A stretch of 39,328 nt of DNA from Burkholderiales bacterium (GTDB lineage Bacteria; Pseudomonadota; Gammaproteobacteria; Burkholderiales; SG8-39): positions 1-39,328 of the forward strand of contig DASUUN010000078.1 of assembly GCA_036374055.1 (NCBI GenBank). Direction: 5' to 3'. A program made the position numbers and the translations under genes. This document shows, piece after piece, positions 1 to 39,328 of this stretch. Under the pieces are notes generated by a model that had not been told where the DNA came from, did no database searches, and saw only the letters and a program-made list of their open reading frames with translations. Every line of letters begins with the position of its first letter. Position 1 is the stretch's first letter.

Positions 1-255
1 ACCAAGAAGCGCATCGAGGGCACGCCGGATCCGACGGTGCTGCAGCAGCAGATCGCCGAGCTGCAGGCGGCCGCCGGGCTGAACGCCGCCAACGTGAAGG
101 AGCTCGCGGCCCAGCTGCAAAGCACCGTGGCTGCGCTGGAGCAGGCGGCGGCGCTCGCCGAGCACCGGCTGCGCCGCGCCACCATCATCGCCGCGGTCGC
201 TGCCGCGTTCTCGGTCTCCGCCCTGTTCATCGCCTTGGTGGCCGTTTTCCGCTAG
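1..255 (+). CDS. hypothetical protein, 5' end outside window; Ala/Gln-rich helical segment plus C-terminal TM anchor
   Basis: Frame of ORF 37..255 stays open to base 1. C-terminal hydrophobic helix IIAAVAAAFSVSALFIALVAVF. G/C-rich third codon positions. Confidence 0.45.
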   Translation, partial: TKKRIEGTPDPTVLQQQIAELQAAAGLNAANVKELAAQLQSTVAALEQAAALAEHRLRRATIIAAVAAAFSVSALFIALVAVFR

Positions 256-283
256 CGCGTCGGGCTGGCGCTACACTTGCGCC

Positions 284-550
284 ATGAACATCGAAAAGAT
301 CAAGGTGCGCGTCACCGAAACCGGCCAGACCGTGGAAGTCACCGTGCTCAACAAGCGCGCGGACTTCATCGAAGTCGTCATCGGCGAGGGCGTGCATAGC
401 GTGCGGGGCCAGCTCTCGCCGACGCGCAACGGCCTGGCCTACGCCGGCAAGGTCATGGGCCGCGAGATCGTCTACGAGCGCAGCCGCGAGCAGGTCCAGT
501 CGGACATCGACCGCTTGAATCCGGCGCTGAAAAAGCCGCGCGGTCGCTGA
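284..550 (+). CDS. hypothetical small protein (88 aa)
   Basis: ATG ORF with high GC3. Its stop overlaps the next start (TGATG at 548-552), suggesting co-translation. No recognisable motif. Confidence 0.5.
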   Translation: MNIEKIKVRVTETGQTVEVTVLNKRADFIEVVIGEGVHSVRGQLSPTRNGLAYAGKVMGREIVYERSREQVQSDIDRLNPALKKPRGR

Positions 551-1092
551 TGCGCAACGGGGTGATCATTGCCATGGCGGTGTCGGCGTTCGCCGGGCCC
601 TGTCTGGCGACTCCCCGGATCGAAAGCGTATCCGTGCGGCCCAATCCGGTGCCGTTCACCACCGGCAAGGTGGGCGACGTGGTGATCGCGGTGTCCATCG
701 AGCGTCCGACGCCGCTCGACCTGCGCTGCGAGGCGGCGGTCGACCCGGGCGACGGCGGACCCGAGGTCCACCTGGCGTGGAACATCGGCGACAGCCGCAC
801 CAAGACCGCGCGCTACGAGTACCGCAAGCCCGGCACCTACCGCATCAAGGTCACCGGCAGCGGGCCCAACGCGTGCACCGGCGAGCGCGAGCTCACGGTC
901 AGGGTCGGCGGCGCCTCGGCCCGCGCGCGCCCGCCCGGGAAGGCGCCCGCCTGCCCGCTCGGCTGGGTGCTGATCGAGGACTCGGTGGACGGACCGCGCT
1001 ACACCTGCCGCCCCCGCGCGCCCACGCGCCCGCTGCGCTGCGCCGAGGGCACCAGCTACTTCTCCGAGCGCGGGGAAATCGGCTGCCGGTAG
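550..1092 (+). CDS. secreted hypothetical protein with PKD/Ig-like segment and Cys-rich C-terminus
   Basis: Signal-peptide-like N-terminus MRNGVIIAMAVSAFAGPCLA. PKD-like strand motif YEYRKPGTYRIKVTG. Six Cys in the last 70 aa. Confidence 0.55.
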   Translation: MRNGVIIAMAVSAFAGPCLATPRIESVSVRPNPVPFTTGKVGDVVIAVSIERPTPLDLRCEAAVDPGDGGPEVHLAWNIGDSRTKTARYEYRKPGTYRIKVTGSGPNACTGERELTVRVGGASARARPPGKAPACPLGWVLIEDSVDGPRYTCRPRAPTRPLRCAEGTSYFSERGEIGCR

Positions 1093-1095
1093 GGA

Positions 1096-1166
1096 AATTC
1101 GGGGTCAGTGTCGTAATTCAAGGTAGCGCATAGCGCTTCGGCGAATTACGACACTGACCCCGAATT
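1096..1166. repeat. 24-bp perfect inverted repeat (AATTCGGGGTCAGTGTCGTAATTC / GAATTACGACACTGACCCCGAATT) with 23-nt loop between convergent genes
   Basis: Arms at 1096-1119 and 1143-1166 are exact reverse complements. The right arm overlaps the last codons of the aldolase gene. Confidence 0.9.
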
Positions 1167-1892
1167 CTTGCCGAGCAGCTCCGCGCATCCGGCGCGGGTG
1201 GCCCAGTATTCCCAGGCGCGCCAGGTTTCGGGCGAGTGCGGCTTGTAGCCGGCATTGCGCGCGGCGATCTCGCCGGCCGAAAGCGGCTTGACCGCGCCGA
1301 GCTGCATGGCGGCCATCTGTACCCGGGCGTTGCGCGGCACGTAGACCGACATGCGCACCACCTCGATGAGCGAGCGCGCCGCCGCGACGAAGCCGTGCCC
1401 GCGCATCAACGACACGTTGTGGCCGCCCAGGCGCATGGCAAGGTCGCGGCCCTGCGGCATGCTGGTGACGAGCAGGTTGGTGTCGCCGAACCTGTCGCGG
1501 ATGTCCCATACCGGGACCTGCTCGCCCATGAAGCTGCCCGAGTGGATCACCGGACGCAGGGCGGCGCCGCTTATGCCGAAAGGCAGCACGTCCTCCGCGT
1601 GCGCATGCACCACCGCGACGACGTCGGGCCGGGCCTCGTAGATCGCGCCATGGATGAAGCGCTCGAGGTAGGGCTGGCGCGCGTCGCCTGCCAGCGCGTT
1701 GCCCTCGAGGTCGAACTGCATGATGTCGTCGGGTCCCACCATCGACGGGGCGAGCGAGCGCGCCAGCAGGAAGCGTTGCGGGTCGGCAGGATGGCGCACG
1801 CTGACATGGCCGTAGGCGTCGACCACGTTCTCGTGGGCAAGGATGCGGTTGGCGATCACCAGATCGCCGAGCACGCGGTCCAGATCAGTCAT
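1146..1892 (-). CDS. class II aldolase/adducin family protein
   Basis: Family-typical sequence: NVVDAYGHVSVR, VVAVVHAHAEDVLPF, SLMRGHGFVAAA. Start set at ATG 1892 (MTDLDRVL) behind an AGGAAA RBS rather than at the ORF-track start 1976. Confidence 0.8.
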   Translation of the reverse strand: MTDLDRVLGDLVIANRILAHENVVDAYGHVSVRHPADPQRFLLARSLAPSMVGPDDIMQFDLEGNALAGDARQPYLERFIHGAIYEARPDVVAVVHAHAEDVLPFGISGAALRPVIHSGSFMGEQVPVWDIRDRFGDTNLLVTSMPQGRDLAMRLGGHNVSLMRGHGFVAAARSLIEVVRMSVYVPRNARVQMAAMQLGAVKPLSAGEIAARNAGYKPHSPETWRAWEYWATRAGCAELLGKNSGSVS

Positions 1893-1933
1893 TGCACTTT
1901 TCCTTGTAACGGCGCCCATGCTAATCGTAGCGC

Positions 1934-2974
1934 ATGAAAAAAATAGGGTACGTCCCCATTTTCGGGCGCAGCCCAATCATCATCATGCCGTACCTCGGGT
2001 ACGGCACGCGCCGCCGGGTGCGGTTGTGCGGCCGGCTGCTCCAGGACAAAGGTTTCCGCCCGGCGCGCACGGCGGACGGGCGCTGGCGCAACCTGGTCGC
2101 GTTCTACAAGCGGCTGGAGTCCGACGAGGTTCCCGGCGCGAAGCTGCGCGCCGCTCTCGGCGGACGGGAAACGCAAGTGATCACCGATCGCGAAGGCTAC
2201 TTCTCCGCCACCCTGGACGGATTGTCGCTCGCGCCCGGCTGGCACGAGGTGCGCCTCGAGCTGGTTCGCGACCCGGCCGTCGAGGCGAAAGGCCGCGTGC
2301 TCGTCCCCTCTCCGCGCGCGCGCTTCGGGGTGATCAGCGACATCGACGACACCGTGGTGCGCAGCAACGCGCGCAACAAGCTGAAGATGGTGCTCGCGCT
2401 CGCGCTGTCGAACGCGCGCACGCGCAAGCCGTTCAAGGGCGTGGCGGCGTTCTACCGCGCGCTGCACGCGGGGATCAATCCGCTGTTCTACGTCTCCAAG
2501 AGCCCGTGGAACCTGTACGCGCCGCTGGTCGAGTTCCTCGAGGTGCAGGACCTGCCGGCGGGGCCGCTCGCGCTGCGCGACTTCGGCTTGCGCATGAGGA
2601 AGAGCCACAAGACCGAGGCGATCGAGCGGATCCTGGGCACCTATCCGGAGCTGCCGTTCGTGCTGATCGGCGACAGCGGCGAGCAGGACCCGGAGATCTA
2701 CGCCGACATCGTGCGCCGCTTTCCGGGCCGCATCCGGGTGATCTACATACGCTCGGTGAACGCGAACCGGATCGCGGCAATCCAGGATCTGGTCGAAAAG
2801 GTCAGGTCTACCGGCGCCCAGCTGGTGCTCGCGCCCGACAGCGAGTTCGCCGCGGCGCACGCCGCCGGCGAGGGCCTGATTCAGGCCTCGGACCTGCGCG
2901 CGGTGCGCTCGGACAGGAGGTCGGACGAAAGCAGCTCGCCGAGGCCGCCCGCGTCCAGCGGCGCGCTGAAGTAG
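1934..2974 (+). CDS. App1-family (DUF2183) phosphatidate phosphatase-like protein
   Basis: GVISDIDDTV HAD-type DxDxT motif, YVSKSPWNLY and LIGDSGEQDPEIY are typical of the App1/DUF2183 family. The last ~30 codons lie antisense to the EAL gene. Confidence 0.7.
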   Translation: MKKIGYVPIFGRSPIIIMPYLGYGTRRRVRLCGRLLQDKGFRPARTADGRWRNLVAFYKRLESDEVPGAKLRAALGGRETQVITDREGYFSATLDGLSLAPGWHEVRLELVRDPAVEAKGRVLVPSPRARFGVISDIDDTVVRSNARNKLKMVLALALSNARTRKPFKGVAAFYRALHAGINPLFYVSKSPWNLYAPLVEFLEVQDLPAGPLALRDFGLRMRKSHKTEAIERILGTYPELPFVLIGDSGEQDPEIYADIVRRFPGRIRVIYIRSVNANRIAAIQDLVEKVRSTGAQLVLAPDSEFAAAHAAGEGLIQASDLRAVRSDRRSDESSSPRPPASSGALK

Positions 2975-5829
2975 TGCCCCTGCCACTCCTCGACGCCGAG
3001 CGCGAGCAGGCGCGCGAGCTGCGCCTCGTTCTCGATGCCCTCGGCGGCGGTGCCGATCTCCAGCGTCCTGGCGAGCGCGGCGATGGCGCGCACGATCGCC
3101 TCGTCGGCGGGGTGCGAGTCGATCGCGCGCAGGAACGAGCGGTCGATCTTCAGCTTGTGGATCGGCAGGTGGCGCAGGTAGGCCAGGCTGGAGTAGCCGG
3201 TGCCGAAGTCGTCGATCGCGATGCGCACGCCGAGCGTGCCCAGGCGGCGCAGCGTCTCCAGGTTCTCGTCCAGGTGCGACATCATCACCCGCTCGGTGAT
3301 CTCGAGCTCCAGCATCGACCCCGGCAGGCTGTTGGCCTCGAGCGAGGCGGCGACCTTCTGCACGTAGGCGTCGCCGTGCGCGAGCTCGGTGGCGGAGACG
3401 TTTACCGCGAGCCAGAGGCGTCCGGGATGCTGGCGCTGCCAGGCGCCTGCCTGCGACAGCGCGCGCTCCAGCGTCCACTCGCCGATCTGCCGGATGAGGC
3501 CGCACTCCTCGGCGAGCGGCACGAAATCCTGGGGCATCAGCAGCCCGCGCCCGGGGTGCTGCCAGCGCACCAGCGCCTCGGCGCCCACCACGCGGCGCCG
3601 CCCCCGCACCACCGGCTGCCACTGCAGCACGAGCTCGCTGCGCGCCAGCGCCCCGCGCAGCTCGTTTTCCACCTGCAGGCGCTGCACCGAGCGCGCGTGC
3701 AGCGCCGGCGAGAAGAACCGGAAGGTCCCGCGGCCGCCCTCCTTCGCGTGGTACATGGCGGCATCGGCGCACTTCAGCAGGCCGGGCAGATCGCGGCCGT
3801 CGTTCGGATAGATGCTGATGCCGATCGAGGCGCCGACGCTGACGCTGCGCCCCTCGAGCGTGAACGGCCGCGCCAGCGCGTCGAGGATGCGCTGGGCGTG
3901 GCTGGCGGCCTCTTCCGCGTTGCGGATCTGCCGCAGGAACACGTATTCGTCGCCGCCGATGCGCGCCAGCGTGTCGCCGCCGGCTAGCGGCTCGAGCCGC
4001 TCGGCCACCGCGCGCAGCAGGCCGTCGGCCGCCGGGTGGCCGAACGAGTCGTTCACCAGCTTGAAGCGGTCCAGGTCGATGCACAGCAGCGCGAGCTGCG
4101 CGCGGCTGCGCGCCGCGTGCAGGATCGCCTGGCTGCCGCGGTCGGCGAGCAGGATGCGGTTGGGCAGCCCGGTGAGCGCGTCGCGCGTGGCGAGGTACTC
4201 GATGCGCGCCTCGGCCTGCTTGCGCGGCGTGACGTCGGCGGCGGTGCCGCGGTAGCCGATGAGCCGGCCCTCGGCGTCGCGCACCGGCACGCCGCTCACC
4301 GACTGCCAGATCACGCCGCCGCCCTTGGTGAGCGAGCGGTGCACCAGCTCGCGGAACGGGCGCCCGTCGGGCGCGTGCTGCGCGAGCCACGCCTGCACCG
4401 CGCGCTCTTCGCCCAGCGGCATGAACTCCTGCGGCCGGCGCCCCAGCAGCTCGGCGCGGCTGTAGCCCAGCACCGCCTCGACGCGCTCGGACAGGTAGGT
4501 GAAGCGCCAGGCGGCGTCGGTCTCCCACACGTACTCGCCGGAGGCCTCCGCCACGTCGCGAAAGCGCTGCTCGCGCTCGGCGAGCGCCGCGCGCGCGGCG
4601 CGCTGCTCGGTGACGTCGCGGACGACCGTCAGCACCACCAGGCGGTCGTGCTCGGGAAAGGAGATCGAGGCCACTTCCACCGTGATGGAGGTGCCGTCCA
4701 GGCAGCGGATGCGCCGGTCCTCGAAGCGCGTGACCCCCGGAGCCGACTCGAGCTGGCGCAGGCGCTCGTCGTAGCGCGCCAGCGACTCCGGATGCATCAG
4801 CTCCGCCGGGCGCAGGCCCACCAGCGCGGCAGGCGACGACGCCTTGAGGATGCGCGCCGCGGCGGGGTTGGCGTACTCGACCACGCGCTGGAAGGACACC
4901 AGGATGCCGTCCGGCGCGAGCTCCGCCAGCACCCGATAGCGCTGCTCCGCCTTCTGCTGCGCCTCCTCGGCGCGCTTGCGGTCGTCGATGTCGCTCACCG
5001 TGCCCGAGGCGCGCGTGGCGCGCCCCTGGCGGTTGCGCTGGGTCACCTGCCCTTTCGCGTGCACCCAGCGCCAGGCGCCGTCCTCGGTGCGCACGCGGCA
5101 CTCGACCTCGCAGATCGTCTTGTCGCCCTTCAGCCCGGCGATGAACTCGGTCTTCACCGCCGGCCGGTCATCCGGATGCACCATCTCGTTGAGGTCGGTG
5201 CCGCTGGTGATGCCGGCGACCGGGCGGCGGCCGAGCAGCCCGGCCCAGCCGGAGCCGAGGTAGATCGCGTCGGACTCCAGGTCGTAGTCCCACTCGGCGA
5301 GGTTGGCGCCGCCGAGGGCGAGCTCCAGGCGCTCCTTCGCCTCGGCGAGCGCCCGCTCGGCGCGCCGCTGCTCGGTCACGTCGCGCCCGACGCCGCGGTA
5401 GCCGAGGAAGCGGCCGTCGGCGTCCTTGCGGCTCTGGCCGGAGATGATGTGGATCTGGCGCGCGCCGCGGTTGTCGGTGCGCGCCATCTCGAGGTCGAAG
5501 AACGGCAGCCGCTCGCCCAGGCCTTCCTGCAGCGCCTCGAGAGCGCGCAGGTCCACCTCGACGCCGGGGATTTCCCAGAAGCGCTTGCCGTAGGTCGGGG
5601 TGCCGCCGAAGAAGGTCGCCACCGGCGCGCCGCCGGAGATCCAGGTCACCTTGTGCTCGGCGTCGGTTTCCCAGAACCAGTCCGCCGACAGCTCCGTGAG
5701 GCCGCGGAACCTGGCCTCGCTGATCCTCGCCTGCCTGAGCTCGCGGTCCTTCTTCCGCGAAAGAAAATACATCACGCCGTAGACGGCGCCGCCGGCCACC
5801 AGCACGAGCAGCACGAGGTCGACGATCAC
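2881..5829 (-). CDS. membrane-anchored multi-PAS GGDEF-EAL protein (c-di-GMP turnover)
   Basis: N-terminal TM helix VIVDLVLLVLVAGGAVYGVMYFL and several PAS-like repeats (WFWETD, YVWETD). GGDEF-type motif RIGGDEYVFL. EAL motifs EALVRWQHP, DDFGTGYSSL, KIDRSF. GTG start at 5829 overlaps the upstream stop (GTGA). Confidence 0.85.
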   Translation of the reverse strand: MIVDLVLLVLVAGGAVYGVMYFLSRKKDRELRQARISEARFRGLTELSADWFWETDAEHKVTWISGGAPVATFFGGTPTYGKRFWEIPGVEVDLRALEALQEGLGERLPFFDLEMARTDNRGARQIHIISGQSRKDADGRFLGYRGVGRDVTEQRRAERALAEAKERLELALGGANLAEWDYDLESDAIYLGSGWAGLLGRRPVAGITSGTDLNEMVHPDDRPAVKTEFIAGLKGDKTICEVECRVRTEDGAWRWVHAKGQVTQRNRQGRATRASGTVSDIDDRKRAEEAQQKAEQRYRVLAELAPDGILVSFQRVVEYANPAAARILKASSPAALVGLRPAELMHPESLARYDERLRQLESAPGVTRFEDRRIRCLDGTSITVEVASISFPEHDRLVVLTVVRDVTEQRAARAALAEREQRFRDVAEASGEYVWETDAAWRFTYLSERVEAVLGYSRAELLGRRPQEFMPLGEERAVQAWLAQHAPDGRPFRELVHRSLTKGGGVIWQSVSGVPVRDAEGRLIGYRGTAADVTPRKQAEARIEYLATRDALTGLPNRILLADRGSQAILHAARSRAQLALLCIDLDRFKLVNDSFGHPAADGLLRAVAERLEPLAGGDTLARIGGDEYVFLRQIRNAEEAASHAQRILDALARPFTLEGRSVSVGASIGISIYPNDGRDLPGLLKCADAAMYHAKEGGRGTFRFFSPALHARSVQRLQVENELRGALARSELVLQWQPVVRGRRRVVGAEALVRWQHPGRGLLMPQDFVPLAEECGLIRQIGEWTLERALSQAGAWQRQHPGRLWLAVNVSATELAHGDAYVQKVAASLEANSLPGSMLELEITERVMMSHLDENLETLRRLGTLGVRIAIDDFGTGYSSLAYLRHLPIHKLKIDRSFLRAIDSHPADEAIVRAIAALARTLEIGTAAEGIENEAQLARLLALGVEEWQGHYFSAPLDAGGLGELLSSDLLSERTARRSEA

Positions 5830-7613
5830 CTGCGCTCGCGCACCGGGGGCGCGACCTTGAGGATCTCGTCGATGGTGGTGAGGCCGGCGGCCACCTTCAT
5901 CGCGCCGCTGATGCGCAGCGGCTTCATGCCTTCCTTGAACGCCTGCTCGCGCAGCGCGGCGATGTCCGCCTTGTCGGCCGCCAGGCCCTTGATGGCGCTC
6001 GTGAACAGCAGTGTCTCGTAGATCCCCACCCGTCCCATGTAGCCGGTCATGCGGCACTCGAGGCAGCCGCCCGGCTTGTACACGCGCGCCGGGCGGTTGG
6101 ACTTCCACGGCGCGACCAGCGCATCCCAGGCGTCGTGGTCCTCGGCGCGGTTGAACTCGGACTTCTGCTTGCAGTGCGGGCACAGCGTGCGCACCAGGCG
6201 CTGCGCCATCACCCCGTTCAGCGTCGCGTTGAGCAGGTACGGCGCGACTCCCAATTCCAATAATCTGGTTACTGCACTGGGAGCATCGTTGGTGTGAAGG
6301 GTGGAAAGCACCAGGTGCCCGGTGAGCGCCGACTGCACCGCCATCTCCGCGGTCTCCAGGTCGCGAATCTCGCCCACCATGATGATATCGGGGTCCTGGC
6401 GCATCAGCGCGCGCACGCCCTCGGCGAACCCCAGGTCGATCTGCGCCTGCACCTGCATCTGGTTGAACGCCGGCTCCACCATCTCGATCGGGTCCTCGAT
6501 GGTGCAGACGTTGACCTCGGGCGTGGCGAGGCTCTTCAGCGTCGAGTACAGCGTGGTGGTCTTGCCCGAGCCGGTGGGCCCGGTGACCAGCACGATGCCG
6601 TTGGGCCGGTCGGTCATCTCGTGCCAGCGGCGCTGGTCCTCCTCCGAGAAGCCGAGGTCGGTGAAATCGCGCACCAGCACCTCGGGATCGAAGATGCGCA
6701 TCACGATCTTCTCGCCGAACGCGGTGGGCAGCGTGGCGATGCGCAGCTCGATGTCGCCCGCGTCCGGAGTGCGCGTCTTGATGCGCCCGTCCTGCGGCCG
6801 GCGCTTCTCCACCACGTCCATGCGCGCCAGGATCTTGATGCGGCTGGTCATCGCCGCGAGCACCGCGGCCGGGATCTGGTACACCTGGTGCAGCACGCCG
6901 TCGATGCGAAAGCGCACGATGCCCTGCTCGCGCCGCGGCTCGATGTGGATGTCGCTCGCGCGCTGCTCGAAGGCGTACTGCCACAGCCAGTCGACCACGC
7001 GCACCACGTGCTGGTCGTTGGCGTCGATCTGCTTGTCGGACTTCCCAAGCTCGACCAACTGCTCGAAGTTGGATAATCCCGTTACAGAAGAATTCTTCGT
7101 CGCGCCCTTGATGGACTTGGCCAGGTTGTAGAACTCGACCTGGAAGCGCTCGATGTCCTGCGGGTTGGCGATCACGCGCCGGATGTCGCGCTTGATGATG
7201 CGTGCGAGCTCCGGCTCCCACTCGCGGATGTAGGGCTCGGCGGTGGCGATCACCGCCTCCTTCGCGGTCACGGCCACCGGCAGCACGCGAAAGCGCGTGG
7301 CATAGGCCGAGGACATCACGTCGGTGACCGCGGCGAAGTCGATCTTCAGCGGATCTATGTGCAGGTAGTCGAGGCCGACGCGCCTGGCCAGCCACTCCGA
7401 GAGGTAGTCGAGCGTGAGCGCCGCGCCGCCCTTCTTCCACTTCTGCTCGGCGACGATCGCCAGCGGATGCTGGTTGCCCCGGTAGTAGCGCCGCTCCTTC
7501 TTGAACTCCTCGGCCGCCTGCGCCCCCACCAGCCCGTCCTCCACCATCCAGCCGAGCACCTCGGCCAGTGCCAGCCGGCGCTCCGCCGCACTACTCTTAA
7601 CCGCTTGTTGCAT
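5826..7613 (-). CDS. GspE/PilB-family secretion ATPase (type II secretion / type IV pilus assembly ATPase family)
   Basis: Walker A GPTGSGKTTT, Asp box, Walker B DPDIIMVGEIRD, His box LTGHLVLSTLHTND, tetracysteine CPHC...CLEC. ATG 7613 chosen; an in-frame TTG at 7634 is the alternative start. Confidence 0.85.
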   Translation of the reverse strand: MQQAVKSSAAERRLALAEVLGWMVEDGLVGAQAAEEFKKERRYYRGNQHPLAIVAEQKWKKGGAALTLDYLSEWLARRVGLDYLHIDPLKIDFAAVTDVMSSAYATRFRVLPVAVTAKEAVIATAEPYIREWEPELARIIKRDIRRVIANPQDIERFQVEFYNLAKSIKGATKNSSVTGLSNFEQLVELGKSDKQIDANDQHVVRVVDWLWQYAFEQRASDIHIEPRREQGIVRFRIDGVLHQVYQIPAAVLAAMTSRIKILARMDVVEKRRPQDGRIKTRTPDAGDIELRIATLPTAFGEKIVMRIFDPEVLVRDFTDLGFSEEDQRRWHEMTDRPNGIVLVTGPTGSGKTTTLYSTLKSLATPEVNVCTIEDPIEMVEPAFNQMQVQAQIDLGFAEGVRALMRQDPDIIMVGEIRDLETAEMAVQSALTGHLVLSTLHTNDAPSAVTRLLELGVAPYLLNATLNGVMAQRLVRTLCPHCKQKSEFNRAEDHDAWDALVAPWKSNRPARVYKPGGCLECRMTGYMGRVGIYETLLFTSAIKGLAADKADIAALREQAFKEGMKPLRISGAMKVAAGLTTIDEILKVAPPVRERR

Positions 7614-7687
7614 AAGGAAATCACTATACCTCAAGCGAGCCGACTACACTGGCCGCGGGGCATGCCGCCCCGACCAAGGAGGAGACC

Positions 7688-8011
7688 ATGGCGTACTACA
7701 TGCACCAAGTCTCGTTTACCGCCGAAGCCTGGGCAAAGATGATCCACGAGCCGCAAAACCGCGAGACGGCGATCCGGCCTACGCTCGAGAAGCTGGGCGG
7801 CCGGCTGGTCGGCTACTGGTTCGCCTTCGGCGATTCCGATGCCGTAGTCATCACGCAGATGCCCGACAACGTCTCGGCCGCGGCCGCCGCGCTCGCTGCG
7901 ACTGCGGGCGGCGCGACGCGCTCGCTCAAGACCACGGTACTGATGTCGGTGGACGAATCGATGGAGGCGATGCGCAAGGCAGGCGGCGCCGGCTATCGCG
8001 CCCCGACCTGA
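7688..8011 (+). CDS. GYD domain-containing protein
   Basis: AAGGAGG RBS 6 nt upstream of the ATG. LGGRLVGYWFAFGDSDAVVITQMPD matches the GYD-family core. Confidence 0.7.
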   Translation: MAYYMHQVSFTAEAWAKMIHEPQNRETAIRPTLEKLGGRLVGYWFAFGDSDAVVITQMPDNVSAAAAALAATAGGATRSLKTTVLMSVDESMEAMRKAGGAGYRAPT

Positions 8012-8031
8012 CCCGATCAGCCGCCGGACGC

Positions 8032-9306
8032 ATGCCCCGCGCCCTGGCCTCCGATGTGCATCTGCGCGAGGTCTGGGCGTGGAGCATGTACGACTTCGCC
8101 AACTCGGGCTACACGACGGTGGTGATCACCGCCGTGTTCAGCGCGTTCTTCGTCTCCACCATCAGCGGCAACCAGGCGTGGGCGACCTTCGCCTGGACCG
8201 CCGCCCTGTCGGTCTCCTATGCGCTCATCCTGGTCACCGGCCCGCTGATCGGCGCCTGGGCCGACGCGCACGCGGCGAAGAAGCGGCTGCTCCTTATGTC
8301 CACCGTGGGCTGCGTGGCTTTCACGGCGTTGCTGTACTTCGTGTCTCCGGGCATGGTCGGGGTGGCGCTGCTGCTGATCATTCTGTCCAACTATTTCTTC
8401 GGCACCGGCGAGAACCTGATCGCGGCGTTCCTGCCGGAGCTCGCCGACTCGCGCGCCATGGGGCGCGTGTCGGGCTGGGGCTGGAGCTTCGGCTACCTCG
8501 GCGGCATCGCCGCGCTCGGCCTGTGCCTTTTCTACATTCTGGGAAGCGGCGAAGAAGCGGTGCGCGCGGTCCCGGTCACCATGCTGATCACCGCGGCGTT
8601 CTTCGCCCTCGCGGCGACGCCCACGTTCCTGTGGCTGAAGGAGCGCGCCGCGCCCCAGGGAAAATTCGCCAACCCGTGGCAGCGAGTGAAGCAGACGCTG
8701 CAGCATTCCAGGGACTTCCGCGACCTGCGGCGCTTCCTGGTGTGCGTGCTGTTCTACCAGGCCGGCATCACCGCGGTGGTGTCGCTCGCCGCGATCTACG
8801 CCGAGCAGGCGATGAAGTTCACCATGCAGCAGACCATCGTGCTGATCCTGGTGGTGAACGTCACGGCGGCGCTGGGCGCCTTCGGCTTCGGCTACCTGCA
8901 GGATGCGATCGGGCACGTGCGGGCGGTCGCGCTCACCCTCGTCGGCTGGATCGCCGTGGTGGTCGTGGCCGGGCTTTCCCAGTCGTCCGCTTCCTTCTGG
9001 GTCGCGGCCAACCTGGCCGGCCTGTGCATGGGCTCGGCGCAGGCGGCGGGGCGCGCGATCGTCGGCTACCTCGCGCCGCCGGCGCGGCTCGCGGAGTTCT
9101 TCGGGCTGTGGGGACTGGCGATGAAGGCCGCGAGCATCTTCGGCCCGCTCACCTACGGCGCGGTCACCTGGGCGTTCGCCGGCAACCATCGCCTGGCGAT
9201 CTTCGCCACCGGCCTGTACTTCGTCCTCGGGCTGCTGTCGTTGCGCGGCGTCGATGTCGAGCGAGGTCGCCGCGCCGCGCTATCGGCGCCGTTGCCGCGA
9301 GTGTAG
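8032..9306 (+). CDS. MFS transporter, UMF1/Atg22-like family
   Basis: WAWSMYDFANSGYTTVV N-terminal signature and about 12 hydrophobic helices. ATG 8032 chosen because the longer ORF (7501) overlaps the GYD gene. Confidence 0.75.
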   Translation: MPRALASDVHLREVWAWSMYDFANSGYTTVVITAVFSAFFVSTISGNQAWATFAWTAALSVSYALILVTGPLIGAWADAHAAKKRLLLMSTVGCVAFTALLYFVSPGMVGVALLLIILSNYFFGTGENLIAAFLPELADSRAMGRVSGWGWSFGYLGGIAALGLCLFYILGSGEEAVRAVPVTMLITAAFFALAATPTFLWLKERAAPQGKFANPWQRVKQTLQHSRDFRDLRRFLVCVLFYQAGITAVVSLAAIYAEQAMKFTMQQTIVLILVVNVTAALGAFGFGYLQDAIGHVRAVALTLVGWIAVVVVAGLSQSSASFWVAANLAGLCMGSAQAAGRAIVGYLAPPARLAEFFGLWGLAMKAASIFGPLTYGAVTWAFAGNHRLAIFATGLYFVLGLLSLRGVDVERGRRAALSAPLPRV

Positions 9307-9332
9307 TCTTTGCGTGCAGGAAGCGGTGCCCC

Positions 9333-9704
9333 ATGGCGCGCCACATCCGCATCATCAACGCCCGCGACTTCGTCTCCGCGAAGCCGGACGGCGCGCTCAA
9401 CCTCGAGGAAAGCGAGCAGCTGCTGCGCGAGGTGGTGAGCGTGTCCGATCCGCTGGAGGAGTTCGACATCCTGGTCGATACGCGCGAGTCCGCCAGCACG
9501 CTGTCGGCGACCGACCTGTGGTACCTCGCCGACCGCCTGGTGAAGTACCCGAGGACCTTCGCCGGCCGCACCGCGATCCTGTGCCCGACCGAGCGCTTCG
9601 ACCACGCCAGCTTCTTCGCCCTGTGCGCCGAGAACAAGGGCGTCGAGATGCAGGCCTTCACCTCCTACGAGGAGGCCATGACCTGGCTCAGCGCTGCGCG
9701 CTGA
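9333..9704 (+). CDS. hypothetical protein (123 aa), possibly STAS/SpoIIAA-like fold
   Basis: ATG at 9333 inside the 8079..9704 ORF, with high GC3. The fold guess rests only on the alternating beta/alpha pattern. Confidence 0.5.
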   Translation: MARHIRIINARDFVSAKPDGALNLEESEQLLREVVSVSDPLEEFDILVDTRESASTLSATDLWYLADRLVKYPRTFAGRTAILCPTERFDHASFFALCAENKGVEMQAFTSYEEAMTWLSAAR

Positions 9705-10011
9705 CCGGGATGCCGTTGCGCTGCAGGGAGAGCCAGCGCAGGCGCGCGCTGCGCTCGTGCACCCGCGCGGCGTCGCGCCGCAGGAACGCCGAGTCGGTCA
9801 TGCCGTAGGCGAGGCGCGCGTCGAGGCCGGCCTGCGCGGCCAGGCGCCGCGCGAGCTCGTAGTCGCGCTGCGCGAGCGCTTCCTCGGCGCGCTGCAGGAC
9901 GTCTTCGGCCAGCCGCAGCTGCGCCGGCGCGAACGCGGCGATGGGGGGCTCGGCCCGGGCCGTCCCGCAGGCAAGCAGAACCATCGCGGCGAGGATCACT
10001 CGGCGGAGCAT
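9688..10011 (-). CDS. small lipoprotein, DUF4398-like helical protein
   Basis: Lipobox LLAC|G in MLRRVILAAMVLLACGT, followed by an Ala/Arg/Glu-rich helical body. The start overlaps the upstream gene's end by 16 nt. Confidence 0.6.
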   Translation of the reverse strand: MLRRVILAAMVLLACGTARAEPPIAAFAPAQLRLAEDVLQRAEEALAQRDYELARRLAAQAGLDARLAYGMTDSAFLRRDAARVHERSARLRWLSLQRNGIPVSAQR

Positions 10012-11063
10012 TTGCGCGGCGCGATGCCGTTTTGCCTGCGGCGATCCTCGGGCAGCGGCGCCACCCAGTCGCTGATCGCGTTCCAGCGGCGGCCGTCCCA
10101 GCGCATGAAGCGCACCCGGCCCGAGCCGGCGCCATCGCTGCATCGGGTCGCGAGCGGCGGCATGAAGCCCGCGGCGCCGAGCGCCTTCAGCCGGCGCGCG
10201 TCGAGGTCGAGGTGCTCCAGCGCCCATTGCACCTGCTTGGCGCTCACCGGCCTGCCGTTGCCGAAGCGCTGCTGCGCCACGCGCACCGCCTCCGCGGTCA
10301 TGATGCCGAACACCACGCCGCGGTTGTAGTAGAGCGAGCCGACGCCCGACGGATCCGCCAGTTCGCCGCCCCCCTTGCCGTAGACGTACTTGCGGATGGC
10401 GGCCATTACCGGGTAGGTGTCGCCCGCGGCGTGAAAGCCCGCGACGACGAAGTCCTTGGCGGCCTGGCCCGCCGGGACGACGTCCTCTTCGGCGCCCGAG
10501 GACCATACGCCCAGCATGCGGCCGCGCGGATAACCGATCTTCGCCGCGCTTGTCAGCGCGGCCGAGCTCATCTCGCCCCAACCCCACACGATCACCCAGT
10601 CGGGGCGCAGCTCGCGGATCTGCAGCCACTGCGGCTGCTGCTCGCTTCCGGGAGGCGGCACCGGGATGGTGCTCAGGCCGTAACCGTACTTTTTCGCCAG
10701 GTCGGCGAGCACCGCGATGGGCTCCTTGCCGTACGCCGAGTCGTGATGCAGCAGCGCGATCTTGCGGTCGCGCAGCTTCTCGAAGCCGCCCTCCTCCTCG
10801 CCCATGTAGCGCACCATGGCAGCGGCCTGGTCCCAGTACGTCGTGATCACCGGATACACGTACGGAAAGGCGCGCGCATCGTCGGCGTTCTTCGGCCAGG
10901 TGAACCTCACCCCATTGATGCCGCCGTCGCGGGCGTTCAGCATGTGCAGGTAATCGCGCATGCCCGCCGACATGGCCGGGACGAGCTGCTCTTTGGGCTG
11001 CGCGTGGGCAGGACCCAGGACGAGCGCCGACGTGCCGAGCAGCAATGCCACGAAGCGTTTCAT
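9996..11063 (-). CDS. ABC transporter substrate-binding protein (LivK/Peripla_BP_6-like), orphan and apparently shortened
   Basis: Signal peptide MKRFVALLLGTSALVLGPAHA. Family blocks LNARDGGINGV, HHDSAYGKEPI and WLQIRELRPDWVIVWGWG. No permease or ATPase genes nearby. Confidence 0.7.
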   Translation of the reverse strand: MKRFVALLLGTSALVLGPAHAQPKEQLVPAMSAGMRDYLHMLNARDGGINGVRFTWPKNADDARAFPYVYPVITTYWDQAAAMVRYMGEEEGGFEKLRDRKIALLHHDSAYGKEPIAVLADLAKKYGYGLSTIPVPPPGSEQQPQWLQIRELRPDWVIVWGWGEMSSAALTSAAKIGYPRGRMLGVWSSGAEEDVVPAGQAAKDFVVAGFHAAGDTYPVMAAIRKYVYGKGGGELADPSGVGSLYYNRGVVFGIMTAEAVRVAQQRFGNGRPVSAKQVQWALEHLDLDARRLKALGAAGFMPPLATRCSDGAGSGRVRFMRWDGRRWNAISDWVAPLPEDRRRQNGIAPRKCSAE

Positions 11064-11089
11064 GCAGATTTTATCCTCCCTCGCGCCGG

Positions 11090-11106
11090 CTTAAGGGAGC
11101 CTTAAC
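11090..11106 (-). promoter_or_regulatory. PmrA/QseB-type direct-repeat box CTTAAG-GGAGC-CTTAAC
   Basis: Two hexamers 11 bp apart. The box overlaps the PRC-barrel gene's stop and lies 26 nt upstream of the substrate-binding protein ATG. TAAAAT lies 16 nt from the proximal half-site. Confidence 0.55.
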
Positions 11107-11608
11107 GGCCCGTGTGCTGCACGCGAGGCTCGAGGCGAAGGTCCACGCGCAAGGTGCGCCTGGCGGCGTCTCGCGCGACGATCGCTGAGGCCGCGATTTC
11201 CAGCTTGCGTCCCGGAAGCAGCCAGTCGCGCGTCGCCGCGACCAGGCCGGCAACCGACCAGTCACCGTTGAGGAGCAGGTCATCGGCATGCCCGATGGGA
11301 CGCCCGCTCGCCTCGATGCGATAGCCCCACAGTGCCCGGCCGCTTACCAGCCGCGCGTGCTTGTCCGCGCTGATGCAGCGCCTGAGCTGCTCGCGTGTCA
11401 GGTCCACCCGCATCCCGGCCGACGGATCCAGCGCTACGCGCGCCGCCGGCACAAGTACCCGCCGCCCCGGAAACCGGTCGCCCTGGTCAATGGCCACGTA
11501 ATGCGGCGCGAGGGTGTCCTGTTCGAATAACACGTCGTTCAGCAGGCCGGCGGGACCGTCCCTTGCCGTGATGCAGCTGCCGCGCAGCGCGTTCAAGCGA
11601 TAAGCCAT
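11102..11608 (-). CDS. PRC-barrel domain protein (2 barrels, no signal peptide)
   Basis: Two PRC-barrel-like units: LRGSCITARDGPAGLLNDVLFEQDTLAPHYVAID and LWGYRIEASGRPIGHADDLLLNGDWSVAGLVA. Confidence 0.7.
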   Translation of the reverse strand: MAYRLNALRGSCITARDGPAGLLNDVLFEQDTLAPHYVAIDQGDRFPGRRVLVPAARVALDPSAGMRVDLTREQLRRCISADKHARLVSGRALWGYRIEASGRPIGHADDLLLNGDWSVAGLVAATRDWLLPGRKLEIAASAIVARDAARRTLRVDLRLEPRVQHTGR

Positions 11609-11630
11609 CGCCGCAACCTAGGCCGGCCGG

Positions 11631-11647
11631 CTTAAGGAGGGCTTAAG
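11631..11647. promoter_or_regulatory. PmrA/QseB-type box CTTAAG-GAGGG-CTTAAG in the divergent region between the PRC-barrel gene and the response regulator
   Basis: Perfect palindromic half-sites 11 bp apart. On the minus strand the order is box, 10 nt, TAGGTT, 6 nt, ATG 11608. The box lies 43 nt upstream of the regulator ATG. Confidence 0.7.
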
Positions 11648-11690
11648 CGGCGCAGCCTTGGCCGCGTACGCAACTTGCAAAGGTGGTGGC

Positions 11691-12350
11691 ATGCGCCTTT
11701 TGTTGGTGGAAGACGACCGCATGATCGGCGAAAACATCCGCGACGGGCTGGTGCAGGAAGGCCACGCGGTTGATTGGGTGCGTGACGGCTTGGAGGCCGA
11801 AGCAGCGATCCGCGGCGAGCGCTACGGTGCGGTGCTGCTCGACCTGGGGCTGCCGCGGCGCGACGGCATCGAGGTACTGCGCCGGCTGCGCGCGCTCGAC
11901 AACCCGGTCCCGGTGCTCGTCATTACGGCGCGCGACGCCGTGGCCGACCGCGTGCGCGGGCTGGATGCGGGCGCCGACGACTACCTGGTTAAGCCTTTCG
12001 ACCTGGACGAGCTGGCCGCCCGGGTGCGGGCCCTGACCCGGCGCGCCGCCGGACGCACGGCGGGGATCGTGCGGCACGGTGCGATTACGCTGGACCCGGC
12101 GAGGCGCGAAGTGCGCGTGAGCGGCAGGCCCGTAGCGCTGTCCGCGCGCGAGTATGCGGTGCTCGAAGCGCTCATCGAGCGGCCGGGGAGCGTGCTGTCG
12201 CGGGCGCAGCTCGAGGAGCGGCTCTACGGCTGGGGCGAAGAAGTGGCGAGCAATGCGGTCGAAGTCCACGTGCACAACCTTCGGCGCAAGCTGGGCGCCG
12301 ATCTCATCCGCAACGAGCGCGGCGTCGGCTATTCCATGCCGGTGACCTAG
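11691..12350 (+). CDS. OmpR/PhoB-family response regulator (PmrA/QseB/TctD-like)
   Basis: Receiver RLLLVEDD...LLDLGLP...DDYLVKPF and winged-helix LSAREYAVLEAL...VEVHVHNLRRKL...RGVGY. ATG 11691 lies behind AAGGTGG. Confidence 0.9.
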   Translation: MRLLLVEDDRMIGENIRDGLVQEGHAVDWVRDGLEAEAAIRGERYGAVLLDLGLPRRDGIEVLRRLRALDNPVPVLVITARDAVADRVRGLDAGADDYLVKPFDLDELAARVRALTRRAAGRTAGIVRHGAITLDPARREVRVSGRPVALSAREYAVLEALIERPGSVLSRAQLEERLYGWGEEVASNAVEVHVHNLRRKLGADLIRNERGVGYSMPVT

Positions 12351-13669
12351 TGTCGCTGCGGCGCCGCCTGCTGCTCGCGCTGCTCGGCGCGGTGCTCGCG
12401 TGCGGACTGCTGGCGAGCGCGGCCACCTACTACGCCGCGCGCTCCGAGGTGCAGGCGCTGCTGGACGAGGAGCTTCGCCAGGTGGCGCTGTCGCTGCGGG
12501 ATCACGCGCTGCTGGATCTGCGACCGCTCGGTTCGCCGGCGGGCGAGCACGGTCGCCGCGTCGTGGTGCAGATCTGGGACCGGCACGGATTCGCGAGCTA
12601 CCTCTCGAATGCCACCACGCCGCTGCCCTTGACCCTTACGCCCGGCTTCTCGACCCTGCCCCACGAGGGACGCGAGTGGCGCATGTTCACTCTGCGCGCG
12701 GGCGCGCAGGTGATCCAGGCGGCGCAGCCGACGGCCGAGCGCACCCAGCGCGCAGCAGCCGCCGCGCTGCGCGTGCTCGTTCCGGTGCTCGGCGCGCTGC
12801 CCTTGCTCACGGTGCTGGTGTGGCTGATCCTGGACCGCGGCTTCGCGCCGCTTTCGCGCCTGGCCAGCGCCGTCGGCGCGCGCAGCGCCCCGGCGCTCGA
12901 GCCGCTGCCCGCCGAGCGGGTGCCCGAGGAAGTGGCTCCGCTCGTCGGCGCGCTGAACAACCTTCTCGCGCGCCTGCGCGAGGCGTTCGACGTGCAGCGC
13001 CGCTTCGCCGCCGACGCGGCGCACGAGCTGCGCACGCCGCTCACCGCGCTCAAGCTGCAGATCCAGCTCCTCGAGCGGGCCCGGGGCGGCGACGAGCGCG
13101 CCACCGCCATTGCCGGCCTGAAGGAGCGAGCGCAGCGCGCGGAGCGCATCGTGCAGCAGCTCCTGGCCATGGCGCGGCTCGAGCCGGAAGCCGTCGAGCA
13201 CGCGCCGCAGCGCGTGGCCCTGGATGAAGTTGCGCGTGCGGTGGTCCGGGAGCTGTCGCCTCTGGCGACGCAGAAAGGCGTCCGGCTGCACCTCGCGCGC
13301 GCCCAGCCCGCCGGTGTACGGGGCGCGGAGGAAGCGCTGCGCCTTCTCGCCACGAACCTGGTCGACAACGCCATCCGCTACACACCGGCGGGCGGTGAAG
13401 TGCAGGTAAGCACGACGGGCGCGGAAGGTCTGGCGATTCTTCAGGTGAGCGACGACGGCCCGGGGATTCCCGCTGCCGAGCGCGAGCGGGTGTTCGATCG
13501 CTTCTATCGCGGCGCGGCGGCGCCGGAAGGCGGCAGCGGGCTCGGTCTGGCGATCGTGCGCCGGGTGGCCCAGCTCCATGGCGCTCGCGTGGAGCTGGCC
13601 GAGGGCCTGCAGGGCCGTGGGCTGACGACGCGCTTGGTTGCGCCGGCCGCAGACCAAGCGACGCCTTAA
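12350..13669 (+). CDS. sensor histidine kinase (QseC/PmrB-like, 2CSK_N-type periplasmic loop)
   Basis: GTG start overlaps the regulator stop (TAGTG). Two TM helices, H-box FAADAAHELRTPLT, N box NLVDNAIRYTP, G boxes DDGPGIP and GSGLGLAIV. Confidence 0.9.
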   Translation: MSLRRRLLLALLGAVLACGLLASAATYYAARSEVQALLDEELRQVALSLRDHALLDLRPLGSPAGEHGRRVVVQIWDRHGFASYLSNATTPLPLTLTPGFSTLPHEGREWRMFTLRAGAQVIQAAQPTAERTQRAAAAALRVLVPVLGALPLLTVLVWLILDRGFAPLSRLASAVGARSAPALEPLPAERVPEEVAPLVGALNNLLARLREAFDVQRRFAADAAHELRTPLTALKLQIQLLERARGGDERATAIAGLKERAQRAERIVQQLLAMARLEPEAVEHAPQRVALDEVARAVVRELSPLATQKGVRLHLARAQPAGVRGAEEALRLLATNLVDNAIRYTPAGGEVQVSTTGAEGLAILQVSDDGPGIPAAERERVFDRFYRGAAAPEGGSGLGLAIVRRVAQLHGARVELAEGLQGRGLTTRLVAPAADQATP

Positions 13670-13681
13670 GCGCCAGCTAAG
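13665..13681 (+). promoter_or_regulatory. imperfect PmrA/QseB-type box CTTAAG-CGCCA-GCTAAG upstream of DegQ-1
   Basis: Overlaps the kinase stop codon. It is followed by 10 nt, then CAAGCT (-10-like), then a 34-nt leader with an AGGAGA RBS before ATG 13732. Confidence 0.5.
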
Positions 13682-13731
13682 CGTCGCGGGTCAAGCTGGC
13701 GCCCCGGCTCATAACGAACCCAGGAGACAGC

Positions 13732-15150
13732 ATGAACTCAGCAGCAACCTTCAAGCGCCCGCTGATCGCGCTCGCCGTTGCCTCGGTACTGGCAGCGGGC
13801 TGCAGCGAAGTGACGCTTCCCGGCGTGCGCAATGCCAATGCGGTGGCCGTACAGCCCTTCGCCGCACAAGCAGCGGCGAGCGCCCTTCCAGACTTCGCCT
13901 CGCTGGTCGAGCAGCACGGGCCGGCGGTAGTGAAGATCGAGGTGAGCAAGGTGCAGCGCGCCTCGCTGCCCGAGCAGGCGCCGCCCCAGCTCGACGAATT
14001 CTTCCGGCACTTCGGCGTTCCGCGGCCCGAGGGCCGCCTCATGCCGAACCCCGCGCCCGCGCAGGGCGTGGGCTCGGGCTTCGTCGTCAGCCCGGACGGC
14101 ACGATCCTCACCAATGCGCACGTGGTCGACGGCGCCGGCGAAGTGACCGTGAAGCTGTCGGACAAGCGCGAATTCACGGCCAAGGTGGTCGGCGTGGATC
14201 GCATGACCGACGTCGCGGTCGTCAAGGTCGAAGCATCCGGCCTTCCGACCGTGAAGATCGGCGACCCGGCGAAGACGCGGGTCGGCGAATGGGTGGCGGC
14301 GATCGGCTCGCCGTTCGGCATGGACCACTCCGTCACCTCGGGCATCGTGTCGGCCAAGTCGCGCAACCTGCCGAACGAGCGCCTCGTGCCGTTCCTCCAG
14401 ACCGACGTCGCGGTGAACCCGGGCAACTCCGGCGGGCCGCTCTTCAACATGGCGGGCGAAGTGATCGGCATCAACTCGCAGATCTACAGCACCACGGGCG
14501 GCTACATGGGGATGTCGTTCGCCATCCCGATCGACGTGGCGATGAAGGTCAAGGAGCAGCTCGTGGCGCACGGCAAGGTGACGCGCGGGCGCATCGGCGT
14601 GACCGTCCAGCAAGTGACCCCGGCGCTCGCGCAGTCGTTCGGCCTGGACAAGCCGCGCGGCGCGCTCGTTTCGGGCATCGAGCCCGGCGGTCCGGCCGCT
14701 GACGGCGGCCTGCAGGCGGGCGACGTGGTCGTGGCCTTCAACGGCAAGCCGATCGCGAGCTCCGGCGAGCTGCCGGCGCTGGTGGCGGAGACCAAGCCCG
14801 GCGAGACCGTAAAGGTGGGCGTCGTGCGCAAGGGCGCCGAGCGGCAGATGCAGCTCACCGTAGGCGAAATGCCTTCGGAGCGCACCAGCGTCGCGGGCGC
14901 GCCGGCCCTGCAGCAGGGCAAGCTCGGCGTGTCCGTGCGGCCCGGCGACAAGGGGCTGGAGATCGAGCAGGCCGAGGGGCCGGCGGCCAAGGCCGGCCTG
15001 CGCGCCGGCGACATCATCGTCGGTGTCAACGGCACCCCGGTGCGCTCCATCGACGAGCTGCGAAACGCGGTAGAGGGCGCGGGCGGCAACCTGGCCATCC
15101 TCGTGCAGCGCGGCAACGCGCGCCTTTACGTTCCGGTGCAGATCGGCTAG
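13732..15150 (+). CDS. DegQ/MucD-family periplasmic serine endoprotease (HtrA), 2 PDZ domains
   Basis: Signal peptide. Catalytic motifs TNAHVV, DVAVVKV, GNSGGPL. Two PDZ segments (GALVSGIEPGGPAADGGLQAGDVV and GLRAGDIIVGVNG). Confidence 0.9.
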   Translation: MNSAATFKRPLIALAVASVLAAGCSEVTLPGVRNANAVAVQPFAAQAAASALPDFASLVEQHGPAVVKIEVSKVQRASLPEQAPPQLDEFFRHFGVPRPEGRLMPNPAPAQGVGSGFVVSPDGTILTNAHVVDGAGEVTVKLSDKREFTAKVVGVDRMTDVAVVKVEASGLPTVKIGDPAKTRVGEWVAAIGSPFGMDHSVTSGIVSAKSRNLPNERLVPFLQTDVAVNPGNSGGPLFNMAGEVIGINSQIYSTTGGYMGMSFAIPIDVAMKVKEQLVAHGKVTRGRIGVTVQQVTPALAQSFGLDKPRGALVSGIEPGGPAADGGLQAGDVVVAFNGKPIASSGELPALVAETKPGETVKVGVVRKGAERQMQLTVGEMPSERTSVAGAPALQQGKLGVSVRPGDKGLEIEQAEGPAAKAGLRAGDIIVGVNGTPVRSIDELRNAVEGAGGNLAILVQRGNARLYVPVQIG

Positions 15151-15175
15151 GCGCTCAGCCTCCTACCTTGGCGCC

Positions 15176-15214
15176 GCAGCGGCTTCGCGCCGGATTCGGG
15201 ACCGAAGCCGCTGC
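15176..15214. terminator. 12-bp GC-rich hairpin between convergent genes (bidirectional terminator candidate)
   Basis: GCAGCGGCTTCG (15176-15187) pairs with CGAAGCCGCTGC (15203-15214), with a 15-nt loop. There is no clear U-tract. Confidence 0.5.
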
Positions 15215-15229
15215 GCCCGCCTTAGGCGC

Positions 15230-15871
15230 TTACTTGCGGTACTTGCTGTACTCGGACCGGCTCAAGCTGCCGTCGTTATCGGTATCAAGCCGCTGGAACG
15301 TCGATCCCGAGGAGGCGCTGCCGCCCGAGGAGGCGCTGCTGCCGCCCTGGCCGGACTGCGCTGTGGGCGAGCCGCCCGTGCACGCCACCTTGACCGAGCT
15401 GATGTCCTCGAAGAAGCCCAGCTTTTCGTCTAGGTCCGCCACCTTCTGCCCGGGCTTGAAGGTCGCCGCCCTTTGCTCGTAGTTCTCATTGTCGTACACG
15501 GTCAGCCTGGCCTTCGGCCCGACGGCGATGCTGTCGAATTCACCGCTCCAATCCGTGCCGAATGCGGTGCGCATGTTCGGCATGTCGACCGGACCGACCA
15601 GCGACAGCTGGTTGCCCTCGAAGTTGGTGCTGTCGTACAAGCGCGCCCAGCAGCCATTGCTGAAACTGTCCCGGCTCGCCACCTGAACCGGCACCAGCAC
15701 GATGAGCGGAGCGTTGGCGGCCGCGGTTGCGCCGCTCGAGCCGCTTTGCTTCTTGCTGCTCTGGCTGGGGCCGGAGGACTGCGGCTTATCCTGTTGGTTC
15801 TGCGCCATGGCGCCGGTTGCGGCGAAGGCCGCGGCTACACCTACTGCGAGAAGCTTCATCGAATGCATCAT
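15230..15871 (-). CDS. secreted beta/gamma-crystallin-like domain protein with C-terminal EF-hand
   Basis: Signal peptide MKLLAVGVAAAFAATGAMA. Greek-key motifs YDSTNFEG and YDNENYEQ. EF-hand loop DTDNDGSLSRSE. AGGAGG RBS. Confidence 0.7.
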   Translation of the reverse strand: MMHSMKLLAVGVAAAFAATGAMAQNQQDKPQSSGPSQSSKKQSGSSGATAAANAPLIVLVPVQVASRDSFSNGCWARLYDSTNFEGNQLSLVGPVDMPNMRTAFGTDWSGEFDSIAVGPKARLTVYDNENYEQRAATFKPGQKVADLDEKLGFFEDISSVKVACTGGSPTAQSGQGGSSASSGGSASSGSTFQRLDTDNDGSLSRSEYSKYRK

Positions 15872-15908
15872 TTCCTCCTATGGCGTTGAAGGTTCAGCCA
15901 TCGGATTT

Positions 15909-15924
15909 CGCAAGCCCCGTTCCC
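15909..15924 (-). promoter_or_regulatory. sigma-54-type -24/-12 promoter GGGAACGGGGCTTGCG for the crystallin/EF-hand gene
   Basis: GG-N10-GC spacing with a TTGC -12 element. The predicted TSS is near 15898, giving a ~27-nt leader that contains the AGGAGG RBS. Confidence 0.5.
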
Positions 15925-15973
15925 GCGATGACCGCGCGCGGCCGGGCCGGAAAATGCGCAATCCATACATCGG

Positions 15974-15996
15974 CCCGCTGTAACGCGTTCAGCGGG
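15974..15996 (-). terminator. hairpin CCCGCTG-N9-CAGCGGG downstream of gene 16004..16486
   Basis: 7-bp stem, extendable through the palindromic AACGCGTT loop, 8 nt after the stop. No U-tract. Confidence 0.35.
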
Positions 15997-16003
15997 AGAA
16001 ACC

Positions 16004-16486
16004 TCAACGCTTCTGGCTGGTGCGCAGGTCCGGCGGCAGCTGCACCATCGCCTGCTGGGTGTCGAACAGCGCCTGGTTCGCCTGCTGCATGGCTTCGTTG
16101 CGCCGCGGTCCGGCAGGCTGCTTCGCCATCGCCTGCACTGCATCGCGCAGGCGCTGCGCCGCCTCCTGCAGTCGCTCCATCGACTTCGTGTAATTGGGCT
16201 CGGTGCCCGCCCCCATGCGCAGCTCCGGCGGCAGGTCGATCATGGCGCGCTGCGTCTCCACGATGGCTTCGCGGGCTTCGTCTGCTGCGGCATTGCGCCG
16301 CTCACCGGCGGGCTGCTGCGCCATCGCCTGCACCGCCTCACGCAGCTTCTGCGCCGCCTGCTGCAGGCGTACCATCGACTCGCCGTAGTTGGTGGGCGCA
16401 GTTGCGCCGCTGCTTTGCGCGGATGCCGCTCCTGCGCCGCCCAGGAAAGCAGCCGCCACCACGCTAACCAAGAATTTGCGATCCAT
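16004..16486 (-). CDS. periplasmic all-helical protein with two ~58-aa tandem repeats (unknown family)
   Basis: GAGGAGG RBS and signal peptide MDRKFLVSVVAAAFLGGAGAASA. The repeats are NYGESMVRLQQAAQKLREAVQAMAQQPAG...LPPELR and NYTKSMERLQEAAQRLRDAVQAMAKQPAG...LPPDLR. Confidence 0.7.
   Translation of the reverse strand: MDRKFLVSVVAAAFLGGAGAASAQSSGATAPTNYGESMVRLQQAAQKLREAVQAMAQQPAGERRNAAADEAREAIVETQRAMIDLPPELRMGAGTEPNYTKSMERLQEAAQRLRDAVQAMAKQPAGPRRNEAMQQANQALFDTQQAMVQLPPDLRTSQKR
16025..16390 (-). repeat. in-frame tandem duplication (2 x ~174 nt, period 192 nt) inside gene 16004..16486
   Basis: Repeat units at about 16217-16390 and 16025-16198 encode clearly related peptide units. Confidence 0.7.
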
Positions 16487-16516
16487 AGGACCTCCTCGTG
16501 TAAATGGCGCCTGCCG

Positions 16517-16532
16517 TGCAAAGGCCGTTCCG
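16517..16532 (-). promoter_or_regulatory. sigma-54-type promoter CGGAACGGCCTTTGCA for gene 16486(-)
   Basis: GG-N10-GC spacing with a perfect TTGCA -12 element. The predicted TSS is near 16506, giving a 20-nt leader with GAGGAGG. Confidence 0.55.
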
Positions 16533-16547
16533 GGCACGGCCGTTGCA
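16532..16547 (+). promoter_or_regulatory. sigma-54-type promoter GGGCACGGCCGTTGCA for the PRC-barrel operon
   Basis: Matches GGCACG-N4-TTGCA. Its -24 element shares G16532 with the divergent promoter. GTG 16559 lies exactly 13 nt after the -12 C. Confidence 0.65.
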
Positions 16548-16558
16548 CCGGGGACGGC

Positions 16559-17773
16559 GTGCAGCCCGTGAACAACTTTCTCTTTGCATCTTTTCGCGCC
16601 GGCGCGCTTATCGGGACGCTGCTGCTGGCGTGCGGCGCGCAGGCGGCGCCGGTAAGCGCAGGCGCGCTGCTGGGTGCCCGCGTGGCCGACGCTGAAGGCG
16701 CGCAGCTCGGGACGATTCACGACCTTGCAGTGGACGTCGCTGCCGGTTACGTGCGCTATGCGATCGTCGAAAAAGCCGAGACCAGCCGTAACCAGCGCGA
16801 AGTGCGCGCCGCACCGATCACCGCGCTGCGGCCCGGGCTTGCGCGCGGCCAGCTGGTGCTGGAGTCGCGCACTCAGGTTCCGCCGGGCAATGCCGGCGGC
16901 TACCTCATGCGGGCCAAAGCGATCCTCGGCAGGCCGATCGATCATCCGACCGGCGCCGATTACGGAACCATCCGCGACGTCTTCTTCGAGCTGGAAAGCG
17001 GGCGCGTGCTGCACGCCGAGGTTTCCCTGGAGGCGGCAGCGAACGGCGTAAAGCGCAAGGTGCCATTCGATGCGCTGCGTTTTCCGCCGGCCCAGCCCAA
17101 CGCCATCCTGACGCTCGGGTCCGCCACCCTGCCGGCAAGCCAGCTGATCGGCATGGAGGTGCGCAACCGGGATGCCGGCACCAAAGGCCGCATCGACGAG
17201 CTGGTGGTGGACTTGCATAACAGCCGCGTGCACTACGTCGTGCTCGACATGGAGCACCGGTTGATCACCGAGCCCCTCGAGCGACTATCGTTTACGCCGG
17301 GCAGGCAATACGCCGTATTGCCGAACGCGACCCGCGGCATCGCAGAGCCGCGCGCCGGAATGACGCTGGCACGCGCGAGCGAGCTGATCGGCTGGGAGTT
17401 CGAGAACGAGCCCGGCGTCGACTTGGGCGTCATCAGCGATCTTTCCATCGACCCGCAAACCGGCAGGGTTTCGCACGCGCTCGTGCGGCTGCACGAGGCG
17501 CCGGGCCGTATGCAGCGGCTCGAGCTCAGCCGATTTTCGATGTCGCCGTGGCGCGAGAACCTGGTGCTCGCCGAGCCCTCCGCCGCCGCCGGCGCCACCA
17601 CACCCGCCGGCGGCGTCAATCTCTTCGAGCGGCTCGATCGCGACGGCAATGGTTTTATCGAGGATTCCGAGCTCGATAGCGGTATCGTCGGCCGCAGAAA
17701 CTGGATCGCCGTCGACCTCGATCGCGATGACCGGATCAGTCGGGACGAGTTCACCGCCATGCGCACGCAATGA
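16559..17773 (+). CDS. secreted protein with four PRC-barrel domains and a C-terminal EF-hand pair
   Basis: Signal peptide FRAGALIGTLLLACGAQA. Four units of type LLGARVADAEGAQLGTIHDLAVDVAAGYVRYAIV. EF loops DRDGNGFIEDSE and DLDRDDRISRDE. GTG 16559 chosen, with GTG 16568 as the alternative. Confidence 0.75.
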   Translation: MQPVNNFLFASFRAGALIGTLLLACGAQAAPVSAGALLGARVADAEGAQLGTIHDLAVDVAAGYVRYAIVEKAETSRNQREVRAAPITALRPGLARGQLVLESRTQVPPGNAGGYLMRAKAILGRPIDHPTGADYGTIRDVFFELESGRVLHAEVSLEAAANGVKRKVPFDALRFPPAQPNAILTLGSATLPASQLIGMEVRNRDAGTKGRIDELVVDLHNSRVHYVVLDMEHRLITEPLERLSFTPGRQYAVLPNATRGIAEPRAGMTLARASELIGWEFENEPGVDLGVISDLSIDPQTGRVSHALVRLHEAPGRMQRLELSRFSMSPWRENLVLAEPSAAAGATTPAGGVNLFERLDRDGNGFIEDSELDSGIVGRRNWIAVDLDRDDRISRDEFTAMRTQ

Positions 17774-18321
17774 AGCTGATCCTCGTGCTCCTGGCGGGTG
17801 CCCTGCTCGCTCCCGCCGCGCCCTTGCACGCCGACAACAAGGCGCAGGTACGCGCAACGGAGCTTTTCGGCAGCCGGCTCATAGACAAGGGTGGCGAGGC
17901 GCTCGGCGAAATCGGCGACCTGGTGTTCGACGCGCGCAACGGGGCGCTGCGCTCGGTGGTGGTCGACGGCGTTGCTTTGCCGGTGAGCCGGCTGCTGCCC
18001 GAGGCGGGCGGCCGGCGCTACATCCTGACGGAGCCCGACGACACCCGCCCGACCGCCTTTGCCGAGCCCCGCTGGCCTTCGATGCGCGCAAGCCGCCTGG
18101 TCAGCCATGAGGTAGTCGACCGCCTGCACCGCGATTTCGGCGAGATTCGGGACGTCCTGGTGGATCTCGACCGACGCCGGGTGGGCGGAGTGATCATCGA
18201 TCGCAGAGACGACTGGCAGGCCGGACAGGCGCTGGTCACCGTCCCTGTCGAGGCGCTGTCGCTGCCGCGCGATCTGGGCGACAAGGTGGCGCTCAACTAC
18301 TCCCGCGAGCGCCTCGAATAG
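17770..18321 (+). CDS. secreted PRC-barrel protein (2 barrels)
   Basis: ATGA start/stop overlap with the upstream gene. Signal peptide MKLILVLLAGALLAPAAPLHA. Barrel units LFGSRLIDKGGEALGEIGDLVFDARNGALRSVVV and LVSHEVVDRLHRDFGEIRDVLVDLDRRRVGGVII. Confidence 0.75.
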   Translation: MKLILVLLAGALLAPAAPLHADNKAQVRATELFGSRLIDKGGEALGEIGDLVFDARNGALRSVVVDGVALPVSRLLPEAGGRRYILTEPDDTRPTAFAEPRWPSMRASRLVSHEVVDRLHRDFGEIRDVLVDLDRRRVGGVIIDRRDDWQAGQALVTVPVEALSLPRDLGDKVALNYSRERLE

Positions 18322-18322
18322 C

Positions 18323-18338
18323 GGGCCCGCCGATTGCA
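18323..18338 (+). promoter_or_regulatory. sigma-54-like element GGGCCCGCCGATTGCA upstream of DegQ-2 (internal promoter candidate)
   Basis: GG-N10-GC spacing with a perfect TTGCA -12 element; the -24 lacks the A of GGCAC. The predicted TSS is near 18349, 26 nt before ATG 18375. Confidence 0.4.
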
Positions 18339-18374
18339 TCGAGCTTCTCCGTCCCGATCCCCAAAGGCCCCGCC

Positions 18375-19811
18375 ATGAAAGTCCTCGCCTTCGTTCTAGC
18401 GGCCGTGCTGGCCGCGCCCGCCGCCGCCCAGGCTCAATCCCCGTCACAGGGCGCCACCGCGCCAACCCGGGAGGCCAACCTTCCGGATTTCACCGCGCTC
18501 GTGAAAAAGCAGGGACCGGCGGTCGTCAACGTAATCACTACACGCGCCGCTGCCCAAGGCGGGCCGGCGGGGCTGTCGCCCGATGATCCGTTCTACGAGT
18601 TCTTCCGCCGGTTCATGCCCGAAATGCCGGAAGGCGGGCCGCCGGGGCAGGGCGAAGGGCCGGGCGGCCAGGGCATCGGCTCGGGGTTCATCATCAGCCC
18701 GGACGGCTACATCCTCACCAACGCGCACGTCGTGGCCGGTTCGAAGGAAGTGACGGTGCGCATGGCCGACGCCAAGCGCGAGTTCAAGGCGCAAGTGGTG
18801 GGCACGGACGAGCGCACCGACGTGGCGCTGCTCAAGGTGGATCAGGACAACCTGCCGGTGGTGAAGCTCGGCAAGTCCAGCACGCTGGAGCCTGGCCAAT
18901 GGGTCGCGGCCATCGGCTCGCCGTTCGGATTCGCTAACACCATCACGGCCGGCATCGTCAGCGCCACCGAGCGCGCGCTGCCCGCGGAGACCTACCTGCC
19001 GTTCATCCAGACCGACGTGGCCGTGAATCCCGGCAACTCCGGAGGGCCGCTGCTCAACCTCGACGGCGAAGTGGTCGGCATCAACTCCATGATCTACAGC
19101 CGCACCGGCGGCTACATGGGCGTGTCCTTCGCCATCCCCATCGAAGAGGCGCTCGATGTCTCCAAGCAGCTGCGCGAGCACGGCAAGGTGACGCGCGGCC
19201 GCCTGGGCATCGGCATCCAGCCGGTCACCAAGGAGCTGGCGCAGTCCTTCAAGCTGGATTCCGCCAATGGCGTGGTGGTGGTGCAGGTCGAGCCGGGCAG
19301 CCCGGCGGAAAAGGCCGGCCTGCAAGTCGGCGACGTGATTCTCAGCTACAACGGCAAGACGATCGAAGAAGGCAACATGCTGCCGCGCCTGGTGGGCAAC
19401 ACCAAGCCCGGCCAGCAGGCGAAGCTCGAGATCTGGCGCAAAGGCGAACGCCAGACCGTGACCACGACGGTCGGCGAGCTCCAGCCACGGGCGGAACAAG
19501 CGGCGGCCGGCAAGGCACCCTCGGACGACAAGCCCAGCAAGCTCGGCCTTTCCGTGCGCGAGCTCGCGCCGGACGAGCGCAAGAAGCTCGGGGTCGAGTT
19601 CGGCGTGGTCGTCACCGACATCGCCCAGGGCGCCGCCGCGGCGCGCACGCCGATCCGGCGCGGCGACGTCATCGTGGCGGTCAACCAGGCGCGCTTCAAG
19701 AGCATCGAGGAGTTCAACAAGCTGATCGAGGCGCAGAAGAAAGGCGAGACCGTGGCGCTGCTCGTGCGTCGTGGCGAGGGTGCCATCTATGTCCCCATGG
19801 AAGTGGGGTAG
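18375..19811 (+). CDS. DegQ/MucD-family periplasmic serine endoprotease (HtrA), second copy
   Basis: Signal peptide MKVLAFVLAAVLAAPAAAQA. Catalytic motifs TNAHVV, DVALLKV and GNSGGPL. Two PDZ segments. By eye roughly 60% identical to the 13732 copy across the protease core. Confidence 0.9.
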   Translation: MKVLAFVLAAVLAAPAAAQAQSPSQGATAPTREANLPDFTALVKKQGPAVVNVITTRAAAQGGPAGLSPDDPFYEFFRRFMPEMPEGGPPGQGEGPGGQGIGSGFIISPDGYILTNAHVVAGSKEVTVRMADAKREFKAQVVGTDERTDVALLKVDQDNLPVVKLGKSSTLEPGQWVAAIGSPFGFANTITAGIVSATERALPAETYLPFIQTDVAVNPGNSGGPLLNLDGEVVGINSMIYSRTGGYMGVSFAIPIEEALDVSKQLREHGKVTRGRLGIGIQPVTKELAQSFKLDSANGVVVVQVEPGSPAEKAGLQVGDVILSYNGKTIEEGNMLPRLVGNTKPGQQAKLEIWRKGERQTVTTTVGELQPRAEQAAAGKAPSDDKPSKLGLSVRELAPDERKKLGVEFGVVVTDIAQGAAAARTPIRRGDVIVAVNQARFKSIEEFNKLIEAQKKGETVALLVRRGEGAIYVPMEVG

Positions 19812-20415
19812 CGTGCTGGCGGCGCTCCTCGCGCCGCCCATCGCGCTCGCCGCCGGGTGGATCCGGATGCCGGCGAGCGAGCTGCTCGGCAAGCCGGTGA
19901 TCGACATGCAAGGCGACCGGCTCGGCCGGGTACAGGACCTCGTGGTTGACGTGCGCAATTCGCGGGTGAGCTACGCGATCGTAGGCTTCAACGGCTGGGG
20001 GACGTTGGGCGAAGAGCTGTTCCCCGTCCCGCTGAAATCGCTGGCGCCCGAGCCGGGCGGCTCGCGCGTGACGCTGCAGGTGGCTCCACGCACGCTGCGC
20101 GATGGCGCCTCGATCGACGCGCAAAGCGAGCCGCGGCTGCCGGCCGATGCGCCCCTCAAGCAACACGTACGCGCGAGCGAGCTCGTTGGCCGCCGCGTCA
20201 GCGACCGCACCGGCACGCATGCCGGCGAGATCGAGGAGGCGGTGATCGACATGAACAGCGGGCTCGTGCTTTTCCTCCTGTTCGACTACGACGAGGCCTG
20301 GGGGCTCGATCAGCCGGCGCTGCGCATGGCGCCGCAGGCCTTCAGCTTCCCGGCCGATGGCGGCCCTGCCGTCGTCAACGTGGCGCGCGAGCGCCTTGAA
20401 GACCCCGGTCGCTAG
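19789..20415 (+). CDS. secreted PRC-barrel protein (2 barrels)
   Basis: ATG 19789 overlaps the DegQ-2 3' end by 23 nt. Signal-like MSPWKWGSVLAALLAPPIALAAG. Barrel units LLGKPVIDMQGDRLGRVQDLVVDVRNSRVSYAIV and LVGRRVSDRTGTHAGEIEEAVIDMNSGLVLFLLF. Confidence 0.7.
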   Translation: MSPWKWGSVLAALLAPPIALAAGWIRMPASELLGKPVIDMQGDRLGRVQDLVVDVRNSRVSYAIVGFNGWGTLGEELFPVPLKSLAPEPGGSRVTLQVAPRTLRDGASIDAQSEPRLPADAPLKQHVRASELVGRRVSDRTGTHAGEIEEAVIDMNSGLVLFLLFDYDEAWGLDQPALRMAPQAFSFPADGGPAVVNVARERLEDPGR

Positions 20416-20577
20416 CGTCGCCGCCGCTCGTATCGCCGCCGGCGAGCGGCGGCATGCCACGAAGCGGGCGTAGAACACCGCGATGAGCTGAAAGCCGAAC
20501 AGCGCCTGGATGCCCGGCAGCACCATGCGGCACTCTTCCAGGAGATGACTGGTGGCGGCATCGATCGCCGACCGCAC
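20416..20577 (-). pseudogene. possible 5' remnant of a DUF6328-type membrane protein gene
   Basis: The translation SHLLEECRMVLPGIQALFGFQLIAVFYARF resembles the conserved first TM region of DUF6328 proteins as I recall it. The rest of the family is missing, and the frame runs on as antisense of the PRC gene. Confidence 0.3.
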
Positions 20578-20613
20578 CGCAACTCCCGTGCCGGCCGCGG
20601 CCGCGGCTCCAAG

Positions 20614-20629
20614 GGGAACGCAGCTTGCG
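20614..20629 (+). promoter_or_regulatory. sigma-54-type element GGGAACGCAGCTTGCG upstream of small ORF 20655
   Basis: GG-N10-GC spacing with TTGC. The predicted TSS is near 20640, followed by GGAGGA (20643-20648) and GTG 20655. Confidence 0.45.
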
Positions 20630-20654
20630 GTGTGCCGTATTTGGAGGAAGCGTC

Positions 20655-20882
20655 GTGCTGCGATTGCGCTCATTAGGACCCGGCGATCTTTTCATCGTCC
20701 CGGAGGGCGAGCAGGGATGCTGGGCGAGCTTTTTCTCCGGCAAGGAATACCGCCCGCCCGGGGTGCAGTTCACCGGGCGCACGTATATCGAGTCCTTCGA
20801 GCCGAAGGCTCAGGCGGTGGTGGAGCCGCCGCTGCAGCAGGTGGCGGCGCGCGGTTCCTCAAGCAGGCCGAAAGCCTGGTGA
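20655..20882 (+). CDS. small hypothetical protein (75 aa) with cupin-like strand motif
   Basis: GTG start 6 nt after GGAGGA. LGPGDLFIVPEGEQGCW resembles the C-terminal strands of small cupins. GC3 is only moderately high. Confidence 0.4.
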   Translation: MLRLRSLGPGDLFIVPEGEQGCWASFFSGKEYRPPGVQFTGRTYIESFEPKAQAVVEPPLQQVAARGSSSRPKAW

Positions 20883-20952
20883 ACCGGCGATCGGCTTCCA
20901 TCACGAGGTGCGGTCCTTCAAGCTGTTCTGCGCAGAAAAGGAGTAGCGAATC

Positions 20953-22755
20953 ATGGCGAAAACCACGGTGGGAGATTTTCTGCTGGCGCGCCTCGCGCAA
21001 TGGGGCGTGCGGCGCGTCTACGGTTATCCGGGCGACGGCATCAACGGCATCATGGGCGCCTTCGGGCGCGCCGAGGGAACGCCCGCGGGCAAGCTGCAGT
21101 TCGTGCAGGCGCGCCACGAGGAACTCGCCGCCTTCATGGCCTGCGCCCACGCCAAGTTCACGGGCGAGGTGGGGGTGTGCCTTGCGACCTCGGGCCCGGG
21201 CGCGATCCACCTGCTGAACGGGCTGTACGACGCGAAGCTCGACCACCAGCCGGTGCTCGCCATCATCGGCCAGCAGAAGCGCGCCGCCATGGGCGGCGAC
21301 TACCAGCAGGAAGTCGACCTGATGACGCTCTTCAAGGACGTGGCGCACGAGTACGTGCACACGGCGATGAACCCGGCGCAGGTGCGCCACCTGGTCGACC
21401 GCGCGATGCGCATCGCCATGGACCGGCGCACCGTCACCTGCCTCATCTTCCCGAACGACGTGCAGGAGCTCGACGCGGTCAAGGTCCCGCCACACAAGCA
21501 CGGCACGGTCCACACCGGCATCGGCTACACCGCGGCCGCGGGCGCGCCCAACGCCCACGAGCTGAAGCACGCCGCCGAAGTGCTCAATGCCGGCAAGCGC
21601 GTGGCGATCCTCGTGGGCGCCGGGGCGCTGCACGCGACCGATGAGGTCATGGAAGTCGCGGAGCTCCTCGGCGCCGGCGTGGCCAAGGCCCTGCTCGGCA
21701 AGGCCGCGCTGCCCGACGAGCTGCCGTACGTGACCGGCTCCATCGGCCTGCTCGGCACTACGCCGAGCTGGGAAATGATGACCGGTTGCGACACGCTGCT
21801 CATGGTGGGCTCGGGATTCCCGTATTCCGAATTCCTGCCGGAGGAAGGCCAGGCGCGCGGCGTGCAGATCGACATCGACGGGCGCATGCTCAGCCTACGC
21901 TACCCGATGGACGTGAATCTCGTCGGCGACAGCAAGGAGACGCTGCGCGCGCTGATGCCTTTCCTCATGAAAAAGACCGACCGGCAGTGGCGCAGCGGGA
22001 TCGAGGCGAGCGTGGCCCGCTGGTGGCAGGTGCTCGAAGCGCGCGCCATGAACGAAGCAAAGCCGATCAACCCCCAGCGCGTATTCTGGGAGCTCTCGCC
22101 GCGGCTGCCGGACAACTGCATCCTTACCTGTGATTCCGGCTCCGCCGCCAACTGGTATGCGCGCGACCTGAAGATCCGGCGCGGCATGATGGCATCGCTT
22201 TCGGGCGGCCTGGCCACCATGGGCCCCGCGGTGCCCTACGCCATCGCGGCGAAGTACGCGCATCCCGAGCGCCCGGTGATCGCGCTGCTCGGCGACGGCG
22301 CCATGCAGATGAACGGCATGAACGGCCTCATCACCATCGCCAAGATCTGGAAGGAATGGCGCGATCCGCGCCTCACCGTGATGATGCTGAACAACGGCGA
22401 CCTGAACCAGGTGACCTGGGAGCAGCGCGCGATGCAGGGCGACCCGAAGTTCGAAACCTCGCAGGTGGTACCGGATTTCCCGTATGCGGAATACGCGCGC
22501 CTGCTCGGCCTGGGCGGCATCCGGGTCGAGCGGCCGGAGGATATCGGGCCCGCCTGGGAGCGCGCGCTCGCCGCCGACAAGCCCACGGTGCTGGAGATGG
22601 TCACGGACCCCAACGTGCCGCCGCTGCCGCCGCACATCACTTTCGAGCAGGCCAAGGCCTACCTTTCGGCGCTCATCAAGCGCGACCCGGATTCGGTGCG
22701 CATGGTGACCGCCTCGGCCAAGGAATGGTGGGACGGCGTCAGGCCGCGAAGGTGA
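20953..22755 (+). CDS. thiamine pyrophosphate-dependent enzyme, pyruvate oxidase/pyruvate dehydrogenase (quinone)-like
   Basis: TPP N-domain GYPGDGINGIM...ATSGPGAIHLLNGLYDA and TPP-binding motif LLGDGAMQMNG...NNGDLN. 600 aa. Confidence 0.85.
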   Translation: MAKTTVGDFLLARLAQWGVRRVYGYPGDGINGIMGAFGRAEGTPAGKLQFVQARHEELAAFMACAHAKFTGEVGVCLATSGPGAIHLLNGLYDAKLDHQPVLAIIGQQKRAAMGGDYQQEVDLMTLFKDVAHEYVHTAMNPAQVRHLVDRAMRIAMDRRTVTCLIFPNDVQELDAVKVPPHKHGTVHTGIGYTAAAGAPNAHELKHAAEVLNAGKRVAILVGAGALHATDEVMEVAELLGAGVAKALLGKAALPDELPYVTGSIGLLGTTPSWEMMTGCDTLLMVGSGFPYSEFLPEEGQARGVQIDIDGRMLSLRYPMDVNLVGDSKETLRALMPFLMKKTDRQWRSGIEASVARWWQVLEARAMNEAKPINPQRVFWELSPRLPDNCILTCDSGSAANWYARDLKIRRGMMASLSGGLATMGPAVPYAIAAKYAHPERPVIALLGDGAMQMNGMNGLITIAKIWKEWRDPRLTVMMLNNGDLNQVTWEQRAMQGDPKFETSQVVPDFPYAEYARLLGLGGIRVERPEDIGPAWERALAADKPTVLEMVTDPNVPPLPPHITFEQAKAYLSALIKRDPDSVRMVTASAKEWWDGVRPRR

Positions 22756-22770
22756 GCCAATAAGCGGATG

Positions 22771-22803
22771 GCCGCCCGAGGGCTGCAGAGCCCTCAGGGC
22801 GGC
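22771..22803. terminator. GC-rich hairpin between convergent genes
   Basis: GCCGCCCGAGGGCT-GCAG-AGCCCTCAGGGCGGC with one bulge, starting 16 nt after the TPP enzyme stop. It includes the stop codon of the minus-strand gene. Confidence 0.5.
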
Positions 22804-23216
22804 AGGCGGCTCGCGATCACCGCGCGAAAGCGCTCGGCCGCGGCCTCCCAGCCGTAACGTGCGTGCCATTCGGGCAGATCGATGAGGTCGAGCTGCGTCA
22901 GTTCCCTGCACGCCCGGTGCACGGCCGCCATCGCCGCCGGATTCAGGCAGCTCGGCAGGAACCGGCAGCAGTGGAATGGAAGGTCGCGGGTCGCGGGGTT
23001 GCTCTTCACCTTGTCGAGCAGCACCGGCATCAGCGAGTCGTCGAAGTGCAGCCCGGCCACGATCGCATGGATGCCGCCTTGCGCGAGGCGCACGAGCGCT
23101 TCCTCGATGGTGAAGACGTAGTGAAGCTCGGCGAACCCGTCCAGGCACCGGGCGACGATGTGGCTGGACTTCCGGCTGGCCGCCACAAGGATGCAGGGCT
23201 TTGCTGAGTGGCCCAC
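22794..23216 (-). CDS. CheY-like pseudo-receiver protein (phospho-acceptor position not Asp)
   Basis: The receiver-like pattern CILVAAS...IHAIVAGLHFDDSLMPVLLDKVK has Gly where the acceptor Asp is expected. GTG 23216 is preferred. The longer form, starting at ATG 23291, would contain both divergent promoters and sit 14 nt from the neighbour's ATG. Confidence 0.5.
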   Translation of the reverse strand: MGHSAKPCILVAASRKSSHIVARCLDGFAELHYVFTIEEALVRLAQGGIHAIVAGLHFDDSLMPVLLDKVKSNPATRDLPFHCCRFLPSCLNPAAMAAVHRACRELTQLDLIDLPEWHARYGWEAAAERFRAVIASRLPP

Positions 23217-23226
23217 CACCAGGCGT

Positions 23227-23242
23227 TGCACGCGTTGTGCCC
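23227..23242 (-). promoter_or_regulatory. sigma-54-type promoter GGGCACAACGCGTGCA for the pseudo-receiver gene
   Basis: GGCAC -24 and GTGCA -12 elements. GTG 23216 lies 12 nt after the -12 C. Confidence 0.5.
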
Positions 23243-23256
23243 GGGCGGACGGCGCA

Positions 23257-23272
23257 TGGCACGCGCTTTGCG
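23257..23272 (+). promoter_or_regulatory. sigma-54 promoter TGGCACGCGCTTTGCG for the EF-hand/PG-binding gene
   Basis: Full consensus TGGCAC-N5-TTGC. The predicted TSS is near 23283, giving a 23-nt leader with AAGGAGG 6 nt before ATG 23306. Confidence 0.75.
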
Positions 23273-23305
23273 AGTTCTTCCGCAAATCCATCAAGGAGGT
23301 CTTAT

Positions 23306-23893
23306 ATGAATATGCGCCTTACCGTATCCATTCTGCCTGCAGCAGTCGCGCTCGCCCTGGCCGGTCCGCTTCACGCCGCCGACGTGCCGAACTTCAATCA
23401 GATGGACAAGAACAACGACGGCCAGCTTACGAAAAGCGAGGCTCAGGCAAACCCGAAGCTTGCCGACCAGTTCAGCCAGGTCGACGACGACAACAACGGC
23501 ACGTTAAGCCGCCCCGAGTATCTCGCCATCATGGGGCGCCAGGACCTGCACAACCTGCGCGAAAATCTCGCCGAGTTCCTCGATCCCGAGGGCAAGCCGC
23601 CGCTTGCCGCCAGCGGCGAGCAGGGCAAGCAGGAGCCGACGAAAGCCGTAAGCGAGCAGCTGGTGCGCAACGTGCAGCAGACGCTTTCCGACAAGGGCAT
23701 CGACGCCGGCCCGGTGGACGGCATCTGGGGTGCGCGCACCAGCTCCGGCGTGCGCCAGTTCCAGAAGGCCCAGGGCATGCAGCCCACCGGCCAGCTCAAC
23801 GCGAAGACGCTTAGCGCGCTTGGCATCGCCGAGGGCTCGGCCTCAGCTGGACAAAGCGGCGCGCCCGCTGAAGAAAGCGGCAAGCAGCGCTGA
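23306..23893 (+). CDS. secreted EF-hand pair protein fused to a peptidoglycan-binding (PG_binding_1-like) domain
   Basis: Signal peptide MNMRLTVSILPAAVALALAGPLHA. EF loops DKNNDGQLTKSE and DDDNNGTLSRPE. The C-terminal VQQTLSDKGIDAGPVDGIWGARTSSGVRQFQKAQGMQPTGQLNAKT is a typical PG-binding repeat. Confidence 0.8.
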   Translation: MNMRLTVSILPAAVALALAGPLHAADVPNFNQMDKNNDGQLTKSEAQANPKLADQFSQVDDDNNGTLSRPEYLAIMGRQDLHNLRENLAEFLDPEGKPPLAASGEQGKQEPTKAVSEQLVRNVQQTLSDKGIDAGPVDGIWGARTSSGVRQFQKAQGMQPTGQLNAKTLSALGIAEGSASAGQSGAPAEESGKQR

Positions 23894-23929
23894 AAATCTG
23901 ACCCAGAGAGCGGAGGAACGAGCATCGAG

Positions 23930-25042
23930 ATGCAGGGTCGCCTGTCCTGCCCTCGCATGGAACGCGCATCGGTCGCGGCGTACACGGTCCCGACGGAAGC
24001 GCTGCAGTCGGACGGCACGCTGGAGTGGCGCTCGACTACGCTGGTCTGCGTGCATCTCGATGCCGCGGGCACCCACGGCTTCGGCTACACCTATGCCGAC
24101 AAGGCGACCGCAGCGTTGATCAAGGACCGGCTGCTGCCGCTCGTCGAGGGCCGCGAGCCGCTCGACCCGCCGGCGCGCTTCGCCGAGATGGTGCGCGCCA
24201 TCCGCAACCTGGGCCGGCCCGGCATCGCGTCCATGGCGATTTCCGCGGTCGATGCGGCGCTCTGGGACCTGAAGGGCAAGTTGCTTGGCGCGCCGCTCGC
24301 TGCCCTGCTCGGAACGGCGCGCGATGCGATCGCGGTCTACGGCAGCGGCGGCTTCACGAGCTACTCGATCCGGGAAGTGCGCGCCCAGCTCGGCGAATGG
24401 GCGGCCGGCGGCCTGCCATTCGTGAAGATGAAAGTGGGCCGCGATGCCGCCGTGGACGGCGACCGCGTGAAACAGGCGCGCGACGCGATCGGCACCAAGA
24501 CCGCGCTTTTCGTCGACGCGAACGGCGCCTACGAGCGCAAGCAGGCTCTGGAGCAGGCGCAGCGCTTCTCGGAAAGCGGCGTGGTCTGGTTCGAGGAACC
24601 GGTGTCCTCGGACGATCTGCAGGGCCTGCGCCTGCTGCGCGACCGCGGACCGGCCGGCATGGACATAAGCGCCGGCGAATACGGCTACGACCTGCCGTAC
24701 TTTCGGCGCATGCTCGAGGCGCAGGCTGTCGACGTCCTGCAGGCCGACGCCACGCGCTGCGGCGGCATCACCGGATTCATGGCGGTCGCCGCGCTCGCCG
24801 ACGCCTTCGGCGTGCCGCTGTCCAGCCACTGCGCGCCTTCGCTGCACATCGCCCCGTGCTGCGCCGCCCGTCGTGCGGTGCATCTGGAGCACTTCCACGA
24901 TCACGTGCGCATCGAGCGGATGCTGTTCGACGGCTTTCGCGAGCCTCAGGACGGCGCCCTCGGCCCCGACCGCTCGCGGCCGGGACTGGGCATCGAGCTC
25001 AAGGCCGCCGATGCCGAACGCTATCGCGCGTCACTGGCATGA
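23930..25042 (+). CDS. enolase-superfamily enzyme (mandelate racemase/muconate lactonizing family)
   Basis: Family blocks AISAVDAALWDLKGK, KMKVG, FVDANGAY, WFEEP and LQADATRCGGITG. ATG 23957 is an alternative start. Confidence 0.8.
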   Translation: MQGRLSCPRMERASVAAYTVPTEALQSDGTLEWRSTTLVCVHLDAAGTHGFGYTYADKATAALIKDRLLPLVEGREPLDPPARFAEMVRAIRNLGRPGIASMAISAVDAALWDLKGKLLGAPLAALLGTARDAIAVYGSGGFTSYSIREVRAQLGEWAAGGLPFVKMKVGRDAAVDGDRVKQARDAIGTKTALFVDANGAYERKQALEQAQRFSESGVVWFEEPVSSDDLQGLRLLRDRGPAGMDISAGEYGYDLPYFRRMLEAQAVDVLQADATRCGGITGFMAVAALADAFGVPLSSHCAPSLHIAPCCAARRAVHLEHFHDHVRIERMLFDGFREPQDGALGPDRSRPGLGIELKAADAERYRASLA

Positions 25043-27834
25043 GGGAGGCTGGCCCGGGGCTGGCCACGGCGCTGGCGCGTTCCATCGAGGGGGAAGTGCG
25101 CTTCGACCCGGGCAGCCGCGCCCTCTACGCCACCGACGCGTCCAATTACCGCCAGACCCCGATCGGCGTGGTGATCCCCAGGAAGGTCGCCGACGTGGTG
25201 GAGACCGTGCGCCTGTGCCGCGAGCACGACGCGCCGCTGCTTTCGCGCGGCGGCGGCACCAGCCTGTGCGGCCAATGCTGCAACGAGGCGGTAGTGCTCG
25301 ACTTTTCCAAGTTCATGAACCGTGTGCTCGAGATCGACCCGGCGGGCAAGCGTGCGCGCGTGCAGCCCGGGGTAGTGCTCGACGACTTGCGCAAAGCCGC
25401 ACGCCGGCACGGCCTCACCTTCGCGCCCGATCCCGCCACCCACAACCACAACACGCTGGGCGGGATGATCGGCAACAATTCCTGCGGTCCGCATTCGGTG
25501 ATGGGCGGCAACACGGTCGACAATGTGCTCGCGCTCGACGTCCTCACGTACCGCGGTAAGCGCATGCGGGTCGGAAAAGGCGATGCGGGAGACGCCGCGA
25601 TCGGTTCCCGGCTCGCGCGCATCCGCGACCGCTACGGCGAGGAAGTACGGCGGCGTTACCCGAAGATCCCGCGCCGCGTCTCCGGATACAACCTGGGCGC
25701 GCTGCTTCCCGAGCGCGGCTTCGACATCGCGCAGGCGCTGGTGGGCTCGGAAGGCACCTGCGTTGTGGTGCTCGAGGCGGAGCTGCGCCTGGTCGACGCC
25801 CCGCCGTGCACCGCGCTGCTCGTCCTCGGCTACGACGATGTCTACGACGCCGGCGACGATGTGCCGCGCGTGATGCGCACCGGCCCGATCGCGCTGGAAG
25901 GCATCGACGACCGGCTGGTCGGGGACATGCGCGCGCTCGGCATGCATCCGGACAAGGTGACGCTGCTGCCCGAAGGACGCGGCTGGCTGATCGTCGAGTA
26001 CGGCGGCGCTACGCCGCAAGAGGCCGCCGGGAAAGCGCAACGCGCTGCGCGGGACGGCCGCCCCTGCCGGATCTTCCAGGATCCCGAGGAGCAGCACGCC
26101 ATCTGGAAGGTGCGCGAATCCGGGCTCGGCGCCACCGCGCACGTGCCGAACAAGCCGCTCACCTGGGAGGGCTGGGAAGATTCCGCCGTGCCGCCCGAGC
26201 GCCTGGGCGAGTACCTGCGCAAGCTGCGCGCGCTGTTCGACAAGTACGGCTACGACGGCGATCTGTACGGCCATTTCGGCCAGGGCTGCGTGCACACGCG
26301 CATCGATTTCGACCTGCAGAGCGCCGAGGGCATCGCCACCTACCGCCGCTTCCTGCACGAGGCCGCCGAGCTGGTGGTCGGCGTGGACGGATCGATCTCC
26401 GGCGAGCACGGCGACGGCCAGTCCAAGGCCGAGGTGCTCGAGACCATGTTCGGGCCGCGTCTCATGCAGGCGTTCCGCGAGTTCAAGGCTACCTGGGATC
26501 CCGACGGGCGCATGAACCCCGGCAAGGTGGTGGATGCCTACGGCGCCGACCAGAACCTGCGCCTGGGCACTTCGTACGACCCGCCGCCGGTGCAGGTGCA
26601 TTTTCACTACAAGGACGACGCCGGCAGCTTCCCGCGCGCGATGCTGCGCTGCGTGGGCGTGGGCGAGTGCCGCAAGCAGGAAGGCGTCATGTGCCCGAGC
26701 TACATGGCGACCGGCGAGGAGATGCACAGCACCCGCGGCCGCGCGCGCCTGCTTTGGGAGATGCTGAACGCCGACACGCTCAAAGAGGGATGGAAGAGCC
26801 CGGCGGTGAAAGAAGCGCTCGACCTGTGCCTGTCCTGCAAGGGCTGCAGGAGCGAATGCCCGGTGAAGGTCGACATGGCAACCTACAAGGCGGAGTTCAT
26901 GGCGCACTATTACGCCCGCCGGCTGCGCCCGCTGCACGCGTATGGCTTCGGCATGATTGACCGCTGGGCGCGCCTCGCCTCGCACATGCCTTCTCTTTCG
27001 AATTTCCTTTCGAACAATGCCCTCGTGAAGCGCATCGCCGGCATCGCGAACGAGCGGCGCGTGACGCCGTTCGCAACGAAGAGCTTTTCAAGCAGCTACC
27101 AGCCCCGAGGCGACGGTATGGATGTCGTGCTCTGGCCCGACACGTTCAACAACTATTTTCACCCCGAGGTGGCGCACGCCGCCGCGCAGGTGCTGGAGGC
27201 GGCCGGCTGCCGCGTACGCCTGCCGACGCGGCCGCTGTGCTGCGGCCGGCCGCTCTATGAATTCGGGATGCTCGACCGCGCGAAGGCCTATCTCGTGCGG
27301 ATTCTCGAAACGCTGGGCGAGGACATCCGCGCCGGCACGCCGGTGGTAATGCTGGAACCGGCTTGCGCCTCGGTGTTCCGCACCGAGCTCGGGGAGCTCT
27401 TGCCTTTCAGCGAGCAGGCGAAGCGCCTCGCCGGCCAGACGTTCCTGCTCTCGGAGTATCTGCAGCGCAAGGCGCCGCGCTTTCCGTTTCGCCGCGACGC
27501 GCGCGCCATCGTTCATGGACATTGCCACCACAAGTCGGTGCTCGGCATGGACGACGAGCTCGCGGTGATGCAGCGAGCCGGGCTCGAGTATGAAGTGCTC
27601 GATTCGGGCTGCTGCGGCATGGCCGGCTCGTTCGGCTTCGAGAAGGAGAAGTACGCGGTGTCGATGCGCTGCGCCGAGCGCGTCCTCGCCCCGGCGGTGC
27701 GCGCCGCGTCCGAGGAGACGCTGATCGTCGCCAACGGCTTCAGCTGCCGCGACCAGATCGCGCATGCCACCGGGCGTCGGGCGCTGCACCTTGCCGAGGT
27801 GCTCGCCCGGTCGCGGGTTGCGCGCGACGCGTAA
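25039..27834 (+). CDS. FAD-binding oxidase fused to Fe-S/CCG domains (GlcD-GlcF / D-lactate dehydrogenase-like)
   Basis: ATGA overlap with the upstream gene. FAD_binding_4-type RGGGTSLCGQ, 4Fe-4S motif CLSCKGCRSECP, and C-terminal Cys-rich CCG-like repeats (PLCCGRPL, DSGCCGMAGSFG). Confidence 0.85.
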   Translation: MREAGPGLATALARSIEGEVRFDPGSRALYATDASNYRQTPIGVVIPRKVADVVETVRLCREHDAPLLSRGGGTSLCGQCCNEAVVLDFSKFMNRVLEIDPAGKRARVQPGVVLDDLRKAARRHGLTFAPDPATHNHNTLGGMIGNNSCGPHSVMGGNTVDNVLALDVLTYRGKRMRVGKGDAGDAAIGSRLARIRDRYGEEVRRRYPKIPRRVSGYNLGALLPERGFDIAQALVGSEGTCVVVLEAELRLVDAPPCTALLVLGYDDVYDAGDDVPRVMRTGPIALEGIDDRLVGDMRALGMHPDKVTLLPEGRGWLIVEYGGATPQEAAGKAQRAARDGRPCRIFQDPEEQHAIWKVRESGLGATAHVPNKPLTWEGWEDSAVPPERLGEYLRKLRALFDKYGYDGDLYGHFGQGCVHTRIDFDLQSAEGIATYRRFLHEAAELVVGVDGSISGEHGDGQSKAEVLETMFGPRLMQAFREFKATWDPDGRMNPGKVVDAYGADQNLRLGTSYDPPPVQVHFHYKDDAGSFPRAMLRCVGVGECRKQEGVMCPSYMATGEEMHSTRGRARLLWEMLNADTLKEGWKSPAVKEALDLCLSCKGCRSECPVKVDMATYKAEFMAHYYARRLRPLHAYGFGMIDRWARLASHMPSLSNFLSNNALVKRIAGIANERRVTPFATKSFSSSYQPRGDGMDVVLWPDTFNNYFHPEVAHAAAQVLEAAGCRVRLPTRPLCCGRPLYEFGMLDRAKAYLVRILETLGEDIRAGTPVVMLEPACASVFRTELGELLPFSEQAKRLAGQTFLLSEYLQRKAPRFPFRRDARAIVHGHCHHKSVLGMDDELAVMQRAGLEYEVLDSGCCGMAGSFGFEKEKYAVSMRCAERVLAPAVRAASEETLIVANGFSCRDQIAHATGRRALHLAEVLARSRVARDA

Positions 27835-27881
27835 AGCTCCGTTCGTCGCAACGTCGCGACAGTCCGGCCGAACTTCCCCGC

Positions 27882-27897
27882 GGGCACGTTCGCTGCT
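27882..27897 (+). promoter_or_regulatory. sigma-54-type promoter GGGCACGTTCGCTGCT for PRC-barrel/EF-hand gene 27937
   Basis: GGCACG-N4-CTGCT. The predicted TSS is near 27908, giving a 29-nt leader with an AAAGGAGA RBS. Confidence 0.65.
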
Positions 27898-27936
27898 TCC
27901 CAGTGGACACCCCCATGGTGACAAAGGAGACGACGC

Positions 27937-29103
27937 ATGAAATCGCTTAAACCTCTATTGCTGAGCTTCTCGCTGCTCGCCTTCACCGGCGCGTACGCGC
28001 AGGACGCAAAGAAGGAAAAGGACCAGACGCAGGCAAAACCTGCCATGTCCCAGGCCGATTCGAAGGATGACAAGGCCTCCGGCAGCGCAGCGAAGCAGTC
28101 GCAGCAAAGCTCCGGCGCTTCGGCCGGCGCGAGCAGCTCCACCAGCGGCGCCGGGATGGCGGGCGGGATGAGCGTCAAGAACCTGCGCGGCATGGACGTG
28201 GTGGACTCGCAGGGCAAGGACCTCGGCGAGATCGACGAGGTGATGCTCGACATGGCCGACGGCCGCGTGCATTCCGTGGTGCTCGGCTTCGGCGGTTTTC
28301 TCGGCCTGGGCGAGAAGCACTTCGCCTTCCTGGTAAGCGACCTGCAGCCCGCCAAGGAAAAGAACAAGCTGCAGCTCAACGTCGACAAGGAGAAGCTGAA
28401 GGACCGCGAAGGCTTCGCCAAGGGCAAGTACCCGGCCCCCGACGATGATTACTGGGCGAAAGTCGGCCAGGGCGACAAGTCGGGCGCGGCCGCCGGGGCG
28501 ACCGGCCAGAAGGCGAGCGTCATGCGCGCGAGCAAGGTCATCGGCCAGGACGTCCAGGACAAGAGCGGCCAGGATGTCGGCGAGGTGAAGGACATCGTGC
28601 TCAGCTCGGACCGTACGCGCATCCAGCACGTCGTGCTCGACGTGAAAGGCGCCGGCGAAGCCACGCTCCCGCCGAAGTCCCTGTCGATGGGCAAGGAAGG
28701 CGACAAGCTGGTCGTCGATATGTCGAGCGAGCAGCTGAAGAGCCAGGCGAAGCCCGCTGCCGGCGCGAGCAGCGGCGCGAGCACCACCCGTACGGTCCCG
28801 ATCGAGCGGGACAAGCAGTCCCAGGCCGATACCAAGCCTTCGGGCAGCGCCTCCGCCGGCGCCGGCAGCAGCTCGGCCGGGACGAGCGCGTCGAAGAAGG
28901 GCTTCGCCGAGCTCGACCGCGATAACGACGGCTCCCTGAGCCGGATGGAAGCCGCGGCCGACGCCAACGCCAAATCCAACTTCGAGTCGCTGGACAAGAA
29001 CAGCGACAAGAAGCTGTCACGCTCCGAGTACGAGGGTGGCCAGGGCGCCGCGGCCGGCGCGACGGGCTCGAAGCAAAGCGAGCAGAAGGATAAGTCGAAG
29101 TAA
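27937..29103 (+). CDS. secreted protein with two PRC-barrel domains, low-complexity linkers and a C-terminal EF-hand pair
   Basis: Signal peptide MKSLKPLLLSFSLLAFTGAYA. Barrel units LRGMDVVDSQGKDLGEIDEVMLDMADGRVHSVVL and VIGQDVQDKSGQDVGEVKDIVLSSDRTRIQHVVL. EF loops DRDNDGSLSRME and DKNSDKKLSRSE. Confidence 0.8.
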   Translation: MKSLKPLLLSFSLLAFTGAYAQDAKKEKDQTQAKPAMSQADSKDDKASGSAAKQSQQSSGASAGASSSTSGAGMAGGMSVKNLRGMDVVDSQGKDLGEIDEVMLDMADGRVHSVVLGFGGFLGLGEKHFAFLVSDLQPAKEKNKLQLNVDKEKLKDREGFAKGKYPAPDDDYWAKVGQGDKSGAAAGATGQKASVMRASKVIGQDVQDKSGQDVGEVKDIVLSSDRTRIQHVVLDVKGAGEATLPPKSLSMGKEGDKLVVDMSSEQLKSQAKPAAGASSGASTTRTVPIERDKQSQADTKPSGSASAGAGSSSAGTSASKKGFAELDRDNDGSLSRMEAAADANAKSNFESLDKNSDKKLSRSEYEGGQGAAAGATGSKQSEQKDKSK

Positions 29104-29122
29104 GCACGCTTACGGCAGCTCA

Positions 29123-29155
29123 GGAAACGGGCTTTCGGGCCCGTTTCCCTTTTTT
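29123..29155 (+). terminator. rho-independent terminator
   Basis: GGAAACGGGC-TTTCGG-GCCCGTTTCC is a 10-bp stem followed by CTTTTTT, starting 20 nt after the stop at 29103. Confidence 0.85.
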
Positions 29156-29191
29156 GGGCCCGGGCGTGCGGAAAATTGAAATGAGGACATC

Positions 29192-29278
29192 GTGCTGAAA
29201 GTGCTGGCCTGGATCGTCGGGATCATCTTCCTGATCGGCCTGCTGGTGGTGATCGGGGTCTTCGACTTCCTCTTCTGA
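29192..29278 (+). CDS. 28-aa hydrophobic peptide (single TM helix), not in the ORF track
   Basis: GTG lies 5 nt after GAGGA. The translation is MLKVLAWIVGIIFLIGLLVVIGVFDFLF, with G/C-rich third positions, ending at TGA 29276-29278. Confidence 0.45.
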   Translation: MLKVLAWIVGIIFLIGLLVVIGVFDFLF

Positions 29279-29311
29279 GCCGCTGGGACTCCGCACTGTC
29301 GTCGCGGCCGC

Positions 29312-29327
29312 GGGCACGCCGGCTGCT
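29312..29327 (+). promoter_or_regulatory. sigma-54-type promoter GGGCACGCCGGCTGCT for the PPC/DUF296 gene
   Basis: Same GGGCACG-N4-CTGCT form as at 27882 and 35432. ATG 29341 lies 15 nt after the -12 C, a near-leaderless placement. Confidence 0.6.
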
Positions 29328-29340
29328 TGCGTCTACCGAC

Positions 29341-29787
29341 ATGCGTGCAAAACTGCTCAACAGCGACGGCGAGCGGGTGTTCGCCGTCATCTTCGACATC
29401 GGCGAGGACCCGGTCAGCGGCCTCGTTCGCTTCGCCGAGGAGCGGGACCTGAGCGCTTCAGGCTTCACCGCGATCGGCGCTTTCAGCGAGGCGCTGCTCG
29501 GCTACTTCGACTGGGAAAAGAAGGACTACGAGCGCATCCCGGTGAACGAGCAAACCGAGGTGCTCGCCCTGGTCGGCGACATCGCCGTGCAGGAGGGCGG
29601 GCAAAAGAAAGTGCATGCGCACGTGGTGCTTGGGCGGCGGGACGGGGCGGCCTGCGGCGGACATCTCCTCTCGGCGAAGGTGCGGCCTACGCTCGAAGTG
29701 ATTCTCACCGAGTCGCCCGGATACCTGACCCGGGTGCACGACCCCGAGACCGGCCTTGCCTTGATCCGCATCGGGCGCGGCGCATAG
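29341..29787 (+). CDS. PPC (DUF296) domain protein
   Basis: The FAVIFDIGEDPVSGLVRFAEE...GFTAIGAFS...GDIA...HAHVVLG pattern is typical of the PPC/DUF296 fold. Confidence 0.65.
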   Translation: MRAKLLNSDGERVFAVIFDIGEDPVSGLVRFAEERDLSASGFTAIGAFSEALLGYFDWEKKDYERIPVNEQTEVLALVGDIAVQEGGQKKVHAHVVLGRRDGAACGGHLLSAKVRPTLEVILTESPGYLTRVHDPETGLALIRIGRGA

Positions 29788-29791
29788 GTGC

Positions 29792-30190
29792 CTAGCCGCG
29801 TTCGCACAGGATCTTGAGCGAGGCCACGCGCCCTGGAAAGCCGAGCTCGCGCAGGTCTTGTACCTCGCGCTGTGGCTCCAGGGAGAAGACCTCTTTGCGG
29901 AAGCCGGGCTCGGCATACGCGACGAGCCTCGCCTCGGGGCCGACCACCACGCTTCGGGCCTGGCGGAAGAACTGCTCCTCGTTCAGCGTCCCGATCAATC
30001 CCGGACCGGCGATCGAGTTGATGTAGAGCGCGCCGGCCAGCCGCCCCATCGGGCGCTCGAAGCCAGGCTCGCTGAAAAAGCCCACCCAGCAGCCCTCGCC
30101 GTAAATCGGGTCGAGCTGCGGCGGGTTGATGTCCGCCGCGCCCGCGGACAAGACGGTCGAAAGCGCAGCGACAAGCGCGAGCCTCACCAT
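29792..30190 (-). CDS. secreted beta/gamma-crystallin-like protein (paralogue of the 15230 domain, degenerate Greek-key motifs)
   Basis: Signal peptide MVRLALVAALSTVLSAGAA. CWVGFFSEPGFERP...VVGPEARLVAYAEPGFRKEVF...SLKILC aligns with CWARLYDSTNFEGN...AVGPKARLTVYDNENYEQ...SVKVAC. The ATG overlaps the upstream stop (ATGGTGA). Confidence 0.6.
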   Translation of the reverse strand: MVRLALVAALSTVLSAGAADINPPQLDPIYGEGCWVGFFSEPGFERPMGRLAGALYINSIAGPGLIGTLNEEQFFRQARSVVVGPEARLVAYAEPGFRKEVFSLEPQREVQDLRELGFPGRVASLKILCERG

Positions 30191-30789
30191 TGCCTGTCCC
30201 ACTCGTGATCGTGCAGGCGCCGGCGCTCGTCCGACGGCTCGCGGCGCACGAATCCCTGCCGCTCCGATACATCGGCCGGCGGATGCTCCACCTGCCAGCG
30301 GGTCAACGGCGGAAAGCGCCCGTGGGCCAGCACCGCGGGCGGCATGTTGCGCCTGCCCCGGTCGGTCTCGACCACCACCCGCTCCACGCGGCCGGACCCC
30401 GGCTCGAACTCGATGTCCGCAATCGTGCCGATGCGGCCGTCGCCGGGATGGGTGACCGGCTGGCCGATGAGCCGGCCGGCGCGGCGAAACTTCGCATCTT
30501 CGCGCGACTTGTCATGGGCTACGGCATTGGTGAGATCCATGTTGAGCCGCATGTGCTCGTCCAAGGCGCGCACCGGCAGCGTATAGAACCTGTCGTGGGC
30601 ATCGAGGATCACGTACACCACGCGTCCGGCGCGCACATCGACGATCAGCTCCTCGACCGCGCCGATCTTCTCGCCGCGCCGGTTCTCTACGGTGTCACCC
30701 AACACGCGGTTAACCGCTGCCGCGCGCGCCTCCAGCACCGGCAGGCTTGCGACCGCCACGAACACGGCGATCATTGCGTTCTTGAGCAT
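30184..30789 (-). CDS. secreted PRC-barrel protein (2 barrels)
   Basis: Signal peptide MLKNAMIAVFVAVASLPVLEARA. Barrel units VLGDTVENRRGEKIGAVEELIVDVRAGRVVYVIL and LIGQPVTHPGDGRIGTIADIEFEPGSGRVERVVV. Confidence 0.75.
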   Translation of the reverse strand: MLKNAMIAVFVAVASLPVLEARAAAVNRVLGDTVENRRGEKIGAVEELIVDVRAGRVVYVILDAHDRFYTLPVRALDEHMRLNMDLTNAVAHDKSREDAKFRRAGRLIGQPVTHPGDGRIGTIADIEFEPGSGRVERVVVETDRGRRNMPPAVLAHGRFPPLTRWQVEHPPADVSERQGFVRREPSDERRRLHDHEWDRQW

Positions 30790-30800
30790 GTGATTCCTGT

Positions 30801-30816
30801 CGCACGAATCGTGCCG
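30801..30816 (-). promoter_or_regulatory. sigma-54-type promoter CGGCACGATTCGTGCG for the PRC-barrel/crystallin operon
   Basis: GGCACG -24 and GTGCG -12 elements. ATG 30789 lies exactly 13 nt after the -12 C. Confidence 0.6.
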
Positions 30817-30831
30817 GGCGCGGCGCTTGCA
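30816..30831 (+). promoter_or_regulatory. sigma-54-like promoter GGGCGCGGCGCTTGCA for ORF 30843
   Basis: GG-N10-GC spacing with a perfect TTGCA. It shares G30816 with the divergent promoter. GTG 30843 lies exactly 13 nt after the -12 C. Confidence 0.5.
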
Positions 30832-30842
30832 GGTCGTAGACG

Positions 30843-31430
30843 GTGCGCGTCCTTGTCGCCATTGCAGTGCACGCCTTCGCCCGTTCCTGGCGACCGGAGG
30901 GCGGAATCGCGCTTGGAAAGACCATCCTGCGCATCGGCGCAGCTGCGGCGCTGCTCTTTTCCAGCCTGGCCATTGCGCAGGCGGGCAAGGACTTGATCCG
31001 CGCCTCGGGCGAGGTGCTCGGCACGTTGCAGATCCGCACAAGCAGCGGGACCACGCGCGAACTGGTCAAGCTGCAGCGAGCCGACGGCGGCCGCGTGGTG
31101 GTCGATCTGGGCAAGGCCGCCGCGCGCGTGCAGCGGGGGGAACGCGTATTTGTCCAGGGGCATCCGGGGAGGATCAGCGGCAAGCCGGTGATTTTCGCCC
31201 GCTATGTCGCCGAGCTGCCGGAAGTGGATAGGCGCGGCGAGCCCGGTGCCTCGACCGGCACGAGCGGCGCGCCGCTCGGCCAATTGAAGCGCGACGATTT
31301 CGGCTACTACCACGACGGCTTGGAATGGACCTCGGCGGATCCCGCGTTCGAATCCTTCTATAGCGACGCCGAGAACGCCTGGGATGCCTACGGCACGACG
31401 TCGACCCGGCCGCCGCCTCGCACGAGGTAG
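30843..31430 (+). CDS. hypothetical secreted protein
   Basis: High GC3 and an internal signal-like segment KTILRIGAAAALLFSSLAIAQA. The start is uncertain: GTG 30843 fits the promoter geometry, and GTG 30867 is the alternative. Confidence 0.5.
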   Translation: MRVLVAIAVHAFARSWRPEGGIALGKTILRIGAAAALLFSSLAIAQAGKDLIRASGEVLGTLQIRTSSGTTRELVKLQRADGGRVVVDLGKAAARVQRGERVFVQGHPGRISGKPVIFARYVAELPEVDRRGEPGASTGTSGAPLGQLKRDDFGYYHDGLEWTSADPAFESFYSDAENAWDAYGTTSTRPPPRTR

Positions 31431-32092
31431 GTGGCGCCGTCGCGCGCACGGCCGCTGAAGGGCGCCGGAGTTTCCATGGCGAGCTGCATCGGGCGGCACA
31501 CGCTGTGCGTGCGCTCCGCGCGCGGCGGGAGCGAGAAGCGCCGCTCCCCGGCGCGATACGCCACTCGCTCGCCCGATCGGTTGCGCACCGTGAAGGTGAT
31601 CGCAGCGCTTTTCGGCCGGCCGAACATCTGCACCCCGTAATAGCGGCCGCTCGCGCTTTGGGCGATGCCGACGCCGACCTGACTCACCGCCGGGTCCACC
31701 ATGGCCTCGCGGTGCTCCGGGGACTGCTTCCAGCCTTCCACCATCTCGCGCGCCAGGGTGGGCGCGTCGTAGCCCTGCGAGCGGTAGAGGTAGGCGATGT
31801 TTTCCGACACGATGCACGCCTCGTAGCCCTGCGCCGCCGCGCGCTGCGCCGGCCTTCGGCCGTCGGCGGTATGGGAGTATTTGCCGCTTTCGGCCATGAA
31901 GCGCGCGAACTCGCGCGCGGCCGCCCGGAGCTCGGCGTTCGGCTGCACCGGCTCCAGCCCCTGCGCCTTTCGGAACGCATTGGTTCGCTCCGCCACCCCC
32001 TTTGCCGCCTGCTCGACATCGGCGGCAATCGCGTACGCCACGCCGCAGGCGAGCAGCATGGCGACGGTGAAGGCCGTGTCACGCTGGCTCAT
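31388..32092 (-). CDS. CAP/SCP (PR-1-like, YkwD-type) domain protein with C-terminal extension
   Basis: N-terminal hydrophobic segment, then TNAFRKAQGL...GKYSHTADGR...ENIAY...GWKQSPEHREAM...GVGIA, which is typical of CAP domains. ATGA overlap with the upstream DUF748 gene. Confidence 0.7.
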   Translation of the reverse strand: MSQRDTAFTVAMLLACGVAYAIAADVEQAAKGVAERTNAFRKAQGLEPVQPNAELRAAAREFARFMAESGKYSHTADGRRPAQRAAAQGYEACIVSENIAYLYRSQGYDAPTLAREMVEGWKQSPEHREAMVDPAVSQVGVGIAQSASGRYYGVQMFGRPKSAAITFTVRNRSGERVAYRAGERRFSLPPRAERTHSVCRPMQLAMETPAPFSGRARDGATYLVRGGGRVDVVP

Positions 32093-35000
32093 CGCGTGCC
32101 GCCCGCGGCGGCGCTGCGGCCGGTGTCCAGCGCCAGCACCGTGGGGACGCCTTCCTTTCCGGCTTCGCGGCTGTCCGGTGCATCCAGCCGCACGCGCGAG
32201 GGCTCCACACCGTGCGAAAGGAGCGCGGCGCGCACCGTCTCGGCGCGGGCGCGGGCGAGCGTCTCGACGCTTTGCGCATCGACCTGCAGCGTGCCGGCCA
32301 GCGCCTGGAGGAGCGCGCGCGGATAGCGCGGCTCCTTCTCGCGCAGCTCGAGCATCTGCAGCCGGTTGCCGACGCGCTCAAGGTACAGACGCTCCGCCGC
32401 CTGCAGCACCTTGGGATCGGTGAAATCGAGCGGCCCCCGCCCTTCGACGCCCGCGCGCTGCGCGATTGCGCGCCTTGCGGTATCGCGGCGCAGCGCCTCG
32501 AGGTCGGCCTGCGGGTCGTAGCCTCCTTGCACCGCGATGTCGAGCCGCGGGCGCTCCGCGAGCGCCTTGGCCACCTGCGCCACCGTTTCCTCCGCGGGCG
32601 GGGTAAGCGAAGCCGAGCCGGGCGCGAAAGCCACGCGGTCCAGGTTTTCGCCGCCCTTGCCGAAAACGCCGGCGAGGACGCGAAACGGCGCGGAGGCGAT
32701 CTTGCCGACCACGTTGCCCAGCGCGCGTGCGATCAGGCCGCCGAAATCGAACTGCGGGTCGTTCAGGTCGCCGCTCACCGGAATGTCGAGGTTGATCCGC
32801 CCCTTGGCATCGGCGAGCAGCGCCACCACCAGCTCGAGCGGCAGGTCGCGCACGCCGGCGCCGCGCACCTTGTCGCCAAGCTGCAGCTTCTCGAAGGTGA
32901 GATCGTTCTCCCCCACGAGACGCCCCTGGCGCACGCGGTAGCGCAGCTCGGCTGAAACGCGCCCCGACTCCACGCGGTACCCCGCGAAGCGCACGACGTA
33001 CGGGGTGAGCGCCGCGAGATCGAGGTTGCGAAAATTGGCGCGGATGTTGGTAAGCGAGGTCGGCTGGTCGAGATTCACCGTGCCGCCGATGCGCGCGGCG
33101 CCGTAGTCGCCCACGCGGCCCGAAAGCTGCACCCGCGCCGGATTGCCTGGCTCGGTGCTGAACCCGGTGACGGTCCCGGAGAGCTCGGCCACCGTGACGG
33201 CGAAGTCGTTCTCGAGCGAGCGGTCCGCAAAATCCAGCGTGCCGTTCTCGATGCGCAGCCGGCGCACGGCTACCTGCGTCTTCGGCGCATCGTCAGCGCC
33301 CTTCTTGTCGCTGCTCACGACCGCGGCGAAGTTGAGCTGGCCCGTCTCCTCGATTACCAGGCGCCCGGCCGGGGCGCGGGCCACCACTTCGCCGAGCTGC
33401 GCTCGGAAGGGGTCGAGCGAGAGCGCCGCCTCGTCGGTCCGCAGGCTCTCCCAGGCGAGCAGCAGGTCGCCGGAGGCGCGCTCCTCGATGCGCGCATCGC
33501 GCACGGCAAGCGATCCCTCGTAGCGCGCGCCTGCTTCATCCCACACGACTTGCCCGTCGACGGCAAGCCGCCCGGATACGATGTTGAGCGCCACGCTTTC
33601 GGGAAGCCAGCGGTTGGCTTGCGCGAGCGGCACGCCCTCGGCGTGCACCTGGAGGGCGGCGGCGAAAGGCTGGGTCGCTATCGTTCCGCTCGCGCGCACC
33701 GGTATCGGCTCCTCATCCGGCAGCACCACGTTGGCGTTGCGCAGCTCGATGCGCGCCGGCTCATCCTGCGTGGTGCTGAAGCCGGCAACTTCACCCTCTA
33801 TATCGCGCACCGCGAGCGCGACTTCGGGATGAGAAAGCTGCAGCGCGCCGCGTTCCACACGCAGCCGCTCCACCGACACCGGGGGGCGAGCTTCGCTTCG
33901 CGCCTCGCCGCCTGTCCCGTCCAACACAAGCCGGCCGGTCGGCGCCTGGGCGAGGACCTCGCCGAGCTCCGCGCGAAACGGTGCGAAGGACAAGGCCGCC
34001 TGGCCGGTCTCCAGATTGTCCCAGGCGACCAGCAGCTCACCCGAGCCGCGTTCTTCCAGGCGCGCCTCGCGCAGCGCGAGCGCACCCTCGTAGCGCGCGC
34101 CCTGCGCTTCGATGGCGAGACGGCCATCGGCATCCAGCCGGCCCGAGGCGACTTGCACGCCCGCGTCCTCCGGCAGCCAGGGATTGGCCTGCGCAAGCGG
34201 CAGCCCTTCGGCCTGCGCCTGCAAGTCGGCCGAAAAGGGGGCGATGCCGATGCGGCCCGACGCATGGATCGTCCCCTCGGGGGCGACGCGCGCCGTGGCG
34301 CTCGCCTCGAACGGCGCTTCCACCGGTAGGGCGATGCGAGGCGCCCGCAGCACGAGTTGCGAGAGCTCGACGCCGGCGTGCGCGAGGCGCGTGCCCTCGA
34401 GCGTCACCTCGCTCAACACGAGCTGCTCCCCGTCGTAAGCGTACGCGGCCGAGCCGCGGATCTGACCGCTGCCCGGCTCGCTCGCCGGCGCGGCGAGCGA
34501 CCAGACGGTCTCGAGCGCGACATCGGCGATGCTCAGCTTTCCCTGCGCCGACAGCGGATCGAGCGCGAGGCTGCCCTCGGACGACAAGGCGCCGCCCTGC
34601 GCGGTGCGCGCCTGCAGCTCATAGCGACCGCGCTCTCCTTGCCGGGTGGACAGGCCGTCGGCCCGAAGCTCGATCGCCTCGAAGCGAATCTCCACCGGCG
34701 CGGCGCGCGAGCGGTCGACAAAGCGCAGGGCGCCGCCCTGGACGGTAAGCTGCTCGATCAGCCAGGCAAGCCGCGGCTCGGCCGCCTCGCCGGCGCTGGC
34801 GTTGCGCGCCGCCGGCCAGTTCAGCTCGCCCTGCGGACCGAGCTCGACCTCGGCCCAGGGCTCGTGCAGCGCCGCCGCCTGCAGGCGCCAGGCATCGCTC
34901 CAGAGCGACGACCATGCGAGGTCGGCGCCGAAGCGCTGCGCGCGGGCGAGCTCGCGCCCGTCTGCGAGCACGCGCGCACCGTCCACCGAGAGGGTGAGGG

Positions 35001-35166
35001 AAAAAGGATTGGTGCGGACTTCGCCTAGCTCGAGCGCCAGCCCCAGCCGCGCGGCCCGCTCGATGAGCGCGTCGCGCACGAAACGCGGCGCAAGCCAGTA
35101 GCCGGCGGCCGCGTAGAGGACGATGGCAAGCCCGGCAATCGCCGCAGCGAGCAGGGCTTTGCGCAT
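32089..35166 (-). CDS. large envelope protein, DUF748/AsmA-like with internal domain duplication
   Basis: ATG 35166 (MRKALLAAAIAGLAIVLYAAAGYWLAP, an N-terminal anchor). Repeated blocks GLPLAQANPWLPE...GARYEGALALREARLEE are typical of DUF748 proteins as I recall them. Confidence 0.65.
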   Translation of the reverse strand: MRKALLAAAIAGLAIVLYAAAGYWLAPRFVRDALIERAARLGLALELGEVRTNPFSLTLSVDGARVLADGRELARAQRFGADLAWSSLWSDAWRLQAAALHEPWAEVELGPQGELNWPAARNASAGEAAEPRLAWLIEQLTVQGGALRFVDRSRAAPVEIRFEAIELRADGLSTRQGERGRYELQARTAQGGALSSEGSLALDPLSAQGKLSIADVALETVWSLAAPASEPGSGQIRGSAAYAYDGEQLVLSEVTLEGTRLAHAGVELSQLVLRAPRIALPVEAPFEASATARVAPEGTIHASGRIGIAPFSADLQAQAEGLPLAQANPWLPEDAGVQVASGRLDADGRLAIEAQGARYEGALALREARLEERGSGELLVAWDNLETGQAALSFAPFRAELGEVLAQAPTGRLVLDGTGGEARSEARPPVSVERLRVERGALQLSHPEVALAVRDIEGEVAGFSTTQDEPARIELRNANVVLPDEEPIPVRASGTIATQPFAAALQVHAEGVPLAQANRWLPESVALNIVSGRLAVDGQVVWDEAGARYEGSLAVRDARIEERASGDLLLAWESLRTDEAALSLDPFRAQLGEVVARAPAGRLVIEETGQLNFAAVVSSDKKGADDAPKTQVAVRRLRIENGTLDFADRSLENDFAVTVAELSGTVTGFSTEPGNPARVQLSGRVGDYGAARIGGTVNLDQPTSLTNIRANFRNLDLAALTPYVVRFAGYRVESGRVSAELRYRVRQGRLVGENDLTFEKLQLGDKVRGAGVRDLPLELVVALLADAKGRINLDIPVSGDLNDPQFDFGGLIARALGNVVGKIASAPFRVLAGVFGKGGENLDRVAFAPGSASLTPPAEETVAQVAKALAERPRLDIAVQGGYDPQADLEALRRDTARRAIAQRAGVEGRGPLDFTDPKVLQAAERLYLERVGNRLQMLELREKEPRYPRALLQALAGTLQVDAQSVETLARARAETVRAALLSHGVEPSRVRLDAPDSREAGKEGVPTVLALDTGRSAAAGGTR
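33151..34290 (-). repeat. in-frame tandem duplication (2 x ~570 nt, ~190 aa units) within the DUF748 gene
   Basis: Residues ~293-482 and ~483-672 align. For example FSADLQAQAEGLPLAQANPWLPEDAG pairs with FAAALQVHAEGVPLAQANRWLPESVA, and GARYEGALALREARLEERGSGELLVAWDNL pairs with GARYEGSLAVRDARIEERASGDLLLAWESL. Confidence 0.75.
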
Positions 35167-35431
35167 TACTGCTTTCTTGCGAGCGCCCGCGCAAGCTCCT
35201 TCTTGCTCATCCCCGAGCGTCCGGCGTGTCGGGAAGCTTCTGTCGGCCAGGCATGAAGTTCTCCTTTCACGCCTTTTGCAAACAAAGTTCGTGCCTGAAC
35301 CCAGGCCGTTCTTTGCATTCGGGCGTCGCTCTGCGCGCGGCACGCGTCCCGGGAGGGAAATCGGTGCAACGGCCCGCTGTAAGAAAGTCGCGCGCCTTCG
35401 GCGGCAGGCGCGCTCTCGCTGCGCAGCAGCC

Positions 35432-35447
35432 GGGCACGCTGTCTGCT
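35432..35447 (+). promoter_or_regulatory. sigma-54-type promoter GGGCACGCTGTCTGCT for PRC-barrel gene 35491
   Basis: GGCACG-N4-CTGCT. The predicted TSS is near 35458, giving a 33-nt leader with an AAAGGAA RBS. Confidence 0.65.
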
Positions 35448-35490
35448 CTCAGGAGAGTCTGCGGTTTACCCTCGTTAAAAGGAACTCATT

Positions 35491-36225
35491 ATGAAATTCG
35501 CCAAGCCATTCCTCATCAGCTTCTCGCTGCTCGCCTTTGCCGGCGCCGCCCAGGCACAGAGCGGTCAGCAGCAAGGCGCGCGGCAACAGCTAGGCGTGCA
35601 GCAGCAATCGCAGCAAAAGGGCGAGATGCGCACGAGCGAGCTGATCGGCCAGAAGGTGAAGGACAGCCAGGGCAAGGAGCTCGGCGAGATCAAGGACGTG
35701 GTGCTCGACTTGCAGGGCGGCAAGGTGCACGCCGCGGTGCTCGAGTTCGGCGGCTTCATGGGCGTCGGCGAGAAGAACTTCGCCTTCCCCCTCCGCCAGC
35801 TCGAGCCCGGCGGCGAGCAGGGGCAGCTGACGATGAACATCGACAAGCAGAAGCTCGAGAACGCCGAGGGCTTCGCGCAGGGCCAGTGGCCGGCGATGGA
35901 TGACGAGTACTGGGGCCGCATCGGCGGCCAGGCGAGCACCGGCGAGACCCGGCCGCAGGGCGAGCCGCAGCGCAAGGTGCTGGTGCGGGCGAGCGAGCTC
36001 GACGGCAAGACGGTGCAGGACAACAGCGGCCAGGACGTCGGCGAGATCCGCCACGTGATGGTCGACATGAAGAGCGGCCAGCTGCGCGACATCGTCGTCG
36101 ACGTGAAAGACGCCGGCCAGGCACGCGTGCAGGCGAGCTCGCTCTCCATAGGTACCGGCGACAAGCTGGTGCTCGACATGGACGCCGGGCAGCTCAAGCG
36201 CCAGGGCGGCGGCAACCGTCAGTAA
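35491..36225 (+). CDS. secreted PRC-barrel protein (2 barrels), paralogue of 27937 without EF-hands
   Basis: Signal peptide MKFAKPFLISFSLLAFAGAAQA. Barrel units LIGQKVKDSQGKELGEIKDVVLDLQGGKVHAAVLEFGGFMGVGEKNFAF and LDGKTVQDNSGQDVGEIRHVMVDMKSGQLRDIVV. Confidence 0.8.
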   Translation: MKFAKPFLISFSLLAFAGAAQAQSGQQQGARQQLGVQQQSQQKGEMRTSELIGQKVKDSQGKELGEIKDVVLDLQGGKVHAAVLEFGGFMGVGEKNFAFPLRQLEPGGEQGQLTMNIDKQKLENAEGFAQGQWPAMDDEYWGRIGGQASTGETRPQGEPQRKVLVRASELDGKTVQDNSGQDVGEIRHVMVDMKSGQLRDIVVDVKDAGQARVQASSLSIGTGDKLVLDMDAGQLKRQGGGNRQ

Positions 36226-36237
36226 ATCCGCGCGCCG

Positions 36238-36831
36238 CTAGGCGAACGCCCGTGCGAGCCGCCGGCTCGGGTGCTCGAGCTCGGCGGCGCGCGCGCGGCT
36301 GAAGTACCAGACGCAGGCGATGGCCACCGCGATGTCGACGGCAAGCGGAGCCGCGAACGTCAGCTGCGCCATGGTGAGCAGGACTATCACGGCAAGCAGC
36401 CCCTTGCCGCCGCCGAAGACCAGCCAGCAGGCGAGGCCGTAAGCCGTCGCCGCCGCGATGGCGAGCGGCGGCGCCGCGTGGAGCCCGAGGCCGAGGCGCA
36501 GCTCGCCGAAGGGCGCGAAGGGCAGCTGCTGCGCGTGCAGGGCGAGATCGAGCAAGAGGTGCAGCACGATGGCGAGCGCAGCGGCCGCCCCCAGCGCGCG
36601 CCGGCGCAGCAGCCGCCCGACGAGCAGCCACGCCACGGCGGCGGCGAGCAGCAGGGAAACCACCGAATGGGAGTAGGGCATGCCCATGCCCGCACCTTCG
36701 ATGCCGGCGAAGCCCAGGCCCACCCAGGCGATCGCCGGCAGCTCGGCCGCAAGGAGAATCCATCCCATGCGTGCCTCCGGATAGCGCCGCTTCACGAGCA
36801 GCGCGGTTGCCGCGTGGCTTATGGCCAGCAT
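36238..36831 (-). CDS. integral membrane protein, possibly YdjM/DUF457-type metal-dependent hydrolase
   Basis: Five to six hydrophobic helices. His-containing motifs SHAATALL, YSHSVV and HLLLD resemble the family. Confidence 0.5.
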   Translation of the reverse strand: MLAISHAATALLVKRRYPEARMGWILLAAELPAIAWVGLGFAGIEGAGMGMPYSHSVVSLLLAAAVAWLLVGRLLRRRALGAAAALAIVLHLLLDLALHAQQLPFAPFGELRLGLGLHAAPPLAIAAATAYGLACWLVFGGGKGLLAVIVLLTMAQLTFAAPLAVDIAVAIACVWYFSRARAAELEHPSRRLARAFA

Positions 36832-36873
36832 TCTTCTCTCCCTTCCCCGCGCGTGCAGTCTGCAGGAGACCGG

Positions 36874-36890
36874 CTTAAGGACGACTTAAC
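36874..36890 (-). promoter_or_regulatory. PmrA/QseB-type box CTTAAG-GACGA-CTTAAC in a divergent intergenic region
   Basis: On the minus strand the order is box, 11 nt, CAGACT, then a 25-nt leader with GGGAGAG before ATG 36831. Confidence 0.6.
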
Positions 36891-36955
36891 GCCCGGCGCG
36901 ACGCAACACCGTGCTTTTGCAAGGATTCCTCCCGATGGCCGGTGAAACGCCGGCA

Positions 36956-36971
36956 GGGCCTGAACTTTGCA
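36956..36971 (+). promoter_or_regulatory. sigma-54-like promoter GGGCCTGAACTTTGCA for the chalcone-isomerase-like gene
   Basis: GG-N10-GC spacing with a perfect TTGCA. ATG 36983 lies exactly 13 nt after the -12 C. Confidence 0.45.
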
Positions 36972-36982
36972 GCGCCAGGGGC

Positions 36983-37474
36983 ATGAAGCTCAGCGCCGTT
37001 CTACTCGCGGTCTTCGCCGCCACGGCATCGGCCGACCCGGCGCTGCAGCCCGCAGCCTGCGGGGTGCGCAACACGCTCTGGATCCAGCACTACGCCGCCC
37101 GGCTGTATGTCCCCGCCGGCACCTCCATCGAGGCGCTCAGCGATCCGGCGAAGCCGAAGATGCTGAGGATGCGCATGCTCAACACGTTTCTCATGCCGCC
37201 CGAGATCCCGCGCAAGTGGCGCGAGGCGCTGCAGCCGGTGCTCGACCCGGATGCCATGAAGCGGCTGCAGGCGGGCTATGACGGATTGCGCGACGGCGAT
37301 AGCGTCGTCGTCACCTACCAGCCGCAGAAGGGCATCGCGCTCAGCATCAACGATCGCACGGTGGCAACCGCCAAGGGGCACGCGGCGATCGACGCGCTGC
37401 TTGCCGCATGGGCGGACGACGCGCCGCTCGAGCAGAAGCTGGCCGGCACCGCCTCGCGGAACCGCTGCGCCTGA
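36983..37474 (+). CDS. secreted chalcone-isomerase-like (Chalcone_3) family protein
   Basis: Signal peptide MKLSAVLLAVFAATASA. The HYAARLYVPAG...KMLRMRMLNTF pattern resembles the bacterial CHI-like family. Confidence 0.5.
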   Translation: MKLSAVLLAVFAATASADPALQPAACGVRNTLWIQHYAARLYVPAGTSIEALSDPAKPKMLRMRMLNTFLMPPEIPRKWREALQPVLDPDAMKRLQAGYDGLRDGDSVVVTYQPQKGIALSINDRTVATAKGHAAIDALLAAWADDAPLEQKLAGTASRNRCA

Positions 37475-37477
37475 CGC

Positions 37478-38386
37478 TCAGGCTTCGCTGCGCGGCACGA
37501 CGTTGCCGAAGGGCACCGCGTACCTGCGCAGGAAGCGCTCCACCGCCGGCACCCAGTAGCGCGCGCCGGCGCCGCTGAAGATGTAGTGGCCGTTGTCGCT
37601 GAAGGGGGGCTGCAGGACGTAGTGCGCCGGAGCGCCGCCGGCGTTGAAGCGCTCGAACCACAGCTGCGAAGTGGTGGCGTTGAAGTACAGATCGTTGGCG
37701 GCGTAATGGAACAGCACCGGCACCTTGACCTGCCGGCCGAGGTCGGAAAACACCTTGGCGAGCGGCTCGACCGCGCACGGCACCCCGGGATGGCTCACCG
37801 GATCGCCGCCGCGCCCGGCGGCGAAGGCGAGCACCGCGACCAGGCCCTTGGGCGCACGCGTGCCGGCGGCGAACAGCGACGCCACTCCGCCGGCCGATTG
37901 CCCGGCGAGGATCATGCGGGAGGCGTCCACGTAAGGCAGCCGGCGCGCGAAGTCGTAGGCCGCCATGATGTCGTCCGCGGCGGCGGCTTCGCCCCGCAGG
38001 TAGTTCGGGTTGCCGCACGAGCCGGCGTCTTCGGCGAACCAGCCGCCGGTGGCGCCGAAGCCGCGCCGCAGCGGCATGATCACGGCGTAGCCGCGCTCCG
38101 CGAACACTTCCGCCGCGGGCCTGAGCAGCGCGGCCGATTCCCGCTCGCGCTCGCGCGCAGTCAGCGGCACGCCGTGGTTCAGCACGATCGCGCCGAACGG
38201 ACCCGGGCCCGCCGGCCGCAGGATGGTCGTGGCAATCGTGTAGCGGCCCCCGAGCGCCGGGATCCGGATGTGCTCCTCGACCAGCCGCACGCCGTCGTCG
38301 CTGACGTAGTTGGGAAGCCGTCCCGCGTCGCTGGCGGGCCAGGACAGCAGCAGGACGATCGCGACCAGCAAGCCCTTCGTACCCAT
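37478..38386 (-). CDS. secreted alpha/beta hydrolase (dienelactone hydrolase-like)
   Basis: Signal-like MGTKGLLVAIVLLLSWPASDA and nucleophile elbow GQSAGG. Overall DLH-like order. An in-frame GTG at 38392 is the alternative start. Confidence 0.7.
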   Translation of the reverse strand: MGTKGLLVAIVLLLSWPASDAGRLPNYVSDDGVRLVEEHIRIPALGGRYTIATTILRPAGPGPFGAIVLNHGVPLTARERERESAALLRPAAEVFAERGYAVIMPLRRGFGATGGWFAEDAGSCGNPNYLRGEAAAADDIMAAYDFARRLPYVDASRMILAGQSAGGVASLFAAGTRAPKGLVAVLAFAAGRGGDPVSHPGVPCAVEPLAKVFSDLGRQVKVPVLFHYAANDLYFNATTSQLWFERFNAGGAPAHYVLQPPFSDNGHYIFSGAGARYWVPAVERFLRRYAVPFGNVVPRSEA

Positions 38387-38409
38387 CGCCACATACTGTA
38401 GCGCGAATC

Positions 38410-38426
38410 ATTAAGCCGGCCTTAAG
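38410..38426 (-). promoter_or_regulatory. PmrA/QseB-type box (minus strand CTTAAG-GCCGG-CTTAAT) upstream of the hydrolase gene
   Basis: On the minus strand the order is box, 9 nt, TACAGT, 8 nt, ATG 38386. Confidence 0.65.
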
Positions 38427-38492
38427 ACGGCTTGCCCACCTCCCGCGAGACGGCGATCGGGCTGTCGTAGGCGCGATCGGGCAGCCGGCCCA

Positions 38493-38528
38493 GGGCGCCC
38501 ATCACTTGCAGGCGTCAGCATGGCGCCC
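38493..38528 (-). terminator. hairpin immediately downstream of the 58-aa ORF
   Basis: GGGCGCCCAT (38493-38502) pairs with ATGGCGCCC (38520-38528) with one bulge and a 17-nt loop. It starts 2 nt after the stop. No U-tract. Confidence 0.4.
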
Positions 38529-38529
38529 G

Positions 38530-38706
38530 TCAGTGCACCACGCCCTTCTGCGCAGGCTGGCCGGCCTGCGCTTCGTTCGCGCAGCGCACCGTGATGAGAA
38601 AACGGCCCGCCGGCATGTCGATGTGAAGCACCGGCTGCGTGCTGTCGAACTCGATGACCTCGCCGTCCGGCTCGCTGCGGATGGTGACGTGGAAAAGCGC
38701 GTTCAT
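38530..38706 (-). CDS. 58-aa hypothetical protein, not in the ORF track
   Basis: ATG 38706 to TGA 38530, translated as MNALFHVTIRSEPDGEVIEFDSTQPVLHIDMPAGRFLITVRCANEAQAGQPAQKGVVH. Almost all third positions are G/C. It has its own box, -10-like hexamer and hairpin. Confidence 0.55.
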   Translation of the reverse strand: MNALFHVTIRSEPDGEVIEFDSTQPVLHIDMPAGRFLITVRCANEAQAGQPAQKGVVH

Positions 38707-38728
38707 GGCCCCATTGTGCCGGCGCTCG

Positions 38729-38745
38729 ATTAAGCCGGGCTTATG
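38729..38745 (-). promoter_or_regulatory. PmrA/QseB-type box (minus strand CATAAG-CCCGG-CTTAAT) upstream of the 58-aa ORF
   Basis: On the minus strand the order is box, 10 nt, CACAAT, 6 nt, ATG 38706. This is the same 10/6/6 geometry as at 11608. Confidence 0.6.
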
Positions 38746-38757
38746 GCCTGCCGGCGG

Positions 38758-38774
38758 CTTAAGGGAGCCTTAAG
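38758..38774 (+). promoter_or_regulatory. PmrA/QseB-type box CTTAAG-GGAGC-CTTAAG upstream of the K+-channel-like gene
   Basis: Perfect half-sites with the same GGAGC spacer as box 11090. It lies 12 nt from box 38729 and 33 nt upstream of ATG 38808. Confidence 0.6.
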
Positions 38775-38807
38775 CTTTCCTTGCGCGGTTAGCATGTCCA
38801 TTTCCCG

Positions 38808-39134
38808 ATGGGAGAGCCGCCATGGACGAGCCGGAGCGCGAAAGCACCTTGCAGCAGCGCGCTGGAGCGCGAAGCGCCTGGCGGCGGCTTCGACAGCTAC
38901 GCCACGGCGTTGTGGTGGACCGCCATGATCATGACCACCATGGGCTCGGAGTCCTGGCCCCGGACCGGCGACGGCCGCGTCCTGTGCCTGTTCCTTGCGC
39001 TCTACGCCTTCGCCGTCTTCGGCTACGTCACGGCGACGCTCGCCACCTTCTTCATCGGGCAGGATGAGAGGAGCGGGCTGAAGGAGGAGCTTGCAGCGCT
39101 GCGCGCGGAGCTGCGGGCGCTAAGGCGCTCCTGA
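38808..39134 (+). CDS. K+-channel-like pore module (pore helix, degenerate filter, inner helix, coiled-coil tail) lacking the outer TM helix; possibly a remnant
   Basis: LEREAPGGGFDSYATALWWTAMIMTTMGSESWPRTGDGRVLCLFLALYAFAVFGYVTATLATFFIGQDE aligns in my memory with the KcsA region AERGAPGAQLITYPRALWWSVETATTVGYGD...TWFVGREQ. The filter is TTMGSES instead of TTVGYGD. There is no room upstream for TM1. Confidence 0.55.
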   Translation: MGEPPWTSRSAKAPCSSALEREAPGGGFDSYATALWWTAMIMTTMGSESWPRTGDGRVLCLFLALYAFAVFGYVTATLATFFIGQDERSGLKEELAALRAELRALRRS

Positions 39135-39328
39135 GCTGCGCCGCGCGGGCAAGCACGGCCTCGCGCGCATGCGGCGCGGCGAGAGTGCGTTGCGCGCACT
39201 CGGCGACCCGCTCGAGCTCATCGGCGAGCGCTGCGCGCCGGTGGGGGTTGCGGGTCGCCGCTGCGATGCGCTCGATGCTCGAGAGCAGGCGCGCCAGCAC
39301 TGCCGGCTTGCCGGCTGCGCTTTCGCGC
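39052..39328 (-). CDS. hypothetical protein, 5' end outside window
   Basis: The frame stays open to the right edge and GC3 is high from 39328 to about 39140. The last ~28 codons overlap the channel-like gene antisense and have poorer GC3. Confidence 0.35.
   Translation of the reverse strand, partial: RESAAGKPAVLARLLSSIERIAAATRNPHRRAALADELERVAECAQRTLAAPHAREAVLARAAQLRSALAPAAPRAALQAPPSARSSHPAR

Follow-up and report, generated by a model that had tools for sequence, protein, structure and literature searches.

The 53-nt space between two divergent genes of a Burkholderiales bacterium holds two opposed -24/-12 elements of the sigma-54 type, each at the same fixed distance from the start codon it faces. 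We analyzed the surrounding stretch of 39,328 nucleotides (the window) together with related loci and genomes. Our best explanation, to which the sequence evidence leads us to assign a probability of roughly two in three, is a conserved compact module in which back-to-back sigma-54 promoters would start transcripts at or near the start codons and so yield both genes as leaderless mRNAs.

Layout of the gap and the flanking operon

The gap and the operon on its minus-strand side comprise the following features.

29792..30202, minus strand: gene for a beta/gamma-crystallin-like secreted protein, second gene of the operon (weak Pfam Crystall match, E 0.004)
30184..30789, minus strand: PRC-barrel protein gene, 201 aa, with signal peptide MLKNAMIAVFVAVASLPVLEARAAA (Pfam PF05239, E 2.8e-14)
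30790..30800, minus strand: 11-nt spacer from the -12 element to ATG 30789, ACAGGAATCAC on the minus strand
30801..30816, minus strand: sigma-54-type -24/-12 element of the PRC operon, CGGCACGATTCGTGCG as reverse complement (GG 30814-15, -12 C 30802)
30816..30831, plus strand: sigma-54-type -24/-12 element of the divergent gene, GGGCGCGGCGCTTGCA (GG 30817-18, -12 C 30830)
30832..30842, plus strand: 11-nt spacer, GGTCGTAGACG, without a Shine-Dalgarno (SD) sequence

Both elements lie within 30801-30831, CGCACGAATCGTGCCGGGCGCGGCGCTTGCA, and have base 30816 in common, a 1-bp overlap. Each satisfies GG-N10-GC, with the doublets exactly 10 nt apart, and against the consensus TGGCACG-N4-TTGCW the minus element scores 9/12 and the plus element 10/12. 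Counting from the -12 C, the 13th base is the A of ATG 30789 on the minus strand and the G of GTG 30843 on the plus strand, and the gap from 30790 to 30842 is accounted for in full (11+16+16-1+11 = 53 nt). Because of an in-frame stop (TAG 30837-30839), the plus-strand ORF has no start further upstream of GTG 30843. The initial annotation had quoted two abutting sigma-54-type elements sharing G30816, with both genes starting 13 nt after the -12 C and the two promoters filling the 53-nt intergenic space; the letters are exactly as quoted, and the distances and coordinates agree. It had also held that there is no room for an SD sequence, which stands only if transcription starts as sigma-54 geometry predicts; the minus spacer does, however, contain an SD-like AGGA (30795-30798, 5 nt before ATG 30789), which the annotation had not mentioned. 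The minus element carries GTGCG in place of TTGCW, a 9/12 match of a kind common in this GC-rich genome, and doubles as a perfect 13-nt palindrome, GCACGA-T-TCGTGC.

The PRC-barrel gene is the first gene of a PRC/crystallin-like operon and starts at ATG 30789. Its first in-frame ATG is at the same position in the orthologues of 10 loci, and the K/R of the signal-peptide n-region is present only with this start. The crystallin-like gene shares 19 nt with the 3' end of the PRC gene, and the same gene order is found in loci L009, L012, and L041.

Conservation of the module and distances to start codons

The PRC-side element is kept in all 10 loci (60-99% protein identity) as [CG]GGCA[CT][GA]nnTC[GAC]TGCG. 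It lies 13 nt from the first ATG in six loci, 14 nt in three, and 15 nt in one, and the intervening 11-13-nt spacers are unrelated in sequence. Neither a second ATG of the PRC gene nor an SD-like core is conserved across these loci. A divergent gene, here called X or, in its fused form, X'::hyp, is present in six of the loci; in 6/6 the second element sits at the same 1-bp-overlap offset, and in 6/6 the divergent start codon comes exactly 13 nt after the -12 C. That codon is GTG in the window and ATG in the other four lineages (L009, L012, L014, and L042 also differ in their plus-side spacers). The second element is decayed (6/12 or 8/12) or absent in the four loci that have no divergent gene. 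For P0006, the called protein (MNRAGYGICGSSS-MKK...) suggests that the module probably precedes the MKK start, given that the 14-nt called gap and 13 codons add up to 53 nt. In L009, L012, L042, and P0006, gene finders place the start of such a gene 12-57 nt off. A search of 40 relatives returned no PRC orthologue at E<=1e-20, and a scan of metagenome contigs for the PRC protein gave nothing beyond 30-residue matches to distant PRC proteins.

Counted loosely (<=2 mismatches), the core motif occurs 89 times in the window, no more often than the 92.9 expected by chance, so enrichment was tested through the distance to start codons. In the strict counts GG and GC were fixed and elements were scored out of 12. 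Elements of at least 9/12 occur at ~3e-4 per position and strand (2607 in the 8.6 M positions of the genome) and those of at least 10/12 at ~4e-5 (345 in the same 8.6 M). A start codon follows a sigma-54 consensus site at 13-14 nt in 17 cases in the genome, against ~3.3 expected (10 at 13 nt and 7 at 14 nt, with 1.65 expected per distance), and four control motifs (N3, N5, reversed, and scrambled; 9- or 11-nt doublet separation) gave no start-codon peak. Eleven other species of the genus gave 19 cases at 13 nt and 13 at 14 nt against about 3 (1-5 at other distances), and in other families of the order the distribution was flat, with no peak at 13-14 nt. Back-to-back pairs with the 1-bp overlap are rare, with three genome-wide (both elements at least 9/12), and are not clearly enriched.

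Chance matches of GG-N10-GC in GC-rich DNA, with two coincidental 13-nt distances, are effectively refuted as an explanation. The loose motif does occur at chance frequency in the window, and 9/12 matches on their own show no 13-nt enrichment in the genome (44 vs 58 at 12 nt). However, the joint probability of both elements at a fixed distance from two divergent starts is ~1e-8 per gene pair, and the reading is untenable given that the two elements are kept in 10 and 6 loci, that the second one has decayed where there is no divergent gene, and that distance peaks with clean controls appear in the genome and the genus.

The genome also carries the signature of sigma-70-type leaderless genes. 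TAnnnT is found exactly 12 nt before ATG in 135 cases against about 15-30, and before GTG in 35 against about 9, with no spike for CTG, which argues that leaderless initiation, GTG included, is normal in this genome. Taken with the conservation of the elements and their distances, the loss of the second element without its gene, and the 13-14 nt peaks, this signature supports the two-promoter reading that the initial annotation had proposed.

The plus-strand reading frame and alternative explanations

The plus-strand ORF and its convergent neighbor comprise the following features.

30843..30911, plus strand: 23 extra N-terminal codons, MRVLVAIAVHAFARSWRPEGGIA, a putative 5' remnant of gene X (start codon, MR[IV]L..., hallmark VHAFAR)
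30888..30903, plus strand: TGGCGACCGGAGGGCG, 6/12, possibly what remains of a sigma-54 promoter that once belonged to the secreted-protein gene
30912..31430, plus strand: body of the secreted 'hyp' protein, signal peptide LGKTILRIGAAAALLFSSLAIAQA followed by a conserved domain (no Pfam match)
31388..32092, minus strand: CAP/SCP-domain secreted protein gene (Pfam PF00188, E 4.9e-21)

This ORF is probably a deletion chimera, in which the promoter, start codon, and 5' remnant of gene X have been fused in frame to a secreted-protein gene. Gene X ('crystallin-like') is found in L009, L014, and L042, where it starts MRIL.../MLRAMRAI... and carries GCFVHAFAR; the crystallin-like gene of the PRC operon is its paralogue (38% identity, E 7e-19). 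The assignment of the remnant draws on where it lies, on its MR[IV]L, and on VHAFAR, a hallmark of X; when 30843-30911 was aligned locally to the X genes as DNA, the match was not significant by shuffling. Among the homologues aligned, the 23-codon extension occurs only in the window and L008, and between these two it differs at 4/69 nt, each a first-position change that alters the amino acid, compared with about 1% in the flanking genes and 5 synonymous and 3 non-synonymous differences in the hyp body. Most of the 10 hyp homologues start at MK.T, which aligns to codon 24 of the window ORF, and GTG 30843 is therefore not the start used by the hyp family elsewhere. The window has CTT 30912 in place of an ATG at this position, and DNA similarity to the hyp gene of L014 becomes significant from about 30919. 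In four lineages the ATG of the hyp family comes 13-14 nt after a near-perfect sigma-54 consensus, TTTGGCA[CT]GGsCCTTGCG, and no SD sequence intervenes; a fifth lineage has a leadered version (44 nt, with an SD sequence). The gene in the window has probably lost both its own ATG and its own sigma-54 promoter, and the similarity of the possible relic at 30888-30903 to the promoter region of the homologues was not significant. The locus would represent a promoter capture, in which a deletion seems to have placed a promoter-less, ATG-less secreted-protein gene under the promoter and start codon of a neighbor. The initial annotation had described a hypothetical secreted protein beginning at GTG 30843; the secreted-protein body is borne out, but the description is too simple, as the product is probably chimeric and most of its homologues start at the position of codon 24. 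The CAP/SCP gene is convergent with the ORF and overlaps its 3' end, and elsewhere (L006, L041) it is the immediate upstream neighbor of the PRC gene, in the same direction.

There are two rival readings of the gap besides chance. The promoters may be real sigma-54 promoters and the plus transcript be translated internally, for example from ATC 30906, so that 30843-30905 would be a 63-nt leader and the wreck of X, while the PRC gene may use its AGGA on occasional longer transcripts. We consider this unlikely, though it would account for several observations that sit poorly with a leaderless plus start: the start is GTG rather than ATG; the homologues start at the codon 24 position; the 23 upstream codons evolve ~4x faster than their flanks, all 4 of their changes being non-synonymous; and a strong GGAGG (30896-30900) stands at ideal spacing, 5 nt before the non-canonical ATC at codon 22. 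Yet ATC is a very poor initiator, and there is no ATG, GTG, or TTG between 30870 and the signal peptide. Two deletions have also left the reading frame open and in register in the window and L008 alike, GTG 30843 falls exactly at the X start position of four other lineages, and GTG serves as a leaderless start elsewhere in this genome. On the PRC side, SD-like cores precede the ATG in the window (AGGA), L006 (GGGGAG), L040 (AGGAAGG), and L042; the first three, from three lineages and at the same place, would be useless if they were not transcribed and so favor SD use, but such cores are missing in L009, L012, L014, L039, and L041.

Less probable still, the block upstream of the PRC gene could be an operator whose palindromic arms bind a dimeric transcription factor, or could form a hairpin in the RNA of a longer transcript, with the genes transcribed from unrecognized promoters elsewhere. 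The perfect palindrome invites this reading, the minus element matches the sigma-54 consensus at only 9 of 12 positions, and L012 has changes on both arms that preserve the symmetry (GCATG...CATGC), as an operator or hairpin would require. L009, L014, L039, L040, and L041, on the other hand, lose the symmetry and retain GG-N10-GC, and the sigma-54 consensus is itself partly symmetric (GCA...TGC). An operator also leaves unexplained why the first ATG always lies 13-15 nt away, why a second element that is not palindromic keeps a 13-nt distance of its own, and why a genome- and genus-wide peak is specific to sigma-54 spacing. No sigma-70-type promoter is detectable nearby.

A few other candidates were considered and set aside. 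A sigma-70 promoter was rejected after no sigma-70-like promoter was found in 29000-32500, a known RNA family after no match was found in Rfam, and an ECF-type GGAAC promoter after the GG-to-GC spacing and the ATG distance proved to fit sigma-54 rather than -35/-10 geometry.

Proposed mechanism and comparison with known systems

The host genome, which was assembled from a metagenome, encodes two RpoN proteins, both with region I intact, and about eight enhancer-binding (Sigma54_activat) proteins. An activator-independent RpoN thus found no support, nor did an activator without a DNA-binding domain, all eight activators carrying a C-terminal HTH. The 53-nt gap leaves no room for an activator site. 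Inverted-repeat scans over 300 nt on either side of it found nothing notable, and no 7/8-mers were shared above shuffles upstream or downstream of 13 window promoters.

In the leaderless module that we favor, each promoter would direct RNA polymerase-sigma-54 to begin at the start codon or 1-2 nt before it. Leaderless transcripts of the PRC-barrel/crystallin-like operon would run leftwards and of the X'::hyp fusion gene rightwards, and the ribosome would bind the 5'-terminal AUG or GUG directly, without an SD sequence. The organism and its genus appear to use leaderless initiation widely, and sigma-54 promoters may have been drawn into that design. Upstream of each promoter lie only the opposing promoter and then the gene it serves, which leaves no place for a conventional intergenic enhancer. 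An upstream activator site is not strictly required for sigma-54, and some activators act site-independently. The obligatory AAA+ activator would have to work from an enhancer inside or downstream of coding DNA, as one hexamer at one site serving both promoters, or without a site, and the firing of the two promoters might be mutually exclusive or coupled. In a wider and more tentative interpretation, a genus of soil bacteria may have moved a sizeable part of its sigma-54 regulon, for envelope and secreted proteins, to leaderless mRNAs, with back-to-back holoenzymes and unconventional delivery of the activator. If sigma-54 transcripts do begin at the start codon, promoter opening would be the sole point of control for these envelope proteins, since there would be no 5' UTR on which translational or sRNA regulation could act.

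Research on sigma-54 promoters and on leaderless mRNAs is extensive but has run separately, with sigma-54 seen as a tightly gated, activator-dependent factor and leaderless mRNAs as tied to the -10 boxes of sigma-70-type promoters. The two genes described here are probably made by a combination of the two that is undescribed in the literature searched. In the known examples of sigma-54 promoters, the 5' leader carries an SD sequence and the activator binds non-coding DNA ~70-150 bp upstream. Our elements resemble the canonical promoters glnAp2, nifH, and pspA in having the -24 GG and -12 GC 10 nt apart, with 9/12 and 10/12 matches to TGGCACG-N4-TTGCW, and the host, as in canonical systems, has both RpoN with an intact region I and AAA+ enhancer-binding proteins. 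They differ from these promoters in that the start codon stands at the expected transcription start and no upstream DNA is free. The Caulobacter spmX RpoN motif, GGCNC-N4-CTTGC, begins at -26 of a mapped start, which places its last C at -13, the same geometry as here (PMC4287350). The secreted and envelope proteins encoded by the target genes also fit the sigma-54 control of the cell exterior that has been proposed (PMC3162934).

As in the sigma-70-type leaderless mRNAs of lambda cI, Deinococcus-Thermus, mycobacteria, Caulobacter, and rhizobia, the module has a fixed short distance from promoter to start, no SD sequence on its plus side, and start codons predicted to be 5'-terminal, and the genome shares their classic TAnnnT signature (cf. 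PMC12340547, PMC3616915, PMC4842269). One of these reports states that leaderless genes have no specific promoters described for them (PMC4842269). Unlike those systems, the sigma class here would be the closed-complex, activator-dependent sigma-54. Leaderless transcripts tied to -24/-12 promoters did not appear in the papers checked, and isolated cases may be present in RpoN tables such as the S. meliloti supplement. The divergent arrangement recalls E. coli zraP/zraSR, where two opposed sigma-54 promoters, presumably co-regulated, share one intergenic region. In known divergent sigma-54 pairs of this type the activator sites lie between the promoters as a shared enhancer. Here, in contrast to zraP/zraSR, the -24 elements overlap by 1 bp with nothing between them, which raises the structural question of whether two sigma-54 holoenzymes could occupy 31 bp with their -24 elements 5 bp apart, and where the activator would be positioned.

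Layout of the 53-nt module

The gap between the divergent PRC-barrel gene and the plus-strand open reading frame (ORF) was found, base for base, as the initial annotation had read it, including the letters and positions of both elements and start codons. In each direction the start codon opens on base 13 past the C of the -12 GC, and two 16-mers with one common base (30816) plus two 11-nt spacers account for exactly 53 nt.

Features of the module and its flanking genes
Start ATG 30789, minus strand: PRC-barrel gene, 201 aa, with signal peptide, left of the gap
Minus strand, overlapping the PRC-barrel gene and downstream of it: crystallin-like gene, operon partner
30801-30816, minus strand (reverse complement): minus element CGGCACGATTCGTGCG, then spacer ACAGGAATCAC, then ATG 30789
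30816-30831, plus strand: plus element GGGCGCGGCGCTTGCA, then spacer GGTCGTAGACG, then GTG 30843
Start GTG 30843, plus strand: ORF of 195 aa, no Pfam match
Minus strand, right side: CAP-domain gene, convergent on the plus-strand ORF

Judged from sequence, both elements are built like sigma-54 promoters, and their spacing is the one by which leaderless genes are recognized in comparative work. We consider it likely, at roughly two chances in three, that the module consists of back-to-back sigma-54 promoters driving leaderless mRNAs; this interpretation, proposed at the outset, agreed with every computational test run. Against it, the minus element matches only 9/12 consensus positions and also forms a 13-nt palindrome. 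An AGGA at Shine-Dalgarno (SD) distance upstream of ATG 30789 is another point against; comparable cores occur in three of the orthologous loci (L006, L040, L042), but five lineages have none.

The neighborhood has been repeatedly rearranged, since the CAP-domain gene is convergent in the window, with 3' ends overlapping by 43 nt (31388-31430), versus directly upstream of and co-directional with the PRC-barrel gene in L006 and L041. A 24-nt near-palindrome, GCATCGGCGCAGCTGCGGCGCTGC (30931-30954), lies within the signal-peptide coding part of the plus-strand gene and was flagged weakly by a terminator scan.

Conservation of the elements and their distance to start codons

Motif matching alone proves nothing here, because a loose core-motif scan of the window (69% GC) gave 89 matches against 92.9 expected. 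We therefore rely on locus conservation together with genome and lineage evidence, which indicates that the module is more than chance. Orthologous loci were gathered via the two flanking proteins, and the PRC-barrel gene could be examined in 10 (60-99% protein identity). The pattern [CG]GGCA[CT][GA]nnTC[GAC]TGCG was upstream of this gene in all 10, and the first in-frame ATG followed the -12 C by 13 nt in six loci, 14 nt in three and 15 nt in one, with no common sequence among the spacers. This ATG supplies the K/R n-region of the signal peptide; the next in-frame ATG, a short way downstream, is not conserved. In all six loci with a gene divergent from PRC (the window, L008, L009, L012, L014, L042), the first element is adjoined, always with 1 bp in common, by a second GG-N10-GC whose -12 C lies exactly 13 nt ahead of the divergent start codon. 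The second element is decayed (6/12 or 8/12) or missing in the four loci with a co-directional upstream neighbor (L006, L039, L040, L041). Because it is kept only where there is a gene to serve, and at a fixed distance despite drifting spacers, the second element shows, at the sequence level, the behavior of a promoter tied to the start codon it precedes.

Less probably, the minus element would be an operator; its 9/12 match and palindrome speak for this, and in L012 the symmetry is kept by operator-like changes in both arms. In five other lineages, however, the symmetry is broken while GG-N10-GC is kept, and the sigma-54 consensus is itself inherently part-symmetric.

For the host genome, we fixed GG and GC and required at least 10/12 matches to TGGCACG-N4-TTGCW (345 sites), counting start codons of GC3-rich ORFs that ran for 60 codons or more and could be extended only a little upstream. 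Ten qualifying starts fell 13 nt and seven fell 14 nt past the -12 C, against 1.65 at each other distance (maximum 5); no peak appeared in the same test with 3- or 5-nt inner spacers or with reversed or scrambled motifs. Many ORFs at these sites lack an SD and code at their start for evident signal or lipoprotein peptides. In 40 relatives, we then located each ATG that lies 6-24 nt past an exact GGCACG-N4-TTGC. Among the same-genus species listed, 19 of these ATGs lay at 13 nt and 13 lay at 14 nt, with 1-5 at each other distance, whereas the distribution was flat in other families of the order (3 and 3 at 13 and 14 nt). Back-to-back pairs laid out in this way are scarce across the genome (three good cases, two of them in the window), a point against the main reading.

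Other sigma-54-type promoters in the window (leadered: strong SD 25-45 nt downstream)
15909, minus strand: leadered
16517, minus strand: leadered
16532, plus strand: leaderless-spaced, GTG at 13 nt
20614, plus strand: leadered
23227, minus strand: leaderless-spaced, GTG at 12 nt
23257, plus strand: leadered
27882, plus strand: leadered
29312, plus strand: leaderless-spaced, ATG at 15 nt, before a PCC-domain gene
35432, plus strand: leadered
36956, plus strand: leaderless-spaced, ATG at 13 nt

From this mix, leadered and leaderless designs coexist in one apparent regulon island (15909-36971).

Public gene calls place starts wrongly near such modules. Preference of the caller for an SD-preceded internal ATG puts some of them 12-57 nt too late (L042, 1444 versus called 1501, 57 nt late; L009, 1608 versus 1596; L012, 1838 versus 1820). 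For the protein P0006 the call runs through the promoter module, which sets its start 13 codons too early.

Origin of the plus-strand ORF

The initial annotation took the plus-strand gene for a hypothetical secreted protein starting at GTG 30843; the sequence element and its spacing held up, but the ORF is probably a promoter-capture chimera. Homologs of this secreted family (hyp) mostly begin 'MK.T', aligned to codon 24 of the window's ORF. In four lineages (L009:2811-2841, L012, L014, L015/L016) the hyp ATG lies 13-14 nt past a near-perfect TTTGGCA[CT]GGsCCTTGCG without an SD. A fifth lineage, more distant, combines a normal SD with a sigma-54-like element 44 nt upstream. Elements across these five lineages make hyp a consistent predicted target of sigma-54, in most cases at leaderless spacing. 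The divergent CAP gene of L009 begins just 31 nt away, and this gap too is nearly filled by one promoter.

The window and L008, its 96% relative, have CTT (30912) in place of the hyp ATG; the hyp promoter is unrecognizable in both, and the ORF extends to GTG 30843. The equivalent start position in L009, L012, L014 and L042 belongs to X, a secreted paralog of the crystallin-like gene (38% identity, E 7e-19, hallmark GCFVHAFAR), which hyp directly follows in L012 and L014. The window's extra 23 residues, MRVLVAIAVHAFARSWRPEGGIA, retain the X-type MR[IV]L start and VHAFAR. Most simply, a deletion probably fused the promoter, start codon and 5' stub of X in frame to hyp; we grade the stub's origin as probable, not proven, because its DNA similarity is too short for significance. 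Between the window and L008, the stub differs at 4/69 nt, all non-synonymous, compared with 5/606 nt in PRC and 8/519 nt (five synonymous) in hyp, suggesting that the hyp body is still under purifying selection and the stub nearly free.

A start for hyp must precede its signal peptide, where GTG 30843 and GTG 30867 (TTG in L008) are the sole canonical choices, and TAG 30837 closes the frame upstream; GTG 30843 is thus the likeliest start on sequence grounds. A less likely alternative is a 63-nt leader carrying GGAGG (30896-30900), with hyp initiation at ATC 30906, a weak start codon.

Host machinery and known systems

The host genome, a metagenome-assembled genome (MAG) of 484 contigs, encodes two RpoN proteins, both of which have the region I that interacts with activators, along with about eight enhancer-binding proteins, all with DNA-binding domains. 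No activator site was found by an inverted-repeat scan of 300 nt on either side or, above shuffled controls, among k-mers common to 13 window promoters. One enhancer-binding protein (C365:1279-2211, 310 aa) has AAA+ and HTH domains only, without a receiver or sensor domain (PspF-like), which makes it a candidate for constitutive or partner-controlled activation of an envelope-stress-type regulon. Near-identical copies on different contigs were seen for another enhancer-binding protein (C168:781-2178, C249:716-2113) and for a PRC-barrel paralog (C397:10853-11386, C174:4453-4986) with GGAACCnATCTTGCA 60-90 nt upstream; these could reflect strain heterogeneity, MAG contamination (7.4% reported) or recent duplication.

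The host genome also bears the classic mark of leaderless genes with sigma-70-type promoters: counted from the motif, a TAnnnT that starts exactly 12 nt upstream of ATG occurs 135 times (neighboring offsets, about 15-30) and one 12 nt upstream of GTG 35 times (versus about 9), with no such spike before the control codon CTG. These spikes point to leaderless initiation, GUG included, as routine in this host, and crude candidate starts preceded by an SD-like core make up no more than about 23%. The sigma-54 cases appear to be the same leaderless design with a different sigma factor. If it belongs to Burkholderiales, the host would be unusually leaderless-rich for that order.

The RpoN motif of Caulobacter spmX, GGCNC-N4-CTTGC, starts at -26 of the mapped start site (PMC4287350), which places its last C at -13, in agreement with the 13-nt rule in the module. 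One paper states that leaderless genes have no specific promoters described (PMC4842269), and the papers examined that mention 'leaderless' along with sigma-54 or RpoN treat the two separately, with isolated cases possible in supplementary tables. What would be new is a genus trait of activator-dependent -24/-12 promoters wired straight to start codons, arranged in this module as a conserved pair, back to back, with no space for a conventional enhancer.
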